Part shown: piece by piece, positions 1 to 64,000 of the stretch
Position numbering within the stretch: the stretch's first letter is position 1
Layout of the letters: each line of letters opens with the position of its first letter
Source of the DNA: Candidatus Hydrogenedentota bacterium
Lineage (GTDB): Bacteria > Hydrogenedentota > Hydrogenedentia > Hydrogenedentales > SLHB01
Direction: 5' to 3'
Length of the DNA: 64,000 nt
Assembly: GCA_963745075.1 (NCBI GenBank)
Contig: CAVUWV010000021.1
Location: forward strand, 32,001-96,000
Made by a program: the position numbers and the translations under genes
The notes under the pieces: model-generated
Told to the model about the DNA's origin: nothing
The model's database searches: none
What the model saw: only the letters and a program-made list of their open reading frames with translations

Positions 1-1
1 C

Positions 2-175
2 CTCGAAGATGAGGGCATTGATTTAGTAGCCGAACTCAGCAAGTTCGACCACTTGGAAATCGTTCCCGACGAGACCGTCGGCCGCGGAGGATGTGCCGTG
101 GAAAGCCGCACACTATCCGTCGATGCGCGGTTGGATACACAATTACAACGAATTTTCGAAGCGTTAACGGATTGA
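2..175 (+). CDS. fliH: FliH flagellar assembly protein, 3' fragment (runs off window start)
   Basis: Frame 2 reads ...LEIVPDETVGRGGCAVESRTLSVDARLDTQLQRIFEALTD*, a typical FliH C-terminus, directly upstream of fliI. Confidence 0.85.
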   Translation, partial: LEDEGIDLVAELSKFDHLEIVPDETVGRGGCAVESRTLSVDARLDTQLQRIFEALTD

Positions 176-179
176 TACC

Positions 180-1496
180 GTGACGAACCTCAGCATAGAC
201 CACTACATCGAGCGGGCACACCAAGCCCGGCCCATCGCCGTATACGGAAAAGTGGTCGACGTGGTGGGCCTGACGATCGAAGCCACAGGCCCGCCCATGC
301 ATATCGGCGACCTTTGCTTCATTGAACCCCCGCGCGGCGGCGAATCCATCCCGGTCGAAGTCGTCGGGTTCCGCGGTAGCCGCGTCCTGCTCATGCCCCT
401 GGGAGAGATGGCGGGAATCGCGCCGAACAGCATGGTCCGCCCCACGTTCAAGCCCCAGTTGGTTCGCGTCGGCTTGGACCTCTTGGGCCGAGTAGTCGGA
501 AGTATGGGCGAAGCGCTGGATGGCCGCCCCGACCCGGAAGGATCGCACAAAGTGCCGCTCATGGCATCGCCGCCAAGCCCCTTGGCCCGCCAGCGAATCA
601 CGGAACCGTTGGCGACCGGCGTACGCGCCATCGACGCCTGCATTACCTGCGGCAAGGGCCAGCGCATGGGCATTCTCGCGGGCAGCGGCGTCGGCAAGAG
701 CAAGCTCATCGGCATGATCGCCAAGAACACAAACGCAGATGTCAACGTTATCGCCCTCGTCGGTGAGCGCGGACGCGAGGTTCGGGATTTTATCGAGGCC
801 GATCTCGGCATCGAAGGACTGGCGCGTTCCGTGGTCGTGGTTGCGACCTCGGACGAACCGGCCCTGGTGCGCATTAAGGGCGCTTACCTGGCGACCGCCA
901 TTGCCGAATGGTTTCGGGACCAGGGCGCGGATGTGCTCCTCATGATGGACTCGATCACCCGTTTCGCCATGGCCCAACGTGAGGTCGGGCTGGCCGTCGG
1001 TGAACCCCCAACGACGAAAGGTTATCCGCCGTCCGTCTATGCGCTCCTCCCCCGGCTTCTGGAACGGGCCGGCCACGCGGCGTCGGGCAGCATCACCGGG
1101 ATTTACACCGTGCTGGTGGAAGCGGACGATCTGAATGACCCCATCGGGGACGCCGTACGCAGCATACTCGACGGTCACATCGCCTTATCCCGCGACTTGG
1201 CGACGCGCAACCATTATCCCGCGATCAACGTCCTGGAAAGCGTCAGCCGCTGCATGATCAACGTCACCAACGACCAGCGCCAGAATCTCGCCGGCGCCTT
1301 GCGCGGTGTATTGGCGACTTATCGCGACGCGGAGGACCTGGTCAACATCGGCGCATATGTCGACGGCAGCAATCCCGATATCGACCGCGCGATCCGCCTG
1401 ATGCCCGCGATGCGCAAATTCCTTCAACAGGGGCTCGCGGAAGCAACCCCCTTTGAGGAGATTGACGGCATGCTTGCCCAGGCGTTAAGAGGATAG
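180..1496 (+). CDS. fliI: Flagellar export ATPase FliI
   Basis: Walker A AGSGVGKS, GERGREV, DSITRFAMAQRE and GEPPTTKGYPPS motifs; flagellar context. Confidence 0.96.
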   Translation: MTNLSIDHYIERAHQARPIAVYGKVVDVVGLTIEATGPPMHIGDLCFIEPPRGGESIPVEVVGFRGSRVLLMPLGEMAGIAPNSMVRPTFKPQLVRVGLDLLGRVVGSMGEALDGRPDPEGSHKVPLMASPPSPLARQRITEPLATGVRAIDACITCGKGQRMGILAGSGVGKSKLIGMIAKNTNADVNVIALVGERGREVRDFIEADLGIEGLARSVVVVATSDEPALVRIKGAYLATAIAEWFRDQGADVLLMMDSITRFAMAQREVGLAVGEPPTTKGYPPSVYALLPRLLERAGHAASGSITGIYTVLVEADDLNDPIGDAVRSILDGHIALSRDLATRNHYPAINVLESVSRCMINVTNDQRQNLAGALRGVLATYRDAEDLVNIGAYVDGSNPDIDRAIRLMPAMRKFLQQGLAEATPFEEIDGMLAQALRG

Positions 1497-1502
1497 ACGA
1501 AG

Positions 1503-1967
1503 ATGGCCCGGCGACGACGCATTAATTTCGACGTTCTGCTCCGCGTACGCAAGCGGCAGGAGCAATTGCGCGCCCAGGCCCTTGCGGAAACGCGCCGGGA
1601 AATCCGTTCTCACGAAGGCCAACGCGAAGCCCTTCACGAGGAACAGGCGCGCATGTTTCAAGAAGCGGGACGGGAATCGCAAGCGACTTTTTCGGGGCCG
1701 CGCATACATGGTTATTTTCTGTACGAACGCCACCTCGCCCGGGAGGCCGTCGAGCAGGATGCCATCATCCGCGAACTCCGCGGCGTCGAATCGGAACGCC
1801 GTACCGAACTCGAAGAGGCCATGAAACGCAAACGAATCATCGAGCGCCTCAAGGAACGCGACCTGAACGAACGCATGGAAGAATTTCGCAAAATGGAGCA
1901 GAAGAGCGCCGATGAACTGGCCTCCGGGCGTGCGGCATTGCGTGCACGAAGGGAGCCCAAATCATGA
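1503..1967 (+). CDS. fliJ: Flagellar export chaperone FliJ
   Basis: 154-aa coiled-coil protein immediately after fliI, with FDVLLRVR at the N-terminus and EQKSADE near the C-terminus. Confidence 0.85.
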   Translation: MARRRRINFDVLLRVRKRQEQLRAQALAETRREIRSHEGQREALHEEQARMFQEAGRESQATFSGPRIHGYFLYERHLAREAVEQDAIIRELRGVESERRTELEEAMKRKRIIERLKERDLNERMEEFRKMEQKSADELASGRAALRARREPKS

Positions 1968-2533
1968 AGGCGATCCTGTACATTCTGCTCGCCCTGCTGT
2001 CCTTCGCGTTAACCGTCGCCGGCATGCTGGCAATGACGGGCGATCTGAACAAGGCGGGGTTAGAAAAACTCCTCGGCCGTAACCAACCAGAAGTGTCCGC
2101 TGAAACCGCTCCGGAACCGGACCAACTCTCCGAAATGGCCAAAGCGCTCCAGGAACGTGAAGAGGCGATCAAGGCACGCGAAGACGACCTTGAAATACAG
2201 CAGCAACGTCTGAACGAAACGCAAGATCAGATGGAAGAGTTGCGAAATAATCTGAAAGACCTTATCGCGCAACTTACGCAGTCCGTCGACACCATCGACG
2301 CCGATACCCAGGCCCGGTTGCAAGATGTCGCCGATTCGCTCGCCGGCATGAAACCGGACGCGGCGGCCCTGGTGCTGGCGGAATACCCGCCGGAACAGGG
2401 CGCACGCCTGCTTCAACTAATCGACGAGCGCGCCCGTGGAAAGATCCTCGACAAGATGAACGAGAAGAAAGCAGCCGAATTCCTCAAAGCCCTGACGGAA
2501 CAGAACGAGGCGAAAGCTCCCGGCGCCCCGTAA
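1964..2533 (+). CDS. MotE/FlbB/YlxF-like flagellar protein (N-terminal TM, coiled coil, MgtE-N-like C-terminus)
   Basis: Hydrophobic N-terminus, long coiled coil and MKPDAAALVL...ARGKILDKM motif; usual position between fliJ and fliK. Confidence 0.75.
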   Translation: MKAILYILLALLSFALTVAGMLAMTGDLNKAGLEKLLGRNQPEVSAETAPEPDQLSEMAKALQEREEAIKAREDDLEIQQQRLNETQDQMEELRNNLKDLIAQLTQSVDTIDADTQARLQDVADSLAGMKPDAAALVLAEYPPEQGARLLQLIDERARGKILDKMNEKKAAEFLKALTEQNEAKAPGAP

Positions 2534-2724
2534 CCGTTCGCACACACGCTCCCTCAGTTTCCTGCAAGACGGGATTCCTGTCTTCTTCGCAAGTCGATGG
2601 CGGTCAAACCGCCCCATTCGTTCGTAGGTTCTACGACGAACGAATCCAATCACTTCGTTCCGAATGCCTCCGGGTTCATGCGCGTCCCGGGGCTTTGGAT
2701 ACCACCAATCTGCACTGAAAGGAG

Positions 2725-4336
2725 GTGAGTTTATTGCAAATTCCTCAAGTCTCCGCTCAGCCGCATCGCGATGTGGCTGAGCAGAATGCCGTTGACGGCG
2801 ATAAGCCGTCGACGAAACCCGAAGCCGGCGAACAGGGCGCGTTTGCCCAACTGCTGGCTTTGCTCCAAGGAGCGGCGACTCCGGCCCAATCGGCAGAAGT
2901 CAACGTCGAGGCGGTCGGTGAAGGTACGGATTCAGGTGAACCGGTGGGTCCGGCGAATGGCGCCAAGAATCTACCGGTAACCGTCACCACGCAGAATCCT
3001 TCGCCCGAAGCAACGAATGCAACGGTGGAAGGAAATACGGCGGTTGACAAAGCGATTCCGTTCCAAGCACACGCCGCCGGCTCAAGGGGAAACGCCAGAC
3101 AGCGTTGATGACGCGAAACTGGTACCTCCCCCGTCGCCGGAGAAAGCCGCGTCAGCGGGATCGCCTGAGCCACAGACCCCGGCGATCGTTCTGGCGAAAG
3201 CCCATCGCACGGCGCCGGTGGTCATCACGGAAGTTCACCCCAACGTGAAACCCGAGACGGCCACCCAGACCAGCTCGGCGGGGTATGTTGTCGCCGCCGA
3301 TACGGACACGGCCGAAGAAGCCGTTGCGGTGAAACCGGCCGATGCCCAAGCGCAAGCGACGGCTCCACCGGCAAAAGCCGCTTCTGAAGCGGCCGTTCCA
3401 ATCGCGAAAGCGGTCGTTGACGATGCAACGGGGCAAAGGGCCGGACAGCAACCGGCGCCGGCAGCGCCGCCGGATGAGGGCGAAACAACGAAGAGCGAGC
3501 CTTCACGCAGCAGTACGGCGCGCTTCGTTGTTGCCAAACCGGCTGCGGCGAGACCCGGCGCATCGGCAGCAAAGGTCCAACCGGCGCCACAGGCTCCGGG
3601 CGGTCCCGCGGCTGCGCCGGCGCAAAGTCCGAATGCCGGCGGTACGGAGACCGGTCCCATGCAGGAGACCCTGAGTGCCGAGGCCACGGCCACGCAAAAG
3701 CCGGTGGCGCGTGAATCGGCGGGCAACACTTCGCCGGAACCCACCCGCATCGACGGCGCCAAGCCCGCGGTCGCGGATACTCAGACCGCGACTTCGATGA
3801 ACGTCGAGCATCGGGTTCCTGCGACGGGAACGGACGCGGTAAAACCGCAACCGGACCAAGCCCCCACGCCGGATCGAGCGACGTTGAAGACCATCGTCGT
3901 CGACACGGTCAAAGGCGTCCGGTATCTGCTGACAAAGGGTGAACAGACGATGCGCATTCGACTGGTCCCCGAGTCTCTCGGCGAGTTAAAGCTCGTGGTT
4001 ACGTCGAACAACGACGAAATCACGGTGCGGCTGGCCAGCGCAAACCACGCGGTCCGCGAAATGCTTCACACCCAGGTACATCACCTGCGTGAAGCCTTGA
4101 GCCAGGACGGCGGCAACGTCGGCAAGATTACAGTCACCGCCGACATGAGTGCCGGCGCAGGGCCGGGGAATCCGCAGACCGGATCGCCGGACCGGACCTG
4201 GACGCCGAACCAGCGCGGTTGGACCGGAGGTCACGCGCCGGATTCGCGGCATCAACCATCCACCACGGGGCAACAGCCTGTCGCTGTGCCTCGACGGACA
4301 GCGCCGTACAGCGGCGCTCTCAACCTGTTCGCATGA
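2725..4336 (+). CDS. fliK: Hook-length control protein FliK (+1 frameshift near 3060)
   Basis: Ala/Pro/Thr-rich region followed by the FliK C-domain motif IRLVPESLGELKL...VREML...LREAL. Split over ORFs 2725-3108 and 3017-4336. AAAGGAG RBS before the GTG. Confidence 0.85.
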
Positions 4337-4353
4337 ACAAGGAGTGTGAACAC

Positions 4354-4897
4354 ATGAATCCCATAACCAAGATAGGCGGCAATCTGGCCGATCTCTTGCG
4401 CCCCGTGCTGGGGAAGGCGAATCCAACGTCGCCATCCGCAGCCGTAGCGGGATCGGACAACCTCAAGGCCGCCTTGCTCAAGGCCATCCAGAAGAGCAGC
4501 GATTCCAACAGTTCGTCGTCCACAGGCGACGTGATTTCTGCCGCGCAAAACGACCTGGGGAAGGATCGCCTTCCTTCGATTGCTCGTCACGCAGATGCAG
4601 TACCAGGACCCGCTGCAACCGACGGACAACACGGAGATGATCGCCCAGTTGGCCCAGTTCTCCTCGCTCGAACAGATGAACAACTTAAACGACAAGTTCG
4701 CCGAATTCAGCGGGAATATGGACCAACTCAACTTCCTCAACGCCAGTGGCATGATCGGCCGGGAAGTCAGCGGTATCGACATGGATGGTGAATTGCTCCA
4801 GGGGCAGGTAGACGGCGTAAAGCTCATCGGCAGCGTCGTGTACCTCACCATCGGCGACCGCCAGATGTCCATGGCCGGTGTCGAAACCATACGGTGA
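4354..4897 (+). CDS. flgD: Hook capping protein FlgD (+1 frameshift near 4567)
   Basis: DLGKD/AFLRLLVTQMQYQDPLQPTDNTEMIAQLAQFSSLEQM spans two frames. Confidence 0.9.
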
Positions 4898-4902
4898 ACG
4901 CG

Positions 4903-5302
4903 ATGCTGAACCGGGTTACGCTCCACCGAAACGCGGGGCTGGTCGACGTACCCTCGTCGCGCCCGCAACGCGCGCCCGCTATCGTCTTTTGCATCGATTC
5001 TGGAAGGCCGCCTGGGTGAAAACCGGGAGGTAAAGTTTTCCGCGCACGCGCTGCAACGCCTTCGAGACCGCGGCATCACTTTCACCGCGGACGAGAAGAC
5101 CGGCATCGCGCGGGCGTTGGACCAGGCCGAAGCAAAAGGCGCGCGGGACACCGTACTCCTCATGGACGGAAAGGCGCTGGTTGCCAGTGTGCCGAACCGG
5201 ACCATCGTTACCGTGGTTTCCCCTCCGGAAGGGGAAGATACGGTCTTCACCAACATTGACAGCGCGGTGGTGGTCGGCACAAAGCCGGCAAACGCCGCCT
5301 GA
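4903..5302 (+). CDS. Flagellar operon protein, TIGR02530-like (+1 frameshift near 4980)
   Basis: VKFSAHALQRLRDRGI...KGARDTVLLMDGKALVASVPNRTIVTV...VFTNIDSAV, located between flgD and flgE. Confidence 0.85.
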
Positions 5303-5315
5303 CACGAAACGCATC

Positions 5316-5368
5316 GGGCCGGACCCCTTCGGGGAGGCCCGTACACCGCCGACCGATTGACGCGGTGT
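5316..5368 (+). promoter_or_regulatory. Two-hairpin structured element in the flgE leader
   Basis: GGGCC-GGAC-CCC(TTCG)GGG-A-GGCCC (5316-5340), then ACACCGC-12 nt loop-GCGGTGT (5343-5368), directly before the AAGGAG RBS. Confidence 0.55.
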
Positions 5369-5388
5369 CACGGAAAGGAGTTAGTTTC

Positions 5389-6634
5389 ATGGGATCAGCA
5401 ATTTATACGGGAGTCACGGGCCTGCAAGTCCATCAACGCAAGATTGACGTGATCGCTGCCAATATCGCGAACGTCAACACCACGGGCTACCGCGGGTCAC
5501 GCGCGCTCTTTCAGGACCTGTTCTCCCAGACCCTTCAGGGACCCAGCGCGCCCATCGGCAACTTTGGCGGGCGCAATGGTTCTCAGGTCGGTTTGGGCGC
5601 TCGTCTGGGCGTGATCGACATCAATTTCACGCAAGGCACACTCCTGAACACGGGCGTCGCATCGGACCTCGCCATCCAGGGCAACGGCTTCTTCGTTCTG
5701 AGCGGCGGCTCCGGGGATTACTACACGCGCGACGGGTCGTTTACGATCAACGCCAACGGCGAACTGGTCGATGCCGCAACCGGCCTATTCGTGCAAGGGT
5801 TCCAGGCGGACGCGAACGGTGTCATCGACCCGAATACCGCGCTCACCAATATTTCCATCCCGGTTGGGACGACCTCGATCGTACGGGCGACAACCGACGT
5901 GTCGTTGGTCGGGAACCTGAATTCGGGCGTAGCCGCCGGCGACACGGTCGTACGGAACGTGCAGGTGTTCGACTCCCTTGGAACTCCACGGGATATTCAG
6001 ATCACCTTCACCAAATCCGCGACGACCAATGAATGGGATTGGGCCGCGACCAGCACCGATCCCGACATCAACACCGTTACCGGCGCCGGCACCATTGCCT
6101 TTGACACCAACGGCAGCGTCATGTCCGGCGGAATCGGAAACGTCAGCATCACGTTCGTGGCCGGTATTCCGGCGGCGCCCGATCGATCCTTTCGTGTTCG
6201 ACTTCGACTTCAACAACGTCAGCCAGCTCGACGCCGAGAGCGACATCTCTATCAGCAACCAGGATGGATATCCACGCGGGACGCTCGAGTCCTTCAACAT
6301 CGGCGCCAATGGCGTCTTAAACGGCGTTTTCTCGAACGGCCTGACCCAGGTGCTCGGGCAAGTCGCCCTGGCGACCTTCGCCAACAACGGCGGGCTGGTC
6401 CGCGAGGGCAACAACCTGTTCCGGGAAAGCCCCGGCTCGGGCATTGCCCAGGTGGGTACCCCGGGATCGGGTGGTCGCGGCCAGGTATCCGGCGGGGTGC
6501 TGGAAGGCTCGAACGTCGATCTTGGCACGGAGTTCAGCAATCTGATCGTCACCCAGCGCGGCTTCCAAGCCAATGCCCGGACGATCACGACTGCCGATAC
6601 GCTGCTCCAAGAAACGGTCAACCTGGTCCGGTAG
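5389..6634 (+). CDS. flgE: Flagellar hook protein FlgE (+1 frameshift near 6180)
   Basis: IAANIANVNTTGYR, DLAIQGNGFF, YTRDGSF and C-terminal LEGSNVDLGTEFSNLIVTQRGFQANAR. ATG at 5389 follows AAGGAG. Confidence 0.95.
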
Positions 6635-6677
6635 CCGGTCGGGCCAATCTGATCGGGCCGAATTGACATGACGCACG

Positions 6678-6714
6678 GGGCCGAGAGACCGACAGTAAGG
6701 TCTCTCGGCCCTTT
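6678..6714 (+). terminator. Intrinsic terminator-like hairpin after flgE
   Basis: GGGCCGAGAGACC-8 nt-GGTCTCTCGGCCC followed by TTT. Confidence 0.65.
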
Positions 6715-6848
6715 CGCTATGCCCCCGCTCATATTCGGTCCGGAGATTAATGCACCCCAAGCTGTTGTTGTCAGATAGCGGGAGTGATAGAATATGGCGC
6801 GGATTGCAAGGGAAACGTTGAACGGGGAGGGTCGGCAGACCGCAACGT

Positions 6849-7619
6849 ATGGATATCGCAACAGTTGTCGGACTCATAGCGGGCGTCGGCCTGGTCGTTG
6901 TCGCGATTCTCCTCGGTGGCAGTCCCGGCGTTTTCGTCAACGTTCCTTCCATTCTCATCGTCGCCGGGGGAACCCTTGCCGCCACCCTCATCAATTACCC
7001 CTTGGGCGATGTGCTGAGCGTCCTCTCCACGCTGCGAAACGCGTTCTTTCACAAGACCGTAACACCGGACACGTTAATCAAGAAACTCGTCTCCTTCGCG
7101 ACGATTGCCCGTCGTGAAGGAATTCTGGCCCTGGAAAGTCACGCGAGCGACGCGGGAGACGACTTCCTACAAAAAAGCGTACAGCTCGCCATCGACGGCA
7201 CCGCCCCCGAACTCATCAAGGACATCCTGACCACGGAATTGGCATTCATGGAGGACCGCCACTCGCTGGGTCAGTCGGTCTTGATCGCCATGGGCACCTT
7301 CGCCCCCGCTTTCGGTATGATCGGCACCCTGATCGGGTTGGTGCAAATGCTCACTACGCTGGACGACCCCTCCAAGATCGGTGGCGGCATGGCGGTCGCG
7401 CTGCTGACCACGTTGTATGGGGCGCTGGCGGCCAACGTCGTGTTCTTACCGGCGGCCGGAAAACTCAAGGTCCGGACCGCCAACGAGTTGCTGACGAAAG
7501 AAGTCATCATCGAAGGGATCCTCTCGATCCAGTCCGGGGACAACCCGCGAATCGTGGAACAGAAACTGAAGGCGTTCATCTCGCCCGCGATGCGTGAACA
7601 AGCGTCCACGAGTAAATAG
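6849..7619 (+). CDS. motA: Flagellar stator A subunit (MotA/PomA-like)
   Basis: ARREGILALE, APAFGMIGTLIGL, ALLTTLYG and GDNPR motifs. Confidence 0.95.
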   Translation: MDIATVVGLIAGVGLVVVAILLGGSPGVFVNVPSILIVAGGTLAATLINYPLGDVLSVLSTLRNAFFHKTVTPDTLIKKLVSFATIARREGILALESHASDAGDDFLQKSVQLAIDGTAPELIKDILTTELAFMEDRHSLGQSVLIAMGTFAPAFGMIGTLIGLVQMLTTLDDPSKIGGGMAVALLTTLYGALAANVVFLPAAGKLKVRTANELLTKEVIIEGILSIQSGDNPRIVEQKLKAFISPAMREQASTSK

Positions 7620-7622
7620 GCG

Positions 7623-8430
7623 ATGCCACGGGAAAAGAAACAGGACGAAGGTGGAGGCGGTGCTCCCGCCTGGATGGTCACCTACGGAGACCTGATGGGG
7701 CTCCTCCTGACCTTTTTCATTCTGCTGATTTCCTTTTCCACGCTGGACCAGAAGAAGATTTCGCAGGCGATTATTTCCGTCCAGGGGGCCTTCGGCGTCT
7801 TGCCACAGAACATGACCGTCGCGCAGATCATGCAGAACATGGCCCGGGCCCAGGCCCGTACTCCGCGGAGCATCGAACGGGCCGCGCGCGAATTCCGCAG
7901 CCGGCTGCAACTGCTGGGTTTGGAAGACAAGATCGAAATTAAGTACGATGGGTCCGGCGGGTTGGAGATCAATCTTCCGAGCGGGTTGTTGTTCGATTTG
8001 GGAAGTGCCGAACTGAGGCCGGAGGCCTATGAGGTCTTGAACGGGTTGTCGTCATCGTTAGCCGACATTCCCGGTAAGCGTATCGAGATCCGGGGCCACA
8101 CGGACAATCTGCCCTTGAGCAATACGAACCGCTACGCAGGACAACTACGACCTCAGTTACCACCGCGCCAAGAACGTCATGCTACAGATGACCGGACCGG
8201 GCGGGATCCCGCGTGAAGACACCGAGGTCATCGCGTGTGGACCTTCCCAACCCGTCGGCGACAACAGCACGGAAGAAGGTCGCCAAATGAATCGGCGCGT
8301 GCAGATTCGCGTGCGCGGCGATTTTTCAGACGAGACGAAAGATCAGATACAGGCGATTGTGGACGGTGCCGAGCCGAACGCCCCGGGAGCGTTCGCGCCC
8401 GGAATCGTCCCCGATCAGGCGGGTGATTAA
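7623..8430 (+). CDS. motB: Flagellar stator B subunit (MotB/PomB-like; +1 frameshift near 8137)
   Basis: WMVTYGDLMGLLLTFFILL TM segment; OmpA-like domain GHTDN...NRRVQI split across two frames. Confidence 0.92.
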
Positions 8431-8433
8431 TCC

Positions 8434-8966
8434 ATGGCTGAACCGCAGCAAGAAGCACCACCGCACAGAGGAACCCAAAGGGAAAACGGTCCATTTTCCG
8501 TATGCTCGGGGTTGCACTGGGCGTCATACTGACGTTCGCCATCATCGGGTTGGTCGTTTTCCGGTTCGTTATTCAACCCCGGTTAGAGACGGACCCCAAC
8601 AAGCAGGCGGCGACCGCGAACCAGAATACGGTCATTGTGCCATTCGAAGAGGCGTTCACGACGGTCATTATGCCGTCCGAGAACATGCTGGCCTCTACCC
8701 TGCTCTACAAGGTCTCGATCGAGTGCTCGAATCAGGAAACCGCAGATCTCGTTACCGGTCATATGCCGCGTTTTGTGGCGATGATTCGGAAACTGCACAG
8801 CTACAAGACGCGCGCCGAGCTGGACGATCCCCTGGTGGAAGAGAGCATCCGCAAACAGATTCTCCAGGAAGGCAATGCCCTTTTGGATGAACTCCAGGGT
8901 GGCGAGAATCCGAAAAATCGAATCGTCGCCGTGTACCATGAAAAGTTCTACATTCAGGACACGTGA
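8434..8966 (+). CDS. fliL: Flagellar basal body-associated FliL (apparent frameshifts near 8462-8482)
   Basis: Single TM followed by a FliL-like periplasmic domain ending in EKFYIQ; lies after motB. Confidence 0.75.
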
Positions 8967-9325
8967 TGGACAAAGACCTTTCCAAACACGCTTCCGAACA
9001 CACGTTTGAGGAAATCGTTCCCGCCGCCGAAGCCGCGACGGGCCGCTTGGATATCGGCGATCTCAATAACGTGAAATTGACGATCACGGCGGACTTGGGC
9101 ACGTCCAATTTGTTGGTTCGCGATGTGTTGGATTTGAAGCGAGGATCCGTCATCCAACTGAGTAAACTCGCCGGCGAGATGACGGATATTCACGTAAATG
9201 GCCTGCCGTTGGCGCGGGGCGAAGTCGTCGTCATCGGCGACACCTTGCACGTTCGTATCGGGGAGATCGTCGGGCAGGAACACGCCGACGAAATCTTGCA
9301 CGAGACGGAGAACGAGAATGGGTAA
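8966..9325 (+). CDS. fliN: Motor switch protein FliN
   Basis: SpoA domain: DLGTSNLLVRDVLDLKRGSVIQLSKLAGE...VNG...ARGEVVVI. Confidence 0.92.
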   Translation: MDKDLSKHASEHTFEEIVPAAEAATGRLDIGDLNNVKLTITADLGTSNLLVRDVLDLKRGSVIQLSKLAGEMTDIHVNGLPLARGEVVVIGDTLHVRIGEIVGQEHADEILHETENENG

Positions 9326-10149
9326 CCGGACACTTGCGCTGGTTCTACTACTCGTTCTCGCCGGTGCGACACAGGCTCTGGCGTCGTCCTCGACGGCGTC
9401 CCCCGCCTCCGACGTGCAACCGGCACAAGATGATGGAAAATTCGAAGCCACCGAGGCGCCAAAAGTTAAATTAGAAGAGCCGGAAAATCTGGAGCGATTC
9501 GGGCGAACCCGTCGCCGGCAGCGAGCCAAGCGCACCGCCGCCCGCTCCGTCAGAGCAAGCCCCCGTCCCCGATTGGTGGACGAAGGCGCAACAATCCCTG
9601 GACCAGGCAATCGACGACCAGACCAGTGGCGCAGGGGAAAGCCCGGAATCCACGAACGCCGCAAATGCAGACAGCGGCAGCCCGCGCACGCTCGGTCGCA
9701 CCGTGGCGCAAGGGGTCATTTCCCTGTGTGTCGTGCTGGCGCTGATTCTCTTGTGCACCTGGGCGGTCAAACGATTTGGCGCACGGACGCCCCTGCTCGC
9801 GGGTACGAGTTTGGGCACGGTCCTGGGCAAGGTATACCTTACCCCCAAGGTCGCGTTGCATTTCGTGAAAGTGCGAAACGTCGTGCTCGTCATCGCCGTG
9901 AATCCGAATGGTGTGTCAACCATTGCCCAGCTTAATGCGGCGTTGTTTGACGACATTACACTCCCATCGCCCGCGGAACAGCAAAACGACCGCCAGTTGG
10001 ACTTCCTTTCGCACTTGACCGGGGCGGCCGCGGATTCGGCGCCGGCACGTTCCACCGACAGCGAAGACGACGAGATCGCCGCTTTGAAAGGCGATATCGC
10101 CCGGTTGCAGCAATACCTCCAGGAAACGACGCGTGAGCTGGGCGATTAG
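9318..10149 (+). CDS. fliO: FliO with N-terminal signal/linker extension (+1 frameshift near 9490-9510)
   Basis: TM LCVVLALILLCTWAVKRF followed by VLGKVYLTPKVALHFVKV; lies between fliN and fliP. Confidence 0.78.
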
Positions 10150-10918
10150 GGCCGCAGTACTCATCGCGCTGGCATCGGGCGCCTTCGCGGGGGTCGCTCC
10201 CGCTCAGGATACCACCACCGGCCCGGACAACACCTTCGGCGCGACCAATTTCATCGATCAGATGCGGGATTCGGTCACCCCCCAGCGCCTCTCCACGACC
10301 ATGACCCTGTTCATTCTGTTGACGGTGCTATCCCTGGCGCCGGCAATTCTGGTCATGACGACCTCGTTTACCCGGATTATCGTGGTGCTGGGGTTCTTGC
10401 GGCAGGCCATGGCCACCCAACAATCTCCCCCCAATCAGGTGTTGGTCGGATTGGCACTGCTTCTGACGTTCTTCATCATGGCGCCGACCTATCAGCGCGT
10501 GAACAGCGAGGCGATCCAGCCCTACGTCAACGAACAGATCGGCGCGGATGAAGCCCTCGAACGCGGTATGGCGCCGGTTCGGGAGTTTATGTTCCACCAG
10601 GTGTTGCGCCACCCCAAGGATCTGGCCCTGTTCATCGAGATCGCCCATCTGGAACGTCCGAAGACCCCCGATGACGTGCCCACCCACGTGTTGGTCTGCG
10701 CATACGTCCTCAATGAATTCCGCGTGGCCTTCACCATCGGTTTCGTGATCTACATCCCCTTCCTGATCATCGACATGGTCGTGGCCAGTACGCTCATGGC
10801 CATGGGCATGATGATGCTCCCCCCCGTCTTCGTCTCCCTCCCCTTCAAGATCATCATGTTCGTCCTCGCCGACGGCTGGTACCTCATTATCAGCGAACTC
10901 GTCCAAAGTTTTCAGTAA
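10133..10918 (+). CDS. fliP: Export gate protein FliP
   Basis: TSFTRIIVVL, QQSPPNQVL and MGMMMLPP...SLPFK...DGW motifs. Confidence 0.97.
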   Translation: MSWAIRAAVLIALASGAFAGVAPAQDTTTGPDNTFGATNFIDQMRDSVTPQRLSTTMTLFILLTVLSLAPAILVMTTSFTRIIVVLGFLRQAMATQQSPPNQVLVGLALLLTFFIMAPTYQRVNSEAIQPYVNEQIGADEALERGMAPVREFMFHQVLRHPKDLALFIEIAHLERPKTPDDVPTHVLVCAYVLNEFRVAFTIGFVIYIPFLIIDMVVASTLMAMGMMMLPPVFVSLPFKIIMFVLADGWYLIISELVQSFQ

Positions 10919-11049
10919 CCAACGCCACCGATCCGCCTGCCCGAAGACGGACGGCAAAACGGTGATGCCAGGCCTCTGAGAGCGTGTTTCAAAAGGGCTC
11001 GTTACCGGTCTAGAGCGGTTTAAGTTATCTCGTAGCCGCTGACGACCTT

Positions 11050-11196
11050 TCGTACTCGTTCTCGTACTTCGTACTCGTACTCGAACCGTGGAGTGGAGAG
11101 AAGATGTAATTTGGCTAACCCAACACGTCATTTCTTCACGGAGTCAAGACTTTGCGTCTCATCGAGTACGAGTACGAGACCGAGTACGAAGTACGA
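11050..11196. repeat. Inverted pair of (CGTACT)n hexamer arrays
   Basis: tcgtactcgttctcgtacttcgtactcgtactcga (11050-11084) versus tcgagtacgagtacgagaccgagtacgaagtacga (11162-11196). Confidence 0.85.
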
Positions 11197-11241
11197 CTGA
11201 AAGGACACAGAAAAAGTTAAAATGCTCTAAAGAGAAGTGTG

Positions 11242-11327
11242 GCGGATGTAGCGCAGGCGTCCCCGCCTGCATTCTTTGGGGCGCTGTCGCAAGGATATGC
11301 AGGCGGGGACGCCTGCGCTACATCCGC
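11242..11327. repeat. GTAG-type REP doublet (31-bp perfect IR)
   Basis: GCGGATGTAGCGCAGGCGTCCCCGCCTGCAT and its exact reverse complement at 11297-11327. The same core occurs at 43119-43213. Confidence 0.9.
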
Positions 11328-11732
11328 GACGCCTTGCCGATATCCCACTTCTGAAACACACTCTGAGTCTGGGGGCGGTGTCCCCGCACCCCTCCGTTCT
11401 TTCTGACGAGGGGGGGTGCCGGGGGTGGACGCGTGTTCGGTGCTGTCCGTCATGGGAGGTGTTCTCCTTGTAAGCATCGAACAAGTAAAGGTTTGCACGG
11501 GAATCGGGCCGGAGGTTGGCGGCCGTGGGGTTGGGGGTGCACCCATTTCTATTTTTGACGATTCAAGGGGGGGTGCACTCCGCGAATTTCGGTCCCCGCG
11601 GTCGCGAGGATAACGGGCGCGTTGGGTGTGGCTGGTCATGGGCGGAGTCTTCCTTATCAATATAGGCCGGGGCGTTGCAGTGGGAATTGGGCTGGAGGCT
11701 TCGTACAGTTTCCCATAAAAGAGAGAACAATG

Positions 11733-11899
11733 TGGAGTGCGGCCACGCCTTGGCGTGGCTGCTTTTCCGGAGCAGGTTTGCCTGCGGCGCATTCTGATGC
11801 TGTACGGAGTGTCGCCTCAAACCGCAATGACTTCGTGAAATAGGGTCTTCTGCAATTGACGTAGGAAAAGCAGCCACGCCAAGGCGTGGCCGCACTCCA
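11733..11899. repeat. REP/REPIN-like doublet (36-bp perfect IR)
   Basis: TGGAGTGCGGCCACGCCTTGGCGTGGCTGCTTTTCC (11733-11768) and its reverse complement (11864-11899). Confidence 0.9.
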
Positions 11900-11951
11900 A
11901 ATATTCTTTCTGTGGGAGGCCGGCGCTGGAGTTTCTACGTGAACCTGTTCT

Positions 11952-12034
11952 GCCCTTTCAGGGCGATCAGGGCTGGTGGCGACGGGTTCCCAGGGCGTTG
12001 CCCTGGGCTGTCCTGTTTCACCCCTTCGGGGTGA
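11952..12034. repeat. Three-hairpin REP-like unit
   Basis: GCCCTTTCAGGGC, CCCAGGGCGTTGCCCTGGG and TCACCCCTTCGGGGTGA in series. Confidence 0.7.
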
Positions 12035-12132
12035 CGGGGGCAACGAAATAACTTCTATTCAGGAAAACCGCAGCCCTCGTATCGCGGGTAGGAAAACCCG
12101 CCCTCCGCGTGGACGAGGACCGTTTGTAGCGC

Positions 12133-13119
12133 CTACCCGGCGGATATCCGGTCCGCGATGAGGTAGGCCGCGCCCATGACGCAGGCGTCGTCGCCGAGTC
12201 GTGCGGCGACAACTTTGACGCCCTTGCGCAGGAAAGGCATGGCGTGGACTTTCAATGCGCGGTCGACCTCTTCGAGGTAGAGGGATTCCATGGCTTCGAC
12301 CAGGCCGCCGCCGAGCACGACGGCCTCGGGGCTCATGGCATTGATCATGTTGCCCGCGGCGATGCCGGTGTAGTAGGCCGCCTTGCGGACGACGCCTTCC
12401 ACCATCTTCTCCCCCTCTTCAATCGATTTGGCAATCACGCCGCTGCGGATATTCGCCAGGTCGGTGCCGCAATGCTTGTAGATGTACGGCGCGTCGCCTC
12501 GTGCGGCAAGGGCCGCAATCTGCGAAGCAATCGCGACGCGCGACGCCAGGGCTTCGAGGCACCCGCGCTTGCCGCATCCGCAGTAGGGGCCGTCGACTTC
12601 GAGGGTCATATGCCCCACCTCCGCCGCCGAACCCGAGAACCCGTGGTAGAGCTTGCCGTCGATGATAATCGCGCCGCCGATCCCGGTCCCGGGGAAGATC
12701 CCAAACACGTGATCGCAGTCTTTGACCTTTCCGAAGGCGTACTCGCCATAAGTCCCCACATTGACGTCGTTGTCGACGAGAACGGGAACATCAAAGGCCT
12801 TGCGAAGCACGTCGGCGAGGGGAAACTGTTTCCACCCCAGGTTCGGGGTATCGATGATGACCCCGTCTTTGGGATCGAGCGGCCCGGGCGATCCGACACC
12901 GATTCCGCGGATCGGTTTGTCGCCCGACTCTTCGATCGCGGTGCGGACAATGCGAACGATGCGGTCCTCGGGCTTTTCGTCCGGCTTCTTTGCGGACTTG
13001 CTTTTCTTGCGGCATCGGCCGATCACCTTGAACTTGTGGTCCATCACGCAGGCCATCATCTTCGTGCCGCCGATGTCCAGTCCGACAACGTACTCGCCCG
13101 GTTTCAACTTCGCTTTCAT
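12133..13119 (-). CDS. ROK family sugar kinase (glucokinase-like)
   Basis: GLDIGGTK, GSPGP, VDNDVN, GTGIGG and EVGH...CGCGKRGCLEA motifs. GGAGG RBS before ATG 13119. Confidence 0.92.
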   Translation of the reverse strand: MKAKLKPGEYVVGLDIGGTKMMACVMDHKFKVIGRCRKKSKSAKKPDEKPEDRIVRIVRTAIEESGDKPIRGIGVGSPGPLDPKDGVIIDTPNLGWKQFPLADVLRKAFDVPVLVDNDVNVGTYGEYAFGKVKDCDHVFGIFPGTGIGGAIIIDGKLYHGFSGSAAEVGHMTLEVDGPYCGCGKRGCLEALASRVAIASQIAALAARGDAPYIYKHCGTDLANIRSGVIAKSIEEGEKMVEGVVRKAAYYTGIAAGNMINAMSPEAVVLGGGLVEAMESLYLEEVDRALKVHAMPFLRKGVKVVAARLGDDACVMGAAYLIADRISAG

Positions 13120-13263
13120 TCGCATTCCTCCGCCATTGGTCCAGGGGGAGCATAACACGTTCGGCGCCGACTATTGGAACACGTCGGAAGTCAGGCCGAA
13201 ACAGCTTCTATTACACGATAGAGGAACAATCGTTGCACCTGGAGACGCCGCAAAATCGAATTC

Positions 13264-13415
13264 ACGTCCCCCTTCGAGGGGGGAATTCCGCGCAACGCTT
13301 CGCGTTGCGTGTCGAACAGGCAATGAGCTGAACTTGGCGCGTGCGGCGACACATCTATCCAGAGACCTACGTATGTACCATCCCCCCCTTTTTGAAGAGG
13401 GATCAAGGGGGACGT
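13264..13415. repeat. CCCCCTT/AAGGGGG palindromic repeat element, degenerate copy
   Basis: Ends ACGTCCCCCTT...AAGGGGGACGT. Internal GCGCAACGCTTCGCGTTGCGT is identical to the copy at 55031. Confidence 0.8.
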
Positions 13416-13453
13416 TCAGCCGATAGATGTACCCTTATTTGAATTGAGAGCGA

Positions 13454-15958
13454 TTAAAACGACTCGTCTTCGAGGATGCGGATACCGGTGATGCGCGATA
13501 GTTTGAAAACCCGGGCCCCGCCCAGGCGATGGCAGAACCCGCTCAGCGACGGAATCGCGCCCACGGTGTCAATGGATACCGGGTTTACCCGACGGACCGT
13601 CGGTTTCGGGCTCCACGTGGATTGATACTGAATCAGGATTGGACGTCGGCGATGTATGGCATCGTCAATAATCTCGCCGACGATCCGCGGGGAGTAGGAC
13701 GGCAGGTCGACCGTCTCTTCTTCGGCAGTCTCGTCCGCGCGTTTTTCGGCGGATCGTTCGTCCGGCTCGTCGGCATCGGTCCGCGATTCCATCCACGGGC
13801 CGACCCATTGCTCGGGCGGGCCGTCGTCGAGGACCACGCCATTCTTGCCGACCGGCATCCCGAACGATTTGAGCGCGCGCTTGATCGCAGTGAGACCGCC
13901 CTTTCGGACGACCAGGGTGTAGAGTCCGAGCCGCCCTTCCACATGCTCGGCAACGTCGGGCAACTCAAGCACCGCATCACACGCTTCGGGATCGTCGAAC
14001 CGGACCAGCGTGGCGGTCTGGGCGGAGGGCAGCACCATGTCGCCGTTCCAAGCGCGTAACGCGGCCCGGAAACGCGCCGCGAGCGCCCCCTCGACCAGCG
14101 TTTCCAGTTGTGCGGCTTGCAAACCCCAATCGATATCGCGCCGAAGGGTCTTCTTGCTCAGCGTGAATTCGAGATCGCCCGTTGCCGTCGTGCGAACCTC
14201 GCCCAATTCCTCCAGACGCCGTCGAACGAACAGGTCGGCTTTGGGCCAAGGCACGCGGAGCGCAAGCCCCTCGCCCTGCTGCGCGCAGGGTTCCGATGCG
14301 TTCCGGTAGTTGATCTGATGGTTTACACCGGGCTTGGTACCGTTCAAGACCAGGCAAAACCGCCCGCCCAGATGGCGCAGCGAGGCGTCGTCATCCGCCG
14401 CCGTCACGGCCTCGAGTTCGGACAAGAACTCCAGCAGTTTGCACTGTGGATGAATCGCAACGGCCGCAACCTTCCGATCCCAGGTGCTGAATTGATCGCG
14501 CACGTTGGTCGGAAGCGGCCGGCTGGAATGGGCCTCGAGGATCGCGCTAAACTCGTCCGTCGAAACGCCCGACCGCACCCCGCGATACACGCTTTCCTGG
14601 GTCAGACGATAGGTGCTGACCGGCCCGCCGCGAACCCGCTCGCAGAACACGTCCAACTTGCGCCGCAAGTCCGCAGGGCAGCGGTCCAGGTACGCGATCA
14701 CCTCGAAATCCGGCTGGATCACGAGGGCGTCGCGTGCAATGTCGTTGGCCTCGGCAGGGGCTGGGCCGACTCCCAAGGCGTAGCGGCCCAGATCGGAGAG
14801 CCGGAAGAGGCGGCCTTCATCCGCGAGGTCCACCATCCCAAAATTCGCAAACAGGCTTTGAATCATCCAAGAGAACAGGCGCTTTTCATGATTTTGCCAG
14901 GCGCGGTCCCGCCATGCGGGGGAAGCGTCGAGGACATTTGCCGCGATCGCCCGCCACCGCTCGTGGAGAAACAGGGCATTCTCATCGATGCGCCGGATCG
15001 CGTTGACGAGCCCGTCCAACGTGAACCACACTCCGGCGGGCTGTTCCGCCAACACGCGAGCCACGAGGAGCTTGTGATACCGCCGCCGGAGACTCCCGGC
15101 CGGTAAGCGAGACTCGATGGCGCTGTAGGCCTGCGGAAAGAACAGTTGGAGATCGGGGAGTTCGTCCGATTCGAGATATCCACGGAAGAGGCCACGTACC
15201 CGGTCCGCCCGCGGCCTTTGCGCCCACGCTTCGGCGCGGTCCGTCGTGGCCAGGCGGTTCGATTTTGTCGTGACGCACCCCAATTGGCGTGCGATCATGA
15301 GCGCAAATTTGAGGGATTCGGTACTGACATTGGCGTCGGACGCCAGTTCACGGGCGCGGGTGCCGTCGCTCTTGTGCAGCTCGCCGGAAGCCGTGACTCG
15401 TGGTTCCAAGACCTCCACCACCCGCAGGGTCTCCAGAAACGCGGTGGTGGCCCCGTCTTTGCGGGTCACGCCTTCGTCCGGGACCGGGCCGGAGAACGGA
15501 GGAACGGTATGGCCGACTGCCGGGGGTTCGGGCACATGGGGTTGCAACGTTTCCGACACGGTCAATACGTAGGCGCTGGAAGCTAGTTGCTCTTGACGGG
15601 TCAATTGTTTGAATGTGAACGCACCCGACCGGTCCAAAGGGGGAACCAGCACGAGTCCCAGCACCGCGAGGGTCTCGAGGGAAGGGGCAGGCGCAGCCCC
15701 GATCAGCCCCCGGATGCCCAATATGTCGGCGGAAGTGATCCCGTCGTTCGTGGCTACCAAATAAAGCATGCGGAGTGCGGGCGGTTCCAGGTCGTTTATA
15801 ACCCCCTTCATATGAAGGGGATCACCGAGGATCTTTTCGAGTGCCTTGATGCGGCTGGCTTTATTTGCCGCGCCGAGCCGCCATCGGTCGCACATCGTCC
15901 CCAAGGCGTCATTGGTGTAGCCTCGCAGGCATTCTTTGATGCTGTAGCCGGTTGTCAA
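13454..15958 (-). CDS. Helicase-associated (Helicase_C_3, Tfb2/p52-like) protein with C-terminal WYL domain
   Basis: LVIQPDFEVIAY...YRLTQESVYRG...PLPTNVRDQFSTW domain; WYL-like AIHRRRPILIQY...RRVNP...GFCHRLGGARVFKLSRI. Likely TTG start at 15958 overlapping the upstream stop, with a GAGGG RBS. Confidence 0.8.
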   Translation of the reverse strand: MTTGYSIKECLRGYTNDALGTMCDRWRLGAANKASRIKALEKILGDPLHMKGVINDLEPPALRMLYLVATNDGITSADILGIRGLIGAAPAPSLETLAVLGLVLVPPLDRSGAFTFKQLTRQEQLASSAYVLTVSETLQPHVPEPPAVGHTVPPFSGPVPDEGVTRKDGATTAFLETLRVVEVLEPRVTASGELHKSDGTRARELASDANVSTESLKFALMIARQLGCVTTKSNRLATTDRAEAWAQRPRADRVRGLFRGYLESDELPDLQLFFPQAYSAIESRLPAGSLRRRYHKLLVARVLAEQPAGVWFTLDGLVNAIRRIDENALFLHERWRAIAANVLDASPAWRDRAWQNHEKRLFSWMIQSLFANFGMVDLADEGRLFRLSDLGRYALGVGPAPAEANDIARDALVIQPDFEVIAYLDRCPADLRRKLDVFCERVRGGPVSTYRLTQESVYRGVRSGVSTDEFSAILEAHSSRPLPTNVRDQFSTWDRKVAAVAIHPQCKLLEFLSELEAVTAADDDASLRHLGGRFCLVLNGTKPGVNHQINYRNASEPCAQQGEGLALRVPWPKADLFVRRRLEELGEVRTTATGDLEFTLSKKTLRRDIDWGLQAAQLETLVEGALAARFRAALRAWNGDMVLPSAQTATLVRFDDPEACDAVLELPDVAEHVEGRLGLYTLVVRKGGLTAIKRALKSFGMPVGKNGVVLDDGPPEQWVGPWMESRTDADEPDERSAEKRADETAEEETVDLPSYSPRIVGEIIDDAIHRRRPILIQYQSTWSPKPTVRRVNPVSIDTVGAIPSLSGFCHRLGGARVFKLSRITGIRILEDESF

Positions 15959-16161
15959 TCGTGAACCCTCGGCAAATGCCCCAGAGATTGCAGTCGGCGC
16001 ACGATATCGGGTACGGCTTGAGGCTGGACCGCGATGCACAATTCCGAAAGCCGTTCCCCCAGAAACGGTTGCAGGATCGCGTCGCTCTCGATTTCCGTCA
16101 GAACGAGCGGATCCGTGACCTCGATCACGGCAACCCCGTCATGCAACTTGGGACCCTTCAT
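15955..16161 (-). CDS. 68-aa hypothetical protein, p8/Tfb5-like pattern
   Basis: GGAG RBS. MKGPKLHDGVAVIEVTDPLVL...RLSELCIAVQPQAVPDIVRRLQSLGHLPRVHD resembles an internal module of the downstream protein and is translationally coupled to it. Confidence 0.7.
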   Translation of the reverse strand: MKGPKLHDGVAVIEVTDPLVLTEIESDAILQPFLGERLSELCIAVQPQAVPDIVRRLQSLGHLPRVHD

Positions 16162-16302
16162 CGTATTCTCCCAGGTAGAGGCAAAAATACAACCGCCTAG
16201 TGTAGCAAATGGGGGGGCGAAAAGAAAAATCGGCGTCTGGCGTGCAAGTTCCGGATACAGCGGCATGGGGAATTCCCTGGATGAAGGGGCAATGTGACCG
16301 CG

Positions 16303-16339
16303 TGAAAACGAATGGGCCGCCCAGCTCGGGGCGGCCCAC
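16303..16339 (-). terminator. Intrinsic terminator after the EF-G-like gene
   Basis: TGGGCCGCCC/GGGCGGCCCA stem followed by TTCGTTTT on the minus strand. Confidence 0.65.
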
Positions 16340-16371
16340 ATAACGCACATAACCTATTCATATATAGTAAC

Positions 16372-18408
16372 TTAGTTTTCGCTGGCGCGTGACTTCTCGT
16401 ATTCCGCGACGATTTGTTGCGCAACGTGTTCCGGCACCTCGTCGTAGTGGTCGAATGTCAACGCGTAGCTGCCGCGCCCGCCGGTCATGCTGCGGAGTTC
16501 CGTCGAATACCGGAGCACCTCGCCTTCCGGCACATGGGCCTTGATGGTCTGCCGGCCACCGCCGATCGGTTCCATCCCGATAATGCGGCCTCGACGGCTG
16601 TTCAGGTCACCGTTGACGTCCCCCATGAAATCGTCGGGGACGGTGATTTCGATCAGCATGATGGGTTCGAGCAGGCACGGCTTGGCCTCTTTCACGCCCC
16701 TCTGGATCGCCATGGACGCGGCGATCTTGAACGCCATTTCCGAGGAATCCACGTCGTGATAGGACCCGAAGTGGAGTTCGACGATGATATCGACCACGGG
16801 ATACCCTGCGATCACGCCCTTCTCCAGCGCCTCCTGACAGCCCTTGTCCACGTGCGGAATGTATTGTTTGGGCACCACGCCGCCGACGATGCTGTCGATG
16901 AACTGATACCCCTCGCCCCGGCCGTTCGGGGCAATCCGGAGATGAACGTCGCCGTACTGGCCGTGGCCGCCGGACTGTTTCTTGTGCTTGCCTTGCACGT
17001 CCGACTTCCCCTTGACCGTCTCCTTATACGCTACCTTTGGCGTATGGGTTTCGGCCTCGACGTGGTACTTGCGCTTCATCCGGTCCAGTAGGATATCGAG
17101 CTGTAAATCGCCCATCCCTCGGACGATATGCTCGTTGGTCGCGGTGTCCCGATAGTGGCTGAAGGTCGGGTCCTCTTCGGCAATTCGGTTCAACGCTTCG
17201 CCGATCTTGTCCTCATCGGCCCGGGACTTGGGCACGATGGCCAGTTTCACCATGGATTCCGGCAACGGAATCTCGGGAAGGAGGAATTCGGTGCCGTTGG
17301 ACACGATGGTATTGCCAAAGTGCGTGTGCTTGAGTTTGGTCATCGCGGCCAAGTCGCCCGGGTATACCGCGTCCACCTGGACCTGCTCCTTGCCGTTCAT
17401 GAGGTACAACTTGCCGGTCCGCTCTTTGGACTGGGTCGATACGTTGTAGAAATCGGAATCCGACCGCAAGGTCCCCGAGAATACGCGGAAGAGGGTAAGC
17501 TGCCCGACGAAGGGGTCCACCACGGAACGGAACACCTGGCCAATGAACGGACCCTTGGGGTCCACTTTCATCTCGGCTTCGCCGCCCTTCCCGTTCTTCC
17601 CCACGAGCTTACGTTCCGAAGGGGTCGGGAACGAGTGGGAAATCATGTCCAGCAGTTCCTTAATCCCGATTTCCTTTTCGACGCTTCCTGCCACGATGGG
17701 AACGATCTTGCCGGCGCGGATACCGTTATGGAGTCCCTGGTCAAACTCTTCGGGTGACAGCTCGCCGGTTTCGAGGAATTTCTCGAGGAGCGCGTCATCG
17801 GATTCAGCTACAACGTCAACGATGCCGGAGCGCACCGATTCGATTTCACCCGCGAGTTCGTCGCTGCTGCCGGTAAGGATGTTGACCACGCCGTGCAGCG
17901 AATCTCCCTCGCCGAGGGGAATGATGAGCGGGACGCATTGATTGCCGTAGGCGCTTCGCAGTTGGTCAACAACGTTATTGAAATTTGAATTCTCACGGTC
18001 CAGTTTGTTGATGAAGATTGCGCGGGGGGTCTTGTAGCGGTTGGCATACCGCAAGGCGTTATCGGTTCCCACCTGAATGCCCGTGGTCGCGTCGACAAGG
18101 ATAATGACGCTATCAAGTACCGGTACGGACGATGCTACTTCCCCCAGAAAGTCCGCGTATCCGGGATGGTCGACGAGGTGAATGCGCGTCCCGTCCCAGT
18201 CCAGGTTCGTCAACTTCATGCTGATGGTCTGCTGGCGTTGAATCTCTTCCTCGAGATAATCGCAGACCGTGTTGCCTTCTTGAATCTTACCCAGCCGATT
18301 CGTTTTCCCGGCGGCGTGAAGCGCATGCTCGATGAGCATCGTCTTCCCCGTACCGCCGTGACCTAGGATGCCAACATTACGTACACTCCCCGACTCCGCA
18401 CTAGACAT
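16372..18408 (-). CDS. Elongation factor G-like protein (EF-G II paralogue)
   Basis: GHGGTGKT, DHPG, NKLD, HKKQSGGHGQYG, GSYHDVDSSEMAF and LRSMTGGRG motifs; switch I is divergent (RQQTI). Confidence 0.92.
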   Translation of the reverse strand: MSSAESGSVRNVGILGHGGTGKTMLIEHALHAAGKTNRLGKIQEGNTVCDYLEEEIQRQQTISMKLTNLDWDGTRIHLVDHPGYADFLGEVASSVPVLDSVIILVDATTGIQVGTDNALRYANRYKTPRAIFINKLDRENSNFNNVVDQLRSAYGNQCVPLIIPLGEGDSLHGVVNILTGSSDELAGEIESVRSGIVDVVAESDDALLEKFLETGELSPEEFDQGLHNGIRAGKIVPIVAGSVEKEIGIKELLDMISHSFPTPSERKLVGKNGKGGEAEMKVDPKGPFIGQVFRSVVDPFVGQLTLFRVFSGTLRSDSDFYNVSTQSKERTGKLYLMNGKEQVQVDAVYPGDLAAMTKLKHTHFGNTIVSNGTEFLLPEIPLPESMVKLAIVPKSRADEDKIGEALNRIAEEDPTFSHYRDTATNEHIVRGMGDLQLDILLDRMKRKYHVEAETHTPKVAYKETVKGKSDVQGKHKKQSGGHGQYGDVHLRIAPNGRGEGYQFIDSIVGGVVPKQYIPHVDKGCQEALEKGVIAGYPVVDIIVELHFGSYHDVDSSEMAFKIAASMAIQRGVKEAKPCLLEPIMLIEITVPDDFMGDVNGDLNSRRGRIIGMEPIGGGRQTIKAHVPEGEVLRYSTELRSMTGGRGSYALTFDHYDEVPEHVAQQIVAEYEKSRASEN

Positions 18409-18623
18409 AACAAGACCCTCCGCCCCATGGCATTACGACTACTCCAGACGGCCGAGGATACGAACGAGTGCACCGGTTTGATAGTCGCCACATCCACGAC
18501 CGGATTTCAAAGTATAGCGCGCAAGGAAGGCCGCTACAAGATTTCATGACAAATTCGCCGCACATCTGCCCAGCCCCGAATGTCCCTGCTGATCGCCGGT
18601 CAGCAGCCTGCTAGAATGGGCAC

Positions 18624-19799
18624 ATGAAGCTCGTCTGTCTTTGCAGCGCGTTGGATATCCGGCACCGGTACGGGTGTACGCCGGCGTGGTGGCAGTTTCT
18701 CAAGGGATTGTATGAAGAAGGGTACGACGTTATCGCTGTCCCATACACGGGCGCGGGGTTCGAGACGCCGTGGTGGCGGGGCTATCCTAACCCGTGCGAC
18801 GTGGAAAGCCGGGCTTTTAGCGCGGTGAAGAAGCTCTTCGGGTCCGGCGCGACTTCTACCGAGGAGGGAATCGGCGCGAAAGTCGGGAAGACCCTGATCG
18901 AATCCTGGGTGCGGCCGCGCTGGATTGAGTGTCTATCCCGCATCTTGGCAACGGAACGCGATGTCGATGCCGTCATCGTCTTCACGATTCCGGTCAACCA
19001 CTTCACGGGCCTGCCATCCCTTATACGCGATCGATTCGGGGTGCCCTTTTTCTATTTCGACGGCGACGTGCCGGCCAGTTTGCCGCGTTTCAGCGGTTTT
19101 GCTTCGGGGTTCAAGTCCTATGAAGGCGCCGACGTGAGCGAATATGACGCGTTCATGTGCAATTCGGAGGCGGGCGCGGACGAGTTGACGGCGATGGGCG
19201 CCCGGGCCGTGCGAACGGTCCATTGGGGCGTCGATCCCAGCCTCTACGAACCGGTGGAAGTCGAGCCGGATCGCAACGTCTTCTTCTACGGCTTCGGCGT
19301 CGAGTATCGCGAAAACTGGATCGAGGAAATGCTGACAAAGCCGAGCCAGACCCTTGCGGAAAGCGGATTCTACGTGGGGGGCAAAGGATTCCCGGAGAAT
19401 CTCGGCGCGGTAACGCAGGTGGGCGATGTTCCGTTTAACGTGTTTCGCCACGCGTGTTGCCGCAGTCGAATCAACTTGAACATCACGCGTTCCAGTCATG
19501 CGGAAGTGCATGGCTCCTCCACCATGCGCCCCTTTGAACTTGCCGCAATGGGATGCTGCATCGTCAGCAATCCCCACGACGGTATCGAGGACTGGTTTGA
19601 ACTGGACCGGGACGTTCGGGTGGTGCACTCTGCGGAGGAGGCGGCGGCGGCCTACCGGGAACTTCTCGGGGATGACGCGCGCCGACACGCTATGGGCCAA
19701 AGCGCACGGCAACGGGTCTTGGAACAACATACCCACCGCCATCGCGCGCGGGAAATCGTGGACTTTATCGAGCAAATCCGGTCGAGCGCGCAGGGCTGA
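18624..19799 (+). CDS. Glycosyltransferase (CgeB / GT-B Glyco_trans_1_2-like)
   Basis: SRINLNI...MRPFELAAMGCCIVS and VLEQHTHRHRA motifs. Confidence 0.85.
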   Translation: MKLVCLCSALDIRHRYGCTPAWWQFLKGLYEEGYDVIAVPYTGAGFETPWWRGYPNPCDVESRAFSAVKKLFGSGATSTEEGIGAKVGKTLIESWVRPRWIECLSRILATERDVDAVIVFTIPVNHFTGLPSLIRDRFGVPFFYFDGDVPASLPRFSGFASGFKSYEGADVSEYDAFMCNSEAGADELTAMGARAVRTVHWGVDPSLYEPVEVEPDRNVFFYGFGVEYRENWIEEMLTKPSQTLAESGFYVGGKGFPENLGAVTQVGDVPFNVFRHACCRSRINLNITRSSHAEVHGSSTMRPFELAAMGCCIVSNPHDGIEDWFELDRDVRVVHSAEEAAAAYRELLGDDARRHAMGQSARQRVLEQHTHRHRAREIVDFIEQIRSSAQG

Positions 19800-19860
19800 A
19801 TTTCGATCCACGCAACTTCCGGCTGTGGTATGCTGGAAGACTGGAGGGAACCTGTAATCC

Positions 19861-20970
19861 ATGAAACTTCGTTTGCCGTTTATCCTCGCGCTGATCGCGC
19901 CGCTGCTGCTCGGGGCGGGAGCGTACACGCGAACCCTGCGCCCCGCAGGCGCCGGGCTGCTCTATCCAACGGACCCGAACACCCTTCGCACGGCGATCGA
20001 GCAGTATCTTGCGGAGGCCGATCCGATTGCCCTGCCCGGGCCGGTGGTAGGATGCGTCGTCCCCCATTCCAGCCTGAAAATGTGCGGCCCGATATTGGCC
20101 AGCACACTCAAACCGATTCAGCGTGGCGAGTACGATCGGGTGATTGTGTTGTCGCCAGCCCTCTTCTCGGAATTTCGCGGCTGTTCGGTTCCGGCCGTCC
20201 AGTACTATCAGACGCCGCTTGGCGACATCGAACTGGACGGTCCGGCGATCCGGCGAATCACGCTGAATTCCCTCATCGACACCCGGGCAGTCATCTACCG
20301 CCCCGGGGCCTACACCGATCCCGAGGTCAATCGCCGGCCGCTTCACGAACGTGAGTTTGCGGCGGAGCCCGCGTTGCTGTTTCTGCAGGTCCTACTCGGC
20401 AATTTCAAATTGCTGCCCATTGTGGTGGGGAACTTGGATCGCAACCTGCACGAGCTTTCGAATGACGACCGTTCCAAGCTCGATGAGGAAGCGATCGAGA
20501 ACGTTGCCCGCACGATCGATTCGGTTATGGACGACCGCACCCTCCTCGTGGTGTGCTCGGAGTTCACGCGTTTCGGCGCGGTGAACGATTTTACGCCCTT
20601 CACCCAGAACGTCCTGCAAGGGATCGCGGAACTGGACATGCAGGCGTTCAAGCTTGTCGAGGCGAAACAATTCAATGGATTCGAAGACTACTTAGCGGAA
20701 ACCGGGAATCCCATCACCGGCAAGTTTCCGATTCTGATCGGGATGCATCTCCTCCCGCGGACATCGCATGGTGTTCTGATGGGGTATACCCTATCCGCGA
20801 AAGTCACCGGCGATCTGAGTGCGTCGGTAAGCTATGGTGGCATCGCATTTTTCGATGCGACGCGCGCGCTCCACGAGGTCGCCGGTGCGGCCCTGACTCC
20901 GCCTGCGCCGGCGCTTCCGCCGAGTCCGGACCAAACGAAGGGCCAAGGTACGGATGCTGGAACACAGTGA
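19861..20970 (+). CDS. Memo-like AmmeMemoRadiSam protein B, degenerate, with signal peptide
   Basis: RPAGAGLLYP, VVPH, YQTPLG, LLPIVVG and SVSYGGI motifs; hydrophobic N-terminus; adjacent to AMMECR1. Confidence 0.8.
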   Translation: MKLRLPFILALIAPLLLGAGAYTRTLRPAGAGLLYPTDPNTLRTAIEQYLAEADPIALPGPVVGCVVPHSSLKMCGPILASTLKPIQRGEYDRVIVLSPALFSEFRGCSVPAVQYYQTPLGDIELDGPAIRRITLNSLIDTRAVIYRPGAYTDPEVNRRPLHEREFAAEPALLFLQVLLGNFKLLPIVVGNLDRNLHELSNDDRSKLDEEAIENVARTIDSVMDDRTLLVVCSEFTRFGAVNDFTPFTQNVLQGIAELDMQAFKLVEAKQFNGFEDYLAETGNPITGKFPILIGMHLLPRTSHGVLMGYTLSAKVTGDLSASVSYGGIAFFDATRALHEVAGAALTPPAPALPPSPDQTKGQGTDAGTQ

Positions 20971-21556
20971 GCATTTCCTGACTCACGAGGAGGAGCAGCT
21001 TCTGCTCCTGATTGCGCGAGACACCATCGAACACTGGGTGCTCGAAGGTATCCAGACGGATCCGGAGCGCTATCCCCTGACCGACGCGCTGAAAGAAAAA
21101 CACGGGGCATTCGTGACGCTGCGCCTTCACGGGCAACTGCGCGGCTGCATCGGCCACACGGCCAACCGGGAACCACTCGCGTTCAGCGTTCGCGATAACG
21201 CCATCAACTCGGCCACCCGCGATCCACGATTCCCTCCGGTCGCCGCGGTAGAGGCTCCCGAAATCCGAATCGAAATCTCTGCACTGACGCCCGGGGACTC
21301 GCCTGAAACACCCTTCAAGCGAATTGAGAGCCTGGATGAGATAGTGATCGGACGCGACGGGCTATACATCGAACGCCTGGATCAGCGTGGCGGACTTCTC
21401 CTGCCGCAGGTCGCGACTGAAAACCGATGGGACGTGAATCGGTTTCTCTCGGCGGTGTGTATGAAGGCGGGGTACCCGGATGGAGCGTGGAAGGAACCGG
21501 GCACGCGGCTCTATCGATTCTCCGCCCAAGTATTCTCCGAGCATCCGGGCGCATAG
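20954..21556 (+). CDS. AMMECR1-domain AmmeMemoRadiSam protein A
   Basis: GAFVTL...LRGCIG, DPRFPP, GLLLPQVA and CMKAG motifs. Confidence 0.92.
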   Translation: MLEHSEHFLTHEEEQLLLLIARDTIEHWVLEGIQTDPERYPLTDALKEKHGAFVTLRLHGQLRGCIGHTANREPLAFSVRDNAINSATRDPRFPPVAAVEAPEIRIEISALTPGDSPETPFKRIESLDEIVIGRDGLYIERLDQRGGLLLPQVATENRWDVNRFLSAVCMKAGYPDGAWKEPGTRLYRFSAQVFSEHPGA

Positions 21557-21668
21557 GCCGCTCGAAATCCCTCCGCGTGAGCCGGCAGATCTTCGCGGAA
21601 ACATTACTCACGGCACCCGGAGTTATCGGTCCGCAAGACGGCAGTTTTTGCACTGGGAAATATGTGGA

Positions 21669-22394
21669 CTAACCAAGTGCGCCGTCTTCGAGACTCGCTC
21701 GGATGAGCGCCACGATTCTCTCCGAAGCTCGACCGGCCGCAGCAATCACGTCCGCATGGGTCAGCGTCCGTTCGTGGCAACAGTTGTTCGTGATGCACGA
21801 CAAGACCGCGGATCGCACACCCAACCGGCGGCATCGCTGCACTTCGGGCGCCGTGCTCATGCCCACAACGGATGCGCCCCATCGCTGGAGCAAGCGAATC
21901 TCGGCGGGGGTTTCGTACGAAGGCCCATGCATCCAGACGTAGGTGCCGACGGCGTCGGACCCGCTCAAAACCACGTCCGGCACAATCGAGTCCACCCGTT
22001 CGCGCCATCCCTGGAACGGCCACGTCAGCAGGCGATCGACGGCGATGATATCCCCGACTTCCAAGGACGGAAGCAAACCGCCGCCAACATTTGTAAACAC
22101 AAATGTGCGAACGCCCCAGCCGTACATGATTTCCACGGGTCGCGTGATTGCCGCGTAGTCGAACCCTTCGTAAAAGTGCAGACGGCCGGACTGGAGAATC
22201 ACAGCGGTTGCTCCGCAACGGCCGAAGGCAAAGGTCCGGGGGTGACCTTCCAAATTGGACGTGGGCAGGCCGTCGATCTCGGAAAACGACACCACCCGGT
22301 CGACGTCATCCAGCAGCGGCAGCAGGTCCAACCCCGACCCCGAAACAATCCCGACCGGGGTTCGAACGTTCGTATCCGAATGCGGGCTATTCAT
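21669..22394 (-). CDS. Purine-nucleoside phosphorylase (PNP family 2)
   Basis: GSGL, GRLHFYEG, GPSYETPAE, VGMSTAPE and CITN motifs. Confidence 0.9.
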   Translation of the reverse strand: MNSPHSDTNVRTPVGIVSGSGLDLLPLLDDVDRVVSFSEIDGLPTSNLEGHPRTFAFGRCGATAVILQSGRLHFYEGFDYAAITRPVEIMYGWGVRTFVFTNVGGGLLPSLEVGDIIAVDRLLTWPFQGWRERVDSIVPDVVLSGSDAVGTYVWMHGPSYETPAEIRLLQRWGASVVGMSTAPEVQRCRRLGVRSAVLSCITNNCCHERTLTHADVIAAAGRASERIVALIRASLEDGALG

Positions 22395-22478
22395 GGCGCG
22401 GCTCGTTTGCGTGCGGCAATACCCTACTCTCCCATCATCCGTCGCCGGTCGCTCCGCGAGCGTCGCACCCCGGTTACG

Positions 22479-23537
22479 CTATGCAGGCCAGGAAGACGGA
22501 AAGAACATGCTGCTGTACAACTGCAACGCGTAGGGGTCCGTCATACCGGCGATGAAATCGGTCGTGCGGCGTTCAATCGAGTCGTTCGGATTCCCCGCGC
22601 AGCTTTCCTTGGTGGGATGCTCCAGCAACCGGTAGTAGAGTTCCCGAAGCAGCTTCTTGGCCTTATCGATTTCCATACTGATGGCTTCGCACGGGTACAG
22701 ATTCGTGTACAGGTAATAGCGCAAGTCGGCGGTCGCCTGCCGCACGTCCTCCGTCATGCCGATGCGGCCGTCACGGCATCCTTCGATCAGGGCGATCGCC
22801 ATCCGATTGATTCGCTCGGACGACGTCCGCCCCAGGGAGGCGACCGCGTCTCGGGGAAGATCGTCGATCGTAATGAGACCGCTGCGGATCGCATCATCGA
22901 TATCGTGATTGATATACGCGACCGCATCGCAAATGCTGACGACGTTCGCTTCGAGCGTTGCCGCCCCGGAGCTGTCCCGCCCCGTAAGAATCCCTTTGCT
23001 ACGCGAGTGGTTCAGAATTCCGTCCCGAACCTCAAACGTTAGATTGAGACCCGGCCCGTGGCGTGTCGACTCCAGCAGGTCCACTACGCGGAGACTCTGT
23101 TCGAAGTGGCGGAAACCCGGCTCGTAGACTTCGTTCAGCACGGCTTCCCCTGCGTGACCGAAGGGCGTGTGCCCGAGATCGTGGCCCAACGCGACCGCCT
23201 CGGTCAGATCTTCGTTGAGGCTGAGCGCGCGCGCGACCGTTCGCGCGATTTGCGACACTTCGAGGGTGTGCGTCATGCGGGTTCGGTAATGATCTCCTTT
23301 GGGGGCGAGAAAGACCTGCGTCTTCTGCTTCAATCTGCGGAAGGCCTTCGAGTGGAGAATGCGATCCCGGTCGCGTTGGAAAGCGGTTCGATAGTCGTGC
23401 TCTTTTTCCGACCGCAGGCGGCCTTTCGAATCCGCGACGAGGGTGGCATGCGCGCTGAGACTCTGCCGTTCGCGATCCTCGATTTGTTCGCGAACGTTAC
23501 GTGGTCCGGGGAATTGTTCGGAGTTGGGAATGGACAC
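22479..23537 (-). CDS. dgt: dGTP triphosphohydrolase-like HD protein
   Basis: RTAFQRDRDRILHSKAFRRL, RTRMTHTLEV, HDLGHTPFGHAGE and DFIAGMTD motifs. Confidence 0.93.
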   Translation of the reverse strand: MSIPNSEQFPGPRNVREQIEDRERQSLSAHATLVADSKGRLRSEKEHDYRTAFQRDRDRILHSKAFRRLKQKTQVFLAPKGDHYRTRMTHTLEVSQIARTVARALSLNEDLTEAVALGHDLGHTPFGHAGEAVLNEVYEPGFRHFEQSLRVVDLLESTRHGPGLNLTFEVRDGILNHSRSKGILTGRDSSGAATLEANVVSICDAVAYINHDIDDAIRSGLITIDDLPRDAVASLGRTSSERINRMAIALIEGCRDGRIGMTEDVRQATADLRYYLYTNLYPCEAISMEIDKAKKLLRELYYRLLEHPTKESCAGNPNDSIERRTTDFIAGMTDPYALQLYSSMFFPSSWPA

Positions 23538-23540
23538 CGG

Positions 23541-24269
23541 TCACTTGCCTTTGGCGAGCCGTTTCGCCAGTTCCACCGGAAGACCCGCGTCGATAATCTT
23601 GCGCTGACAGCTTTCAATATCGTACTCGACGCGGCAAAACTCGAATGTCATTTTCTCGGCGTCGAATACACCATATGCCGCGCGGGGATCGCGATCCCGG
23701 GGCTGACCGACCGCTCCGGGATTGATGAAATACCGGTTCGACGGATGCAACTGACGGGCATTGTTGCCGTTGGACGTGGTGTTGCCCTTTTCGCTGAAGA
23801 ACGAAGGGCGGTGGCTGTGCCCGAAAAAGCAGGTGGTCACGTCCCGTCCGTTGAGGAATTCCAACTGCCGCATCGCGTCGAGCCAATCGATGATATAGTC
23901 GTCGCGGCTGCTGGGGGAACCATGGACGCCAAGGCAGGTGCCCCGGAATGTGATCTGTTCCGGCAGGGACGCAAGCCAGCGGCGATTGTCATCGCGCACT
24001 TGCTCGTATTGCCACTCGATGACTTTCTTAGCGGCGGCACGAAAAAACCACGGGTCCTCGAGACCGCACACGGCGGCATCATGATTGCCCATGATCGTCG
24101 GGATCTGCCGTTCGCGGACGATGTCGACGACTTCGTTGGGATTGGCGTTGTACCCGGTGAGGTCACCCAGGCAAACGATCTTGTCCGGTTTTCGCTGGTC
24201 TATGTCGTCAAACACCGCTCTGGTCGCTTCCAGATTGGCATGTAGATCGGCGATTATTGCAATCTGCAT
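23541..24269 (-). CDS. Metallophosphoesterase (calcineurin-like)
   Basis: DLHAN, CLGD, GNHD, HGSP, GHSH and NPGAVGQPRD motifs. Confidence 0.9.
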   Translation of the reverse strand: MQIAIIADLHANLEATRAVFDDIDQRKPDKIVCLGDLTGYNANPNEVVDIVRERQIPTIMGNHDAAVCGLEDPWFFRAAAKKVIEWQYEQVRDDNRRWLASLPEQITFRGTCLGVHGSPSSRDDYIIDWLDAMRQLEFLNGRDVTTCFFGHSHRPSFFSEKGNTTSNGNNARQLHPSNRYFINPGAVGQPRDRDPRAAYGVFDAEKMTFEFCRVEYDIESCQRKIIDAGLPVELAKRLAKGK

Positions 24270-24526
24270 CTCTTTTTTCCCTGGCGGCACCTCCCGGCAC
24301 GCGTGGGCTCTCCCGATTGAGCCACGCAGGGCGTGGGAACACCGTACTGCTGAGTTCCTGCCGCAACTAGGGTTACGTGATTTAAGGACACCCGGCGCAT
24401 CGTATCAGTAAGTTTGTCCACTCGACCGGCTGAGACCCCGCGCTCCGTATGCAAAAAAAGCGAAGCATTCCCACTGCGCCCTGCTTTTGCCGTCGACGAT
24501 TGCGCTTTTTTCGGCGTCCGATCGGC

Positions 24527-25540
24527 TCAGAAATCCTGTTCTTGGACTCTGGGCCTCTCTTGCCGCCCCGACCGGTCGATGATCTTCCGTAACTGCAGCA
24601 CCTTCTTCCGAGCGTGGCTATTGCGCGGATCCACTTTGAGCACTTTTTCCATGACGTCCAACGCCTCGGGATACTCGCGACGCTTGATGTGCTGAACGCC
24701 AATATTGAATTGCGCCGCCAGCATCTTCTTGCGAAGACGACCGGAATGCGGGAACCGTTTCGCCGCTACGCGATACTGTTCGAGGGCCCCCGTATAATTG
24801 CGCGTCTCAAAGTAAAAGTCGCCCATGGTTTCTTCCTGACTCAAATCGTCGGCGACTTCTTGCGCTTTCTTTGCCTCTTTTTCCTCCCTGCGCTTGGCTT
24901 CGTATTCTTCCGGCGTGTACACGTGGTTCAGTGCCGAAGCCTCGACCAGGATGCTGATGTTATTGGTGTTTTCTTCTTTCGGTATCAGATGGAATCGCGG
25001 ATCGTCCGGGTTGTACGGGTGCAACGTGGAACCGCGCAACACTTCGCCGTCGATGAATTCGACAACGACTTCATTGCCTTCGGCCATCCACTCGCGGTAC
25101 CGAGTGGAGCGATCGAACTTTCCGTCAAAACTTTTTACGTAGAAGACCGCTTTGATATCCGCATAGCGGATTTGCGTCGTCTGCCCCGAAGAAACGCCAG
25201 TCTCATCCGTTTCATCAAGATGAAAGGCCGGTTCCTTGGGATTCAGGGCAAAACATACGCCTCGCGCGGTTCGCCCATCTTTGAATCGAACGACCAGCCG
25301 CTGGCGCGTATGGCGCTTCTTGTGATGCTCGCCTTTGCGTTGCAGACGGACTTCGCGCTCTTTGCGTTGTTCTTGACGCTTGACCCACCACTCGTCACCA
25401 ATGGCGGCGGGTCTCACCTCGGTGAGATAAAGGCCTTTTCGGCCCACCTCGTTGATGGCATCCGCTTCGCTATCGGCGTCGAGAACGCCGAACGTTTCTT
25501 TGCCGCTCTCGTCGATCGCCTTGTACGCGTATTTACCCAC
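24527..25540 (-). CDS. Hypothetical fusion: PilC/GspF-like N-terminal motif, duplicated beta domain (DUF6982-like) and TPR
   Basis: YAYKAIDESGKETFGVLDADSE; VVRFKDG...FHL and VVEFIDGE...RFHL repeats; C-terminal TPR helices. Confidence 0.65.
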   Translation of the reverse strand: MGKYAYKAIDESGKETFGVLDADSEADAINEVGRKGLYLTEVRPAAIGDEWWVKRQEQRKEREVRLQRKGEHHKKRHTRQRLVVRFKDGRTARGVCFALNPKEPAFHLDETDETGVSSGQTTQIRYADIKAVFYVKSFDGKFDRSTRYREWMAEGNEVVVEFIDGEVLRGSTLHPYNPDDPRFHLIPKEENTNNISILVEASALNHVYTPEEYEAKRREEKEAKKAQEVADDLSQEETMGDFYFETRNYTGALEQYRVAAKRFPHSGRLRKKMLAAQFNIGVQHIKRREYPEALDVMEKVLKVDPRNSHARKKVLQLRKIIDRSGRQERPRVQEQDF

Positions 25541-25874
25541 GGCACGCTCCCCTCGCAGACATTTCGACTCCGTTACGGACTCAAGACGCTACGCGCTGGA
25601 AAGCATCATTGGCTACCGTCTTGTCCGTCTCGCCATCGCACATCGGCCCATCTGCTCCGGGCGCGACGACGGACATCCACTCAACGGTACCATGCCTTTC
25701 GCATCGCGTCAAAACTCGTTTTGTGTCTAAGTCATTGAAAACGATACCGTTTCAGCGACCTTGACGGTCTGTACGTCGAAATGCCATCAAGTTTTGAAGA
25801 ACGCGATTCGTACAACAACCTCCAATTACATCGTAACCGTTTGCATTCTAAGAGATTACTCTTTGGAATACAAG

Positions 25875-27227
25875 TCAAATACACCCCGCCGCCCCTCCGG
25901 CCACCGCCACAAACTGGGCTGGGAAGGTGTCGGTTTGTGCGTGTTTCACACCCGCGATCCGCGCATAGTACTCGCGATTCATACGATCCATGAACTCCGA
26001 AACCGCCGCGGCCGGCACCAGATGGATCGTACAACCCCCAAATCCCGCGCCCGTAAGTCGCGAACCGATACTCCCGCCGTCCCGGGCCAGTGCAACCATT
26101 CGATCCAGTTCGGGACAACTCACGAGATAGTCGTGCGCGCAACTTTCGTGCGACGCGTCCATCAATGCGCCGAAAGATGCCGCATCCCCCGCAGTGAGCG
26201 CGTCCCGTCCCGCCTCGACGCGCTGATATTCGGTGCGCTGATGCCGCGCGCGCGCCTGCAATGGGAATCCCCCGTCAGGCTCCGGCAGATCGCCCAGCCA
26301 TTGGGATCGGATTTGCGCCTCCGACAAGCCAAGGAAACGGCCTGCCTCGGCAAGGGTCGTTCGCGGGCGGGGAAATGTCTCGTCCAGCAAGTCCTCGACT
26401 TCACGGTCCAAAAGGCATAATGGACCGAACCACAGATCGCCCAGACAGGCGATCCTCACGTCTTGTCCAAACGTCCGCTGGGCCTGCCGTTCGACCATGG
26501 CGCGAATAAGCCGGCAAGTCAGCGGGCCCTCGTTGTAGCGTTGGCGAGCGGCGCCGGTCTTCTGGGCCTCCACCAATGAATTGCAGATAACGAATGTGTG
26601 ATCGTCGAAGAGGGAAACTTCTTCAACGCGCAACGGATTGAAATCGATCTTGCAGGCGTGATTCTCCCCACCGAGGAGAATGATGGCCTGGTCCATACCG
26701 CCGCCCTGGGTCCCGGCATAGCGTTCGGCCTGTGCCAGAATCTCGGCCAACTGAAGCCGCGTCAGATCGGCTTCCGTCGAAGTGCCCAAAGCGGAAAGAT
26801 ACGTGAGAGCCGTAGCCACCACCAGCGCCGACGACGACGAAAGCCCCGCGGCCGTCGGGATATCTCCCCATACGAGGAGGTCCATCCCCAACGCCCCGTC
26901 GAGTTCCAGCGCATCGTTCACCCCGCACACCGCCGCTTTACAGTAGTTCTCCCAGCTTCCCTCCTTGGAAGGAACGATCGCGGGTCCGTTCGCGAATTCG
27001 GCCGAAAGATAGCGCTGGTCGAGACTCTCGAGGCGTATGGCGTTGTCTTCCCTAGCCGCGGACGCGATATAGACCGCCTGACTCAGCGTCATGGGGAGAA
27101 CGGAGAGTCCGTTGTAATCGACGTGCTCGCCGAGAAGGTTTACGCGGCCCGGCGCACGGCAAACGCGCGGCTCCCGGGCTCCCGGAAACCGGGCGCGAAA
27201 CGCAGACTTCAGATCCTCGACCTGCAT
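25875..27227 (-). CDS. galK: Galactokinase (GHMP kinase)
   Basis: RAPGRVNLLGEHVDYN, IPTAAGLSSSSA, GGMDQ and SRLTGAGFGGC motifs. Confidence 0.93.
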   Translation of the reverse strand: MQVEDLKSAFRARFPGAREPRVCRAPGRVNLLGEHVDYNGLSVLPMTLSQAVYIASAAREDNAIRLESLDQRYLSAEFANGPAIVPSKEGSWENYCKAAVCGVNDALELDGALGMDLLVWGDIPTAAGLSSSSALVVATALTYLSALGTSTEADLTRLQLAEILAQAERYAGTQGGGMDQAIILLGGENHACKIDFNPLRVEEVSLFDDHTFVICNSLVEAQKTGAARQRYNEGPLTCRLIRAMVERQAQRTFGQDVRIACLGDLWFGPLCLLDREVEDLLDETFPRPRTTLAEAGRFLGLSEAQIRSQWLGDLPEPDGGFPLQARARHQRTEYQRVEAGRDALTAGDAASFGALMDASHESCAHDYLVSCPELDRMVALARDGGSIGSRLTGAGFGGCTIHLVPAAAVSEFMDRMNREYYARIAGVKHAQTDTFPAQFVAVAGGAAGCI

Positions 27228-27378
27228 GGTTGCGGGAATGACACCTTTGGTTGCTCTGGAGGTGCCGGGGATTGTAGCGGGCGGAAACGGCCTTTTCAAA
27301 GACTCCGGGAACCTCTTCCTGCGGCGCCGTGTTTAAGGGGACACGAAGCGCAGAGGCTGCGGCCAAGGAGAACCTTGA

Positions 27379-28206
27379 ATGAGAACCATGGGAATCTTTC
27401 TCGTTGCGTGTGCGATCGCGGCGCTGACGGCCGCGAACGGCGCAGAGCCCAAGAAAGAGGCTCGCGTACACGACCACGCCTCGCAGAGCGGCGATTTATT
27501 CAAGAAGGCGGACACCAACGGCGATGGCGCAGTGACGCTGGAGGAGATCCAGGATGTGGCGCCCACGTTTCCAGCCGAACGATTCCAGGCGATCGACCAT
27601 AACCGTGACGGACGGATCGACGCGAAGGAACTCCAACGCATGAAGCGCGCAACGCAGGCCAAGGCGGGAGACCTTTTCAAACGAGCGGACGCTAACGAGG
27701 ATGGTCATGTCACGTTGGACGAGTTCAGGGCCGTGGCGCCCAAGATGGACGAAAGCCGCTTCGCGCAACTCGACCGGAACGGCGACGGTGGGATCACCTT
27801 GAACGAGCTGATACGCCAACACCCGCCGCAATCCGCTTCCGATCCCGGAAAACGGTTTCGCAAGGCCGATAAAAACGGCGACGGCAAGGTTTCGTACGAC
27901 GAGTTGACGACTCAGATGCCCGACCTGACGCAAGAGCGGTTCGCGCATATGGATCGCAATAACGACGGCGTGTTATCCCCGGAAGACCGCAAGGAATCGA
28001 CGCCACGAAAACGTACCGGCAACGATTCCCACGTGTCCCGCGCGGCTGCAGCGCGCAAGCTCATGGAAACGGACGCCGACAAAGACGGTTCCGTGACCTT
28101 CAAGGAAGTGACTGCAGCAAAACCGGGATTCCCTCGCAAGGCATTCGATCGGTATGACACCAACGGCGATGGGATCTTGTCCGCTGCGGACTACGCCGGC
28201 ACGTAG
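27379..28206 (+). CDS. Secreted EF-hand calcium-binding protein (8 EF-hand loops)
   Basis: Signal peptide and eight DxNxDG/DxDxDG loops arranged in four pairs. Confidence 0.88.
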   Translation: MRTMGIFLVACAIAALTAANGAEPKKEARVHDHASQSGDLFKKADTNGDGAVTLEEIQDVAPTFPAERFQAIDHNRDGRIDAKELQRMKRATQAKAGDLFKRADANEDGHVTLDEFRAVAPKMDESRFAQLDRNGDGGITLNELIRQHPPQSASDPGKRFRKADKNGDGKVSYDELTTQMPDLTQERFAHMDRNNDGVLSPEDRKESTPRKRTGNDSHVSRAAAARKLMETDADKDGSVTFKEVTAAKPGFPRKAFDRYDTNGDGILSAADYAGT

Positions 28207-28236
28207 CGGATCGACCACATCGTTGTGTGACGTGCG

Positions 28237-29829
28237 TTACCCGCTGCGGCGGCCGGAGCGCAACAGCAGTCTGCCGAAACTCTTCACTTCGGGAATTCCA
28301 AAGTACCACGAAATCGCGAAGTAAACCGCAACCGCAGCCAAGACTGGAATGCAAACGCTCGTCATGCGACTCGCAAACGTATCGGCGGCGAATAATGCGT
28401 GGGTACGGATGTACGCCGCATAGGCGACGGCGGCCATCACCACCGCCGCCACGGTCATTCGAAGGATTGCGGCGGAAAAGGCGCGATCCCACAACACTCC
28501 GAACCGCTGACCGAGCAGAATGTAGAGCACGACAAAATTCGCGGCGTACGAGATGGACGTTGCGATTGCCAACCCCTTGTACCCATACGGGCCGACAAGC
28601 AGCACGTTCAGTACGATGTTCAAGACCATGCTGCCCGAAGAGACGATAACGGGCGTTTTGGTGTCCTTGAATGCGAAGAACCCGGTGACACAAACCTTGA
28701 CCCACGCGAAGGTCACGAGCCCGGCCGCGTATATGGCCAGTGCCGTCAACGTCCACGCCGTGTCCTGGGGCGTGAATTGCCGGTACTGAAAGAGCAGCCG
28801 CACGATGGGAAACCCCAAGGCGACAAGCCCGAGTGTCGCCGGAGCGATCATGAAATAGGATTGGCGCATCCCCTGCATCAGCAGCGACCGAACGGCGGCA
28901 TAGTCCTCCCGTGCGGCGTGGCGCGACGCTGCGGGCAATACGGCTGCCGCCACGGCGAACCCGAAAATCGAAAGCGGCAATTGGACGAGGCGGTTCGCAT
29001 TGTAAAGCGCCGTCACGCTTCCTTCGGCGCTCTTGTACGCGAAGAGCGTGTCGACCAGTTTGTTGACCTCGCCGGCCGCTTGTCCGAACAAAACGGGAAC
29101 CATCAATCCCAGCATGACGTAAATCTCCCGCCGCCGCAGGTGGAAGCGAGGACGCCATACGCCGGCGTATTTGCCCAACGCGTAGTACTGGACCGCCACC
29201 TGCGCGACGCCGCCAAGCCATACGCCCAATACCAGCGCGTACGCGGGATCGGGAAGGGAGTTCCGAAACAGGAGGACCGACGCGATGATGGCAACGTTGA
29301 GCAGGGCAGGCGCCCAGGACGGTGTCATGTAATGCCGCACGGTAAACAACGCGGCCATGGAAAACACCGCCAAACCAATCCAGAAAAGATACGGAAACGT
29401 CCAGCGCGCAAGAGAAGACACCAAGGCGATCGATGCCGGATCGAGGTGCTCGCCCTTGGTGATGGGTTGCAGCGCGTTAAGACCCTGAAGCAATTGCGGC
29501 ACAAGCAAGACGCCGATGATGCTCAGCGCGGCCAGCAAAAGGATCATCCCCCCCATGGAGTCGGCAACGACTTCCCGGAACGCCTTATCGGACTTCTTTT
29601 CGAGCGTTTCGGAAAAGACGGGAATGAACGCGGCGTTTGACGCGCCCTCTCCCACAAGGTCCCGCAACATGTTCGGAAAACGGAATGCGACGATAAACGC
29701 TTCGCGCGAGCCGACGGGGATGAAGATGTTCATCACCTGGTCCCGGACAAGTCCGAGCACCCGGCTGAACATCGTTCCGCCGGCGAAGATCGCAACAAAC
29801 TTTGAGAGACTATGGTCCGAGTCCGACAC
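28237..29829 (-). CDS. murJ: Lipid II flippase MurJ/MviN
   Basis: SRVLGLVRD, FRFPNMLRDLVGEGA, ANRLVQLPL and KDTKTPV motifs. Confidence 0.95.
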   Translation of the reverse strand: MSDSDHSLSKFVAIFAGGTMFSRVLGLVRDQVMNIFIPVGSREAFIVAFRFPNMLRDLVGEGASNAAFIPVFSETLEKKSDKAFREVVADSMGGMILLLAALSIIGVLLVPQLLQGLNALQPITKGEHLDPASIALVSSLARWTFPYLFWIGLAVFSMAALFTVRHYMTPSWAPALLNVAIIASVLLFRNSLPDPAYALVLGVWLGGVAQVAVQYYALGKYAGVWRPRFHLRRREIYVMLGLMVPVLFGQAAGEVNKLVDTLFAYKSAEGSVTALYNANRLVQLPLSIFGFAVAAAVLPAASRHAAREDYAAVRSLLMQGMRQSYFMIAPATLGLVALGFPIVRLLFQYRQFTPQDTAWTLTALAIYAAGLVTFAWVKVCVTGFFAFKDTKTPVIVSSGSMVLNIVLNVLLVGPYGYKGLAIATSISYAANFVVLYILLGQRFGVLWDRAFSAAILRMTVAAVVMAAVAYAAYIRTHALFAADTFASRMTSVCIPVLAAVAVYFAISWYFGIPEVKSFGRLLLRSGRRSG

Positions 29830-29908
29830 TACGTGTTCCTAGTTCGTTTTGGGTGTTCCGACGGAGAGCACCCCACACCAATGCGGTGACGAAGACGTCG
29901 ACCGGTCG

Positions 29909-31474
29909 TCACGTCTTCCGTGTTGATCCCCGAAACGAACGAATGGCTGCGGCGATTGCGAGCAAACTGACCAGCACCAGCATCACATTCGGAACGAGCC
30001 GGGGCCCCGGAGGAAACGGATGTGGGCCGGGCCGCGCGGCCGGGAGAATCCCGCCAAGCCGGTTCATCCGCGTTTCGGCGGGTGTGACGTTTCCGAGCCG
30101 GTACATGTTGCCGCGACCATCGAAGTAGGTGTCGATCAACGTGAACCGCCCCCATGGATCGAACATCCCCGTGATGCCGGTATTGGCGCAATGGGCCAAC
30201 GGAAGCCGCGTCTCTACCGCCCGCACCCGGGCGATTTCGAGTTCCTGTTCGATGGCGCTGCTGGCCCCGAACCATCCGAGATTGGTCATCACGACCAGGA
30301 GATCGGCCCCTTCGCTCCGCAGATAGGCTGACATGGGCGCAAACAGAACTTCGAAGCAGATCAGCGGGCCGAGCGTTCGACCGTCAACGGCGAACACTTT
30401 CGGGGTTTTGCCCGGCTCGATATCCCCAATGGCGGGCACGACTTTGGATATGAAGGGCAAATACGCGCTCAGGGGAACGTATTCCCCAAACGGCGCCAAG
30501 TGGATCTTGTCGTAATAGTCCACAAGTTCCCCCTTCGCCGAAACCAGCTCACTGGAGTTCAGACTGCCCCCCGTCTCTGAATCGGTCCGCTCGGCGCCGG
30601 TCAACAAGGCCGCATGCGTGTCGCGGGTCAGGCGTTGCACCTCATCCAGGATCGGCGGGGAATCGATGTCGTCCATAATCAGACTTTCCGGCCACACGAA
30701 AAGGTCGACTGGCCCGGTTTGCGCCAACATGCGGGACTTGGCCGCAGCGTTCTGAACCATGTCCAGGGTGTACTCGGGATCCCACTTCATCTCGAGGGGG
30801 AAATCCGCTTGGAGCATGCCGACGCGGTATGGTTTCTCCCCGTAGTCGGCGGGCGCCAACAGAAGCCAACCGAAAGCGTGAACCCCGATCAAGATTAACG
30901 CCGCTGCGGCCGCGCGCGGAAAACGTCGTTCGCGCTGGACGATCGCGCCGGCAATCAGCCCATTGACGGCAACGAGAATCGCGGAAATCAGCGGCACCCC
31001 GCCGAGACAGGCCCACTGCAACAGCGACAAATCGCTGCCCTGCGAATAGCCGAGGGCGCCCCAGCCGAACCCCGTGAACGCGAAGGACTGCAGGTGTTCC
31101 ACGGCGCCCCACAAAAGCGCCAGCGTCAGTACGGGCGGAATCCGCGGCAGAACCTGCTTCATGTGAATCCACGCCCAGCCCTCGACGGCCCAGAAAAGCG
31201 CCATGATCGCAGAGAGCGCCACGTATCCCCAAAAGGCCCAGCCCCCGGCCCAGAACACGTTGGACATAAGCCACTGAAGCAGGACCAGATAGAATGCGAA
31301 ACCCGCAAGAAAGAATTGGCCGGCGGATTGGCGCGGGGTCGAGTTCCACACCCGGCAGAACAGGGGAATCAGCGCCACCCACGCCAAAGGGAACAGGTGG
31401 TAGGTGGGAAAGCACAGGGCAAGCAGCGCACCCGATGCAATGGCGACGACATAGGTTTTCAGGAAGGACATCAT
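29909..31474 (-). CDS. lnt: Apolipoprotein N-acyltransferase
   Basis: GFGWGALGYSQ, VWPES, YDKIHLAPFGEYVP, ICFE and RAVET motifs. Confidence 0.94.
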   Translation of the reverse strand: MMSFLKTYVVAIASGALLALCFPTYHLFPLAWVALIPLFCRVWNSTPRQSAGQFFLAGFAFYLVLLQWLMSNVFWAGGWAFWGYVALSAIMALFWAVEGWAWIHMKQVLPRIPPVLTLALLWGAVEHLQSFAFTGFGWGALGYSQGSDLSLLQWACLGGVPLISAILVAVNGLIAGAIVQRERRFPRAAAAALILIGVHAFGWLLLAPADYGEKPYRVGMLQADFPLEMKWDPEYTLDMVQNAAAKSRMLAQTGPVDLFVWPESLIMDDIDSPPILDEVQRLTRDTHAALLTGAERTDSETGGSLNSSELVSAKGELVDYYDKIHLAPFGEYVPLSAYLPFISKVVPAIGDIEPGKTPKVFAVDGRTLGPLICFEVLFAPMSAYLRSEGADLLVVMTNLGWFGASSAIEQELEIARVRAVETRLPLAHCANTGITGMFDPWGRFTLIDTYFDGRGNMYRLGNVTPAETRMNRLGGILPAARPGPHPFPPGPRLVPNVMLVLVSLLAIAAAIRSFRGSTRKT

Positions 31475-31550
31475 GGGACGCGAATCATGCGGGACGACAT
31501 GGAGAAAAATCAACCGCCACCATGCGTTGCAGTTCCCGAAAAGCCGGAAC

Positions 31551-32759
31551 CTACAGCTCCTCGTCCATGAGGTCGACTTCTTGCTGAAGCTTGTCGCGAT
31601 TACGCCATTCGGTTCCACGCCAGAAGTCGAGCGCGTTCTCCATCGGCGGTTTCATGTCGCGCAAATCGACCACGGTGGGCGACACGAAGATGAGAAGATG
31701 GCTGTTCAGAATGTCGTTCTTCCGTCCACGGAACGGGATGCCCAACACCGGTAGCCGCCCGATGATCGGCACGCGCTTTTCCGTCTTCCGGATCACCCGG
31801 CTGGACAACCCGCCGATGACCAGCGTTTGCGAATTCGGGACCAGCACCGACCCCGTCTGTTTTCGGCTGGAAAACACCGGCACCTGCAACCCCTGGATGG
31901 GGGTGTCGCGCAAACGGTCGCTTACTTCCAAGTTCGTGATGTCGATTCGGACGATGTTGTCGGGCCGGACTACGGGTTTCAGGTTGATATTTACGCCCAG
32001 TTGACGCCAATTGATCTTCAAAATGGGAACGCCGTTCTTATACTCGACCCCCTGATACGGAACGTCTTCACCGGCATTAATTTGTGCCGTCTGCTGGTCG
32101 ATGACCAGCAATTGCGGTTTCGAAATCAGGTCGGAATCCGACTTCGTCTCGATGGCCCGCAGAATACCGTCAATGGTCCCGCGATCGTCGTCGATGATAC
32201 TGTACGTGAGACCGGCGCCGCGTCGCGTGTTGAGTTGGAACTCTCCGGGACGATTCGGATCGTTGACCAACGAGTTCCCCGGCGTCCACGGGGTGTCGGA
32301 CTCGGGAGTCAGCCGCACGTTATCCGGGTAAGGGCTTCCGTCCGGCGCGGGCAACGTCGTCTGAAACGCCGGATCGGTGGGAACGAAGGTATCGGTCCGA
32401 ACCCGTTCCACGGATCCGCTCTGTTCGGCGCCGCGCACAAAACGGGTGTAGTTGAGATTGGAGCCAATCTCGCGGGCGCCGTCTTCATCGGTCTGACTGA
32501 TCCACACCTGAATCTGGACCTGACTGATCGGGGTCGGAGGCGGTGGCACGGCGGGCGCTTCCGCGGCCGGAGCCTCCGGGGCCGCGGCGGGCGCTTCGGC
32601 AGCCGGGGCCGCGGCGGGCGCTTCGGCAGCCGGAGCCGCGGCGGGCGCCGCTTCTGCCGGTGGCGGTGCTGGCGCTGCCGGTGCTGGATCTTGCGCGTAG
32701 ACCGTACCGCACGTCAACACCAACGCCGCGAGGAGACAGTTCTTAACTACGCGTACCAT
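31551..32759 (-). CDS. Short secretin (C-domain only) with Ala/Pro linker
   Basis: Signal peptide, APAAAPAAE linker, QVQIQV...ISKPQLLV...GEDVPY...TLVIGGL...VPIIGRLPVLGIPFR...LLIFVSPTVV. Confidence 0.88.
   Translation of the reverse strand: MVRVVKNCLLAALVLTCGTVYAQDPAPAAPAPPPAEAAPAAAPAAEAPAAAPAAEAPAAAPEAPAAEAPAVPPPPTPISQVQIQVWISQTDEDGAREIGSNLNYTRFVRGAEQSGSVERVRTDTFVPTDPAFQTTLPAPDGSPYPDNVRLTPESDTPWTPGNSLVNDPNRPGEFQLNTRRGAGLTYSIIDDDRGTIDGILRAIETKSDSDLISKPQLLVIDQQTAQINAGEDVPYQGVEYKNGVPILKINWRQLGVNINLKPVVRPDNIVRIDITNLEVSDRLRDTPIQGLQVPVFSSRKQTGSVLVPNSQTLVIGGLSSRVIRKTEKRVPIIGRLPVLGIPFRGRKNDILNSHLLIFVSPTVVDLRDMKPPMENALDFWRGTEWRNRDKLQQEVDLMDEEL
32581..32650 (-). repeat. 27-nt tandem repeat encoding the APAAAPAAE linker
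   Basis: Plus-strand unit GCCGCGGCGGGCGCTTCGGCAGCCGG(G/A) repeated about 2.5 times. Confidence 0.8.
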
Positions 32760-33919
32760 TACGGACTGCCTCCCAGTTCCGAGTCAATGCCTTCTTTCCG
32801 TTTCTCGCCGGAGATCCCCTCGGCAATCCCTTCTGGGATATTCGCAATACCACCGATCACGTCGCCGATCACGTCGGTTGGCTTGACTCGTTCCTTCGGT
32901 TGGTCCTCGTCCTCGAAGACCGACTCATCCGCCACGGTGTATGCAGGACGCCACGCCTCGCACTTGATGAAGAAGACGAGTTCGCGGCGCTGTTCTTCGG
33001 TCGTGCGATTGCCCAGCGTGGATGAAACGGGCGAACCGATGAGATTACCGGGAACCACTCGCTCCACAAGCCCGACGGCCAAGTCTTCGGCCTTCGTCAG
33101 CCCGGGCACGGAATCCAGGGATTTTGCCTTCCGGTTCCGGAACAGGCCGCCGAGAATGAGCACCTGCCCGTGACGCACCCAGACGTTGGTCGTAATGCTG
33201 CGCGAAACAAAAGTCGGTGCGACGACCTGGTTGGCGCCGGCAAAGCGGTCATCCACCGCGACGACGATGTCCTCACCGAGTTCCTTCACTTCGGCCATCA
33301 ACTGCAGTTGAATGTACGTATCGTCGACGGTAGTCCAGTCGCCATCGTCGTCGATCACTTCCGGCACACCGACCTGGAGGATGACGCCCGTCTTCCGAAA
33401 ATCGGTTACGCCGACGACCGTCGTCCCGACGACGGTCGGGTTCTCATACGGATTCTCCTCCACGGTCTCAATTATGGTGGGGACCGCATTACGCACCATC
33501 ACCATCGCTTTCGGACGGGACAGGATGTACGCACGGTTTTCGTTAACGAGTCCCTGGAGCACAAATTCGAGATCGCCATCACTCATGTGGATACGATCGA
33601 GAAAGACTGTAATTGCGCCTTCCGTGTCCAGGGGAAACGTCAGGTCAGCGGTGGATATGGCGCCCTGACCGTCGGAAACCCGGCCGTAGGTCTTCGGTTC
33701 ATTTCGACGGGCGTAGAAGGCGCTCAGCCCGGTGTCGACCCCTTTGGTCGCCTGGAATTCCACGACCTTCATCGTAACGGTAACCTGCTCCGGAGCGCCG
33801 ACCTGCGCGGGCGTCTCCGGCACGGTAATCGTGATGGGCGCCGCATCCTGGCCCCATGCGGCGACGCAGCACAGCAGCGACGTGATGGCCAGTATTCTGC
33901 AGATGGCTCGGGGCATCAT
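32759..33919 (-). CDS. Second short secretin-like protein (divergent C-domain only)
   Basis: QVTVTMKVVE, ILSRPKAMV, TGVILQV, VRHGQVLILGGL...VPGL and RRELVFFI motifs; GGGAGG RBS. Confidence 0.8.
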   Translation of the reverse strand: MMPRAICRILAITSLLCCVAAWGQDAAPITITVPETPAQVGAPEQVTVTMKVVEFQATKGVDTGLSAFYARRNEPKTYGRVSDGQGAISTADLTFPLDTEGAITVFLDRIHMSDGDLEFVLQGLVNENRAYILSRPKAMVMVRNAVPTIIETVEENPYENPTVVGTTVVGVTDFRKTGVILQVGVPEVIDDDGDWTTVDDTYIQLQLMAEVKELGEDIVVAVDDRFAGANQVVAPTFVSRSITTNVWVRHGQVLILGGLFRNRKAKSLDSVPGLTKAEDLAVGLVERVVPGNLIGSPVSSTLGNRTTEEQRRELVFFIKCEAWRPAYTVADESVFEDEDQPKERVKPTDVIGDVIGGIANIPEGIAEGISGEKRKEGIDSELGGSP

Positions 33920-33926
33920 GCCTCCC

Positions 33927-34901
33927 TTACCGCTCAAACGAACCTACGCATTCGTAGCGGTGAATGTCGTCGATATTCTGAAAGTTGCTGAACCGCACAC
34001 TGAACGCCCGGATTTCTCCCGGGTTCAGCCGCCCGATATTGACGGTGTTCGTGTCGTACACCATGTTGCCGAATCCGTAAATGGTCACAATCACCTGTAC
34101 CCCGTACAAGACACTGTCGCTGCGGTTGACGACCTGGCCGGTAACCACGTAGTACAAACTCTCGCGGGTCAGGAGGTCCCGCCCGCTCTGGAACGACGCC
34201 GTATTGATCACCGCGAGCGGTTGTTTTTCGATTTCGCGACGCTGCACCTCGGCCGGCGTTAGTACAACGTACCCGCCCGAAGGCAGGAATTCGATGCGCG
34301 AACTGACCTCGGGATCGCTCGCCGTCTCGGGGTTCACTTTCACCACCTGCGCGTAGAGCCGGCCGGCATATTCGTAGTCCCCGCGTTTCCAAAGCATATC
34401 GGCCAGCTTCAATTGGTTGTCGAGGTTATTCGGGTCCGCCTTCAGCGTCTCCGTCAGCGCGCGGATTCGGGCATCCAGCTTCTCGGGCGTCAAATACTGG
34501 CGCTCATACTCCTCTTGCAGGCTGGCGATATATTGCTGACTTTGGTCCGCGAACTCGCCGTCCGGCGCCAACCGCAAGTACTCATTGAACACTTCGATGG
34601 CTTCGCGGAAACTCTTGATTTCCATGTAGGCCACACCAAGCCAGTAGCGCGCGTCGAGCGATGACTTCGAGTTGGGGTACTTGCCGATAACTTGAAGAAG
34701 CCGTGGAATGACTACCGTCGTGTCGCCGGACTTGATCATCCGGCGGGCTTCTTCAACTTCCTTGCTGCTGGACCGCTCGTTTATGACACGGTTCTTCGAC
34801 ACCGGTGTCTCGGTCATCGGCGGGTTCGACCGCGGCGTCGTACACCCGGCCGACACGAAAAGAAGGGCCGTAACCGCAATTACTGCGAGCGGCAGGCCCA
34901 T
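33927..34901 (-). CDS. TPR lipoprotein with C-terminal Ig-like (FxLYD-like) domain
   Basis: Lipobox SAGC; TPRs (ARYWLGVAY...FNEYLRLAPDG); C-terminal VTGQVVN...LNPGEIRAFSV. Start position uncertain. Confidence 0.78.
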   Translation of the reverse strand: MGLPLAVIAVTALLFVSAGCTTPRSNPPMTETPVSKNRVINERSSSKEVEEARRMIKSGDTTVVIPRLLQVIGKYPNSKSSLDARYWLGVAYMEIKSFREAIEVFNEYLRLAPDGEFADQSQQYIASLQEEYERQYLTPEKLDARIRALTETLKADPNNLDNQLKLADMLWKRGDYEYAGRLYAQVVKVNPETASDPEVSSRIEFLPSGGYVVLTPAEVQRREIEKQPLAVINTASFQSGRDLLTRESLYYVVTGQVVNRSDSVLYGVQVIVTIYGFGNMVYDTNTVNIGRLNPGEIRAFSVRFSNFQNIDDIHRYECVGSFER

Positions 34902-34941
34902 GCACTGCGCGGATTTGCCTGATCTCACTACCGACCGTCCC

Positions 34942-35373
34942 CTACTTCTTCGTTTCCTCTTCCTTCGCGACGTCACCATCGAGTTGCTTCAGAATGAGTT
35001 CGGTAATATCATCGGCAGCGATTGCAGGCTGGAGACTACCCAGATATCCCTGCGCCGCGATGAGATCGTATTCCGTATCCTGACCGACTTGGGCGATGGC
35101 GCGGGTCGTACGGTCACTGGCTCGGCTCATCAAAATCCAGTACTTCCCCGTTCCCCGCTCGATCTTGCTTTTTTTCAACTCTTTATACTCAGGAGTCGCC
35201 TTGATGATGGCGTCGTAGTCGATTTCCCCAGCCTTCTCGAAGCCGGTCGCCACGCCCCAATACACCTTTTGGGGGTCAACCTGTTCCTTGGGGATGGAGT
35301 GCATCTCCGCAAATGCCAGAGAGGCTGCCATCGCAATCGCAACCCACGCTGTGAATCTTGCGTTGGTACTCAT
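34942..35373 (-). CDS. Small exported OmpH/Skp-like protein lacking the long coiled coil
   Basis: Signal peptide; EIDYDAIIKATPEYKEL and AIAQVGQDTEYDLI...DITELILKQL resemble the two halves of the Skp body. Confidence 0.6.
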   Translation of the reverse strand: MSTNARFTAWVAIAMAASLAFAEMHSIPKEQVDPQKVYWGVATGFEKAGEIDYDAIIKATPEYKELKKSKIERGTGKYWILMSRASDRTTRAIAQVGQDTEYDLIAAQGYLGSLQPAIAADDITELILKQLDGDVAKEEETKK

Positions 35374-35459
35374 GTTCGTAGTCCCTCACTTCGCCCAAAT
35401 GTTGTTATGGACTTACGCACAAGACAGGCATCGCAACCTGTGGTCCCGCACAGAACACC

Positions 35460-35488
35460 AGTCTACGAATTCTACTGCCGCATGTCAA
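35460..35488 (-). promoter_or_regulatory. sigma70-type promoter for the Skp-TPR-secretin operon
   Basis: Minus strand TTGACA-17 nt-TAGACT. Confidence 0.7.
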
Positions 35489-35911
35489 CTGTTTATACGC
35501 GCCCCGCTTGGTGCTGTATGGAGAACCAAGGTCGGTAGGCTTTCCGCTAACCCCCCAAATTCGCGAGAGTTCCTGACGTTCGCCCAAATTGCTTTGGACG
35601 GGCGAGCCATCTCGTCGTACGCTACTCTCTCAGAAAGTGTATACTCACAATTACGGGAAAGTTGCACCGTTCGTTACAGACTTTCGAACACCTTTCCAGT
35701 TTGGAGCGGTATCTGTGCGTCTATACCTATCGCTGTTTCCGCACTAGACGCCACAAGGGCTTGTGGTATTCAGGGGGAAGTGATCCGGACTTCCTGAGGA
35801 GGGCAACACAGACGACTTCACGCATTCTTCGCGTAAGTTTAACCGACGGACCCCTGCCAAGGCAAATGCCCGCACGCTTTGTCAACAGGTTGCAATTTGG
35901 CCACGTTAGCT

Positions 35912-35940
35912 TTGACAGGGCATGGGCCGTTACCTAAAAT
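35912..35940 (+). promoter_or_regulatory. sigma70-type promoter for the GH42-like gene
   Basis: TTGACA-17 nt-TAAAAT about 50 nt upstream of ATG 35990. Confidence 0.75.
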
Positions 35941-35989
35941 GGGGTTCTCGTGCCCCACACAAGTACCTCTGAGTGAAAGGATTTCCCGT

Positions 35990-38650
35990 ATGACTGGACG
36001 TTTCCGCCTCCCGCTCGGGCTGTGCGTGTGTGCGCTAGGATTTGTTGCCTGGGCGGAAACCGGGGCCGGGCACGATCGGGCTCCGGACCCGGTTCAACGG
36101 CTTTGGGTGGAAAAGCTCGACGGGACACGGACTTCTCAAGCCCGTATCGAGGTTCATGTGGCCTCCCAGTATACGCTTCCGGCATCGGTGCTGTGGCAAG
36201 GCACCGTCGTGGCGACGGAAACTTTCGACGATGTCGTAGCCGAACTGACCGTGACATCACCAGACGGTGAGCCATTGAGCGAGGGCAGCGTGCAGTTGGA
36301 CGTCCGGCCTGGGGAGAACCCCTTCACGCTGACGTGGACTCCCGGCGCGCTTGAAGACGGGATCTACCAGGCACAGTTGAAGGTAGAACGCTCGGAAGAG
36401 ATGGTGCTCGCGACCCAGGATTATCGTATTCGCCAGATTTCCGAGAGCAACCTTACGACGCTCCTTGAATCGCTGGAGAGTGACTCGGCCCAATTGCGCG
36501 ATCACCTGGCCACCCACGCCGCAGGTGCGGCGCTCTCCCCTTACGCGACCATGCGCTTTGCGATCGCCGAAGATTACTTGCCAATCGTGAAAAAGGCCTT
36601 TGACGATGGTTCCTGGCGCCGGGCGCAGGACGACGGCACATTTCTCGCGAAACTGCTCGCTGCGGCACGGGTGGAATTGGCGTTCCGCCCGGCAGGGGAA
36701 GCCGGGGAGTCCTCCCCGTCCCCCCTCATCAGCGACGTTTCCGTTGAAAATGCGCGGTTTGTGAGCCAACAGCGGCCGGTATTTCTGTTCGGCGCAACGG
36801 GCGCCGCGGAGGAACTGGCCGCGTCGCTTCCGTCGCTGCGACGCTACGGTCTGAATCTGGTTGCGACGCGGGTAGGTCCGGCGGACACCCTCCCGAGTCG
36901 GGGTGGCAACGGCATCGTGCCGGCAGACCTCTTGAACCTGTTCGATGGCGCAAAGAAAGAAAGCATGGGAGTCAGCGTAAGCCTGGCGCCCAATAAAATG
37001 GCTCCGTGGGCATACGAGTCATGGCCCGCGCTCGCCGAGCACCATGCAGGCACCTTCCCCTACGATATTTCCCACCCGAAAGTGCAGCCGATTCTTGCGC
37101 AACACACCCGCACCATTGTGCAAAGTCTGGCGAATCGCGATGCCTTGGTAAGTATTGCCGTAGCCGATCGCCCGGAAATGCAGTTCATGGGAGAGCCGGT
37201 ACGCCAAGGGCTCATTGCGTTCGCAAAGCAGCAGTATGGCGACCGAACGACGATGAACCGAATTTGGGGCACGTTGTACCTGAACTTCGACGAGGTCAAG
37301 CTGTCCTGGGACTACGAGCGGCCGGCATACCGCCACGATCTGGAACTCTACGAACAGAAACTGGGAAGCATCTTTCTGGACCAACTCATCGACATGGTGC
37401 GGAAGCAGGCTCCGGATGTGCCCGTGCAGGTCAACTTCACCGACCGCGTGTTCGATCCCGGCGAATCGGCCTTTGGCGTAAACCGGGAAACGGTGGAACG
37501 GAAAACGGATATCAGCGGGTGTATGGCGAGCGAGGACCTCGGTCATTCCTATCTTGCGCTGGGCTATCCGTCGCAAAGCCTCAACTACACGCTGCTGCGC
37601 TCGATGAACCGTGGTGCCCCCGTGTTCAATGCGGAAGACACCTTTGTCGTACCGTCCATGGCTCTTGCGTCCACCTACGAGCCGGCGGCATATGCCCTGG
37701 AATGGGAAGGCGCGATGGCCGGGCTGGACGCGTCCACGGCGCCGTTGGGAAGCCGGGACGGGAATCCGCAAACGTTGCTGGGCCGCCCCCAGCGTTTGGA
37801 AGGCTTCGCGCGCGCATGTCTGGATCTGAATCGATTGGCCCCCATCGTGAACGCATTTCAGGATTCCGCACCGGAGGTCAGCATTCTCTGGAGTATGTCG
37901 TCTAAGGTCTACAACGACGGTGTCCCATATCTGGAATCCGTCAAACGGGCCTATGAAGGATGTCACACGTTTGGGTTCAAAGTGGAATTCCTGACCGAGG
38001 AGGACTGCGAAGGCGGCGCGCTGGATCGCGTCAAGATTCTGGTGATTCCGGACGTTCTTTCGATGTCGGACAAGGCGTTCCTCGCCGTGGACAAGTACAT
38101 CTCGAACGGCGGGATCGCGATACGTCAGGGAAAGCCGATCGCCTACAACCCGAGCGGGTTGGCGCGCCAAGACACCCTGACAACGTCCGCGCGGACGATT
38201 CTCATCCAGGGCATCGATTCGCCGACAAGCTATCTCCATGCTCTGGATGCGGCGTGTGCCTTGAACGGAGCGCCGTCGGTCCCCCGAGCCATCAATGCGT
38301 CACAATACCCCTTGGAGGGTGTCAAGACCCGATTCGTCGAGTACGATGGCAATGCGTATCTCTACGCGATCAACTTGCGTAAGACGGCCGAAACCGTATA
38401 TCTGGCGGGACGCTACGCCAGCGGCTTGGACCTAATCGGCGGCGCAACGGCCAAATTCCCAATGACGATGAACCCGTTGGAACCCATGCTGTTACGCCTG
38501 GACACGCCGGATGACAACGCCCCTGCCGAGGAGTCGAGCGAAGCGCCGAAAGCGGACGATGTTCCGCTCGGGATCGTCGAACCGATTCACCGGGCAGCCG
38601 TTGAAGAAAAGCCTGCACCGCGGCCTCACCGCCGTCATGGAACTCGCTAA
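35990..38650 (+). CDS. Secreted GH42/beta-galactosidase-like protein
   Basis: Signal peptide; QYGDRTTMNRIWGTLYLNFDEV, FNAE and a trimerisation-like domain (KILVIPDVLSMSD...YISNGG). Confidence 0.65.
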   Translation: MTGRFRLPLGLCVCALGFVAWAETGAGHDRAPDPVQRLWVEKLDGTRTSQARIEVHVASQYTLPASVLWQGTVVATETFDDVVAELTVTSPDGEPLSEGSVQLDVRPGENPFTLTWTPGALEDGIYQAQLKVERSEEMVLATQDYRIRQISESNLTTLLESLESDSAQLRDHLATHAAGAALSPYATMRFAIAEDYLPIVKKAFDDGSWRRAQDDGTFLAKLLAAARVELAFRPAGEAGESSPSPLISDVSVENARFVSQQRPVFLFGATGAAEELAASLPSLRRYGLNLVATRVGPADTLPSRGGNGIVPADLLNLFDGAKKESMGVSVSLAPNKMAPWAYESWPALAEHHAGTFPYDISHPKVQPILAQHTRTIVQSLANRDALVSIAVADRPEMQFMGEPVRQGLIAFAKQQYGDRTTMNRIWGTLYLNFDEVKLSWDYERPAYRHDLELYEQKLGSIFLDQLIDMVRKQAPDVPVQVNFTDRVFDPGESAFGVNRETVERKTDISGCMASEDLGHSYLALGYPSQSLNYTLLRSMNRGAPVFNAEDTFVVPSMALASTYEPAAYALEWEGAMAGLDASTAPLGSRDGNPQTLLGRPQRLEGFARACLDLNRLAPIVNAFQDSAPEVSILWSMSSKVYNDGVPYLESVKRAYEGCHTFGFKVEFLTEEDCEGGALDRVKILVIPDVLSMSDKAFLAVDKYISNGGIAIRQGKPIAYNPSGLARQDTLTTSARTILIQGIDSPTSYLHALDAACALNGAPSVPRAINASQYPLEGVKTRFVEYDGNAYLYAINLRKTAETVYLAGRYASGLDLIGGATAKFPMTMNPLEPMLLRLDTPDDNAPAEESSEAPKADDVPLGIVEPIHRAAVEEKPAPRPHRRHGTR

Positions 38651-38805
38651 CCGCAGCATCGCCGGATTCATAAGGTGTCGTCTGCGATTCCGGAGCCGGT
38701 TTTGAGGGGCTCCGGCATGATTTGGTATCCTGTTTAGACGTGACCAAGGCGTTGGCGTAGTGCACTGCTTCGCTCAAAGTGTGGATTCCAATTATGGAGT
38801 GGTTG

Positions 38806-39339
38806 ATGTCGGTATTGAATGTCGTCTTGTATCCGGACGATCCGCTGACAAAAGTTGCGGATCCGGTCGAGTCGTTTACTCCGGAAATCGCCGATCTGGC
38901 TGCAAGCATGTTTGAGACCATGTACGCCTTCGATGGGGTTGGCTTGGCGGCACCACAGGTCGGGCTCGCGAAACGGCTCTTCGTGCTGAATGAACCGGAC
39001 GGCGCAAAGATGTGCCTCGTCAATCCCGAAATCCTCGAACGTGAAGGCGAAGAAAAGGGACAGGAGGGCTGCCTCAGTCTGCCGGAAATCTACCTGGACG
39101 TTCCCCGTGCAACGCGAATCGTGGTCCGGGCGCAGGACGTCTACGGGGAAGTGCGGGAATTCGAGGCCCATGATTTTCTGGCCCGAATCATTCAACACGA
39201 GCTGGATCATCTCGACGGGATCATCTTCCTGGATCGAGTCGACGTGTTGACGCGACATGCCATGCTCCAGGAGTGGCAGGAAGTCCGTAACCGCTTGCTG
39301 GCAAACTCCATTACCGGGAGCCGGCCTCGTGCTTTTTGA
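38806..39339 (+). CDS. def: Peptide deformylase
   Basis: GVGLAAPQVG, EGCLS and QHELDHLDG motifs. Confidence 0.96.
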   Translation: MSVLNVVLYPDDPLTKVADPVESFTPEIADLAASMFETMYAFDGVGLAAPQVGLAKRLFVLNEPDGAKMCLVNPEILEREGEEKGQEGCLSLPEIYLDVPRATRIVVRAQDVYGEVREFEAHDFLARIIQHELDHLDGIIFLDRVDVLTRHAMLQEWQEVRNRLLANSITGSRPRAF

Positions 39340-39931
39340 ATCCCCCTCGGTCGAGCGTCTCATCGAGGCGTTCCGGCGATTGCCCGGTGTGGGCAAGCGT
39401 TCGGCCGAACGGTACGCACTGCATCTCCTGAGCGCGCCGGCGGAAGAAGCCCGATTTATCAGCGAAGCCATTCGCGACGCCCGCGAACGAATCACCACCT
39501 GCTCGAAATGCTGTAATCTGACCGAAACCGATCCCTGCCCCATTTGCAGCCATCCCAATCGCGACCGCAGCCTGATTTGCGTGGTCGAGCGTCCTGCGGG
39601 AGTCATGGCGATCGAAAAAGGCGCCAGTTACCGAGGCCTGTATCACGTCCTGAACGGCGCCTTGAATCCGCTTGAAGGGATCGGCCCCGATGAAATCACC
39701 GTGGGGAAACTCATGGCCCGGCTTCGTGAAGGTGGGGTAACGGAAGTGATCGTCGCGACCAACGCCACGGCGGAAGGCGAAGCAACCGCGCTCTATCTCT
39801 CCCGTCAGATTGGGGAATTGGGGATCGCGGTGACGCGCATCGCCCATGGCGTCCCCATGGGCAGCGGATTGGAATTCGCCGACGACGTGACGTTGTCGCA
39901 TGCACTTCAAGGTCGAACGAAGCTCGGTTAA
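39329..39931 (+). CDS. recR: Recombination mediator RecR
   Basis: LPGVGKRSAER, C4 zinc finger, ICVVE and ATNATAEGEATA; GTG start overlapping def. Confidence 0.96.
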   Translation: MLFESPSVERLIEAFRRLPGVGKRSAERYALHLLSAPAEEARFISEAIRDARERITTCSKCCNLTETDPCPICSHPNRDRSLICVVERPAGVMAIEKGASYRGLYHVLNGALNPLEGIGPDEITVGKLMARLREGGVTEVIVATNATAEGEATALYLSRQIGELGIAVTRIAHGVPMGSGLEFADDVTLSHALQGRTKLG

Positions 39932-39947
39932 CCGGGGGAATTTGTCC

Positions 39948-40778
39948 ATGCGTACGTTGAAACAACTTTTTGACAACAACGAAGCCTGGGCGGCACGCAT
40001 GCTGAAACGGGATCCCCAGTTCTTCGATCGACTTTCCCGGCAACAGTCGCCCGAGTATCTCTGGATTGGTTGTTCCGACAGCCGGGTTCCGGCCAACGAG
40101 ATCGTGGGGTTATTGCCGGGGGAATTGTTCGTGCATCGCAACGTGGCGAATCTCGTCAATCACATCGATCTCAATTGTCTGTCCGTGTTGCAGTATGCCG
40201 TGGAGGCGTTGCGGGTGCGGCACATCATCGTTTGCGGCCACTACGGGTGCGGCGGCGTGCAGGCCGCCGTACGCAACGACAAACTCGGACTTATTGACAA
40301 CTGGCTGCGCCGGGTGCAGGAAGTGCGACGCAAACACGACGAGGTACTGGACGGACTCGTCGACGAATCCCAGTTGCTGAACCGGATGTGCGAACTCAAT
40401 GTCATCGAACAGGTCTATAACGTGAGCCGCACAACGGTCGTCGAAGACGCATGGTGGCACGGGCAGTCCTTGACGATTCACGGCTGGATTTACAGCCTTA
40501 AGGATGGTCTGCTCCACGACTTAGGGATGTGTGTCAGCCGGAAGGAAGAAGTGGCGGAAAGCTACCTGGCTGCCGTGACCGCACTGAAGGCAGCGAACGG
40601 CAGGACGCCGCGCCCCCAATCGATCCAAATTGGAACACCTCCGAAAGCACCGCGACCCGAAACGCCGAACCAATCCCGGGAGACCGAACCACCGGCGTCG
40701 CGTACCGCCCAAGCAGCGCCGGCGCCACGCACGCAAGAGAGATCCGGCGGACCGCCACCACTCCCCCCCTTGAAGTAG
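39948..40778 (+). CDS. can: Beta-class carbonic anhydrase with Pro-rich tail
   Basis: WIGCSDSRVPAN, FVHRNVAN and GHYGCGGV motifs. Confidence 0.93.
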   Translation: MRTLKQLFDNNEAWAARMLKRDPQFFDRLSRQQSPEYLWIGCSDSRVPANEIVGLLPGELFVHRNVANLVNHIDLNCLSVLQYAVEALRVRHIIVCGHYGCGGVQAAVRNDKLGLIDNWLRRVQEVRRKHDEVLDGLVDESQLLNRMCELNVIEQVYNVSRTTVVEDAWWHGQSLTIHGWIYSLKDGLLHDLGMCVSRKEEVAESYLAAVTALKAANGRTPRPQSIQIGTPPKAPRPETPNQSRETEPPASRTAQAAPAPRTQERSGGPPPLPPLK

Positions 40779-40813
40779 TCCTTTCCGAGCGTTCTTGCGA
40801 CGCGAAAAACCCA

Positions 40814-40842
40814 ATTTGATGTTCGATTTGATGTTCGATTTG
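40814..40842. repeat. 12-bp tandem direct repeat
   Basis: ATTTGATGTTCG x2 plus ATTTG. Confidence 0.7.
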
Positions 40843-41024
40843 GGTGCGCAACAAAACCATGGTATGATAGAGGCCGGTTCGTTTCGGTTACTCCCGCCTC
40901 CTCCGGGTTTTTGCGGAGCATTGTGCCATGACCACGCAGACCGATGCAGGGTGGTCGTGCGTCCGACGGAACCGGCAAGACGTTGTAAACCAACCAGAAT
41001 CAACCCATAAGGGAACGCGAAGTC

Positions 41025-43079
41025 ATGGGTGTATCTACACCTCGCACCGATCCTGACCGCGGCGTGTCCCGGATATTTGACCGGTTTTGGCAATCCGAGA
41101 CCGCAGTCATGATGACGTTCGCGGTTATCGTCGGCGTCGGCACCGGCTGTGGGACCATTGCCTTTATCTGGATGATCGAGTTTTTTGACAAGCTCTTCTT
41201 CGGGACCGGTGGTGAGTATCTCGGATTTCTCGGAAGCTATTATGTGATCCTGCTGCCGGCCATTGGGGGATTCTTAATCGGGCCGGTAATTTACTACGTC
41301 GCACCGGAGGCGAAAGGTCATGGTGTACCGGAGGTTATGACGGCGATCGCCACGTGCGGCGGACGGATCCGGCCGGTGGTTGTCCTGGCCAAAGCCATTT
41401 GCTCAGCGATCACCATTGGGTCCGGCGGCTCTGTCGGACGCGAAGGTCCTATCGTGCAGATTGGATCTGCCTTAGGATCCACCATCGGGCAGTATTTTAA
41501 GCTCAATGAGCGCCGGATCATCACGCTGGTTGCTGCGGGCGCAGCGGCAGGTATCGCCGCGACCTTCAACGCACCCATCGCCGGGGTCATGTTCGCGTTG
41601 GAAGTAATCCTGGCGGAGTTTGGCGTGCGCGCATTCGGCACGATTGTGATTGCGTCGGTCACGGCCAGCGTCGTCAGCCGGGCGGCGTTGGGCGACAATC
41701 CGGCCTTCGAGGTTCCGCGATCCTTCTATCTCCACAGTCCGTGGGAACTCGTCCTCTACCTCGGCCTTGGGGTTTTAAGTGCAGGAGGATCTTTAGCTTA
41801 TATCAAATGTCTCTATTTCCTGGAGGATCTCTTCGATAACTGGAAATTCCCGGAACCGCTCAAACCGGCCGTCGGCGGCGTGCTTTTGGGGGTTGTCGGC
41901 TTTCTGGTACCGCACTCATTCGGAACGGGATTTACGACGATCGCCGACACCTTGCGCGGAAACGTCATGCTCACATCGTTGCTGGTCCTGTTCGTGGCAA
42001 AACTGCTGGCCACGTCATTTACCCTGGGTTCCGGGGCTTCGGGCGGCGTGTTCGCCCCCGCCTTGTTCATGGGCGCCGTGCTGGGGGGCGCCTACGGTCA
42101 GGTCGCGCATCAGCTCTTCCCCGGAATCACCGAAACGAGTGGCGCCTACGCCATGGTGGGAATGGCGGCCGTCTTCGCCGGTTCGGCCCGCGCGCCGATA
42201 ACGGCCATTATTATCCTGTTCGAGATGACGCAGGACTATCGGATGATCCTGCCGCTCATGTTTGCAACCGTCGTAAGTACCGCGCTTTCTCAGCGTTACG
42301 AGCCGGAGAGTATCTACACCTTGAAGCTGACGCGCCGGGGACTCGACGTTCGCGCGAAGAAGGACGAGAACCTCATGAGCGCGATTCTCGTCGAGGAGGC
42401 CATGACTCCCGCTTCGGAATTGACGACGCTCACCCCGGACACGTCGCTGATGGAACTGGCGTTCTGGTTCCAGGAATCGGGACAGCACGGGTTTGTTGTG
42501 GTAAACGAAGCGGGCGATTTGCACGGAATTGTCACCCTTTCCGACCTCGAGCGCACGATGGCGCGGGACAGCATTCAGGACAAGACCGTGGCAGACATTT
42601 GCGCCACGGACGTAATGATCACGTACCCCGATGAGACCCTGGACGACGCCCTGCGCCACTTTGGGTCCATTCAGGTGGGCCGGCTGCCCGTCGTCGATCG
42701 CCGGGATCAGCACAAGCTCCTCGGGTTGCTCGACCGCGGGGATGTCATTCGCACCTACTCGAATATCCAAGTCGACAAGCAACAGCGCGCCCGCTATATC
42801 GCCCGGCTCCGCCTGGAATCCGCGACCAATTCTCAGCTTGTCGAAATCAACCTCGAACCCGGCTGGTCCGCTGTGGGCCGGCGCCTGAAAGACTTGGCAT
42901 TACCGCCAGATTGCGTCGTCGTCTCGATCCAGCGCGGCCGCCGCACGGTCGTGCCCCGCGGCCATACACTGCTCTATCGTGGCGACCGGGTGGTGGCGCT
43001 GACGAACGGGAATACGGGGACCGATCTCCGCGCAATTCTGCGGGACGGAGTGAAAACGGAAGAATCCCCGACCGCTTAA
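41025..43079 (+). CDS. CLC chloride channel/H+ antiporter with CBS pair and TrkA-C (RCK_C) domain
   Basis: GHGVPE, GREGP, FNAPIAG, GGVFAP and SIY motifs; CBS domains; C-terminal VGRRLKDL...VPRGHTLL. Confidence 0.93.
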   Translation: MGVSTPRTDPDRGVSRIFDRFWQSETAVMMTFAVIVGVGTGCGTIAFIWMIEFFDKLFFGTGGEYLGFLGSYYVILLPAIGGFLIGPVIYYVAPEAKGHGVPEVMTAIATCGGRIRPVVVLAKAICSAITIGSGGSVGREGPIVQIGSALGSTIGQYFKLNERRIITLVAAGAAAGIAATFNAPIAGVMFALEVILAEFGVRAFGTIVIASVTASVVSRAALGDNPAFEVPRSFYLHSPWELVLYLGLGVLSAGGSLAYIKCLYFLEDLFDNWKFPEPLKPAVGGVLLGVVGFLVPHSFGTGFTTIADTLRGNVMLTSLLVLFVAKLLATSFTLGSGASGGVFAPALFMGAVLGGAYGQVAHQLFPGITETSGAYAMVGMAAVFAGSARAPITAIIILFEMTQDYRMILPLMFATVVSTALSQRYEPESIYTLKLTRRGLDVRAKKDENLMSAILVEEAMTPASELTTLTPDTSLMELAFWFQESGQHGFVVVNEAGDLHGIVTLSDLERTMARDSIQDKTVADICATDVMITYPDETLDDALRHFGSIQVGRLPVVDRRDQHKLLGLLDRGDVIRTYSNIQVDKQQRARYIARLRLESATNSQLVEINLEPGWSAVGRRLKDLALPPDCVVVSIQRGRRTVVPRGHTLLYRGDRVVALTNGNTGTDLRAILRDGVKTEESPTA

Positions 43080-43243
43080 AGCGTGTTTCAAGAGTGGTCG
43101 TCGCGCGATTTAACAGACGTGCGGTGAATGTAGCGCAGGCGTCCCCGACTGCAAATCCTGAGACAGAATCCTAAAGAATGCAGGCGGGGACGCCTGCGCT
43201 ACATTCACCGCACCCCGCCGATATCCCACTCTTGAAACACGCT
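43080..43243. mobile_element. MITE-like element carrying a GTAG REP doublet
   Basis: 18-bp perfect IR AGCGTGTTTCAAGAGTGG/CCACTCTTGAAACACGCT enclosing the same REP as at 11242. Confidence 0.7.
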
Positions 43244-43366
43244 CGAAGTCCGCCTCGCTTGTTCCCGGTCAAGACCGCAGTCCCCTGTTACCTTTCAGGC
43301 ATCAACGGTGTATAACGATACAGATGAGCGGCCCGATGGGACGAGAAGCCGCTTGAATGAGGTATC

Positions 43367-44044
43367 GTGGCGTACGCGATGTTCAGGCAAATCGACGCAG
43401 CGAGGTCCCGGCGGCGCCCCGTGGATGCCCAAACGCCGAATGAACCCGTCTTACGACCGCTCCCCGATACCGGGGAAGAGGAGCCGTGTCCGGACGAGGA
43501 GTGGGTGCGGCGGATTCAACACGGTGAACGATCGGCATTCAATGGGATCGTACGCCGGTACGGGCGCGCCATTTACCGCCATTTGTATCGCATCATGCTG
43601 AACCGCGAGGACGCTGAAGACTTGACCCAGGAAGCCTTTATCCGCGCGTATCGGTACGTGGACCGGCTCGACTCGGGCCGCTCGCTGCGATCGTGGCTGT
43701 ATACGATCGCGACGCGTGTGGGACTGAACGCGTTACGTTCGCAGCAGCGCCGGGGCAAGGGCACGAATGTTTCCTACGACGCCCACGTTGCCACTGCCGG
43801 TGAACTCGAGGAGCCGTCGGGGCAGAACGCGCACCGGCAAGCCGAACTTCGGGATGAGATCGAGGCCGTATTGGCAACACTACCGCCGCGGACGGCGTTG
43901 CTTATGCAGTTGCATTACACCGAAGGGTTCGCCATTCGGGAAGCGGCGAATATCATCGGTATGAGTCCCGCAGCAGCCAAGGTGGCCCTGTGCCGCGCGC
44001 GGAAGGAACTGCGGCAACGCTTGTGCGAGGAGGATGAGTCATGA
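43367..44044 (+). CDS. ECF sigma factor
   Basis: DAEDLTQEAFIRAY, SWLYTIA and region 4 (EAANIIGMSPAAAKVALCRAR). Start position uncertain. Confidence 0.92.
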   Translation: MAYAMFRQIDAARSRRRPVDAQTPNEPVLRPLPDTGEEEPCPDEEWVRRIQHGERSAFNGIVRRYGRAIYRHLYRIMLNREDAEDLTQEAFIRAYRYVDRLDSGRSLRSWLYTIATRVGLNALRSQQRRGKGTNVSYDAHVATAGELEEPSGQNAHRQAELRDEIEAVLATLPPRTALLMQLHYTEGFAIREAANIIGMSPAAAKVALCRARKELRQRLCEEDES

Positions 44045-44607
44045 ACTGCGCATCCGTCAAAGCGTGGATGCGGGAACGATTCGATCAAGGTCTCGCGTTG
44101 GAAGACGGCTTCGAGCCGCATCTTGAAGGGTGCGAACGCTGCCGAACGTACGTCGCACGCCTTCGGGCGGTGGAGGCGGGACTGTCGGACTTGCCATATG
44201 TGACACCATCCGAAGACTTGGAGACCGTTGTCGTGGCACGGTTGCGGGCGTCTCGTCGAGAAATGGCCCGAGGCTGGATTGCGGGGCCGATCGTCGTGAT
44301 CGCGATCGCCTTTGTGGCACTTGGTTGGCGCCTTCCCCTGGAATCGTACGTGGCGGATGGGCTGACGCAACTCGCGGCCTGGCGGCCGGAACTCCTGTCT
44401 GCCGGAAGCTTGGCCGCTGCGATCTCGGAATGGGGACGTGAAACGTGGACAACCTTCGACCTGGCAGCCTATTTTGCCGGCGCGAAGAGTCCGTGGTTCT
44501 CAGGGGGCAGCATTGCGGTACTTGCGGCGGCCTTGGTTGGCTTCAACGCGTTAGTGCGGCATTTTGGCAGGGGTTCTCGGTCCGACTCACTGCGTCGGGC
44601 AAGGTAA
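44041..44607 (+). CDS. Zinc-binding anti-sigma factor (zf-HC2) with TM helices
   Basis: HLEGCERC motif; overlaps the sigma factor stop codon. Confidence 0.85.
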   Translation: MNCASVKAWMRERFDQGLALEDGFEPHLEGCERCRTYVARLRAVEAGLSDLPYVTPSEDLETVVVARLRASRREMARGWIAGPIVVIAIAFVALGWRLPLESYVADGLTQLAAWRPELLSAGSLAAAISEWGRETWTTFDLAAYFAGAKSPWFSGGSIAVLAAALVGFNALVRHFGRGSRSDSLRRAR

Positions 44608-44630
44608 GTAACACCGGGGAGGATGGGGAT

Positions 44631-45212
44631 ATGCAAAACGTAACGGTCACATTGCTCAATGAAGGGGGTATGGACAAGCTGATCCGGACGTTGGGATTGG
44701 GCGGCGTCTGTATGTTGGTCCTTGCCGCCCTGGCGGTGTTGGTCCTTATCAAGCTGGGGTCGATCCTCGCCGCACTCTGGCTCGACTCCCGCTACCCGGA
44801 ACTGAGCGACGCGATGTTGCAGACCTATCGGAACGACCCCATGCGGTGTTTGGTGGTGGGCCTGGCAAACGTCCTGATGGGCGTACTTCTCGCTATCGTA
44901 TTGTTGAATACGAAAATACTGGCGCTGTTTGGTCTCGCGCTACTGCTGGCGGTGTACGTGATGGGATTTGTCGGGTACACGGTCGGGTACCGCAGCGCGG
45001 GGACAACCATACCGTTGTCATCATGGGGAACGCGCACTGGGGAAATCCTCCTCGGTGGGGTGGTGGCAGAAAGTACCTTCCTCATCCCAATCCTCGGACA
45101 ACTTCTGTCGCTCGTTACCTTACTGCGGGGATTCGGCGCCGTCACGCTTGCTATCATCGCCCGAAAGAAGCCGGCGTCGATGAAGGACAGCACGACAAGC
45201 GAATCGGAATAA
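44631..45212 (+). CDS. Hypothetical multi-TM membrane protein
   Basis: About five hydrophobic segments; GGAGG upstream; follows the anti-sigma gene. Confidence 0.65.
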   Translation: MQNVTVTLLNEGGMDKLIRTLGLGGVCMLVLAALAVLVLIKLGSILAALWLDSRYPELSDAMLQTYRNDPMRCLVVGLANVLMGVLLAIVLLNTKILALFGLALLLAVYVMGFVGYTVGYRSAGTTIPLSSWGTRTGEILLGGVVAESTFLIPILGQLLSLVTLLRGFGAVTLAIIARKKPASMKDSTTSESE

Positions 45213-45388
45213 GGGGAAGCGCACAAGGTCGAGACCGCTTTGACATCCCGCCGTCACCGGTTTGACTTTTCCACCCGCTGAGCGAGATACTTGGACTGAA
45301 TAACCCGCCACGCATCCTCGTCCATAAATACGAGGAAATGCGCGTGGCGATTCCCGTGTCAAATGACGAAAGGTTTAAGGAGGAAATC

Positions 45389-46084
45389 ATGGTGAGACAT
45401 GCAGTTACGCCGCTACGAGTCCTTGCGACGGCGGCTGTGGTGGCGTTGACGTTTATGGCCGGTCCCACGGCGAAGGCCGAGGACGAGGCGCCGCTGAAGA
45501 TCGAGCTTCCCCAGCCGTATTTCGGCGGAACGCCGCTCGACTACTTCGGCGAGAATCTGGAAGAACGCAGCTACAAGCCGCGCGATCCGTATATGGCTCC
45601 CGCAGGCGCGACCAATCTTGCCAAAGGGAAGACGGTTACCAGCAGTGACCCCGATCCGAACTACGGCAAACTTTCGTTCATCACGGACGGCGAGAAGGGC
45701 TATCAGCAGGACTATCTCGTGGAACTTGGCACGGGCGTGCAGTGGGTGCAGATCGATCTCGGTCAGGAATCCGATATCTACGCCGTCGTGGTGTGGCACT
45801 TCCACGCGGCCGAGCGGGTGTACTTTGACGTGGTCGTGAAGACCGCCGACGACGCGGAATTCACCAAGAACGTGCAGACGATCTTCAACAACGACCACGA
45901 CAACTCGTCCGGACTCGGCGTAGGCAAAGACAAGGAATACGTCGAGACCTATGAAGGCCGCCTGATTCCGTGCACGGATAAAAATATCAAGGGCCGCTAC
46001 GTCCGCTTGTACAGCAACGGCAACACCACCGACGAGACCAACCATTACGTCGAAGTAGAAGTTTACGGTCAGCCGGCGAAGTAA
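45389..46084 (+). CDS. Secreted F5/8 type C (discoidin/CBM32-like) domain protein
   Basis: Signal peptide; NLAKGKTVTSS, ITDG, WVQIDLG and GRYVRLY...EVEVYG motifs. Confidence 0.8.
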   Translation: MVRHAVTPLRVLATAAVVALTFMAGPTAKAEDEAPLKIELPQPYFGGTPLDYFGENLEERSYKPRDPYMAPAGATNLAKGKTVTSSDPDPNYGKLSFITDGEKGYQQDYLVELGTGVQWVQIDLGQESDIYAVVVWHFHAAERVYFDVVVKTADDAEFTKNVQTIFNNDHDNSSGLGVGKDKEYVETYEGRLIPCTDKNIKGRYVRLYSNGNTTDETNHYVEVEVYGQPAK

Positions 46085-46153
46085 GTAACCGATGACCCGG
46101 AACGGTGATGCAGTTCAGGACACCTTCCTTCCGGGATTGAAAGGCGGGGCACG

Positions 46154-47759
46154 GTGACCGCACACGCGGAAACTTCCCGCGCCGGCCGGATTGGGCTGGC
46201 ATTGATACTTGTGGCGGCAGCCGGAGCGCTTGCGTTCCGGCTGCCGTTGCTCGATCGGCGGCCCATGCACGGCGACGAAGCCAATCAAGCCGTCAAAGCG
46301 GGCATCCTCCTCGACACCGGGAATTATGCCTACGATCCGGTTGAACACCACGGACCCACGCTCTATTACTTCACCCTTCCCGTGGCATGGCTGTCCGGCG
46401 CAGCCGACTTCGCGGACACGACGGAGTACACGTTCCGACTGGTCCCGGTCATCTTCGGCGTCGGGATCGTGCTTCTGCTGATCCCGTTGCGCCGCACGCT
46501 CGGCGCAGGCCCCGTCGTGTGCGCGGCCATTCTCACCGCCGTTTCGCCGGCGATGGTGTATTACAGCCGCTACTACATCCAGGAGATGCTCCTCGTCTGT
46601 TTCGTCTTCGGGATCATCGTATCGGGTTGGCGGTATCTGGAAACGCGGTCGCTTGGATGGGCCATCGCGGCAGGACTGTTCACCGGGCTCGCCCACGCGT
46701 CGAAGGAAACATGCATCATTGCCTTCGCCGGGATCGCGGGAGCGGGCGTCGCGACGGCGTTGCTCGGTCGGGTGCTGGGATCGGCCGTTTCCGAGGGTGA
46801 GCCGAACGCGGACCAACAAGCGCGCCACTCGGTGTGGCATGTTGTCGCGTTTCTCGATCGCCGCCGTCAGCATATCGATCGTGTTCTATTCATCGTTTTT
46901 CACCCATCCGCACGGTATTGTGGACTCGATATTGACGTATGCGAACTATCTGCACAAAGCCGACACCAACCGCATTCACGAAAAACCCTGGTATTACTAC
47001 CTCGTGCTGCTGACGTATACGCACCGGACTCCCTGGCCGGTATTTAGCGAGGGACTGATTCTCGGACTGGGCCTTCTTGGGATGGTGGCAGCGGTGAGCG
47101 GAATTCGGCGCGGGCTCGACGCGCGTACGCGCCTGCTGGTGTTTCTAACGCTGTACACGATCTTGATGACTGCGGCCTATTCTTTCATTCCGTACAAGAC
47201 ACCGTGGAACGCGATAAACTTCTTGCAACCGTGGATTGTGCTGGCGGGTGCGGGCGCGGTCTGGCTGGTGCGGATCGTGCGGTTTCGTGCGCTCCAGGCA
47301 ATCGTATCGCTGGCGCTCGTCGCGGCAACGATTCAATTGGGCATTCAAGCATATCGTGCGGTGTACGTGTTCCCGGCCGACGTACGGAATCCGTACGTGT
47401 ATGCCCACACTTCGTCGGCGCTTTTGAAACTGGTCCATCGCGTGGATGAGATTGCCGCCGTGAGCCCGGACGACGGCAATCTGTTGATTCGGGTGATTAC
47501 AAACAACGGCGATTACTGGCCGCTGCCGTGGTATCTGCGTAAGTATCCAAACGTGGGGTATTGGAGGTCCATCCCGGAGGAAGCCGACGCCGCGATCATC
47601 CTTGCACCGGCAAGGCTGAAGACCGCGATCGATCCGCACCTCCGTAACGAGTATCAACTCGATACCAAGTCACTCCGCCCGGGTGTACTGTGGGTGATGG
47701 AAATCCGCAAGGACCTCTGGGACAAGTTCATGGAAAACAGGCGGGAGGCTGAAAGTTAG
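46154..47759 (+). CDS. TIGR03663-like GT-C (PMT-like) membrane glycosyltransferase (+1 frameshift near 46855)
   Basis: RPMHGDEA, YDPVEHHGPTLYY, YYSRYYIQE, SKET, YKTPWN and WPLPWYLR motifs. Confidence 0.82.
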
Positions 47760-47768
47760 AGCGGGAAA

Positions 47769-47852
47769 GGACAGCAGAGACACCAAAGACAACAGCGACG
47801 TTTCTCAATCCATTTTCATGGTCCCTGCTGTCTCTGGCGTCCCAGTTGTCCC
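47769..47852. repeat. Inverted pair of 9-nt periodic (GAC-N6) arrays
   Basis: gacagcaga gacaccaaa gacaacagc gac versus gtccctgct gtctctggc gtcccagtt gtccc, between convergent genes. Confidence 0.7.
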
Positions 47853-47875
47853 GGGTAGTACCACCACGCCGGCGA

Positions 47876-48587
47876 CTACTGATATCGCCCCATCGCGTCT
47901 TTGAATCGAATGGTCAGGGCATCCCAGAACATGCGGGCAGAGTCCATCAGTGCATTGACGCTGGTGTGCGGACTGTTTTTCCATCGAATCGGGAGTTGCT
48001 CCACACTCAATTCGTGTTTTTGCGCGATATAGAGCAGTTCGGCGTCGAAGCTGAATCGCGCAATGGTCTGGCGGGGAAAGACGATACCGCAGGCGTGGGC
48101 GGTGAACGCTTTGAATCCGCACTGCGTATCCGGGAAATGGGTTATCCCCAAGATTCGGATGATACGGTTAAACACGCGCCCCATATTCTCGCGATACCAG
48201 GGCTGGTGAATCTGCACATCCGAGCCGGGCATGGAACGGGAACCAATGACGACTTCAGCGCCGTTCCCGAAGATAGGCCATAGTTTGTCGACCTCTTCGA
48301 TAGGTGTCGACGCATCGGCGTCGTAGTATAGGCGCACTTCCCCCTTAGCGGACGTTCATGCCGGTGCGGACCGCGTGGCCCTTACCGCGATTCGCACGGT
48401 AGGAAATCACCTGCGCGTTTGATGCAATGTCGTGGACGACGGACACGGTATCGTCCGTGCTGCCGTCATCCACCACGATGATTTCGGCGTCGAAATCGGC
48501 GTTCGCGAGAAACGCGTTGATGCTTTCCAGCGTAGCGCCGATACGGTCCTCCTCGTTATATGCGGGAATCACAATGGAAAGGCGCAC
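47876..48587 (-). CDS. GT2 polyprenyl-phosphate glycosyltransferase (DPG-synthase-like; +1 frameshift near 48350)
   Basis: SIVIPAYNEE, VDDGSTD, NRGKGHAVRTG, DAD, DTQCGFK and FDAELL motifs. Confidence 0.88.
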
Positions 48588-48654
48588 TACTTCTCCTTTC
48601 CATCATCGCAGACCGGGACGCGCGCTCCATATGTCGGGCGTGGAGCCGGTGCCA

Positions 48655-49674
48655 TCACTCGGAAGCCGGTACGAACCAGATGTTGCGGTAACGAACGGCA
48701 TTGTGATGGTCCTGCAACAGCATCGGTCCCCGCGCGGAGTCGTCGCCGCTCACGCCGCCGGGGGTTGGATTGCTCAGCGCGACATCGTCATGAATCAGCA
48801 CGCCATTATGCACGACCGTAATCCGGGCATCGGCGGTCTTCTTGCCGGACGCATCGAACTGGGCGGCCGTGAAGGTGATGTCGTAGGTCTGCCACGTGAG
48901 CGGAGGAAGACACGCATTCACGAGGGGCACCGCCTCCTTGTAGATGCCGCCGCACAGGTTGTCCGCGGGTTCGAGGCCGAAGCTGTCCAGCACCTGCACT
49001 TCATACCGGCCGAAGACGTAGACGCCGCTGTTGCCACGGCCCTGGCCGCGCTCCGTGGGCATGAAGGGCGTGCGGAATTCTACGTGCCATTTCCCGCTAC
49101 CGAATTCTTCGATCGTCTTGAAATTGCTCGGCGTAACTTCCGTGGCGCCGTCGGAAAGCAGACTCCATTTCAGGGGAATGCGCTCCCATGCATCGAGATT
49201 GGTGCCGTCCATGAGCACCACGGCGCCGGCCGGCGGCGCTTCGCCTAGGGTCGGCGGTTTGATCTCGACGCGTTTCAGCGTGAACGCGACGGATTTCCCC
49301 TTGCTCGTCATCTTGCCGGAAAGGGCGCCGCCTTCGATTTCGCCGGACACGCGGTACGATCCGCCGAAATCTTTGCCAAGATCGACTTCGCCACCAAAGG
49401 GAACCGTCTTGGCGCCCGCGTCAACCCGGGCGGCCTCGACCGCTGCTTTCGCGTCCGGTTTCTTCCAATCGCCAATCAACAGAATTACACGCCAGCGGTC
49501 CGCGCCGTTCATAGGACCCTGCGCGATGATCTGCGCGGAAAGGGTGTAATCTTGCCAGCCCTCGGTCTGGAATGCGCCCTGCCAGACGCCCATGATGCCG
49601 TCGTCATCGTCCGCGAACGCCACGGACCCCACGAGAAACACTGCAAGTGCAAGTAAACAAATGGTTCGCCGCAT
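48655..49674 (-). CDS. DUF1080 (3-keto-disaccharide hydrolase-like) secreted protein
   Basis: GRGNSGVY, YEVQVLDS, WQTYDI and LQDH...VRYRNIW motifs. Confidence 0.88.
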   Translation of the reverse strand: MRRTICLLALAVFLVGSVAFADDDDGIMGVWQGAFQTEGWQDYTLSAQIIAQGPMNGADRWRVILLIGDWKKPDAKAAVEAARVDAGAKTVPFGGEVDLGKDFGGSYRVSGEIEGGALSGKMTSKGKSVAFTLKRVEIKPPTLGEAPPAGAVVLMDGTNLDAWERIPLKWSLLSDGATEVTPSNFKTIEEFGSGKWHVEFRTPFMPTERGQGRGNSGVYVFGRYEVQVLDSFGLEPADNLCGGIYKEAVPLVNACLPPLTWQTYDITFTAAQFDASGKKTADARITVVHNGVLIHDDVALSNPTPGGVSGDDSARGPMLLQDHHNAVRYRNIWFVPASE

Positions 49675-49871
49675 GGGTAGGCTCCTTCGATCGAACCACG
49701 CATCTGTGCGCGTGGCTGGTTGGCAATTCCGAATACAAAAGGACTCGCATTGTAGCAAGAGCGCCCGTGAGGATTCACCCGTGGGATTGCGTGGCTCACA
49801 TTTGCACCTGTCATAAACCGGCGAGAGTCAGTTAGAATTGGTGAACAACGCATTTCGAGGGGGGAGTTCTC

Positions 49872-51308
49872 ATGAAACGACTGACCGTATCTATTTGCAG
49901 CGCACTCTTGATCGGCCTTGCCGCGATTTCCAGCGCTCACGCGGCCGAAACTGACGAAGTGCGGGCTTCGGTTCAGCGGGAGTCCAAGGAGGCCCGCGAC
50001 GCGCGGATGGCGTGGTGGCGCGAGGCGCGCTTCGGCATGTTCGTGCACTGGGGCTTGTACTCCGGTCTGGCAGGGACCTGGAAAGGCGAGTCCGTGGGTG
50101 ACCGTGGCGGGATGGAGTGGATTCAGCAGCGCGTCAAGGCCGACACGTGGGAGTACGCCCACGAGGCGATCCCTCAATTCCTGCCGAAGGAAGGGTTTGC
50201 CGAGGATTGGGCGCAGTTGGCGAAGGATGCGGGGTGCAAGTATGTCGTGTTCACGTCGAAGCACCACGAAGGGTTTGCGCTGCACGATTCAGCGGTGACC
50301 GACTATGACGCGCACGACCTCGTCGGGCGAGACTTGTGCAAAGAAATCGTCGACGCCGTTCGCGCGGAGGGTTTGCGGGTCGGGTTCTATCATTCCGTCA
50401 TCGACTGGCATCATCCCCAGTACGATTACGAAGCGGCGGATAAGCTCCCCCATCCTCTGCACGGACAGCCGTCGCCGAACGGGCCGCGAAATCACGCGAT
50501 CTACCTCGACTACCTCCACGACCAAGTGCGGGAACTGATGTCGAACTACGGACCCATCGACATTCTGTGGTGGGACTATTCGAAGCCCGGCAACGAAGGC
50601 GCGTTCTGGCGCGCGGATGAGTTGATGGCGATGGTCCGGGAGTTGCAGCCCGCGATTATCACCAACGACCGGCTCTATGCCATCCCGAACATCGAGAAGG
50701 ATGACTCGGTCAATCGTCTTCGCGAGTGGAAACCGGAACGCGGCGATTTCACGACCCCCGAGCAGACAGTGCCCTCCACGGGCGTGCCGGGTGTGGACTG
50801 GGAAGTCTGCATGACCATGAACACGACGTGGGGGTACTCGGAACACGACATGGCGTGGAAATCGCCGGAGACCCTGTTGCGCACCTTGATCGACATCGTA
50901 TCCAAAGGCGGCAACTACCTGTTGAACGTCGGCCCCAAGGGCGACGGCTCCATCCCCGAGGAAAGCATCACGAGCATGCACGTCATCGGCGAGTGGATGA
51001 AAGTCAACGGCGAAGCCATCTACGGCACCACCGCCAGCCCCTTCGAGCCTCCGGAGTGGGGACGCTATACGGCGAAGCCGGGTAGGCTCTACGTGCACGT
51101 CTTCGATTGGCCCGAGGATGGTGTGCTGCGCGTTCCAACTGGTGGAGTCAACGTTACGCTGGAATACTTAGTGGCGTACTTGCTTTCGGATCCGTCGAAG
51201 AGCCCGCTCGTTGCCACGGTCTCACCCGATTCCATCACGATCAACGTGCCGTCGAAAGCGCCGGATGCGATCGCATCGGTTGTCGTTTTGGAGTACAAGT
51301 CGACATGA
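49872..51308 (+). CDS. Alpha-L-fucosidase (GH29)
   Basis: FGMFVHWGLY, KHHEGF, WWD, NDR and GGNYLLNVGP motifs. Confidence 0.93.
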   Translation: MKRLTVSICSALLIGLAAISSAHAAETDEVRASVQRESKEARDARMAWWREARFGMFVHWGLYSGLAGTWKGESVGDRGGMEWIQQRVKADTWEYAHEAIPQFLPKEGFAEDWAQLAKDAGCKYVVFTSKHHEGFALHDSAVTDYDAHDLVGRDLCKEIVDAVRAEGLRVGFYHSVIDWHHPQYDYEAADKLPHPLHGQPSPNGPRNHAIYLDYLHDQVRELMSNYGPIDILWWDYSKPGNEGAFWRADELMAMVRELQPAIITNDRLYAIPNIEKDDSVNRLREWKPERGDFTTPEQTVPSTGVPGVDWEVCMTMNTTWGYSEHDMAWKSPETLLRTLIDIVSKGGNYLLNVGPKGDGSIPEESITSMHVIGEWMKVNGEAIYGTTASPFEPPEWGRYTAKPGRLYVHVFDWPEDGVLRVPTGGVNVTLEYLVAYLLSDPSKSPLVATVSPDSITINVPSKAPDAIASVVVLEYKST

Positions 51309-51382
51309 CGGGGTCTTTCACCGAGAGACGATGAAAACGGCATACACTTTTCGCAAAAAAACGTGGTCCGAAGACGGCACGA

Positions 51383-51505
51383 GTAGGACGGGAATGATTC
51401 CCGTCCCGGGAGTTCTCGTTGACCGAATCCGTCACAATACCGATGCCTGGCGGCCAAGCACGAAGTCAATCAGAAGAGACTGGACGGGAACCATTCCCGT
51501 CCTAC
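51383..51505. repeat. GTAG-type REP doublet (second family)
   Basis: GTAGGACGGGAATGATTCCCGTCC and an inverted copy with one mismatch at 51482-51505. Confidence 0.85.
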
Positions 51506-51562
51506 AAGATCGCCCCAAAACTGAGGCAATTCTTGGAGTAGACACAGTCGCAATCTACGGAG

Positions 51563-53010
51563 TTACTCGTCGCCGTGATAGTCGGGATTTGGACGGGGCA
51601 TATTGGCGTTCACGTCCTTTAGCCATTCCCGCAGTTTCCGGTGCAAGTCTCGTGTCTTGTCCGGCAACTTGCGCGCGAGATTCGTCGTCTCGCCGATGTC
51701 GTGTTCCAAATCGTAAAGTTCGAGCGAGCCGTCTTCGTACCGTTCGATGAGTTTCCAGTTTCCTTCGCGTATCGCCGCGCCGGGATCGCCACCCTGGTTC
51801 GAGAAATGGGGGTAGTGCCAGTACAAGGCATCTCGTTCAAGCTGCGCCTTCGGATCGCGCAACAACGGCGCAATGGTGATCCCATCGATGGGACCATGGG
51901 TCGGCGGAGCGTCGACGCGCGCCATCTCGCAGATGGTGGGAAAGAAATCGATACTGCACACGGGCGTGTCGCACACGCTGTTCGGGGTCGTCACGCCCGG
52001 CCATCGGACGATGCAGGGTTCCCGTACGCCGCCTTCGTAGAGATAGCCTTTTCCCCCGCGCAACGGCGAGTTGTTCGTCGCCGGCGTGTGCTTACCTTCT
52101 TTGACGGACAGGCCGCCGTTGTCGGAAAAGAAGAACACGATGGTGTCGTCGTCAATGCCGGTGCGTTTCAACGTTTCGAGCACGTTTCCGACGCTCTCAT
52201 CAATGGACTCCACCATGGCCGCGTAGATGGGATTGTCCTGTTGACCCATCTTGTCGCCCGCTTCTCCTTCTTCGCCTCATACTTTGCGATCTTGTCTTCC
52301 TTCCCTCCAAGGGGATGTGCACGGCGTAGTGGGCGAGATACAGGAAGAAGGGCCGGTCGTGTTGGATTCGATGAATTACACGCCTCATCGGTGAGACGAT
52401 CGGTGAGGTATTCCCCGTCGAAATGGCCCTCGATGGGCGGTCGGCCGTCCCATTCGGGCCAGAAGTAACTGCGCGGTGATCCGGCGTCACTGCCGCCGAC
52501 GTTCTTGTCAAATCCCTGATGTTGGGGCTAATACGGTTCGGCCCCGAGATGCCACTTGCCCACATGGCACGTGCGTGTAGCCCTGCGGTTTTCAGCGCCT
52601 CCGCGATGGTGACTTCTTCCAGGGGCAATTCATCGGCGTAGATCGCGGGCAAGGATGGGAGATCCTTCCCGGGTCCTCTTGCCTTTGAGCAAATCCGTAA
52701 GGTGCAGTCGCGCGGGATACTTGCCCGTCATGATGCTTGCGCGAGTGGGGGAACACACGGGGCAGGCGGCGTAGGCGTTGGTGAAGCGCATGCCCTCCGA
52801 GGCCAGCCGGTCGATATTCGGCGTCTCGAAGAACGTGTTGCCGAAGCATCCCACGTCGGCCCAACCCATGTCGTCGATGAGGATTATTAAAATGTTGGGC
52901 GGGCGACTTTGGCCGGGCACATCGCCGGTCGCTGCGAACGCGCGCATGACCGGATTTGCGAGACCCGCCAGACCCGCTGCCGTCAATCGCAGGAACTCTC
53001 TTCGCCGCAT
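51563..53010 (-). CDS. Tat-exported Cys-type sulfatase (several frameshifts at about 52250-52660)
   Basis: [31 protein letters not shown] and [14 protein letters not shown] spread over several frames. Confidence 0.85.
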
Positions 53011-53119
53011 CGTGCACCCCTCCTTGAAGGACTCTGCCGGTTTAGCCAAGAATAGGGGCTACTGCGGAATGATGCAACGTTCTGACGGGAAGGGCCGGGC
53101 GGTCCGTGAAGGGATTTCC

Positions 53120-54955
53120 ATGAAGACCACGCGTGTGCTCGTCGTGCTTGGGGCGTTCGTGGCGGTGATTGCTGCGGCGCCCGCTCAAAACGTACCTTCC
53201 ACTTCCGCTCCATCGGAAATGGTCGAAGAAGGTCTCACCTACGGCCACGACGACTCCCTACCTCTACCGAAGACTATTCTCTTCTCGACGAGCCCGGACG
53301 AAATCGTTGCGGACGCGGAAGAATGGTCCCGTCGAGGCATCAACGCATTCTTCATGGACTACGTGGCGCGGAACTGGTCGAGCGATATCTGGGCAGCGGA
53401 TGACAAGCCCTGGACCATCGGCGAATCGGACGAAACGTTTCAGAAAGCGAAGAACGCGAACGCCATCTGCAAACGGATCGGGTCGGAGACGTTTCTGAAG
53501 ATCGCCTTCGATCATCCTTTCGAATGGTTTAACGAAACGGCATGGCAGCAAATCGACCACAACTTTCGCCAATTCGCGATCTTCGCGCGCGACACGGGAT
53601 GCACGGGCCTCGCGCTCGACATCGAGTACATCAGCGAACAATATGCCTTCGACTGGGACGGGTACACCTATGACGGATACACGCGGGCGGACTTGGCGGA
53701 GCAAGTGCGCAAACGCATGACCCGCGTCGCCGAGATCCTCTACGACGAATTCCCGGATATGGTTTTCGTCACCTTCCCGGAAGAGGGATTCAGCCTTGGC
53801 AGCGTGATTCACGCGGCTTGGATCGAGGAAGCGGCGCGGCGCGATGCACCGGGCGGCATCCACTACTGCACGGAGTATACGTATCGCAATCCCAATATCC
53901 GGTACATGTTCGCCCATGCCTGGGCCTGCAATGAGCTATTTCAAAATCTGCTGAGCGATCGCGCCAAAGCGTACTGGGCGGAAAAGTGCTCGATCTCCGA
54001 GGGCGTCTGGCCGTTCGGATTCAACTACGAGAAGGTGCATTCGCCGGGGTTGACGGTCGAGCAGTTCCGGCAGGGCTATGCCGCATCGCTCATGGTCTCG
54101 CGCCGGTACAACTGGATCTACAGCCACAACTCGCGGCCCCAGCTCATCGGGCGCGACGTGGACCAGTACTCGGGCGAAGCCCCGCTCCAGGATTACCTCG
54201 ACATCATGGCCGAGAAGGCGATCGTGACGACGCCCAAGTACCTCAATCTCGCTCAGGAATTGCGGGGAATGACCGTGCGCGATTACTCGGGGGATCTCGG
54301 CCTCGTTCCGGCGGTTCTGATTGCGGGCCCCGACGACATCCCGAAACTAAGCCTCGTCGAGCAGGACCAATACAACGCCCAGGACATTGAGCGGGGGTGG
54401 AAACTTGGCGCGGCCTATATTGCGGGCGAGTTGCTGGATCTGCGCAAAGAGTTTGGCACGGTTACGGATTGGATGCTGATCGGTCCGTTTCCGAGTCCGC
54501 AGTTGATGGACGGTCACAATACAGAATTCCCTCCCGAACAGGGTATCGACCTTACCGCTGAATATCCGGGTGTGGAGGGAGCCGTTCACTGGCAGGCGTA
54601 TCACCAGGCGGATACCCACGCGTCGGTGGATCTGACCCGCGCGTTCAATCCAACGGAGCATGTCACCGCGTACGCGCTGTGTTACGTTCATTCGCCGTCC
54701 GAGCAGAAAGCATACGTGCGGGTCGGCACAAATGACGCGGGAAAAGTCTGGCTCGGCGACAAGCTGATTCTCGACCACGCCGCGGAGGGAACGGCGTATC
54801 TGGATCGCGACATCATCCCGGTCACGATTCCTGCGGGGACCACGCCGATCCTCGTCAAGGTAACCAACGGACAGAATGATTGGGGGTTTGTGTTCCGAAT
54901 TACGGACGAACGGGCAAAGCCGCTGGAAGGGTTGCGGTTTTCATTGAAACCTTGA
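53120..54955 (+). CDS. Secreted hypothetical protein (possible GH-like barrel plus C-terminal beta domain)
   Basis: Signal peptide; GLALDIEY; C-terminal WMLIGPF...GTNDAGKVWL...WGFVFRI module. Confidence 0.6.
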   Translation: MKTTRVLVVLGAFVAVIAAAPAQNVPSTSAPSEMVEEGLTYGHDDSLPLPKTILFSTSPDEIVADAEEWSRRGINAFFMDYVARNWSSDIWAADDKPWTIGESDETFQKAKNANAICKRIGSETFLKIAFDHPFEWFNETAWQQIDHNFRQFAIFARDTGCTGLALDIEYISEQYAFDWDGYTYDGYTRADLAEQVRKRMTRVAEILYDEFPDMVFVTFPEEGFSLGSVIHAAWIEEAARRDAPGGIHYCTEYTYRNPNIRYMFAHAWACNELFQNLLSDRAKAYWAEKCSISEGVWPFGFNYEKVHSPGLTVEQFRQGYAASLMVSRRYNWIYSHNSRPQLIGRDVDQYSGEAPLQDYLDIMAEKAIVTTPKYLNLAQELRGMTVRDYSGDLGLVPAVLIAGPDDIPKLSLVEQDQYNAQDIERGWKLGAAYIAGELLDLRKEFGTVTDWMLIGPFPSPQLMDGHNTEFPPEQGIDLTAEYPGVEGAVHWQAYHQADTHASVDLTRAFNPTEHVTAYALCYVHSPSEQKAYVRVGTNDAGKVWLGDKLILDHAAEGTAYLDRDIIPVTIPAGTTPILVKVTNGQNDWGFVFRITDERAKPLEGLRFSLKP

Positions 54956-54989
54956 GGGACAACTCGACACAAATGGGTCGACGAACCAG

Positions 54990-55158
54990 GAAGAACATCC
55001 CCCTTGATCCCCCTTCAAAGGGGGAAACTTGCGCAACGCTTCGCGTTGCGTCTTCGGCGGACCAGCGCTGGCGTACAGGGATTGTTACGACGCCCTCACC
55101 AGAAGACCGAGCTGAGCACAATTCCCCCTTTGAAGGGGGATCAAGGGGGATGTTCTTC
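54990..55158. repeat. CCCCCTT/AAGGGGG palindromic repeat element (36-bp perfect IR)
   Basis: GAAGAACATCCCCCTTGATCCCCCTTCAAAGGGGGA and its exact reverse complement at 55123-55158. Confidence 0.9.
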
Positions 55159-55223
55159 AATCCAAGCGGCCTTCAATTCGTGTATCGTTTACTGTAGAAA
55201 GCTTTACCGGGGATGACGACGTA

Positions 55224-56540
55224 ATGGAAAAACATGAATTCAATCGGCGGACGTTTCTTCAAACAAGCGCCGGCTCAGCGTTGGGACTGGCAGCGGCCGG
55301 TCTGGCCGGTTCGACGGCTGGCGCGCAGGGGGCGAAGACGGTCCGGGTCGGCGTCATCGGCACGGGCAACCGGGGCAGCGCGCATTTGCGTTTCCTCACG
55401 TTGATGCCCGATGTGGAGATCCCGGCCATCTGCGACATCCGCCAGGAGGCGATCGACGCGGGCCAGAAGATCGTGACCGATGCGGGCCGTCCGGCGCCGG
55501 AGGCGTACACGCGGGATGAATACGTCTACCAGGAAATGGTGACACGTGACGATCTTGATGCAGTCATCATCGCGACGCCGTGGAACTGGCACACCCCCAT
55601 GGCCGTGGACACGATGAAGGCGGGGAAATACGCCGGCGTGGAAGTGCCCGCGGCGATGACCGTGGAGGAATGCTGGGCGCTGGTAAACACCTCGGAAGAG
55701 ACTGGCGTCCCCTGCATGATGCTGGAGAACTGGAGTTTCCGGCGAGACAATCTCGCCGTGCTGAACATGATCCGGCAAGGCCTGCTGGGCGACGTCGTGC
55801 ATTGCCATTGTTCGTACTCCCACGACTGCCGCAGTTGGTTTTACGATCCCGATGGCAAACCCCGCTGGAGCGGCGAGTTTCTGGATCAACGCAACTGCGC
55901 ACAATACCCGACTCACGGCGAAGGCCCCGTACTGAGCTGGCTGGATATCAACTGCGGCGACGCCTATGCGACACTGGTTGCGATGGCGACAGCCTCGAAG
56001 GGTATCAACGTGTATTTCGACGAGAAATACGGACACGACCACCCCTTCGCGACACATCCCTTCAAACAGGGGGACATCGTGACCTGCCTCGTGCGTACGC
56101 ATATGGGCAAGACGATTGTAATTAACAACGACCTGTTGCTGCCGCGTCCCTACGACAACCGTTGGGCCGTGCAGGGCACACAGGGGATCTATAACGAGCA
56201 GCGGAACGCCGTGTTCATCGAAGGTCGAAGCCCACAGAGCCATCAATGGGAACCTTTCGATCCGTACCAGGCGGAATTCGACCATCCCTGGTGGAAAGAC
56301 CTGGAAGAGGCGGGCCGCAAAAGCGGTCACGACGGCACGGACTACCTGGAAGTGAAGATGTTCTTGAAGGCGGTGCGTGAAAAGACGCAGACGCCCATTA
56401 ACGTCTACGACTCGGCGACAATGAGTTGCGTCGTGCCGTTGTCAGGGACGTCTATCGCAAAAGGCGGGATGCCGGTGGAATGTCCGGACTTCACGCGCGG
56501 GAAGTGGAAGACGCGGAAACCGGCGTTTGCGGTAGTGTAG
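55224..56540 (+). CDS. Tat-exported Gfo/Idh/MocA oxidoreductase (GH109-like)
   Basis: NRRTFL, GVIGTGNRG, ATPWNWH, EVPA, MLEN, YPTHG, PRPY and GHDGTDY motifs. Confidence 0.88.
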   Translation: MEKHEFNRRTFLQTSAGSALGLAAAGLAGSTAGAQGAKTVRVGVIGTGNRGSAHLRFLTLMPDVEIPAICDIRQEAIDAGQKIVTDAGRPAPEAYTRDEYVYQEMVTRDDLDAVIIATPWNWHTPMAVDTMKAGKYAGVEVPAAMTVEECWALVNTSEETGVPCMMLENWSFRRDNLAVLNMIRQGLLGDVVHCHCSYSHDCRSWFYDPDGKPRWSGEFLDQRNCAQYPTHGEGPVLSWLDINCGDAYATLVAMATASKGINVYFDEKYGHDHPFATHPFKQGDIVTCLVRTHMGKTIVINNDLLLPRPYDNRWAVQGTQGIYNEQRNAVFIEGRSPQSHQWEPFDPYQAEFDHPWWKDLEEAGRKSGHDGTDYLEVKMFLKAVREKTQTPINVYDSATMSCVVPLSGTSIAKGGMPVECPDFTRGKWKTRKPAFAVV

Positions 56541-56545
56541 TAAGA

Positions 56546-56597
56546 TGGATTCCCGCGTGCGCGGGAATGACGGTCTGGGCGCGCACGAGAATGACGG
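56546..56597. repeat. REP-like ATTCCCGC...GCGGGAAT-GAC hairpin plus partial direct copy
   Basis: TGGATTCCCGCGTGCGCGGGAATGACGG followed by GCGCACGAGAATGACGG. Confidence 0.7.
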
Positions 56598-56669
56598 TTT
56601 GCATGTATACACATAGGTCCCAGCAGTTCCTTTCGTCCCATTGGGGAAGCGCAAAGAGGAGGAGCCATC

Positions 56670-58251
56670 GTGAATCGACGTGAGTTTATGCAGGTAGCCG
56701 GAAGTAGTCTGGCGATGGCGGCATGTCCTTCTCTGGCAAACGCGGCCACTGGCCCCGACAAGCCCGGTAAGCGTCCTAACATCCTCATCATCTTTGCGGA
56801 CGATATGGGCTTCTCGGACCTGAATTGCTATGGCTCGGAAATTCGCACGCCCAACCTCAACCGTCTCGCCGATGAAGGCATGCGATTCACGCAGTTCTAT
56901 AACGTGGCGCGGTGTTGCCCGTCGCGGGCGTCGTTGTTAACGGGGCTCTATCCTCACCAGGCGGGCATGGGCAAGATGGTCAGCAAACTGGACGCGCCTC
57001 CCGAGCCGGGCCCGTATCAAGGGTATCTGAACGACCAATGCGTGACCATCGCCGAAGTGCTGCGCGGTTCCGGCTACCGCACGTACATGTCGGGCAAGTG
57101 GCACGTGGGTGAAGCGCCCGAGCACTGGCCGCGGCAACGCGGCTTCGATCGGTACTTCGGACTCATCAGCGGCGCCAGCAGTTATTGGGAAATCCTGCAG
57201 AGCCGATCGGAACCGCATGATGGCGAAAGACGATGCCCCGTTTACGCCGGAGCCGGCAAGTTTCTACATGACCGACGCGTTCACCGATTTTGCCGTGGAA
57301 TGCCTCGACGGCCATCAGAATCGCGAGGAACCGTTCTTCCTGTACCTCGCGTACACCGCGCCGCACTGGCCGCTCCACGCCTGGCCGGAGGATATCGACC
57401 GATATCGCGGCAAGTACGACATGGGGTGGGACGAATTGCGCAAGCAGCGGTACGCGCGGCAACTCGATATGGGAATCATCGATCCGCAATGGGCCCTCTC
57501 GCCGCGCGATCCGGATGTGCCGGCATGGGACACCATTGAAGACAAGGCGCACTGGTCGCTGCTCATGAGCGTCTACGCGGCGATGGTCGACCGCATGGAC
57601 CAGGGAATCGGCCGTGTGCTGGAAACATTGCAACGCACGGGGGCCGACGAAAACACGCTGGTGTTCTTCCTTTCCGACAACGGCGGCTGCCACGAGAACG
57701 TCGAGAAACGCCAATTGGACATGCCCGGCAAGGAACCGGGCGAGCGCGGCTCATTCGTCTCGTACCAGCGTCCTTGGGCCAACGCCAGCAATACACCGTT
57801 CAGGAAGTTCAAGCACTGGATTCATGAGGGCGGCATCTCGACGCCGCTTATCGCGCGTTGGCCGGGACAGATCAAACCCGGCGGGATGACCACGCAGCCG
57901 GGCATCATCATGGACCTCATGGCGACCTGTTGCGACGTAAGTGGAACGGCCTATCCGAGTACCTTCGCAAACCGTGCGGTTCGACCGTTGATCGGCGAGA
58001 GCCTCTCCCCCATTCTTCGTGGCGGCACGCGCGAACCGCACGAATGGTTGTACTGGGAGCATTTCGGGAACAAAGGCGTGCGACACGGCGACCGCAAGCT
58101 CGTGGCGACCGATCAAGGGGAGTGGGAACTCTACGACATGAAGGCCGACCGCACGGAACTCCACGATCTCTCCGAAACCGAGAAAGACACGGCACACGCA
58201 ATGGACGCGGCCTGGAACGCGTGGGCCAAGGAGAACGGCGTTACGACGTAA
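56670..58251 (+). CDS. Tat-exported arylsulfatase (+1 frameshift near 57200)
   Basis: NRREF, DDMG, CCPSRASLLTG, GKWH, APHWPLHA and SDNG motifs. Confidence 0.9.
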
Positions 58252-60167
58252 GGGCGTGCGCCGCGATTCGCGTGACGTACTGATTGTCGTCGTGTTCTGC
58301 CTGCTCCAGCGCGGCGTGCACTTCCGGCGTGTCAACGTGCAGGTGCTCGATAGCCTCGACCGCGCGGAGCCGTACAAACCCGTTCGGGTCTTTCAGGCCA
58401 TCCAAAAAGACGGGGATGGTCTTCTCGGGACCGTCCACCTTATACAGCGTGCGCGCGGCGGCAACCCGGACAGGCATCGTGGCGTTGGCCATCGCGTTGC
58501 GAAGCGCGTCAAGCGCCTCCGGCGAACGGTCTTCGTAGTTCTCGAAGGCCATAGCGGCCCAGAATGCTACGGAACGGTCGGCTTCGCTCAAGGCTTGAAT
58601 GAGGACCGGTTCCACATCCTTGCCGACAATCCCCAAGGTCTTGATCGCCCAAAGCCGCGAGATGCGGTCGGTGCCGTTCAACTGATCGACAAGGTCATTC
58701 ACCGGCTTACCGAAAATCGAAATTTCGGAATTCGTGAGATATTCATAGGTTTGGTGGGCCGGAATGGGCGGCTCGTTGCCGCGATTCGCCAGCCACTCCT
58801 CGAGGTCGAATTCCGGAATGCACCCCAGGTCCCGGCCGCGGGCCATCCACTCATCCATCGCCCCCCGCAACCGGTTGACAATCAGACGCGTGATCCGGGA
58901 GATTGACCAAGCTGTTGAGCTCGTGGGGGTCCGCTTCGGTGTCGTATAGCTCTTCGATGGGTTTGTGGTCCCGGAAGAAGAGTTTCTCCGGCCCTTTCAG
59001 TTCCCCCGCTTTTTCGACGCGGCGCATCTCTTGCATGACGGGAAAACTCTCGGGATACGTCAGATACTGGTCGTACGGCCGTTCAGGCTCGTAGTTGCGG
59101 ATATACTTGTAGCGATGGTCCCGCGTCGCGCGGATGATGTCATAGGTTTCGTCCATACGGTCGCGCGCGGCGTAGATGTACTCACGCGGGGCCTTCTGCG
59201 CCTCGCCCAGAAACGGCAATCCCTGCATGTGGTTCGGAATTTCAACGCCTGCGATGGACAATACGGTCGGCGCAAAGTCGACGAAGCTCACCATGCGATC
59301 GGTCGACGTGCCTTCCTTCAAATGGCCGGGCCACCGCACGAGGAGCGGCACCTGGATTCCGCGGTCCCATAGCCACCGCTTCGCTTGCGGCAGTCCAACG
59401 CCGTGGTCGCCGTAGAAAAACACAACCGTGTTGTCCGCAAGCCCGTCTTCCTCCAATTGCTGGAGCACCTCGCCCGCCTGCCGATCCATGGCCGTGATCA
59501 GATCAAAATAGTGTGCCCAATGACGGCGAGTCACGGGCGTATCCGGATAGTACGGCGGCAAATCGAGCTTTGCGAGGTCGTGCGGTGGATCGACGAGAAG
59601 CTTACGTTCACCCTCGCTCATGTTCTCGGGTAAAGTCCCGATCTTGGATTCATGGGTGATCGTGAAATTGAAAACGGCAAAGAACGGCTGGTTCGGATCC
59701 GGCCGGTTTCGCCAGTGCGCGGTTTTGCTCGATACATCCCACGCCGCCTCGGGCGGCGGAAAGTTATAGTCCGTCTTGACGTTATTGGTGCAGTAATATC
59801 CCGCGTTCCGGAGGTATTCCGGGAAGCATTTGACATCTTCGGGAGGCGGATTGTTGCACCGCATGTGGCACGTGCCCAAGGTCGTCGGGTACATGCCCGT
59901 GATGAGACAAGACCGGCTCGGCGCGCAAACGCCGGCAATCGAGAACGCCAGTTCGTAGCGAAGGCCCTCGCTTGCCAGTGTATCCAGATTGGGCGTCGTG
60001 GCTCGATCGTACCCGTAGCAGCCGAGATGCGGGCTAATATCCTCGCAGGTTATCCATAGGATATTCGGCCGGGAGGCGGCGGGCGCCGACGGTGCGTTAC
60101 GCTGCGCAAACGCAGTCCCTGCCAGCACGCTTCCACTTGCCGCCCACAGAAACGATCGACGATCCAT
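58241..60167 (-). CDS. Tat-exported sulfatase with C-terminal HEAT repeats (+1 frameshift near 58885)
   Basis: DRRSFL, CAPSRS, GDHG and ARDRMDE; after the shift, HEAT-like units (LKDPNGFVRLRAVEAI). Confidence 0.85.
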
Positions 60168-60262
60168 ATTGGCTTCCTCCGATTTCCTGCATTATGAAGA
60201 ATGCAAATCGGAGTGTCCAACGGGGGTGGAAGAGAATTCGCCGAAGTATGCGGAAGCCAAGA

Positions 60263-60418
60263 GACACCACGGACAACGGAGACAAAACAAACATGGACTT
60301 CAAAGTCGGCGGCCGATTCCCGGAGCGGATTCAGCCGCGCGCGGTCGGAGTTCTGCGGCCGCAGACTTGGCCTTGTCTATCATGGTCCCTGGTTTCGCGG
60401 ATGTCCTTGCTGTCGTTG
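60263..60418. repeat. Second degenerate 9-nt periodic inverted repeat
   Basis: gacaccacg gacaacgga gacaa versus ...catggtccctg...gtccttgctgtc; shares TCATGGTCCCTG with the 47.8-kb copy. Confidence 0.5.
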
Positions 60419-60476
60419 AATTGGCCGTAGGCGAAGCGCGAGTAGATCGGGTAGCTGCTTTGGGCTGCAAGCCTCC

Positions 60477-60524
60477 CCAGAAAGAGGGAGAGCGGCGGAG
60501 CCCGTACCCGGGCAACCGCCGCTC
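60477..60524 (-). terminator. Terminator-like hairpin after the pilin gene
   Basis: GAGCGGCGG...CCGCCGCTC stem with inner GCCCG/CGGGC, followed by a pyrimidine tract on the minus strand. Confidence 0.6.
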
Positions 60525-60559
60525 AACCCCCGCTTACGCGCTGGGATTAGGAGCCTGGT

Positions 60560-61060
60560 TTAGTTCAACGGAGACGAGGCGACGCTAACCGCCGTGCCGT
60601 CCGCGGTGAAGCGAATCACGCCGGACTCGTCGACGAAGTACTGACGATAGCCCGTGCGGCCTGCCGCAGCCGGAATCGCCGTGCAGGTGTAGGCCGGCAT
60701 CGTGGCGGCCGTACCGTTGGTGACCGCAACCGTGAAGGTGTAGCCATGCTTCTGGCCATTGCCGAGAACCGAATCAATGAACGGAGGCGTAGCGCCGCCG
60801 CCATCAGGGTCGGCCAACTGGGCCAAGGTGCCGTAGTCACCCACACCGTCGGTGTCGGTGTCGGTGAAAGCGGCCGTCTGATAGGCCACTTCACCCGTCG
60901 AAATGGTGCGCATGGCGCCCGCCGCGCCCGCTTCATTCGCACTCATGCGCGAACGCAGCAGGTTCGGAATGGCGATAGCCGCGATGATCGCGATAATGGC
61001 GACCACGATCATCAACTCGATCAGCGTGAAACCGGATTTCTTCGTTGCTTTCATTCTCAT
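60560..61060 (-). CDS. Type IV pilin (class III signal peptide)
   Basis: KKSG/FTLIELMIVVAIIAIIAAIAIP; GGAGG RBS; monocistronic with its own promoter and terminator, as expected of a major pilin. Confidence 0.92.
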   Translation of the reverse strand: MRMKATKKSGFTLIELMIVVAIIAIIAAIAIPNLLRSRMSANEAGAAGAMRTISTGEVAYQTAAFTDTDTDGVGDYGTLAQLADPDGGGATPPFIDSVLGNGQKHGYTFTVAVTNGTAATMPAYTCTAIPAAAGRTGYRQYFVDESGVIRFTADGTAVSVASSPLN

Positions 61061-61152
61061 ACCCTCCAACAGACCTAACCCGTTACTTGGATTTCCCAAC
61101 ATCGGCCCCCCATAGGACCGACGTATTCCATTCAACTCTCGGCCCTTCCATA

Positions 61153-61169
61153 GGCAACCCGCGTGCCAA
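61153..61169 (-). promoter_or_regulatory. sigma54 -24/-12 promoter of the pilin gene
   Basis: Minus strand TTGGCACG-CGGG-TTGCC matches the TGGCACG-N4-TTGC consensus. Confidence 0.85.
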
Positions 61170-61459
61170 AAGCACACAAAGGACATCCAAAAACTTGAAA
61201 ATAAATAACTTACATCAAGATTTCGGCTGGCTATTCCGTCTCAATTACCGCCCAAAACCGAACACTGACAGTTACTTGGCGACAAAATTTGTCACCAAAC
61301 GCTTTCCCTATGCTGGCCAATTCGTCAGCCGATTCCCCTTCGATGGTGTCCAGACAATCCGCACCCAGACTTACGTTTGACACACTTCGGAATCATTGCG
61401 CTTCGCGGTGCCCTCTGCGATGATAGTGGGAGTGGCATTGGGACGCGGGGAGAGGGCTC

Positions 61460-62776
61460 TTGAGCACGAGAGGAATACGGTGGTTATACGGCGAATTGCC
61501 GGCGCTCGTTGAAGGAGGGGTGTTGACCGCGGACGCCGCCGAGCGCTTGCGAGCGCATTATGGCGAATCGCCCGATTCCAACCGGCTTCCCATAGCGTTG
61601 ATCGTCTGCAGTGTGCTGGGCGCAACGCTGATCGGCCTCGGCATCATTTTGGTACTCGCCCACAATTGGGAGTTCTTTTCGCGGGCGCAGCGAACGGTCC
61701 TGTCCTTCGGCCCACTTGCAGCGGGGCAGATACTGGTTGGCTACACCTTGTGGCGAAACCCCAAGTCCGTGGCATGGTGCGAAGGTTCCGGGACCTTCCT
61801 GGCGCTGAGCGTCGGAGCCTCTATCGCGCTGATCGGCCAAACCTACCAAGTACCGGGGGACTTCGGCGCGTTCATGCTGACCTGGGCACTGCTCGGGCTA
61901 CCATTGGTATATCTGCTGAACGCGAGCGTGCCCGCGGTGCTGTATATGGCTGCGATTACGGCGTGGGCGGGATATCAACAGGACCGGCACGGTTACGCGG
62001 AAGCGTTTTGGCCGCTGGCGCTGCTGATCGTGCCGCACATCTGGATCGCGTTTCGGCGGGACGCGTATGGCATTCGTTCCACGTGGCTTTCATGGGCGGG
62101 CGCAATCACGCTTTGTATTGCGACGGGGATTTCGTTGGAGAAGTCTCTGCCGGGTCTTTGGATCGTTATCTATTCGAGCCTTTTCACCCTCCTGTATCTT
62201 GCGGGCGTCATTTGGGCGGGACCATCGCATGCGTTCTGGCGCCGGCCCCTGAGGACGGCCGGTGGCCTGGGAATCGTCGGGATGGCGATCCTCTTGAGCT
62301 ACGAATGGCCCTGGGAACAAATCGGCTGGAGCCATTACCGGACCGGGGCCGAATTCGACACGATCGGCAACATCACGGATCTGGTGCTCCTCGCGGTGTT
62401 TTTTGCGGGCGCAATCGTGATGCTGGGAAGAACGTTGCGGAGCTTCCACAAGCTCAGCGCCGTTCTCGGGATAGCGCCCGTCGTTGCGCTCGTAGCGTAC
62501 GTATTCAGCGCAACGGCCGACGCGCCGGTCCCGGCACAAGTGCTGTATAACGGCTACGTTCTGGTGTTGGGGGTCGGAATCACCCTGATCGGGTTGCAGA
62601 AAGAACGTCTGGGGACTCTGAATCTCGGGCTCTTCATCCTTATGGTCTGGATCACGGCCCGATTCTTTGATAGCGATTTGGATTTTGTGACACGGGGTCT
62701 GGTGTTCATCGTATTAGGCGTCGGGTTTCTTACGGCAAACCTGTTCATGCTGCGGCGCCGGAGGAAGCAGGCATGA
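61460..62776 (+). CDS. DUF2157 membrane protein
   Basis: LGATLIGLGIILVLAHNW and GASIALIGQTYQ motifs; many TMs; upstream of a GDYXXLXY gene. Confidence 0.85.
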   Translation: MSTRGIRWLYGELPALVEGGVLTADAAERLRAHYGESPDSNRLPIALIVCSVLGATLIGLGIILVLAHNWEFFSRAQRTVLSFGPLAAGQILVGYTLWRNPKSVAWCEGSGTFLALSVGASIALIGQTYQVPGDFGAFMLTWALLGLPLVYLLNASVPAVLYMAAITAWAGYQQDRHGYAEAFWPLALLIVPHIWIAFRRDAYGIRSTWLSWAGAITLCIATGISLEKSLPGLWIVIYSSLFTLLYLAGVIWAGPSHAFWRRPLRTAGGLGIVGMAILLSYEWPWEQIGWSHYRTGAEFDTIGNITDLVLLAVFFAGAIVMLGRTLRSFHKLSAVLGIAPVVALVAYVFSATADAPVPAQVLYNGYVLVLGVGITLIGLQKERLGTLNLGLFILMVWITARFFDSDLDFVTRGLVFIVLGVGFLTANLFMLRRRRKQA

Positions 62777-63354
62777 GTGCACGTATTCGACTGGGCCTCT
62801 TCGCTGTCGTTGCTATCGCGCAGCTTGCAATACCCGCGCGCATGATCCTCTCGCGCGAGACGGTCTTACATCAGGGCACGCTGTACAAGTTTCACACGCA
62901 ACCGGTCGATCCGAACGATCCGTTCCGCGGACGATACGTTCGTATCAGTGTCGAGACGAATCCAATACCGATTCCGGAGGGCTGGCAGCACGACAACGAC
63001 GCTCCGGTTTACGCCGTGCTCGGCGCCGACGAGGAGGGGTTCGCAATTATCAAAGACGTTCGCTCGGAACCCCCCGAAATCGGGGATTACATCCGCGCCG
63101 ATATGGTCCGGGTAGACGATTTCGCGGAGACGATCACCGTGAACCTTCCGATTGACCGGTATTACATGAACGAATGGTCCGCGCCGGAGGCCGAGCGCGC
63201 CTATTGGGACAACAGCCGGATTGCAAACAAGAATGCCTATGTGACGGTGCGCGTGCTCGACGGCGAAGCCGTCGTTGAAGGGCTTTACATCGGCGATCAG
63301 CCGATCGAAGATTACATGAAGAACATGGCCGCAACCAAAGGAGGGAACCCGTGA
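62773..63354 (+). CDS. GDYXXLXY-domain protein
   Basis: [15 protein letters not shown] and DRYYMNE...AE motifs. Confidence 0.85.
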
Positions 63355-64000
63355 TGAGTACATTGATGCACGACAAACGCGTTCTGGTCCTGGGTGGGCT
63401 CGGCTTTATTGGAAGCAACCTTGCGTTGAAATGTCTCGAAAACGGCGCTCGGGTCACCGTGTACGATTCGTTGATGGATCACGGCGGCGGCAACATCGCC
63501 AATCTCGACCAACACCCCTCGATTCGCGTCGTGATCAACGACATACGCGACGTTCATCTCGTCGACAAGGCGATTCGCAATCAGGATTACATCTTCAATT
63601 GCGCGGGGCACACCTCGCACGCGTATTCCATGCGCGATCCCTATCTCGATGTGAACATCAATTGCATCGGCTCCATGAACGTGCTGGAGGGGGTCCGCAA
63701 AGCAAATCCGAAGGCGCGTGTGGTGTACGTGGGCACAAGCACCCAGTGCGGACCCATGCAACAGTCGCCCATGACCGAACTGCATCCCGAGTATCCGCTG
63801 GATATCTACTCCGCGAACAAGAGCGTCGCGGAAAAGTACCATCTCATTTACCACCGCGCGCACGGACTTCGGACCTCGGTCGTCCGTCTCGCCAATGTGT
63901 ACGGTCCGCGCGCCAACATCCGCAGCAGCGACGCCGGCGTGTTGAATTACTTCATCGGCCTCGCATTGCAAGGCCAGGATTTGACGGTCTACGGCGAAGG
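63354..64000 (+). CDS. NAD-dependent epimerase/dehydratase (partial, runs off window end)
   Basis: Translated by hand: [19 protein letters not shown] and RLANVYGP. Confidence 0.9.

Follow-up and report, generated by a model that had tools for sequence, protein, structure and literature searches.

Relatives of TFIIH p52 and p8 encoded as a coupled gene pair in a Hydrogenedentota bacterium

The gene pair and its surroundings

The analysed stretch of DNA (the window; 64,000 nt from a Candidatus Hydrogenedentota bacterium) carries a small gene at 15955..16161 and a large gene at 13454..15958; these and all other features given with coordinates lie on the reverse strand. The small gene starts with ATG and encodes a stand-alone domain of 68 aa, with the fold of p8/Tfb5, the p52 C-terminal domain as well as the DRD-like domain of XPB. 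The large gene starts with TTG and encodes a p52/Tfb2-like protein of 834 aa, in which two clutch-plus-C-terminal-domain units are followed by a terminal WYL domain. The TTG start overlaps the TGA stop codon of the small gene by 4 nt, in agreement with an earlier reading of the bare sequence (the sequence-only reading), which had described a 68-aa ORF translationally coupled to a protein of about 834 aa.

Conservation marks the small ORF as a real gene: 47 homologues were found at 63-94% identity, and comparison with 29 relatives gave 485/215/1112 mismatches per codon position; a chance frame was rejected on these results. The large gene lay directly downstream in all 30 loci examined, the source genome included, and its start was placed by alignment at -4 in 22 of them. 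Among 135 phylum genomes, the 36 with a strong match to one gene also had a strong match to the other, and the two lay side by side in every carrier (36/36). The neighbourhood survey that had been proposed as a check on the small ORF thus found it conserved beside its partner.

The pair is single copy and has chromosomal housekeeping neighbours (an EF-G paralogue, a ROK-family gene and flagellar genes). Helicase_C_3 matches in the genome fell on contigs C1, C20 and C21, and with the EF-G paralogue and the ROK-family gene as neighbours the claim that no XPB adjoins the pair was upheld. A role in repair or defence had also been suggested; its defence part found no backing, since no sign of a defence context was seen in the 11 neighbourhoods compared or in a PADLOC search.

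An extended -10 promoter-like element (TG-n-TAnnnT) lies at 16199..16207, some 46 nt ahead of the small gene, and suggests that the pair has its own promoter. Of 30 loci, which are related to each other and hence not independent, 27 had the motif no more than 70 nt upstream; base-shuffled controls gave a mean of 3.9 and a maximum of 11/30. A stricter two-hexamer scan did not pick up this element, and a two-hexamer match at 15958-15931 was rejected as being at chance level. A terminator-like hairpin (16312..16339; 11-pair stem, T-rich tail) follows the upstream EF-G paralogue gene, but is weak evidence because the three such sites in the region are about the number expected by chance (shuffles mean 3.5). 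No shared operator palindrome was seen upstream of the pair.

Domain architecture and fold of the two proteins

Pfam searches with the large protein returned Helicase_C_3 at residues 412-496 (E 2e-15) and WYL at 763-827 (E 5e-10). Both had been claimed from the sequence, the former at about 14730-14410; the letters then quoted run from L412 (about 14725) to E516 (about 14411), and both assignments stand. Domain searches found no helicase core, and the large protein was rejected as a helicase; these searches also showed no nuclease domain in the small or the large protein. A Foldseek search with the predicted structure (pLDDT 85) returned chains of TFIIH-containing entries at ranks 1-19 (best 8ebt_D, E 7.7e-12), and residues 148-546 aligned with p52 residues 121-456 (Z 15.1, rmsd 7.2, 301 residues). 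The model shows the p52 order of winged-helix middle domain, clutch and C-terminal domain, and the proposed likeness to p52/Tfb2 is borne out by these top structural matches. At the level of sequence, the large-family profile (A7) matched Tfb2 at E 3e-4 and XPB at E 0.09 among PDB sequences, while the large protein as a single sequence reached only E 0.75 against Tfb2. Pfam Tfb2 (PF03849) did not match the large protein and matched 2 of 12 tandem relatives below its cut-off (E 4e-4 to 8e-4).

The chain opens with a helical region (residues 1-145; 15524..15958). In p52 the N-terminal domain binds p34; here, structural alignments barely covered residues 1-147. Look-alikes of the helical region in the Atlas were mostly unnamed bacterial proteins, and the Atlas returned unnamed clusters only. 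The winged-helix middle region (residues 148-400; 14759..15517) matches the p52 middle domain, and 6tru_D, the N-terminal half of p52, aligned to residues 148-397 (Z 11.4, rmsd 4.0, 157 residues). Clutch 1, which holds Helicase_C_3 (residues 407-497; 14468..14740), corresponds to the clutch of p52 and to the N-terminal domain of XPB, aligning with the latter at Z 14.5 (rmsd 1.8, 92 residues). C-terminal-like domain 1 (residues 498-546; 14321..14467) is a degenerate p8-fold copy standing where p52 has its C-terminal domain: the p52 alignment extends to residue 546 (p52 456), the match to the small-family profile was only P 24%, and conservation was 0.48. According to the available text of a preprint, the Chaetomium p52 glutamate E359 is needed for XPB activation (bioRxiv 10.1101/2020.08.24.264176). 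This acidic clutch residue is absent from the large protein, where Q415 takes its position (kept in 59/61) and E419 that of R363, in a numbering inferred from the spacing E359/R363/Y365 given in that paper.

A second clutch-plus-C-terminal-domain unit, overlooked by the sequence-only reading, precedes the WYL domain. Clutch 2 (residues 552-640; 14039..14305) is divergent and keeps the same strand/helix order in the model, and C-terminal-like domain 2 (residues 645-703; 13850..14026) resembles the small protein more than any other part of the large one does. Unit 2 matched the single clutch-plus-C-terminal units of other p52-like proteins with P 95% and XPB with P 33%; units 1 and 2 compared directly gave only P 8%. 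Two Helicase_C_3 stretches were seen in 8 of 12 tandem relatives. C-terminal-like domain 2 matched a 99-sequence profile of the small family with P 95% (E 2e-8) and a narrow one weakly (P 1%); the relation between the two proteins showed up with the 99-sequence profile only, and pairwise BLAST between them gave no match.

The WYL domain (residues 755-834; 13457..13696) stands behind a low-confidence acidic linker, and the chain ends without a WCX domain. Its Sm-like fold was recovered both by Pfam and by structural alignment (PafBC: Z 12.9, rmsd 1.9, 79 residues), and it is the best-conserved region of the large protein (0.74). It shares this fold with the WYL regulators PafBC, DriD, BrxR and CapW (Z 10-13), and the beta-1 Tyr and loop Phe are kept in 59/59. 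Unlike in those regulators, the domain ends a p52-like scaffold instead of standing behind one HTH, and the triplet tyrosine is replaced (Ser, Thr or Ala in the 12 rows shown). The two loop-arginine sites, both important in PafBC according to the available text of PMC6789036, are partly changed: the first is Lys (K819) in 54/59, and the second is R822 in 40/59 and Gln in 18/59. The full PafBC residue set (triplet Tyr, beta4/beta5 loop Phe, two Arg) with a WCX domain is therefore not present. Proteins with Helicase_C_3, a C-terminal WYL and no WCX form a class in Mueller et al. 2019 (PMC6789036), for which NCBI uses the name 'helicase-associated domain-containing protein'. In the available text of that account Helicase_C_3 is taken as a helicase domain, with no p52 link, small partner or tandem unit; in contrast, the large protein itself has no helicase core.

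The model of the small protein (pLDDT 92) shows a stand-alone domain, close to 70 aa long, that shares its fold with the C-terminal domain of p52. Yeast Tfb5 ranked first when the small-family profile was compared with PDB sequences (E 5e-4 to 8e-4), and Tfb5/p8-sized chains filled ranks 1-6 in Foldseek (best E 0.028), with nothing at E 0.001 or better. Structural scores were Z 6.9 for Tfb5 (rmsd 2.6, 57 residues), 5.4 for p8 and 5.3 for the Tfb2 C-terminal domain, and Z 7.6 for the XPB DRD-like domain, tied with Tfb5; a Z under 8 by itself is not decisive for the fold assignment. The small-family profile also matched bacterial p52-like C-termini and the XPB DRD. Of the proposed match to p8, the ranking of Tfb5 at the top by profile and by Foldseek stands, but the modelled fold leaves p8 tied with a stand-alone domain of either the XPB DRD-like or the p52 C-terminal kind. 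Pfam gave no match for the small protein, the cut-off of Tfb5 (PF06331) not being reached; 2 of 99 family members matched PF06331 at E 0.07 or weaker. Neither NCBIfam nor PADLOC gave a family for it, and the search of the phylum yielded no further stand-alone p8-like gene.

XPB and p52-like genes within and beyond the phylum

An XPB with an N-terminal clutch, unlinked to the pair, is encoded in the same genome, as had been predicted. It is frameshifted in the source genome and intact in relatives; the frameshift is probably an assembly error, because 2 of 8 genes compared with the same-genus genome G106 change frame here. Five sequencing runs with small shares (0.06-0.14) were noted for the XPB locus, and no RNA run was listed. 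XPB lies directly upstream of an AddB-like gene in the source genome and at 3 of the 4 other phylum loci seen. The genome also holds a second, plain p52-like gene (610 aa), which the sequence-only reading had overlooked; the usual number of Helicase_C_3 genes is three in carriers of the pair and two in genomes without it. Among 14 control genomes, Helicase_C_3 occurred in only one. Judged by score, 34 of 36 phylum carriers have an XPB-class match, and XPB occurs in about 120 of 135 phylum genomes while the pair occurs in only 36, so XPB does not need the pair and co-occurrence within the phylum says little. The distribution of the pair is patchy, with 34 carriers among the family's 53 other genomes. 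A profile of the XPB N-terminus matched 14 PDB sequences up to E 10, Tfb5 and Tfb2 not among them. Complex prediction with large-protein residues 402-708 and XPB residues 1-170 (both chains from G106, with an alignment for each) scored 0.14 and 0.00 against a mark of 0.32, which is evidence in neither direction.

Outside the phylum, Chloroflexota, Poribacteria and Planctomycetota also have a tandem p52 with the small gene, but no WYL. At 61/63 loci of one distant subfamily, the gene directly upstream of the small one is XPB, and where the flank measured 500 nt or more, a p52-like gene followed downstream at 52 of 55 loci; these counts come from the 80 retained of 305 matches, all of one related subfamily. 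The tandem p52 of these XPB operons is the only p52 adjoining XPB and matches the large protein with P 99.9% over 325 columns. Elsewhere XPB and the pair are not linked, as seen in the 11 neighbourhoods compared (one of them that of the window) and, among 12 distant loci with a long upstream flank, in 9. All 10 genomes with an unlinked pair that were tested have XPB elsewhere. One of 14 distant small genes precedes a DNA methylase instead of a p52-like gene.

A possible bacterial collar for XPB

In human TFIIH, a repair and transcription factor, p8 and p52 hold and tune the DNA motor XPB. The corresponding sub-module is XPB/GTF2H4/GTF2H5 in human and Ssl2/Tfb2/Tfb5 in yeast (PDB 8EBT, 6NMI, 6TRS, 3DOM). 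Like it, the bacterial system has a large protein with the p52 domain order, a stand-alone p8-fold partner and an XPB with an N-terminal clutch. The differences are a duplicated clutch-plus-C-terminal unit, the fused WYL, 145 unmatched N-terminal residues, the Q and E at the E359 and R363 positions, and identities of 12-18% in the structural alignments. Both proteins relate to p52 and p8 in fold and sequence, their genes are strictly coupled, and XPB is present in the genome. We consider it somewhat better than even that the operon is a bacterial counterpart of the p52-p8 collar, regulating the chromosomal XPB in trans, with WYL a lineage-specific nucleic-acid-binding addition. By analogy with TFIIH, the small protein would pair with one or other of the large protein's two p8-fold domains, one clutch would pack on the XPB N-terminal domain, and the collar would set the ATPase and translocase activity of XPB. 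Less surely, the WYL gained in the lineage may bind single-stranded nucleic acid and recruit or gate the complex where DNA is damaged or resected. That the pair co-activates XPB, and that WYL exerts control, is what we infer.

The tandem p52 within XPB operons and the retention of XPB in all tested genomes with an unlinked pair count for this collar. Against it count the plain p52-like gene, a rival partner for XPB, the altered clutch residues and WYL sites, the frameshifted XPB, and a second clutch that could occupy the first. An unlikely alternative is a self-closed sensor independent of XPB, in which unit 2 imitates the XPB N-terminus, the collar closes within one chain, and winged helices and WYL form a nucleic-acid-sensing regulator with WYL replacing the ATPase. 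Unit 2 does have XPB N-terminus architecture, the clutch of p52 pairs with the N-terminal domain of XPB as a pseudo-symmetric dimer (PMC6422496), conservation in the large protein is highest in WYL, and the pair is unlinked from XPB in the neighbourhoods and distant loci counted above; however, XPB operons encode a WYL-less version of the same tandem protein, XPB is kept in every tested genome with an unlinked pair, and neither a WCX dimerisation domain after WYL nor an upstream operator palindrome was found.

The extra Helicase_C_3 gene of carriers would also suit a switch or brake, in which XPB is contested between the plain p52 and the tandem p52-WYL with its p8, and the latter, once bound to single-stranded nucleic acid, takes the motor away, stalls it or redirects it instead of activating it. 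Eukaryotic p52/p8 both activate and limit XPB, capping its DNA-stimulated activity, in the available text of bioRxiv 10.1101/2020.08.24.264176, and Gln stands at the activation-critical glutamate position. We think this quite improbable: the tandem p52 is the sole p52 beside XPB in operons, which fits a normal partner, and a conserved extended -10 without operator looks constitutive. That the pair is instead an accessory defence or conflict module, with WYL sensing for a partner other than XPB, seems very doubtful; its patchy presence, PADLOC WYL models matching the WYL domain and the one adjoining DNA methylase are set against a single copy among housekeeping genes, the lack of any effector domain in the pair and no PADLOC match beyond WYL.

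Archaeal XPB-Bax1 likewise has a dedicated partner modulating the XPB ATPase, in the available text of a 2026 review (PMC13024598), a role that the pair may share by analogy; Bax1, unlike either protein here, is a nuclease. The same text calls the function of bacterial XPB still elusive, and bacteria had so far yielded no p52 homologues according to the available part of a 2012 paper (PMC3353954). A search of literature listings that covered few subscription journals found no paper on bacterial p52 or p8.

Beyond the collar itself, we put forward tentatively, as a less likely reading, that TFIIH took its XPB-p52-p8 collar from a bacterial stock, and that Hydrogenedentota have one XPB and two exchangeable p52 adaptors, one plain and one tandem with its own p8, in which WYL would gate the motor on single-stranded DNA from an AddAB-like enzyme whose genes adjoin XPB. 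Bacterial relatives of p52 and p8 would make up, with XPB, a three-protein system open to purification and assay, and suggest that earlier studies of lone bacterial XPB were made without its regulators. They bear on the origin of the TFIIH translocase arm, and the WYL fusion offers a route to testing control of the motor by single-stranded nucleic acid. Relatives of p8 and p52 in a bacterium of this kind are thus a testable lead on the role of bacterial XPB.

Conservation and coupling of the gene pair

The small ORF (16161-15955, minus strand, 68 aa) and the large ORF (15958-13454, minus strand, 834 aa, TTG start) share four bases between the stop of the former and the start of the latter. The small ORF had 47 close homologues, all from Hydrogenedentota where an organism was named, and comparison with 29 relatives gave a coding substitution pattern (485, 215, and 1112 mismatches by codon position). 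Both genes were present, at adjacent coordinates, in the same 36 of 135 genomes of the phylum (the carriers); in a neighbourhood survey, proposed in the sequence-only reading, the large gene came next after the small one in all 30 loci inspected, with the four-nucleotide overlap inferred in 22, and an extended -10 motif lay 5' of the small gene in 27 of the 30 (shuffle mean, 3.9), these genomes and loci being related and thus non-independent samples. The suggested two-gene module is upheld by the overlap, the coding substitutions, and the joint distribution. The motif suggests that the two genes are transcribed as a unit of their own. Elsewhere in the window, the intergenic region from the flagellar genes to a ROK gene (11200-12050) contained apparent repeated elements, seen as recurring motifs in ORF translations.

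Fold assignments of the two proteins

A Pfam scan of the small protein returned no domain match. A profile of its close homologues, searched against 1.84 billion representatives, returned 121 matches, of which 119 were new: 89 of at most 130 aa (a few of them evident fragments of longer genes) and 30 longer. Helicase_C_3 lay immediately N-terminal to the matched C-terminal domain in 18 of 22 long matches scanned. Against PDB sequences, the strongest match of a 99-sequence family profile was yeast Tfb5 (E 5e-4 to 8e-4), ahead of the first unrelated entry at 0.013. Foldseek with the predicted model (pLDDT 92) also placed Tfb5/p8 chains on top, but only at E 0.03. The proposed likeness to p8 held in both of these rankings; in a fold comparison against 48,161 chains it was about level with likeness to an XPB DRD-like domain (Z 7.6, against 6.9 for Tfb5), p8 scoring 5.4 and the C-terminal domain of Tfb2 5.3. 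These tests are singly modest, and together place the small protein in the fold family of p8, the p52 C-terminus, and the XPB DRD. It may be a p8 orthologue or a separate duplication of a bacterial p52 C-terminus. The N-terminus of the T4 phage helicase UvsW also resembles this fold (PDB 1RIF and 2OCA; Z 5.4 and 5.1).

The resemblance of the large protein to p52/Tfb2, likewise anticipated, was confirmed by the top structural match of its model (pLDDT 85; E 7.7e-12) and by its family profile (Tfb2, E 3e-4). Residues 148-546 aligned with p52 121-456 (Z 15.1, rmsd 7.2, 301 residues), spanning the winged-helix middle region, the clutch, and the C-terminal domain; by Pfam cut-offs the module falls below both Tfb2 and Tfb5. 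Pfam did recover the expected Helicase_C_3 region, or clutch (residues 412-496), and terminal WYL domain (763-827). Between the p52-like part and the WYL domain lies a second clutch-plus-p8-fold unit (552-703), which resembled individual units taken from other bacterial p52-like proteins (P 95%) and whose last domain matched the small family (P 95%); the p8-fold copy of the first unit is degenerate, reaching only P 24% against the same family.

The WYL domain, matched structurally over residues 755-834, is the most conserved region of the large protein. A beta-1 Tyr, one Arg, and a loop Phe were kept in 59 of 59 sequences; the triplet Tyr and WCX are missing and the loop arginines altered. None of 12 tandem (two-unit) relatives outside Hydrogenedentota had a WYL match, so that among the tandem forms examined the fusion was seen only in this phylum. 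DriD and PafBC are described as binding ssDNA through WYL domains (PMC12340889), and Mueller et al. proposed ssDNA binding for helicase-linked WYL proteins (PMC6789036); by analogy, nucleic-acid sensing by this WYL domain is plausible.

Linkage to XPB

Besides the large gene, the genome contains two Helicase_C_3 genes. One is XPB (G000:C1:237840-239523, L040), on another contig, as the sequence-only reading had supposed in finding none beside the pair. It lies directly upstream of an AddB-like gene and a gene that, from its UvrD-type start, appears AddA-like; an AddB-like gene also follows XPB in loci L036, L037, and L038, and not in L035. This XPB is frameshifted near residue 45, in the N-terminal clutch; the copy in the same-genus genome G106 (92% identical) is intact. 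Compared with G106, the MotB-like gene of the window (7623-8430) is also broken in two by a change of frame, which suggests indel errors in the assembly. The other Helicase_C_3 gene is a plain p52-like gene (G000:C20:122402-124234, L039; 610 aa) whose product ends in a single clutch and a single C-terminal domain, with no WYL and no small partner gene nearby.

Judged by score, an XPB-class match occurs in about 120 of the 135 genomes of the phylum and in 34 of the 36 carriers. Carriers mostly have three Helicase_C_3 genes and non-carriers two, the plain second gene apparently being present in most phylum genomes; a wide profile found no other stand-alone p8-like genes in the phylum. In its most distant member (L123:4885-9005, G001:C2), XPB overlaps a gene for an 838-aa p52-like protein that combines a single clutch with a p8-fold domain and an extra C-terminal extension lacking any Pfam match.

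One distant small-protein subfamily matched 305 metagenome loci, of which the best 80 were compared. Where flanks were at least 500 nt, XPB was directly upstream of the small gene in 61 of 63; a p52-like gene, recognised with a profile made from 25 of these loci, came immediately after the small gene in 52 of 55, and both neighbours were present in 40 of 43. The relation of these downstream proteins to the large protein rests on their colinearity along both of its units (P 99.9% across 325 columns); they terminate without a WYL domain. A second probe yielded 15 genome loci, 14 of them with a small-family match, which a tandem p52 followed in 13; of 12 with long flanks, three (two Planctomycetota and one other) had XPB directly upstream, and Chloroflexota-type and Poribacteria loci had none. 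XPB was encoded elsewhere in all 10 genomes searched with an unlinked pair. From these neighbourhoods, the stable unit is the small gene plus tandem p52, with variable XPB linkage. At L156:5956-8403 a DNA methylase gene follows the small-family gene in place of the p52-like gene. Among bacterial p52-like proteins (P0154, P0160, P0161, P0165, P0215, P0217, P0224), some have an N-terminal SWIM zinc finger and others a SAP domain, with a C-terminal domain closely resembling the small protein.

A possible TFIIH-like arrangement

Published accounts of TFIIH describe a pseudo-symmetric dimer of the p52 clutch with the XPB N-terminal domain (PMC6422496), a collar around the ATPase formed by these two with the DRD and p8 (PMC10183003), and activation of XPB by p52 and further by p8, the pair capping DNA-driven activity (bioRxiv 10.1101/2020.08.24.264176). 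By analogy, we lean somewhat toward a similar arrangement here, in which the p52-p8-like pair would act on XPB in trans: a clutch-XPB N-terminal dimer, together with the DRD and the p8-like protein, would form a collar around the XPB ATPase. Several points count against simple transfer. The p52 glutamate needed for XPB activation in TFIIH aligns with Gln415 in the large protein, clutch 1 could be sealed by clutch 2, and XPB occurs without the pair in most of the phylum. A self-closed sensor independent of XPB is unlikely; slightly less likely still is a switch in which the pair would compete with the plain p52. A role as a defence accessory seems improbable.

The Helicase_C_3 plus WYL architecture has already been published as a class (PMC6789036). 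According to a 2012 paper, no bacterial homologues of p52 had been found (PMC3353954), and we found no report of bacterial p52 or p8 in a literature search that left most subscription journals and supplements outside. Compared with p52-p8 of TFIIH, the bacterial module adds a duplicated unit and a WYL domain; on the comparisons made here, it is homologous to that part of TFIIH, and we infer a likeness in how it works.
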